From IMG/VR virus record IMGVR_UViG_3300045988_004631, positions 1 through 5,845 of that record: 5,845 nucleotides of DNA. One strand, 5' to 3'. Shown here piece by piece: positions 1 through 5,845 of this stretch (positions are counted from its first letter, which is position 1; every line of letters starts with the position of its first letter). The DNA comes from a virus. Position numbers and translations under genes: made by a program. Under the pieces are notes generated by a model that had not been told where the DNA came from, made no database searches, and saw only the letters and a program-made list of their open reading frames with translations.

Positions 1-77
1 TGCTCGAGTAAAGAACATTTTTTCCTCCTTTAGATTACGTTCAAGGTTACAGGCGGTTTTGCTTTGCCTTTGCCGTC
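1..77. repeat. Terminal direct redundancy, copy 1 (identical to 5769..5845). It indicates a circular 5768-nt genome with assembly overlap.
   Basis: A base-by-base comparison of 1..77 with 5769..5845 shows 77/77 identity. Bases 1..18 duplicate the 5' end of the VP3-like CDS (ATG at 16..18 on the minus strand). Bases 30..77 duplicate the 3' end of the VP5-like CDS. Confidence 0.95.
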
Positions 78-293
78 TTGCAACTTGTGTTTGTCGTTCC
101 AGTATTCGCCGTTTTCATCGTCGAACGTTGCGACTTTGAAAAGCGTGTAATCGCCTGCGTTTTTACCCAGCTGCTTTTCGTCGTTGCATGCGTCTTTGAA
201 TGCTCGGACTGCTGTGCCGTCGTTTACGCTTTCAAATCCGCCCATGAACTGTTCTGCGATGTTGTCTCGGACGCTGTAAATGTTGTGAATCAC
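30..293 (-). CDS. VP5-like (ORF5 family) small non-structural protein of Gokushovirinae, 87 aa
   Basis: The ORF is in the track. The pattern IYSVRD..AEQF...F...ND..AVRAF.D.....K.....AGDYTLFKVATFDDENGEY matches my recollection of Chlamydia-phage/gokushovirus ORF5 proteins (..F.V.D.K...Y..PF......A.R.F......(P)EDY.LY.IG.FD..TG). The start is GTG at 293..291, with GAGGAGG 9 nt upstream (302..308 on the plus strand). The stop is TAA at 32..30. Confidence 0.7.
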   Translation of the reverse strand: MIHNIYSVRDNIAEQFMGGFESVNDGTAVRAFKDACNDEKQLGKNAGDYTLFKVATFDDENGEYWNDKHKLQDGKGKAKPPVTLNVI

Positions 294-409
294 AGTCTAA
301 TGCCTCCTCGCATAGGTTTTGCCGAAAGGTTGATTGCTTTCGTCTTGTTTGCGGTTTTGTTGTAGATTTTTGCGTCTTTCCGTTTACGCGTTCTCGCTCG
401 GCGTGCCAT
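290..409 (-). CDS. Small, highly basic protein of 39 aa (MARRARTRKRKDAKIYNKTANKTKAINLSAKPMRGGIRL); candidate J/ORF8-like DNA-binding packaging protein
   Basis: Not in the supplied track; translated by hand. ATG at 409..407 is preceded by AAGGAGGG with a 6-nt spacer (minus strand: aaggagggactacaATG). Fourteen of 39 residues are R/K and only one is acidic. The TGA stop (292..290) overlaps the GTG start of the VP5-like gene (GTGA). It overlaps the 3' end of the 78-aa ORF by 26 nt in another frame. Small Arg-rich proteins (phiX174 J, Chlamydia-phage ORF8) are an established Microviridae feature. Confidence 0.7.
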   Translation of the reverse strand: MARRARTRKRKDAKIYNKTANKTKAINLSAKPMRGGIRL

Positions 410-620
410 TGTAGTCCCTCCTTAATAGTTCCATTTCAATGGAGTTTGCGAAACTTTTCATCATCCATATTTCGTCTATGATTTTTTTTGCGTCGTTCAT
501 GTCTGAGACCTTTCTAAGCATTTTGTATGCTCCTTCGATCTCCTTATATTTTTTTGTAAGTATGTTATTGAGCACTTCTTTGGGCTGGTCTCGTACGTTC
601 CATCCTTTGATGTCTAACAT
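384..620 (-). CDS. Hypothetical protein, 78 aa, predicted helical and charged, no recognisable family
   Basis: The ORF is in the track. ATG at 620..618 is preceded by AAGGAGGA with a 5-nt spacer (minus strand: caaaggaggaataaaATG). It lies in the same orientation and is tightly packed within the operon. I recognise no motif. Confidence 0.6.
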   Translation of the reverse strand: MLDIKGWNVRDQPKEVLNNILTKKYKEIEGAYKMLRKVSDMNDAKKIIDEIWMMKSFANSIEMELLRRDYNGTPSENA

Positions 621-621
621 T

Positions 622-726
622 TTATTCCTCCTTTGCGTTCATGTCGTTCGCAATCAGTGCATGGTAAATCTTATCCAGCACCTCAAGGATTTTCTTCAGC
701 GTCTCCATTGCTTCGGTAAAGTTCAT
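622..726 (-). CDS. Hypothetical micro-ORF, 34 aa (MNFTEAMETLKKILEVLDKIYHALIANDMNAKEE)
   Basis: Not in the track; translated by hand. Its ATG (726..724) overlaps the TAA stop of the M15 peptidase (728..726), forming TAATG. A GGGGGTGA Shine-Dalgarno-like sequence lies 7 nt upstream. Its TAA stop (624..622) sits 1 nt before the ATG of the next ORF. It fills the gap between its neighbours exactly, but short ORFs can arise by chance. Confidence 0.4.
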   Translation of the reverse strand: MNFTEAMETLKKILEVLDKIYHALIANDMNAKEE

Positions 727-1118
727 TAAATCACCCCCTTTCTGTATTTATCTTCTCGCACGTCTACATGAACAAAATTTGTGTAGCGAATAACCCCGCC
801 GTGGTTTTTCATGATTTCGCTTGCGTATTCTGCAACTTCTTTGCTTGTGTAGCCTTTTACTCTGATGTCTGCCGCCATACCTTTGCAGTGGTATGAGTTC
901 CCTGCACCGCCTACTTTTGTGTTCCATGCTGGCGTTCTGTATCCGCTGTTGATAATTACCGGGCTGTTGAAGTGTACTCTTATTTCTTCTAGTACTTGGA
1001 GAAGTTCTCTGCATACTAGTATTTCTTTACTTCCGTCTTTGCATTTGAATTCGTTTGCCTTAAAGTGCTGTGTGATGTAGTACGTTCCTTCTCTTATGCA
1101 ATAGATTGTTTTTTTCAT
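726..1118 (-). CDS. Peptidase_M15_3 family zinc D-Ala-D-Ala carboxypeptidase-like peptidoglycan hydrolase, 130 aa; putative lysis enzyme
   Basis: The motifs SGYRTPAWNTKVGGAGNSYHCKGMAADI and YTNFVHVDVR match the H-x6-D ... H-x-D zinc-ligand pattern of the Peptidase_M15_3/M15A family. I prefer ATG at 1118..1116 (MKKTIYC...), which has a GAGGG Shine-Dalgarno 8 nt upstream. The track's TTG start at 1199 lies upstream of the predicted promoter. Confidence 0.88.
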   Translation of the reverse strand: MKKTIYCIREGTYYITQHFKANEFKCKDGSKEILVCRELLQVLEEIRVHFNSPVIINSGYRTPAWNTKVGGAGNSYHCKGMAADIRVKGYTSKEVAEYASEIMKNHGGVIRYTNFVHVDVREDKYRKGVI

Positions 1119-1139
1119 TTTTGCTTCCCTCTTTTCTGT

Positions 1140-1168
1140 ATTGTATAAAATCCTGTTCGCTTTGTCAA
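1140..1168 (-). promoter_or_regulatory. Sigma70-type promoter: TTGACA, 17-nt spacer, TACAAT
   Basis: The minus strand reads TTGACAaagcgaacaggattttaTACAAT. The -35 box is the reverse complement of 1163..1168 and the -10 box is the reverse complement of 1140..1145. The spacer is exactly 17 nt. An A/T-rich stretch lies upstream (aaaagttttttacaaaaa). The -10 box is about 22 nt upstream of the M15 ATG. Confidence 0.65.
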
Positions 1169-1204
1169 GGGTTTTTGTAAAAAACTTTTGGCAAAGCAAA
1201 CAGG

Positions 1205-1219
1205 AACGCCGCAGGCGTT
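1205..1219. other. Short GC-rich hairpin (aacgcc-gca-ggcgtt) followed by T5 on the plus strand
   Basis: 1205..1210 pairs perfectly with 1214..1219 around a 3-nt loop. A T-run at 1218..1222 gives it plus-strand terminator-like geometry, although no credible plus-strand gene exists. Confidence 0.4.
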
Positions 1220-1309
1220 TTTAACATTTTCAACATAGTTTTCAACATTTTAACATTGTTAAACTTTAGCATAACAGAGTGTTTTAACAATTCAACAACT
1301 TTTTAACAA
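1219..1309. repeat. Array of at least 7 direct iteron-like repeats TTTT(C)AACA(T/A), plus one inverted copy
   Basis: ttttaacat occurs at 1219..1227 and 1248..1256. ttttcaacat occurs at 1227..1236 and 1239..1248, giving an A-B-B-A arrangement. An inverted copy forms the palindrome ttaaca-t-tgttaa at 1250..1262. A second cluster has ttttaacaa at 1282..1290, ttcaacaa at 1291..1298 and tttttaacaa at 1300..1309. A further ttcaac occurs at 1368..1373. The 11-mer taacaattttt occurs at 1304..1314 and again at 1574..1584. Confidence 0.75.
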
Positions 1310-1321
1310 TTTTTTCCACAA

Positions 1322-1340
1322 GCTTTTTTACTAAAAAAGC
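1322..1340. other. Perfect 8-bp A/T-rich inverted repeat gctttttt-act-aaaaaagc
   Basis: 1322..1329 is the reverse complement of 1333..1340, with a 3-nt loop. Confidence 0.5.
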
Positions 1341-1418
1341 GCATATCTGCGTTGTAAATTATTGCTTTTCAACTTTTAAACTGTCTCTACTACTTCTCCT
1401 ACAACAAGTATATAAATA

Positions 1419-1486
1419 ACACGCATGTGTGCGCGTGCGCGCGCGTGCGCGTTTCGTGCGCGTGTGCGCATGTGCGTACATGCGTG
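1419..1486. repeat. Alternating purine-pyrimidine (CG/TG/CA)n tract, potentially Z-DNA forming
   Basis: 1419..1452 (34 nt) and 1455..1486 (32 nt) each alternate Pu-Py without exception and are separated only by tt. The heptamer GTGCGCG occurs at 1429, 1435, 1445 and 1456. The tract ends are inverted repeats: cacgcatgt at 1420..1428 and acatgcgtg at 1478..1486. Confidence 0.85.
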
Positions 1487-1507
1487 AACTTTCGAGCGAA
1501 TGCGAGC

Positions 1508-1578
1508 CGGCGGTGATAAGGCCGATAGGCCGCCCGCCGTGCCGGGGTGTTAGGGGGTGAGCGGAACACCCCCTAACA
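1508..1578. other. GC-rich nested and tandem hairpins
   Basis: cggcgg (1508..1513) pairs with ccgccg (1534..1539), enclosing ggcc-gata-ggcc (1520..1531). Next comes a perfect 12-bp stem, tgttagggggtg (1548..1559) with caccccctaaca (1567..1578), around the 7-nt loop agcggaa. It is followed by TTTTT (1580..1584). Confidence 0.7.
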
Positions 1579-1593
1579 ATTTTTATCTGTAAT

Positions 1594-1623
1594 AAAAAAA
1601 CTCCATACCCTAAAGGCATGGAG
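1594..1623 (-). terminator. Rho-independent terminator for the minus-strand transcription unit
   Basis: The minus strand reads cuccaugccuuuaggguauggag followed by U7. The stem is about 9-10 bp including G-U pairs, and the U-tract is the reverse complement of 1594..1600. It lies about 65 nt downstream of the VP4 stop, which ends the last gene of the cluster. Confidence 0.75.
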
Positions 1624-1639
1624 TTTTAAATCTTATTTC

Positions 1640-1685
1640 GTCATCAAGCCAAGTACCAGCCTTGTCAGGTACTTGGCTTGATGAC
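1640..1685. other. Perfect 18-bp stem with a 10-nt loop, starting 2 nt after the VP4 stop codon
   Basis: gtcatcaagccaagtacc (1640..1657) is the exact reverse complement of ggtacttggcttgatgac (1668..1685). The loop is agccttgtca (1658..1667). No U-tract follows on the minus strand, so it is not a canonical intrinsic terminator. Confidence 0.85.
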
Positions 1686-1687
1686 AC

Positions 1688-2704
1688 TCACATTGTTCCA
1701 CTGCTCTTTCGGAACTTGTGAATTTTACGTTCCTGCGCTGATAAATAGCTTTCAAGCTTAATGTCTGTTTGTTCCATCTTGTTTTTGGTTGAATCCATGG
1801 CTTTTTGTTGCCTTTGGCGCTTGATTTCCCATAGACGTTTCGGATCTTCTGCTTCCATCTGCTTTTCAAAATAACGTGGTATTGCCGCTCTTTTGCCGTT
1901 GCTAAGCTGGATGTATCCTTGTTTCCAGATTTCTTCTTTGTGTTGCAGATAGTATTCTTCGCCTAGACCCGGCTTTAAACTCATCATTGCAAATGGTGGT
2001 CTTAATCCTCTTTTGATGTGTTCCATGGTTTCATCGCCAATTTTTTTTGTTACATAGCCTGCTGTGTAGCTGTATGCCTTACTTGTTGCCGGTTCACTCA
2101 TGTTGTGGATACCATATGGCCAGCATTTTGTTATGCGTGTGTCTGTGTAGTATCCTTCTTTGCTGAGTAGTCTGTACGGCTCTAGCTTTTCTGGATTGTA
2201 ATTGAACAAAATCAGATGATAGTGCGGTCTCCCGGTGTGTTCTCCATATTCACCCGCACAGAAATAGCGTATTCCCGGCCCTGCGGCCTTTCTGAGACGT
2301 TTTAGAAACTTCTGAATGTCCTCATACCATAGTGTTTGATTCTCCTTTAAATCGCCTTTCTGCCGCTTGTAGAGTGCCCCGCGTATTACTTCGCCTGTTT
2401 CGTGGTTAATGCCCGGTATGTTTTTGTCGTCATAGGTTAATGTGACAAACCATACTGAGTGAGGTTTACTTGTTTTTGCTTCCATTTCGATTCTGCAAGC
2501 CCAGTCTTCTCTTTTTCGGATTCGGCACCCGATGCACTGCCCGCACGGAATGAGCATTACATCTTTTCTATAGATTAAGTCTTCATAGGTTAAATCAGGT
2601 TTTTTTGCTCTTTCAATGGCAAAGCGCCGGAGCGTGTAAACACGTCCCGACGCTTCGCGATCGTCTGGCGCATAAAACCTGATAAGAGGTTTATAGCATG
2701 CCAT
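1688..2704 (-). CDS. VP4-like replication initiation protein (HUH rolling-circle endonuclease, Microviridae type), 338 aa
   Basis: It carries RCR motif 1 (FVTLTY), motif 2 the HUH box (PHYHLILF), and motif 3 with paired tyrosines (YSYTAGYVTKK; compare phiX174 gpA Y-x3-Y..KK). An N-terminal Cys cluster (CGQCIGCR) is typical of gokushovirus VP4. The ATG at 2704..2702 overlaps the VP2 TAA stop (TAATG). Confidence 0.95.
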   Translation of the reverse strand: MACYKPLIRFYAPDDREASGRVYTLRRFAIERAKKPDLTYEDLIYRKDVMLIPCGQCIGCRIRKREDWACRIEMEAKTSKPHSVWFVTLTYDDKNIPGINHETGEVIRGALYKRQKGDLKENQTLWYEDIQKFLKRLRKAAGPGIRYFCAGEYGEHTGRPHYHLILFNYNPEKLEPYRLLSKEGYYTDTRITKCWPYGIHNMSEPATSKAYSYTAGYVTKKIGDETMEHIKRGLRPPFAMMSLKPGLGEEYYLQHKEEIWKQGYIQLSNGKRAAIPRYFEKQMEAEDPKRLWEIKRQRQQKAMDSTKNKMEQTDIKLESYLSAQERKIHKFRKSSGTM

Positions 2705-3606
2705 TATCTTAAATAATCACCCGGCTTTCTCTGCTGTCCATAGCTTCCCGTTTTGTCTGTTGCTTTGATTGCGCGGTCTGTTGATCCTGCAACTCTTTGC
2801 TGTGCTTTGCCTGCATCATAACTCGGTTTTGCAACTTTGTCTGTTACGATGTTTACATTGTCTTTCAGCTGTTGCCAGCTCCTGCCGCTGTTTGCTCCTT
2901 GCTGGAAATAACTGCTTACTCCCTGTGCAAGGTTCACGCTGTCGCTGAAACTGCCGTAACTGTTGGAACTGAATGCTGGACTTCCCAATGCACTGATGCT
3001 TGCCGCGCTTGTGCTTCCCAGTCCTACGCTTGCGCCGCCTACGCTTCCAGCACTGCCGCCGCCCATTGCCGCGCCGCCGTTGAGTGCCGCTAAAATCGGG
3101 TTGATTCCTGCGGCCCTCATGTCTGCAACGGCTCTTTGGTATGCGGTACTGCTCATGTGCTCTTGCCATTCTCGATTGAGTGCGGCTTCTGCGGAGTTGT
3201 AGGCCATGGCTTCGCGCATTAGGTCGGCGTTCATGCGCCCTTGTTTGTTCATCAACATACTGTTGAGCAATCCTTGGTAGCCGCTTCCTGCCATGTTGTA
3301 GATTCCTTGTGCGCTCATGCTTCCCAGATTTCTGAGCCATCCGCTAAGCTCTGTGTTTCGGTTTGTGCTGTCGTTCGTTCCTCCTGAGCTTTCGCTGTGG
3401 CTGTTTCCATAGCTCCAGTTAGAACTACTGCCTCCTCCTGCTGTCCAGCCTTGGTTTTGGCTGTAATTGAACTTGTTGGATGCGTTAAACTGTGCTTGGT
3501 TTTGGTTCAGTCCTTTGAACTGGTTGTACAGGTTTCCGACCGTTCCGGCAATGTTTCCAATTGTTCCTACTGCTTTGATTGCTGTTGGCAACCATTCCAG
3601 TGCCAT
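2704..3606 (-). CDS. VP2-like minor capsid / DNA pilot protein, 300 aa
   Basis: The conserved central block AYNSAEAALNREWQEHMSSTAYQRAVADMRAAGINPILA matches the gokushovirus VP2 signature (..MS.TAYQR...D...AG.NP.LA). It is flanked by low-complexity regions rich in G, S, N and Q. The ATG at 3606..3604 has AGGAGG upstream. It sits directly downstream of VP1. Confidence 0.9.
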   Translation of the reverse strand: MALEWLPTAIKAVGTIGNIAGTVGNLYNQFKGLNQNQAQFNASNKFNYSQNQGWTAGGGSSSNWSYGNSHSESSGGTNDSTNRNTELSGWLRNLGSMSAQGIYNMAGSGYQGLLNSMLMNKQGRMNADLMREAMAYNSAEAALNREWQEHMSSTAYQRAVADMRAAGINPILAALNGGAAMGGGSAGSVGGASVGLGSTSAASISALGSPAFSSNSYGSFSDSVNLAQGVSSYFQQGANSGRSWQQLKDNVNIVTDKVAKPSYDAGKAQQRVAGSTDRAIKATDKTGSYGQQRKPGDYLR

Positions 3607-3618
3607 TTTAACACCTCC

Positions 3619-5298
3619 TTAGTGGTGGTCAATCAGGCCCGGCACGCTGTACATCGGCATAGGACGCACGGTCGTGTTTTTGACAAGGAAATCTGCAATG
3701 AATTGCGGTTCGTTTACCTTGTTTTCAACTGCGAGTGTTCTTGCGATTTCTGCACTTCCTTCTTTCATCCACTCTTGACTGAGTGCCGGCGTATTGGCGT
3801 AGTTGTCACCATAGTGCCAGCTGTCCAGCGTTCCGGTCGCATTGGATCGGAACGCACCACAGATGCGATTGGGCTTCATTCTGTAATCCGCCCACGCCTC
3901 TTGGTAGCCGAACGCCTCGTTGTCGGTGTCTGTACCCTGTGCGTATAGTTCCTTTTTAAGCACTGCCTGTTCTCCCAAATTTGCGAAAACAGGGAAGTAA
4001 TAGTCAAGCTTGTTTTTTCGGCTGAACATGCGTTCTAGACCCTGCTGGTACGTGTGGTCATGGCGTACACAGCATACGCCGATAACAAACCCGTGCTCTT
4101 CAAAGCTCTTCGTAAAAGCGCTTTTGCCAAAGCCTGTAACTGACATTGCCGCTACGTTGCCCTGCGGGCTTGTTTCCGTTGTGCCGCTTGTCTGAATTAC
4201 CTGGTTCATGTTAATCATGATTCGGTCGCCGCCCAGATATTCAGGAATCTGGACAGTTTTATCAGAAATGCGAGTTCTGAACAGACTGTAAATTTGTTCG
4301 CGGTATCGACTGCCGCCGCGTGCCAGTTCTTCAAAGTACTTCTGCACTTGAAATGCCTGTCGCAACTGGTTGATTGTTGCACCGGTTATGGCGCTGAGGT
4401 CTGCGCCAAGGTATGTTGGACTTCCGTTTCTTCCCCAAAGCATTGACAGACCGTCTTTTTCTGCTCCTATTTGTCCAATTTGTACTTCTTCTCCTGCTTC
4501 TGCTCGTCCTACTGTGTAGAATGTCTTTGTTTCTCCTACTACTGGGTTTGTTCTGTCTTTGTCTGTGTATCCCATTATCGGCGCATTGCCCAACATAGGA
4601 ATTGTGACGCTTTCTGCAGAACGCTGAGGCGAGGGCAAAGTACTGCTGAAGTAGTCGTGGAACCGGTTCACCGGCAGAGGTCTCCCGCCTGTGTATGCTT
4701 CCTGCAGGATGGTTTCCAGTGTTGCATCTTTGCCACTGTCCTTATAGGTTACATCTGCGTCTTTGTCCGTGTTGATTGCCGGGTTGTCCACGTTCTGGTC
4801 CCGGAACCACTCGTTCCAAATCTTGACGTATGCGCGGATAGGAAGCGCGTTGATATTCAGTTCACCGGTTTCACCGATGATTTTGGTTGGCACGCCCATA
4901 TAGTCGAGAATGCTATTTTCCAGCGGGAACTTGTTTTCTGCCGTGCCGCCTTTGATTTTCAACTGCGGCACTGTGTATTCGGTCTGCTGCACCCACGGGT
5001 CATCTGTGACTTCTCCCATGAATTCCTTCCAGTGTTCCCACAAAATACGGTCAGGACAGAAGAAGTAATAGTAATCCAGATAACAGTTATCCATTACCGG
5101 GAAGATAGGCGTGCTCATGCGCACCAGTCCAACGTTGTCGATTGAAAATGTGTCACCGGGAAGCACTTCATCGACGTAGAAAGGAATAAGCTGGCCTGCA
5201 TCGAATGTCAGCTTGATATCTTGGTCACGTTTGAAACGGCTTCGCGTGATTTCCAAGTTCGGCACTTGGTTGAAATGTGCTTCGTTGTTTCTTTTCAC
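3619..5298 (-). CDS. VP1 major capsid protein (Microviridae F-like jelly-roll, Gokushovirinae-type length), 559 aa
   Basis: The N-terminal signature is HFNQVPNLEITRSRFKRDQDIKLTFDAGQLIPFYVDEVLPGDTF. C-terminal blocks are WADYRMKPNRICGAF and TVRPMPMYSVPGLIDH. All are typical of gokushovirus VP1. The start is GTG (5298..5296), with AAGGAG 10 nt upstream, and it overlaps the VP3 TGA stop (GTGA). Confidence 0.96.
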   Translation of the reverse strand: MKRNNEAHFNQVPNLEITRSRFKRDQDIKLTFDAGQLIPFYVDEVLPGDTFSIDNVGLVRMSTPIFPVMDNCYLDYYYFFCPDRILWEHWKEFMGEVTDDPWVQQTEYTVPQLKIKGGTAENKFPLENSILDYMGVPTKIIGETGELNINALPIRAYVKIWNEWFRDQNVDNPAINTDKDADVTYKDSGKDATLETILQEAYTGGRPLPVNRFHDYFSSTLPSPQRSAESVTIPMLGNAPIMGYTDKDRTNPVVGETKTFYTVGRAEAGEEVQIGQIGAEKDGLSMLWGRNGSPTYLGADLSAITGATINQLRQAFQVQKYFEELARGGSRYREQIYSLFRTRISDKTVQIPEYLGGDRIMINMNQVIQTSGTTETSPQGNVAAMSVTGFGKSAFTKSFEEHGFVIGVCCVRHDHTYQQGLERMFSRKNKLDYYFPVFANLGEQAVLKKELYAQGTDTDNEAFGYQEAWADYRMKPNRICGAFRSNATGTLDSWHYGDNYANTPALSQEWMKEGSAEIARTLAVENKVNEPQFIADFLVKNTTVRPMPMYSVPGLIDHH

Positions 5299-5786
5299 TC
5301 TTTCTTTTCTCCTTTCATTTCGTCAATCTCTGGTTTTTCGTCAATCTCTGGTTTTTGATTCAATCCCAGTGCTTCCATCCAGTCTGCCCTGCCAAATCTT
5401 GCTATGAACTTGTCAACGTCATTATCGAATTTTTGCTTGACTTCACGCGGCAGTTTGTCCCATGTCTGTTCTGCCTGAATCATCAGGTTCTGTGCTTCCG
5501 CCAGTGTGCTCGGCATGTTCGTGAAATCCTGCGGTTCTGCGTCGCTCAGCTGTGCGCCCAATTTTTGTACAATGCTCGGGTCAAAAGCCGCGCGGTTGAT
5601 GATGTTTTCGATTTTCGTTTCTTCCAAATAGCTCTGGATTTCTGCGTCTCTGTCGATTTCTTCATCCTGCACAAGGCTTTTGTTTCCCTTGTCATCGTAT
5701 GTCCAACGAAAAGTAAGGCGGGTTTTTCGGCCCGCCTCTGTCTCTTTTCGTTCCTTCTCGTTATGATTTGCTCGAGTAAAGAACAT
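5295..5786 (-). CDS. VP3-like internal scaffolding protein, 163 aa
   Basis: The block DFTNMPSTLAEAQNLMIQAEQTWDKLPREVKQKFDNDVDKFIA matches the conserved gokushovirus VP3 scaffold motif (D.T.MP.SL.EAQN....AE..F..LP..VR..F.N....F). The ATG at 5786..5784 has AGGAGG 5 nt upstream. The acidic C-terminus contains a KPEIDE duplication. Confidence 0.87.
   Translation of the reverse strand: MFFTRANHNEKERKETEAGRKTRLTFRWTYDDKGNKSLVQDEEIDRDAEIQSYLEETKIENIINRAAFDPSIVQKLGAQLSDAEPQDFTNMPSTLAEAQNLMIQAEQTWDKLPREVKQKFDNDVDKFIARFGRADWMEALGLNQKPEIDEKPEIDEMKGEKKE
5321..5356. repeat. Perfect 18-bp tandem duplication (cgtcaatctctggttttt x2) inside the 3' end of VP3
   Basis: 5321..5338 is identical to 5339..5356. 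The duplication is in frame and encodes KPEIDE-KPEIDE near the VP3 C-terminus. Confidence 0.95.
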
Positions 5787-5845
5787 TTTTTCCTCCTTTA
5801 GATTACGTTCAAGGTTACAGGCGGTTTTGCTTTGCCTTTGCCGTC
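5769..5845. repeat. Terminal direct redundancy, copy 2 (identical to 1..77)
   Basis: See copy 1. Bases 5798..5845 are a truncated second copy of the VP5-like 3' end and should not be counted as a separate gene. Confidence 0.95.

Follow-up and report, generated by a model that had tools for sequence, protein, structure and literature searches.

A repeat array in the intergenic region of a gokushovirus-like microvirus is probably the DnaA-box cluster of an oriC-like unwinding module

The Microviridae are the textbook rolling-circle ssDNA phages, and their gokushovirus-type members dominate many gut viromes, with origins and hosts that are largely unmapped. A complete, circular microvirus genome of 5768 bp (IMG/VR record IMGVR_UViG_3300045988_004631) contains a dense array of short repeats in its sole long non-coding region, which extends from the end of VP4 to the endolysin gene (1128–1687). 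The preliminary description of the locus proposed that they may be iterons of a rolling-circle double-strand origin, that is, that VP4 (Rep) binds the repeats and nicks nearby. In the following, "the window" denotes the whole stretch of DNA analyzed, 5845 nt in length, in which bases 1–77 are repeated at 5769–5845. All genes of the genome are on the minus strand, and the genes and the elements flanking the array are as follows:

30–293, minus strand: VP5
726–1127, minus strand: M15 peptidase (endolysin)
1168–1140, minus strand: sigma-70-type promoter match TTGACA-17-TACAAT, preceding the M15 peptidase (endolysin) gene
1420–1486: GC-rich, alternating purine-pyrimidine imperfect palindrome with 32-nt arms (75% complementary) and a 3-nt center
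1590–1627, minus strand: intrinsic-terminator-like hairpin with a T-run, downstream of VP4
1640–1685: perfect 18-bp hairpin directly after the VP4 stop, with the loop TGACAAGGCT on the gene strand and AGCCTTGTCA on the plus strand
1688–2704, minus strand: VP4, HUH Rep
2704–3606, minus strand: VP2
3619–5298, minus strand: VP1, capsid
5295–5786, minus strand: VP3, scaffold

Minus-strand ORFs at 1165–1290 and 1359–1619 were rejected as protein-coding readings, the one at 1359–1619 being without a family match and the region being full of indels among close relatives. An Rfam scan of 1100–1720 at a permissive threshold returned only sub-threshold matches of generic hairpin or miRNA type, none of them over the array.

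The array itself is real. On the plus strand, exact copies of TTTYAACA begin at 1219, 1228, 1240, 1248, 1282, and 1301 (six copies within 1219–1308), accompanied by the weaker copies TTCAACA (1291–1297) and TAACA (1272–1276); one further exact copy in the window is found at 3606. Against an expectation of 0.89, the whole window thus holds seven copies, a number reached by none of 200 dinucleotide shuffles. The enrichment also stands up to a local control consisting of dinucleotide-preserving shuffles of the AT-rich region alone (71% AT, n = 5000): TTYAACA was counted 7 times against 0.42–0.53 expected and TTTYAACA 6 times against 0.26–0.29 expected, with 0 of 5000 shuffles reaching the observed values, and TTYAACA in the AT-rich region showed a strand bias of 7:1. 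The distances between successive AACA cores are 9, 12, 8, 21, 13, 8, and 11 nt. A single inverted copy, TGTTAAA (1257–1263, plus strand), forms with 1249–1255 the small palindrome TTTAACA-T-TGTTAAA, and the homologous position in relatives is occupied by a short inverted repeat that separates two distal groups of repeats.

Several finer claims made for the array fared unevenly. A symmetric A-B-B-A layout is literally present at 1219–1255, but it looks incidental, since close relatives do not preserve it (L001 has the C-type unit at all four places). The variant TAACAATTTTT does recur at 1574–1584, where it consists of the 3′ arm of a hairpin and a T-run; the proposed bracketing of the GC-rich island is not conserved, however, because 1490–1590 is missing or different in the closest relatives. 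The phasing of the T/A tracts was borne out, with a 10.5-bp periodicity that none of 2000 shuffles reached and that is the strongest such signal in the genome: the seven top 120-nt windows for 10.5-bp phasing, genome-wide, all start within 1201–1321. As for the claim that the array lies upstream of a strong promoter, TTGACA-17-TACAAT is the window's top consensus promoter match (11/12), and the array does adjoin it, lying ~50–150 nt upstream of its −35 element. That adjacency is not conserved, in that a GC-rich insert of ~130 nt separates array and promoter in L001–L003 and other relatives have different downstream sequence.

These last observations bear on the reading in which the array binds some other host protein (e.g., a Spo0A-like regulator or a nucleoid protein) or is curved DNA that activates the promoter. 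The phasing and the position upstream of a strong promoter speak for it, as does the fact that a single mismatch separates TGTTGAA from the Spo0A box TGTCGAA. However, the distance to the promoter varies, so that of the features expected of an UP element or of promoter-activating curved DNA the phasing is present and a conserved distance to the −35 element is absent. The reading is further weakened by the composition of the repeat in relatives, described next.

The array is kept in the relatives' intergenic regions, namely in three GenBank fecal microviruses (~86% identity) and four IMG/VR contigs. Read on the gene strand, its unit is TGTTGAAAA or TGTTAAAA, and at homologous positions TGTTGAAAA alternates in relatives with TGTGGAAAA and with the canonical DnaA box TGTGGATAA. 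Moreover, to the right of the array, every relative examined has TTGTTG TAG NNG TAG TAG TAG beside AT-rich DNA. The array is one end of a conserved module of ~200 nt (1218–1420), whose parts in the window are as follows:

1218–1320, minus strand (gene strand): distal array of eight co-oriented DnaA-box-like 9-mers
1218–1226, minus strand: distal box TGTTAAAAA
1227–1235, minus strand: distal box TGTTGAAAA
1239–1247, minus strand: distal box TGTTGAAAA
1247–1255, minus strand: distal box TGTTAAAAT
1281–1289, minus strand: distal box TGTTAAAAC
1289–1297, minus strand: distal box TGTTGAATT
1300–1308, minus strand: distal box TGTTAAAAA
1312–1320, minus strand: distal box TGTGGAAAA
1366–1382, minus strand: proximal overlapping box pair, AGTTTAAAA (1374–1382) and AGTTGAAAA (1366–1374)
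1383–1386: spacer of 4 nt (minus strand AGAC) separating box and trinucleotide repeats
1387–1407, minus strand: DnaA-trio-like run, 5′-TTG TTG TAG GAG AAG TAG TAG-3′
1408–1420: AT-rich stretch, GTATATAAATAAC on the plus strand (~85% AT, 13 nt), at the position of a DNA-unwinding element

In gene-strand order, the module runs from the AT-rich stretch (1420–1408) through the trios (1407–1387), the spacer, and the proximal pair (1382–1366) to, after ~45 nt, the eight distal boxes (1320–1218). Among the latter, TGTGGAAAA at 1312–1320 matches the relaxed DnaA-box consensus TTWTNCACA perfectly, and four others have one mismatch. Five consecutive NAN units (TAG GAG AAG TAG TAG, 1401–1387, minus strand) abut the spacer, which reads GGGC, GGAG, or GGGG in relatives; the AT-rich stretch of relatives is 12–40 nt long, and most of them have (TAG)3 or longer. 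The proximal boxes of the window are degenerate, AGTTTAAAA having 4 and AGTTGAAAA 3 mismatches to TGTGGATAA, while relatives hold TGTGGAAAA/AGTTGAAAA or TGTTGAAAT/TGTTGAATA in the same place. The 3 mismatches of AGTTGAAAA (1366–1374), the best proximal box of the window, to the E. coli motif can be set beside its single mismatch to the clade/Clostridial variant TGTTGAAAA.

The module is widespread. At least 119 IMG/VR stretches contain the 21-mer trio pattern, and microviruses with VP1/VP4 homologues account for 84 of the loci retrieved; their VP4 is 33–97% identical to that of the window. Independent retrieval by the distal box cluster yielded 69 new short loci, 51 of which have the exact trio pattern and ~10 more a near-variant. 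In one direction, the conserved arrangement consists of (often) a GC-rich palindrome, AT-rich DNA, AACTTGTTG TAG NNG TAG TAG TAG, 4 nt, the overlapping pair, ~55 nt, 3–4 boxes, a short inverted repeat, and another 3–4 boxes. The palindrome at 1420–1486 recurs unchanged in L001 and L003 and almost unchanged in L004 and L005; most relatives have it beside the AT-rich end of their module, and versions of it occur in many distant module-bearing genomes. GenBank records with the module have no annotation at its position, and a distant blastn comparison of a typical module with the PLSDB plasmids gave no match.

Across 85 genomes, a module averages ~10.3 boxes on one strand against 0.9 on the opposite one. 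Their consensus is T-G-T-(T.84/G.16)-(G.91/A.09)-A-A-A-A, and 76 copies of TGTGGAAAA and 18 of canonical TGTGGATAA lie at positions where other genomes have TGTTGAAAA. An unbiased 7-mer enrichment in the modules returned the same unit, with TGTTGAA counted 562 times (~1 expected) and TGTGGAA 87 times (1.7 expected). Neighboring boxes are 8, 9, 11, or 12 nt apart, hardly ever 10, and in 65 of the 85 modules a gap of 4 nt separates the best box from the trios. Box position 4 is C in none of the 875 boxes and varies between T and G, towards the DnaA box. On the absence of C the Spo0A-box reading (TGTCGAA) was rejected, and, given also that a link to trios and an AT-rich stretch would be left unexplained, we regard another host-protein array or promoter-activating curvature as very unlikely.

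The composition and order of these parts are those of the published basal unwinding system (BUS) of bacterial origins, which comprises a DnaA box, a spacer of ~4 bp, at least three NAN trios, and an AT-rich region. The published DnaA-trio consensus is 3′-GAT-5′ (5′-TAG-3′), the gap between box and trios averages 4 bp (Pelliciari 2021), and the corresponding rule requires, 0–16 bp from the trios, a DnaA box that differs at no more than 2 positions from TTATCCACA or from a species-specific box (Pelliciari 2021). C. difficile oriC2 has the trio sequence CACCTACTACTATTACTACTATGA with three boxes before it and an unwinding element after it, and B. subtilis box#7 is likewise trio-proximal and non-consensus and overlaps box#6. 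In 55 of the 85 phage modules, a box lies within the published rule. With the E. coli motif, the window alone falls outside the strict form of that rule because the proximal boxes are degenerate, with 3 and 4 mismatches. The window does have a spacer of ~4 bp, with TAG run and box on one strand and the box at the 3′ side (5′-TAG..-N4-TGTGGATAA-3′), as well as AT-rich DNA beyond the trios and extra boxes upstream. The element lies between VP4 and the endolysin gene of a microvirus rather than beside dnaA/dnaN, and for that reason we file the module as a variant and not as a chromosomal oriC.

The resemblance also holds in the reverse direction. A search for TAGTAGTAG-N4-TGTKGAWAA in bacteria, with each species represented by a single genome, yielded at least 120 loci. 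Of the 120 examined, 92 had dnaA and/or dnaN next to the match, and the median distance from signature to dnaA/dnaN match was 80 nt; where both genes were present (67 loci), the signature lay between them in every case (67/67). Among the matches listed, the signature is thus diagnostic of oriC, and its association with bacterial dnaA–dnaN spacers is nearly exclusive. The order in these bacterial loci is the same, namely AT-rich DNA, trios, spacer, and box. With the T-variant box, 18 of 30 matches were at dnaA/dnaN, and the origins concerned include those of gut Clostridia, Ruminococcus, Acutalibacteraceae, and Christensenella MAGs, which read "AT-rich ...TAGTAGTAG GGGG TGTTGAAAA TGTGGAAAT". 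In the published record, TGTTGATAA occurs in Thermoanaerobacter origin oligonucleotides, and TTATCAACA has been termed a DnaA box in Cyanothece. A complete IMG/VR scan with the G-type signature (TAGTAGTAG-N4-TGTGGAWAA) returned 111 stretches, 89 of which are microviruses of the clade and two of which are host origins. Alignment between phage modules and bacterial oriC loci is confined to a core of ~35–65 nt, and there is consequently no sign of recent capture from a sampled host.

From this architecture, its conservation, and its link to bacterial origins, all of which are observed, we infer binding by DnaA, unwinding, and a use of the opening, and consider the array to be probably the DnaA-box cluster of an oriC-like unwinding module at ~1218–1420. 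In the double-stranded replicative form, host ATP-DnaA would use its domain IV to fill the boxes; a DnaA oligomer, starting at the proximal boxes, would then spread along the TAG strand of the trios and melt the adjacent AT-rich DNA (1408–1420), as in the B. subtilis basal unwinding system. A continuous oligomer would be favored by the packing of the boxes at 8, 9, 11, and 12 nt with helically phased A-tracts. The opening would preferably be used for a host-initiator-dependent start of replication or for maintenance of the double-stranded form (helicase loading, theta-type), or else the melting may help to expose the neighboring hairpin origin to VP4.

A host factor fits better than a phage factor, since the module is kept while VP4 and VP1 diverge and no phage protein is conserved across all carriers. 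Indeed, the module remains near-constant down to identities of 33% for VP4 and 41% for VP1, and VP5 has a median identity of 36% and is undetectable in one clade. Other phage-encoded binders were considered and set aside: Pfam and PHROGs show no sequence-specific DNA-binding domain in the small ORFs, and in some of the module-bearing genomes VP5 (PHROG "DNA binding protein") and the basic J-like peptide show poor conservation or escape detection.

The same divergence bears on the VP4 iterons of the preliminary description, of which two points stand: the repeats form a conserved array of the protein-binding type, and they belong to an origin-like module. The repeats are direct, have approximately helical spacing, and occupy the principal intergenic region, close to hairpins and to where the rep gene ends; in addition, the conserved AACTTG beside the trios resembles CAACTTG of the phiX174 origin. 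Binding by VP4 in the style of rolling-circle iterons is, however, not supported by the repeat unit, which does not co-vary with VP4 across 33–97% identity and remains TGTTGAAAA alternating with TGTGGAWAA even where VP4 is only 33–50% identical. Nor is the arrangement peculiar to the phage, as the unit with TAG trinucleotides, 4-nt spacer, and AT-rich stretch also marks the dnaA–dnaN spacers of bacterial chromosome origins. Conversely, the TAGTAGTAG signature occurs in 0 of 12 other Microviridae (phiX174, Chp2, phiMH2K, SpV4, and 8 others); the eight of these that were scanned for strict boxes have at most 2, and the four reference phages have only scattered loose matches on both strands. Eight of the 11 non-phiX genomes nonetheless retain a hairpin with a CTTGAT loop.

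Orientation provides a further argument. L002, L012, and L092 carry the module inverted at its usual position, and in a clade of 13 genomes with VP4 33–40% identical to that of the window it is on the opposite strand and upstream of VP4, the AT-rich end preceding the VP4 match by 44–191 nt (by 71 nt in ten genomes). A strand-specific Rep origin is hard to reconcile with a module that occurs as a whole in both orientations relative to the genes, whereas the separate hairpin keeps its orientation. In 79 genomes, between 26 and 236 nt separate the hairpin from the AT-rich end of the module, and the flipped modules of L002, L012, and L092 have the hairpin on their box side. We therefore hold VP4 iterons to be highly improbable. 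The same flips were considered as a determinant of the packaged strand, a reading rejected on the ground that the base composition of VP1 4-fold sites is equal in both orientation classes; 4-fold-site composition follows the genes and not the module flip.

A single-strand (complementary-strand) origin acting on incoming ssDNA, of the ABC-type primosome DnaA-box hairpin or sso-like kind, meets the same difficulty. ssDNA phages need such an element, and a short inverted repeat between box groups and long flanking palindromes are at hand; however, the boxes themselves lie outside hairpin stems, and single-strand origins are strand-specific, whereas the module can face either way with respect to the genes and the conserved hairpin. 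This reading appears exceedingly improbable. Being orientation-free, the module is best seen as a duplex element, and it is independent both of VP4 divergence and of orientation.

The perfect hairpin at 1640–1685 is, on the evidence of its sequence, the better candidate for the VP4 nick site and a candidate strand-specific (VP4 nick or ssDNA) origin element, and it is separate from the DnaA module. It is conserved with compensatory stem changes (L007), and a long hairpin was detected in 82 of 84 module-bearing genomes, with constant orientation relative to the genes. Within the module-bearing clade its loop reads CTTG(A/T) on the non-coding strand, while CTTGAT-loop hairpins are on the coding strand in Chp2, SpV4, and 6 of 8 fecal and insect-associated microvirus genomes examined. 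The loop's CTTG motif resembles the phiX174 origin CAACTTG|ATA (annotated rep_origin). As the CTTG loop and T-richness are both on the non-coding strand, the clade may package the strand antisense to its genes.

The main rival of the unwinding module is a DnaA sink (datA- or "inc"-like titration) or a DnaA switch of the adjacent promoter, which would likewise bind DnaA and would not open DNA for replication. Multicopy DnaA-box clusters perturb initiation in B. subtilis and E. coli, and the modules, with ~10 boxes each, are much denser than the dnaA–dnaN spacers sampled. In the window, moreover, the array is directly upstream of the best promoter match, and degeneration affects the proximal boxes but spares the distal array. 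What weakens this rival is that conservation within the module is highest in the trios, the 4-nt spacer, and the AT-rich stretch, of which a sink or operator has no need; nor do relatives keep the distance to the promoter or the orientation relative to it. We consider a sink or switch unlikely.

Some observations count against DnaA altogether, or against unwinding. The dominant predicted box TGTTGAAAA departs from the canonical one at C6 of TTATCCACA, a position that matters for binding by E. coli DnaA, and we know of no need for DnaA in a rolling-circle ssDNA phage. The conserved AACTTGTTG beside the trios is no part of bacterial origins. The window's proximal boxes are degenerate and its AT-rich stretch is only 13 nt long, and the box density, far above that of the bacterial spacers sampled, would suit a sink or regulator too.

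That a clade of gut gokushovirus-like microviruses has, besides its HUH Rep, a working host-type origin (DnaA box, trio, and unwinding element), and that its double-stranded form is mini-chromosome-like, is a possibility we put forward only tentatively. If true, a module for opening bacterial chromosome origins would reside within more than 100 microvirus genomes and recruit host DnaA, the double-stranded form would be coupled to the host cell cycle, and plasmid-like persistence would exist in a family held to be strictly rolling-circle and lytic. The module gives a concrete hypothesis for the persistence of gut microviruses in their hosts. The box variant TGTTGAAAA, common to the oriCs of gut Clostridia, Ruminococcus, and Acutalibacteraceae, would offer a new handle for host assignment, and the search for the VP4 nick site would shift from the repeats to the conserved CTTG-loop hairpin. 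Literature on Microviridae or Gokushovirinae with DnaA, DnaA box, or oriC, and on the DnaA-trio in bacteriophages, describes no such element, nor does that on Microviridae stem-loops, rolling circle, and nick; we thus found no prior report of what appears to be a bacterial oriC-type opening module in the microvirus family.

Compared with known systems, the locus shares with the phiX174 origin (in gene A) and with rolling-circle plasmid origins a homologous HUH Rep encoded by the phage, and with the phiX174 origin CTTG-type motifs like CAACTTG|ATA, in the hairpin loop at 1658–1667 (plus strand) and in the AACTTG by the trios; it differs in that its repeats are away from the putative nick hairpin, show no co-variation with Rep, and are orientation-free. 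Plasmid and dsDNA-phage origins such as P1 oriR, pSC101, F, and R6K likewise belong to mobile replicons that recruit host DnaA via boxes, but there the boxes are paired with iterons for the replicon's own initiator and the mode is theta; to our knowledge, DnaA-trios are not a defining part of these origins. E. coli datA and the B. subtilis DnaA-box clusters are similarly dense groups of boxes outside the chromosomal origin, a counterpart to the phage boxes, which become multicopy during infection; they are, however, without an adjacent trio run and unwinding element. From the bacterial basal unwinding system (B. subtilis incC box#6/#7 and C. difficile oriC2), the phage module differs in its setting, a 5.8-kb ssDNA phage with an HUH Rep, away from dnaA/dnaN; in its ~10 tightly packed boxes, mainly the T-variant TGTTGAAAA; and in its phage-specific AACTTGTTG by the trios, its frequent GC-rich palindrome, and its occurrence in either orientation. 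The order and relative orientation of the elements nevertheless agree with that system: the DnaA boxes are co-oriented, the proximal two overlap, a spacer of ~4 nt sets them off from TAG-type trios and AT-rich DNA, and more boxes are present upstream.

The DnaA module, an oriC-like element at window positions 1218-1420, and the VP4 (HUH Rep) gene are accompanied in the window and in related genomes by the following features:

Window 296-412, minus strand: short ORF rich in arginine and lysine (MARRARTRKRKDAKIYNKTANKTKAINLSAKPMRGGIR...)
Window 1151-1205: palindrome whose centre lies just upstream of the promoter; its 26-nt arms are 85% complementary
Window 1420-1486: imperfect, GC-rich palindrome of alternating purines and pyrimidines, with 32-nt arms and units of the GCGCGTGCGC type
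Window 1640-1685, CTTG on the non-coding strand: conserved hairpin after VP4 with a CTTG loop (1658-1667)
L326 2904-2941, L328 512-544, and L330-L337: comparison entries for the CTTG-loop hairpin
L001 4290-4420, L002 4070-4200, and L003 4920-5050: additional GC-rich block of ~130 nt
L028 ~3825-3896: intact ORF of 23 codons whose translation is hydrophobic (MNFYPWNDIFWLILMLILLWITC), in the spacer between proximal and distal boxes

The palindrome at 1420-1486 shows no differences in two GenBank fecal microviruses, L001 and L003, and is near-identical in the relatives L004 and L005, in contrast to the overall identity of L001-L003, which is only ~86%. Many distant genomes have a version of this palindrome beside the AT-rich end of the module; it has the potential to form a cruciform, Z-DNA, or a single-stranded DNA hairpin. 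In three otherwise collinear genomes, L002 (~4200-4410), L012, and L092, the entire module, from boxes through trios to AT-rich stretch, is flipped in place against its flanking sequence.

On the promoter side, the palindrome at 1151-1205, which is kept in L004, contains the -35 element TTGACA and, mirrored on the opposite strand, TTGGCA, and could represent an operator or a divergent-promoter arrangement. The ~130-nt block (CCTAGGACAGGAGCGCC...CTTTATTGGC) separates promoter from array in L001-L003 and is absent from the window; many more distant relatives carry, past the module, another conserved GC-rich block that looks structured (..AAAGGCAGTCCGGCGAGCGAAACCG..GTCACGTCATGCTCTTCGCACGGCGCACCGCGCCTA..).

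Two of the features are short ORFs. The 23-codon ORF belongs to one sub-lineage (L028 and at least 15 other modules), is absent from the window, varies by conservative substitutions, and overlaps several boxes, the canonical TGTGGATAA among them; it may code for a small peptide located in the membrane or active in lysis. The product of the 296-412 ORF looks like a DNA-condensing peptide of the J/VP8 type. It was detected in 68 of the 84 module-bearing genomes, but not in the clade whose module lies upstream of VP4.

At 4-fold sites of the capsid gene VP1, the coding strand in this clade is A-rich and T-poor (A.39, T.13); these sites are T-rich (T.51-.73) in Chp2, SpV4, phiX174, and four of eight other genomes, with lower T (.24-.30) in the remaining four. 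The strand of the hairpin loop, which reads AGCCTTGTCA in the window but CTTACTTGATAG in most relatives, and the 4-fold composition alike point to the window's plus strand as the "viral-like" one. Because both favour this strand, the packaged strand in this clade may be the one antisense to the genes.

Comparable hairpins in Chp2, SpV4, and six of the eight fecal and insect-associated microvirus genomes examined carry on the coding strand ..CTTGAT.., a motif like that of the phiX174 origin, CAACTTG|ATA, whereas CTTG in this clade lies on the non-coding strand.

Follow-up and report, generated by a model that had tools for sequence, protein, structure and literature searches.

Microviruses are among the most abundant DNA viruses of gut and aquatic viromes, and outside phiX174 their replication signals are essentially unmapped. 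Rolling-circle plasmids carry their single-strand origin just upstream of the double-strand origin. We took the single-strand origins of these plasmids (ssoA, ssoU) and the complementary-strand origins of phages with a genome of single-stranded DNA (ssDNA; M13 ori(-), G4 oric, and the phiX174 primosome assembly site) as the comparison set for the locus described here. Within the Microviridae, the only hairpin or origin description found in our literature searches was that of the reekeekeeviruses. According to the accessible part of that report, these phages have a 64-nt hairpin between OG91 and Rep, with an identical loop and compensatory changes, which its authors suggested to be a possible start of negative-strand synthesis, and the roodoodooviruses have paired hairpins (PMC9865509).

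The window, a stretch of 5,845 nt from IMG/VR record IMGVR_UViG_3300045988_004631, is a complete circular gokushovirus genome with a unit of 5768 nt and a terminal redundancy of 77 nt. Every recognizable gene lies on its - strand (Table 1). The sole large non-coding region (about 1129-1687), which follows VP4 and precedes the peptidase gene on the coding strand, contains the tract of alternating purines and pyrimidines that a first-pass annotation had proposed as a Z-DNA former. We found a conserved, covarying, and strand-specific hairpin beside Rep across many Microviridae. We read the tract as the window's copy of this hairpin, a part of the microviral replication module that acts on single-stranded DNA and is probably a single-strand origin (probability of about 0.5 for this reading).

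Table 1 Positions of the tract, its hairpins, the surrounding non-coding elements, and the genes in the window
Feature	Position	Strand	Remark
Left alternating purine-pyrimidine run, 34 nt	1419-1452	+	1420-1451 is the 5' arm of the hairpin
Right alternating purine-pyrimidine run, 32 nt	1455-1486	+	3' arm of the hairpin
Complete hairpin, 32 pairs	1420-1486	+	Arms 1420-1451 with 1455-1486
TTT triloop closed by GCG/CGC	1452-1454	+	Shifts purine-pyrimidine phase between the arms
Invariant core	1431-1470	+	Unchanged in all four close genomes, though the non-coding flanks of MG945388 are unalignable
Conserved 5' flank, (CTA)n-CAACAAGT then AT-rich sequence	1388-1418	+	
Repeat array TTTTCAACA, TTTTAACA, TTTTCCACA	1218-1320	+	AT-rich part of the non-coding region of the tract
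Perfect 18-bp hairpin, 10-nt loop AGCCTTGTCA	1640-1685	+	Homologous to the (C)TACTTGAT-loop hairpins found in relatives and in Chp2
VP3 (scaffold)	5786-5295	-	
VP1 (capsid)	5298-3619	-	
VP2	3606-2704	-	
VP4/Rep	1688-2704	-	Adjoined by the family hairpin in all 114 copies with a scored position
M15 peptidase	about 1128-726	-	
VP5	293-30	-	

The extent and content of the two alternating runs, interrupted by a TT, proved to be as the first-pass annotation had described them, including four copies of GTGCGCG (at 1429, 1435, 1445, and 1456). Purine positions of the tract are occupied by 27 G and 6 A, and pyrimidine positions by 19 C and 14 T. The second-longest alternating run in the window genome has 11 nt. 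In 2000 first-order Markov genomes, the longest alternating run averaged 13 nt and reached 23 nt at most, and the chance expectation for runs of at least 32 nt was about 8e-7. The tract had also been described as a GC island within AT-rich flanks, which is true of its 5' side (G+C of 0.28 at 1350-1418, compared with 0.68 in the tract) but not of its 3' side (0.64 at 1487-1580).

A search of relatives showed that the tract is conserved at the syntenic place. Three independent GenBank assemblies of pig-gut gokushoviruses (MG945388, MG945382, and MT135259), which are 83-87% identical to the window overall, carry it there, as do IMG/VR contigs from another data set. The earlier worry about an assembly or amplification artifact was rejected on this ground, since the assemblies are independent and come from different studies. 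The 5' flank of the tract is common to gokushoviruses whose VP1 is 45-88% identical to that of the window, and no flanking motif is common to all hairpin clades. The CAACAAGT element of this flank proved to belong to the repeats arrayed in the AT-rich region. Matches to the DnaA box form a cluster at 1218-1320; genome-wide, 16 were found in the window where 13 were expected, which is not above chance.

The tract is non-coding in the window genome, as had been assumed. An 86-aa ORF (1359-1619, - strand) spans it, but this ORF has no Pfam match and is broken by a 100-nt indel in relatives, and we rejected it as coding sequence. It should be noted that a stop-free ORF through the tract proves little, because alternating purine-pyrimidine sequence excludes stop codons in any frame. 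A XerCD/dif-like integration site was rejected as well, its XerD arm being mismatched in a by-eye comparison with the E. coli dif sequence.

On the + strand, the two runs are the arms of a hairpin in which all positions pair (32/32), with 19 G-C, 5 A-T, and 8 G.T pairs and 0 mismatches. All five A residues of the arms stand opposite T, and the A-T pairs lie at the hairpin foot. The 9-bp terminal inverted repeat (1420-1428 with 1478-1486) noted in the first pass is present, but it is just the foot of this longer structure. The TT interruption is explained by the odd length of the hairpin loop, which shifts the purine-pyrimidine phase. On the - strand, the eight G.T wobbles turn into C.A mismatches. 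Folded as ssDNA, the + strand had a ΔG of -31.9 kcal/mol (z = -3.5), and no shuffled sequence folded as well. The - strand had a ΔG of -23.8 kcal/mol (z = -1.0), and 31 of 200 shuffles folded as well. An extensive hairpin thus forms in one strand only, the orientation specificity that characterizes a single-strand origin.

Extrusion of the same arms as a cruciform in duplex DNA was considered and rejected. The arms are 75% complementary, and a cruciform is energetically prohibitive because the other 25% of arm positions are non-complementary. Its 8 + 8 mismatches cost about 60 kcal/mol, which is not regained even at sigma -0.07, and a rough estimate that excludes the junction term gave a net cost of +7 to +40 kcal/mol at sigma -0.07 to -0.03. 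Since the cruciform is ruled out and the complement folds worse, the hairpin should exist only in single-stranded nucleic acid of the + strand.

To define the hairpin family, the degenerate pattern GYGYGYGYGYGCGTTTCGYGYGYGYGYG was scanned over IMG/VR, and the loop was left free in a second scan. The pattern matched 114 contigs, all of those listed being 4-8 kb in size, and nearly all of them encode relatives of VP1 and VP4 of the window, with VP1 27-88% identical. The free-loop scan added microviruses with TTA, CTT, TCT, and GTT loops. In large non-microviral contigs, it returned plain (GT)n-type or (GTGC)n repeats without a consistent loop. According to these scans, the family comprises well over 100 microvirus genomes. 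A sample of 79 genomes was chosen by VP1 without reference to the hairpin, and the hairpin was found in 16 of them, including nearly all of those with VP1 at least 54% identical to that of the window. The loops in this sample were TTT, CTT, CTA, TTA, CTAT, TCTA, or ATTA. In 596 Gb of bacterial and archaeal genomes, GYGYGYGYGYGCGTTTCGYGYGYGYGYG occurred at 5 places, 3 of them microviral, one of which is a prophage in a 114-kb Bacteroidales contig. With just these 5 matches, a host repetitive palindrome (REP/RAYT, IS200/IS605 ends) or a mobile palindrome was rejected.

The stems of the family are 12-32 bp long. Outside the positions fixed by the pattern, their pairs comprise 405 Watson-Crick, 103 G.T, 0 A.C, and 11 others, in a collection where most loci were retrieved by the search pattern itself and lineages are non-independent, with roughly a dozen or more distinct clades that are all concordant. 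Stem feet are frequently non-alternating yet paired, e.g., ATACAGGC/GCCTGTAT and ATTGCG/CGCAAT. Distal pairs interchange among CG, UA, AU, and GC, and the observed covariation was reached by none of 500 shuffles. The substitutions that separate the window from its close relatives are almost all transitions (36, as against 3 transversions). In an alignment of 75 sequences, 83% of cells were paired in the stated register and 78% when the arms were slid by 2 nt, the latter because the GY core can pair with itself in every even register.

This near-equal pairing after a 2-nt slide, together with the variable arm length and the plain repeats in unrelated large viral contigs, is what would be expected of neutral low-complexity DNA, namely a slippage-born (CG)n/(TG)n microsatellite that is palindromic by composition and decorated by mutational bias. 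However, lineages with VP1 identity of only 27% still have the hairpin in the same position next to Rep, and 4.5-kb genomes retain it despite having almost no spare DNA. In microviruses the loops are always T-rich and closed by GCG/CGC, which is not so in the unrelated repeats, and the distal covariation is also at odds with neutrality. Furthermore, mutational bias alone should yield some A.C mismatches, and their absence argues for selection on + strand pairing. We consider neutral DNA the least likely of the explanations weighed here.

All placed copies of the hairpin adjoin VP4. In 73 of the 114, the hairpin lies 17-260 nt beyond the end of VP4, with its G.T-tolerant (GY) strand antisense to the genes. 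In another 32, it is located upstream of VP4 at a distance of about 35-1300 nt (mostly less than 700 nt) with the GY strand sense, and in 9 it is upstream of VP4 with the GY strand antisense. In genomes of 4.5 kb, the hairpin falls within the last codons of the Rep ORF (e.g., L016, which ends in THARARNAHARAKSK and the stop), an overlap that the stop-free alternating sequence may ease.

These placements bear on the possibility of an RNA-level element, either a coding-strand signal for intrinsic termination of VP4 transcription or a folded antisense RNA from the + strand. As RNA, the + strand folds very strongly (-59.6 kcal/mol, z = -6.3; -34.2 kcal/mol on the - strand). On the - strand, the hairpin foot, a weak match of 7 pairs, is followed by TATTTATATA, and a canonical terminator at 1597-1627 is absent from two relatives. 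However, the well-paired strand is antisense to all genes in the window clade, no convincing + strand promoter lies ahead of the hairpin, and small genomes have the hairpin within their Rep ORF. Across the family, its orientation follows strand composition and not the direction of transcription. An Rfam scan of the tract gave nothing above threshold, the best hit being mir-297 at 43.6 bits compared with a gathering threshold of 90, a match to TG-repeat look-alikes. An RNA element seems very unlikely to us.

The link with strand composition was uniform. Of 217 non-redundant genomes, 146 had the GY hairpin on the T-rich strand, and none had it on the A-rich strand. Genomes with the GY strand antisense (n = 83) had a coding-strand AT skew of +0.35 ± 0.035 (range +0.27 to +0.43), and those with the GY strand sense (n = 33) had a skew of -0.19 ± 0.06 (range -0.29 to -0.08), with no overlap between the two ranges. 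The free-loop scan provided 25 further concordant cases of orientation and skew. In the window, the + strand is the T-rich strand of the genome and is antisense to all genes.

The Z-DNA proposal can be weighed against these data. It holds that the CG/TG duplex would flip to the left-handed form in the supercoiled replicative form (RF) and serve as a supercoil sink or regulatory switch near a promoter or origin. Z-DNA formers are recognized by at least about 12 bp of purine-pyrimidine alternation in which CG and TG/CA steps dominate, and the tract has 66 bp of strict alternation (34 + 32 nt) dominated by such steps. The cores of all family members alternate, and in MG945388 the alternation runs past the paired region via a (TG)n tail. 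By a rough thermodynamic estimate for a 5.8-kb circle, the B-Z transition becomes favorable near sigma -0.04 if one arm flips and near -0.05 if both do, and the proposed flip is thus physically possible in naked supercoiled RF. However, unconstrained superhelicity in cells is expected to be lower, at about sigma -0.03, where the estimate is unfavorable, and a Z-Z junction has to be paid for at the loop, where the phase shifts. As a function, Z-DNA is unsupported because the conserved features are properties of one strand and not of the duplex. A strand-symmetric duplex property cannot account for a ratio of G.T to A.C of 103:0 on one strand, and it leaves unexplained the paired non-alternating stem feet, the equal arms around an odd loop, and the 146:0 link to the T-rich strand. 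We regard Z-DNA as an unlikely explanation of the tract and as a possible physical side-property, plausible in purified RF; no description of Z-DNA in Microviridae was found in our literature searches. Among the roles listed in the first pass, a fold in the packaged single strand fits best, but it had not been anticipated that the folding strand is antisense to the genes.

The window has a second + strand hairpin (Table 1), at a distance of about 210 nt 3' of the tract; it is a candidate Rep nick site, i.e., a candidate rolling-circle replication origin. It is kept, loop included, in the four relatives of the window. Origin hairpins of HUH Rep proteins present a cleavage motif in a loop of at least about 7 nt. 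The second hairpin has a conserved cleavage-like motif in a loop of this kind, and the tract hairpin has a loop of 3 nt that varies among TTT, TTA, CTT, and CTA. Many genomes of the family have a perfect hairpin of 9-19 bp with a loop of 8-12 nt, (C)TACTTGAT or CYTCTTGAT, and the second hairpin of Chp2 is CTAGCGTATAACAG-TCTACTTGAT-CTGTTATACGCTAG. The loop motif matches the annotated viral-strand origin of phiX174 (CAACTTG^ATATT), which is at 4306 on the T-rich coding strand.

Like the GY hairpin, the CTTG[AT]-loop hairpin follows the T-rich strand, on which it was found in 105 genomes, with 4 having it on the A-rich strand only. Where the coding strand is T-rich, the loop motif was on the coding strand in 23/23 loop hairpins scored. 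Where the coding strand is A-rich, it was on the non-coding strand in 48/52; the other four were three unrelated terminator-like hairpins and one genuine exception (L185). Measured along the T-rich strand, 46 of 69 genomes have the GY hairpin 39-322 nt 5' of the CTTG-loop hairpin, and in 20 the distance is about 1-1.9 kb; random placement would put about 6% of GY hairpins within 320 nt. The coding strand of the window clade also carries ACTTGTTGTAG, a motif as in phiMH2K, adjoining the tract hairpin as the complement of 1388-1418. The nick site could instead be at this motif.

In ssDNA phages, a C-to-T bias has been found on the packaged strand, and T-rich coding strands have been attributed to its deamination (PMC3278643, PMC4032129). 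At four-fold degenerate sites, the coding strand of cultured Chp2 has 51% T, 26% A, 14% G, and 9.5% C, and that of SpV4 has 65% T. Four-fold sites of VP2 in the window have 56% A, 24% C, 13% G, and 6% T on the coding strand, an A-rich and T-poor composition that mirrors Chp2 and SpV4. Among hairpin-bearing genomes, the T-rich strand was antisense to every gene in 127 versus 62. Because the G.T-tolerant hairpin, the hairpin with the nick-like loop, and the C-to-T signature share the T-rich strand, which is antisense in the window clade, this clade may package its + strand, antisense to its genes. As a broader and tentative proposal, which we hold at slightly below even odds, much of the Microviridae, including common gut gokushoviruses, would nick and displace the complement of their mRNAs and package it in the capsid. 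They would thus be negative-sense, with a replication module that would have been turned around with respect to the genes as the family evolved.

However, this proposal contradicts the accepted polarity of Microviridae, and no description of antisense or negative-sense packaging in this family was found in our literature searches. Cultured phiMH2K, which has an A-rich coding strand (skew of +0.29; four-fold sites 46% A, 27% T, 21% C, and 6% G), also speaks against it, since it has a CTACTTGTTGTA-loop hairpin on the coding strand; the best nick-like hairpin in this genome has the loop GGACCCTACTTGTTGTAA and lies at 3296-3335 on the coding strand. In addition, four genomes with weak positive skew (+0.07 to +0.20) bear a CTACTTGAT nick-like hairpin on the coding strand. 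Weakened by phiMH2K and these four genomes of intermediate skew, AT skew was rejected as a clean predictor of polarity.

We favor the role of a single-strand origin because the hairpin is orientation-dependent and lies just upstream of the putative nick site, as in rolling-circle plasmids. Rep would nick the loop of the second hairpin, and the + strand would be displaced. The GY hairpin, which would be among the last DNA displaced, could then fold, stay free of SSB, and be the point at which the priming machinery of the host enters to begin synthesis of the complementary strand. Priming at this hairpin would take place both on displaced strands and on injected virion DNA. The strict alternation may be what C-to-T deamination in ssDNA has left of a (CG)n stem with maximal stacking, with the resulting changes presumably tolerated since G.T still pairs. 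It is the position and the architecture of the hairpin that suggest this priming function.

Several observations count against a single-strand origin. Neither the ssoA motifs (RSB, CS-6 in the loop) nor M13-type promoter-like -35/-10 motifs in the stem were found in the tract hairpin, with a promoter scan included, and a loop of 3 nt leaves little template for a primase. The distance between the two hairpins is 1-2 kb in about a third of genomes. The nearby cluster of DnaA-box-like repeats could be the true complementary-strand origin. Moreover, the role needs the antisense + strand to be displaced and packaged, against textbook polarity.

The main rival to the single-strand origin is a Rep (VP4)-binding or rolling-circle termination element, in which repeated GYGC units of the stem would offer Rep a duplex binding site and position it near the nick-site hairpin for initiation or for the closing cleavage and ligation that end a round. 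In favor of such an element, the hairpin is beside rep and, in most cases, 40-320 nt 5' of a nick-like hairpin in the same strand. A 4-nt periodicity (WWgg patterns) is seen in the stems, and strand specificity is shared with other HUH-enzyme hairpin sites. However, T/C positions in the stem vary freely across lineages with VP4 identity down to 25%, showing no evident specificity code, and the spacing to the nick-like hairpin is variable, at times exceeding 1 kb. To our knowledge, the A protein of phiX174 needs no such hairpin. We consider Rep binding or termination doubtful; the Z-DNA, terminator, and neutral-repeat readings explain less.

With its recurrence beside Rep in much of the family, the hairpin is a concrete candidate for a replication element that acts in cis. 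It and the CTTGAT-loop hairpin make up a candidate replication module that is testable in the synthetic-genome systems already used for gokushoviruses, as synthetic circular genomes have been made for E. coli gokushoviruses (PMC7062461). It also provides a simple sequence marker to orient metagenomic microvirus genomes. If the strand inference is true, the label 'positive-sense' would be wrong for many Microviridae lineages, and strand-specific virome methods, mutation-bias analyses, and packaging models would be affected. The apparent Z-DNA motif would be accounted for as a strongly stacked CG stem worn by deamination.

The element is widespread and apparently undescribed, and it is akin to hairpin-type replication signals of ssDNA replicons. 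The first-pass statement that no comparable Microviridae element was known agrees with the searchable literature, in which we found no description. By description only, the family resembles the reekeekeevirus hairpin in being a conserved long hairpin beside Rep of very small microviruses; strand asymmetry, alternation, and a link to strand composition, as found in the present family, are not reported in the accessible part of that work (PMC9865509).

Compared with classical (CG)n/(TG)n plasmid inserts that form Z-DNA, the composition and length of the tract are well inside the range that flips under negative supercoiling. Unlike these inserts, its two halves are out of phase, strand-asymmetric, and covarying as a hairpin. 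The tetranucleotide Rep-binding element of the AAV ITR hairpin and the inverted repeats next to nic of relaxases likewise consist of a duplex stem with short tandem units; an HUH enzyme recognizes this stem, which is close to the cleavage site and on the cut strand. Unlike in these elements, the units of the tract are degenerate (GYGC), their spacing to the nick-like hairpin is variable, and binding by VP4 is hypothetical.

The viral-strand origin of phiX174 (CAACTTG^ATATTAATAAC) has the CTTG[AT] motif that likewise occurs in the loop of the hairpin at 1640-1685 and its homologues, and there is also a resemblance to the phiX174 20-mer in the 5' flank of the tract (CAACAAGTATATAAATAACAC). However, the phiX174 origin is inside gene A, outside any hairpin loop, and on the coding strand, whereas the motif in the window is on the strand antisense to the genes.

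Unlike the single-strand and complementary-strand origins of plasmids and ssDNA phages, the tract has no RSB, CS-6, or promoter-like motifs, and it is a single, near-pure G-C/G.T alternating hairpin with a 3-nt T-rich loop, for which the function is a candidate one; in small genomes, the family hairpin overlaps the end of the Rep ORF. Like those origins, the tract is a long imperfect hairpin in non-coding DNA, in one orientation on what we infer to be the displaced strand, and, in the window and in most of the genomes scored, it lies shortly upstream of the putative nick site, where it would be exposed last.

Directly downstream of the VP4 gene, the window carries a perfect hairpin (window 1640-1685; Table) whose loop, read on the T-rich strand, which is antisense to the window's genes, and likewise in its homologues, is (C)TACTTGAT or CCTTGTCA. 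Since this loop matches the phiX174 nick site and the hairpin and its homologues match one of the hairpins of Chp2, we regard the hairpin as the candidate origin of rolling-circle replication.

Based on coding-strand AT skew, calculated over the whole window and loci L001-L262, the compared microvirus genomes fell into two compositional classes, with skews of about -0.29 to +0.2 and about +0.26 to +0.43, respectively. The window belongs to the second class, in whose genomes this nick-like hairpin and the conserved alternating purine-pyrimidine hairpin (GY hairpin) are both inverted relative to the genes. The cultured gokushovirus phiMH2K has an A-rich, G-poor coding strand, yet a hairpin with loop GGACCCTACTTGTTGTAA lies on that strand; the phage is either an exception to the rule that both hairpins occupy the T-rich strand or a user of a different nick motif.

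Small microviruses have the GY hairpin within the C-terminal codons of Rep (1226-1257 in locus L016, and similar 4.5-kb genomes), where the overlapping codons encode an Arg/Ala/His-rich tail. All six frames of a strictly alternating purine-pyrimidine sequence are necessarily free of stop codons. The second hairpin adjoining it in these genomes consists of a lower stem of 6-9 bp, a GC upper stem of 5-8 bp and a bulge of 3-4 nt in one of the arms, and covariation between lineages is clear. In the pig-gut gokushovirus MG945388 (4465-4481), a (TG)n-like tail extends the right arm of the GY hairpin beyond the paired stem with alternation kept, which may reflect growth of the tract by slippage. Microvirus sequences bearing the GY hairpin were also contained in, or binned with, bacterial genomes (two contigs; Table); they represent a probable prophage and a clue to the host.

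Features located in the window and in compared microvirus loci
Feature	Location	Strand	Description
Nick-like hairpin	1640-1685 (loop 1658-1667)		perfect, 18 bp; directly past VP4 stop
Second hairpin, small genomes	L016 1268-1305 and homologues		adjoins GY hairpin
GC-rich block	1490-1590		hairpin TGTTAGGGGGTG/CACCCCCTAACA; indel among relatives
Terminator-like hairpin	1597-1627		bidirectional; A-run 5', T-run 3'
Predicted sigma-70 promoter	1168-1140	-	near-consensus TTGACA-17-TACAAT; inside hairpin 1151-1205
Repeat array	1218-1320 and 1366-1381	both orientations	TTTTCAACA, TTTTAACA, TTTTCCACA
5' flank motif	1388-1418	+	(CTA)n-CAACAAGT-ATATAAATAACAC; immediately 5' of tract
phiMH2K hairpin	L207 (AF306496) 3296-3335	coding	loop GGACCCTACTTGTTGTAA
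Microvirus sequence L124	UQMB01000008		114-kb Bacteroidales contig; bears GY hairpin
Microvirus sequence L121			Butyricicoccaceae MAG contig; bears GY hairpin

The GC-rich block is missing from the pig-gut genomes MG945382 and MT135259, and MG945388 and IMG/VR relatives have a different GGGG/CCCC hairpin in its place. Two close relatives lack the left arm of the terminator-like hairpin. The predicted promoter, set within an inverted repeat with 26-nt arms, precedes the M15 peptidase gene, whose ATG is at 1128 and follows GAGGGAAG.

The repeats of the array resemble DnaA boxes. Across the genome of the window, the count of such matches was not above chance; despite this, they cluster, at 1218-1320. 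A perfect TTATCCACA is present at this site in some relatives, and the orientation of the array is reversed in MG945388 and the group of locus L100. The motif between the array and the tract is kept in relatives whose VP1 is 45-88% identical to that of the window. Compared by eye, its + strand agrees with the phiX174 origin 20-mer at 17 of 20 positions, and its complement, ACTTGTTGTAG, matches the loop of the phiMH2K hairpin.
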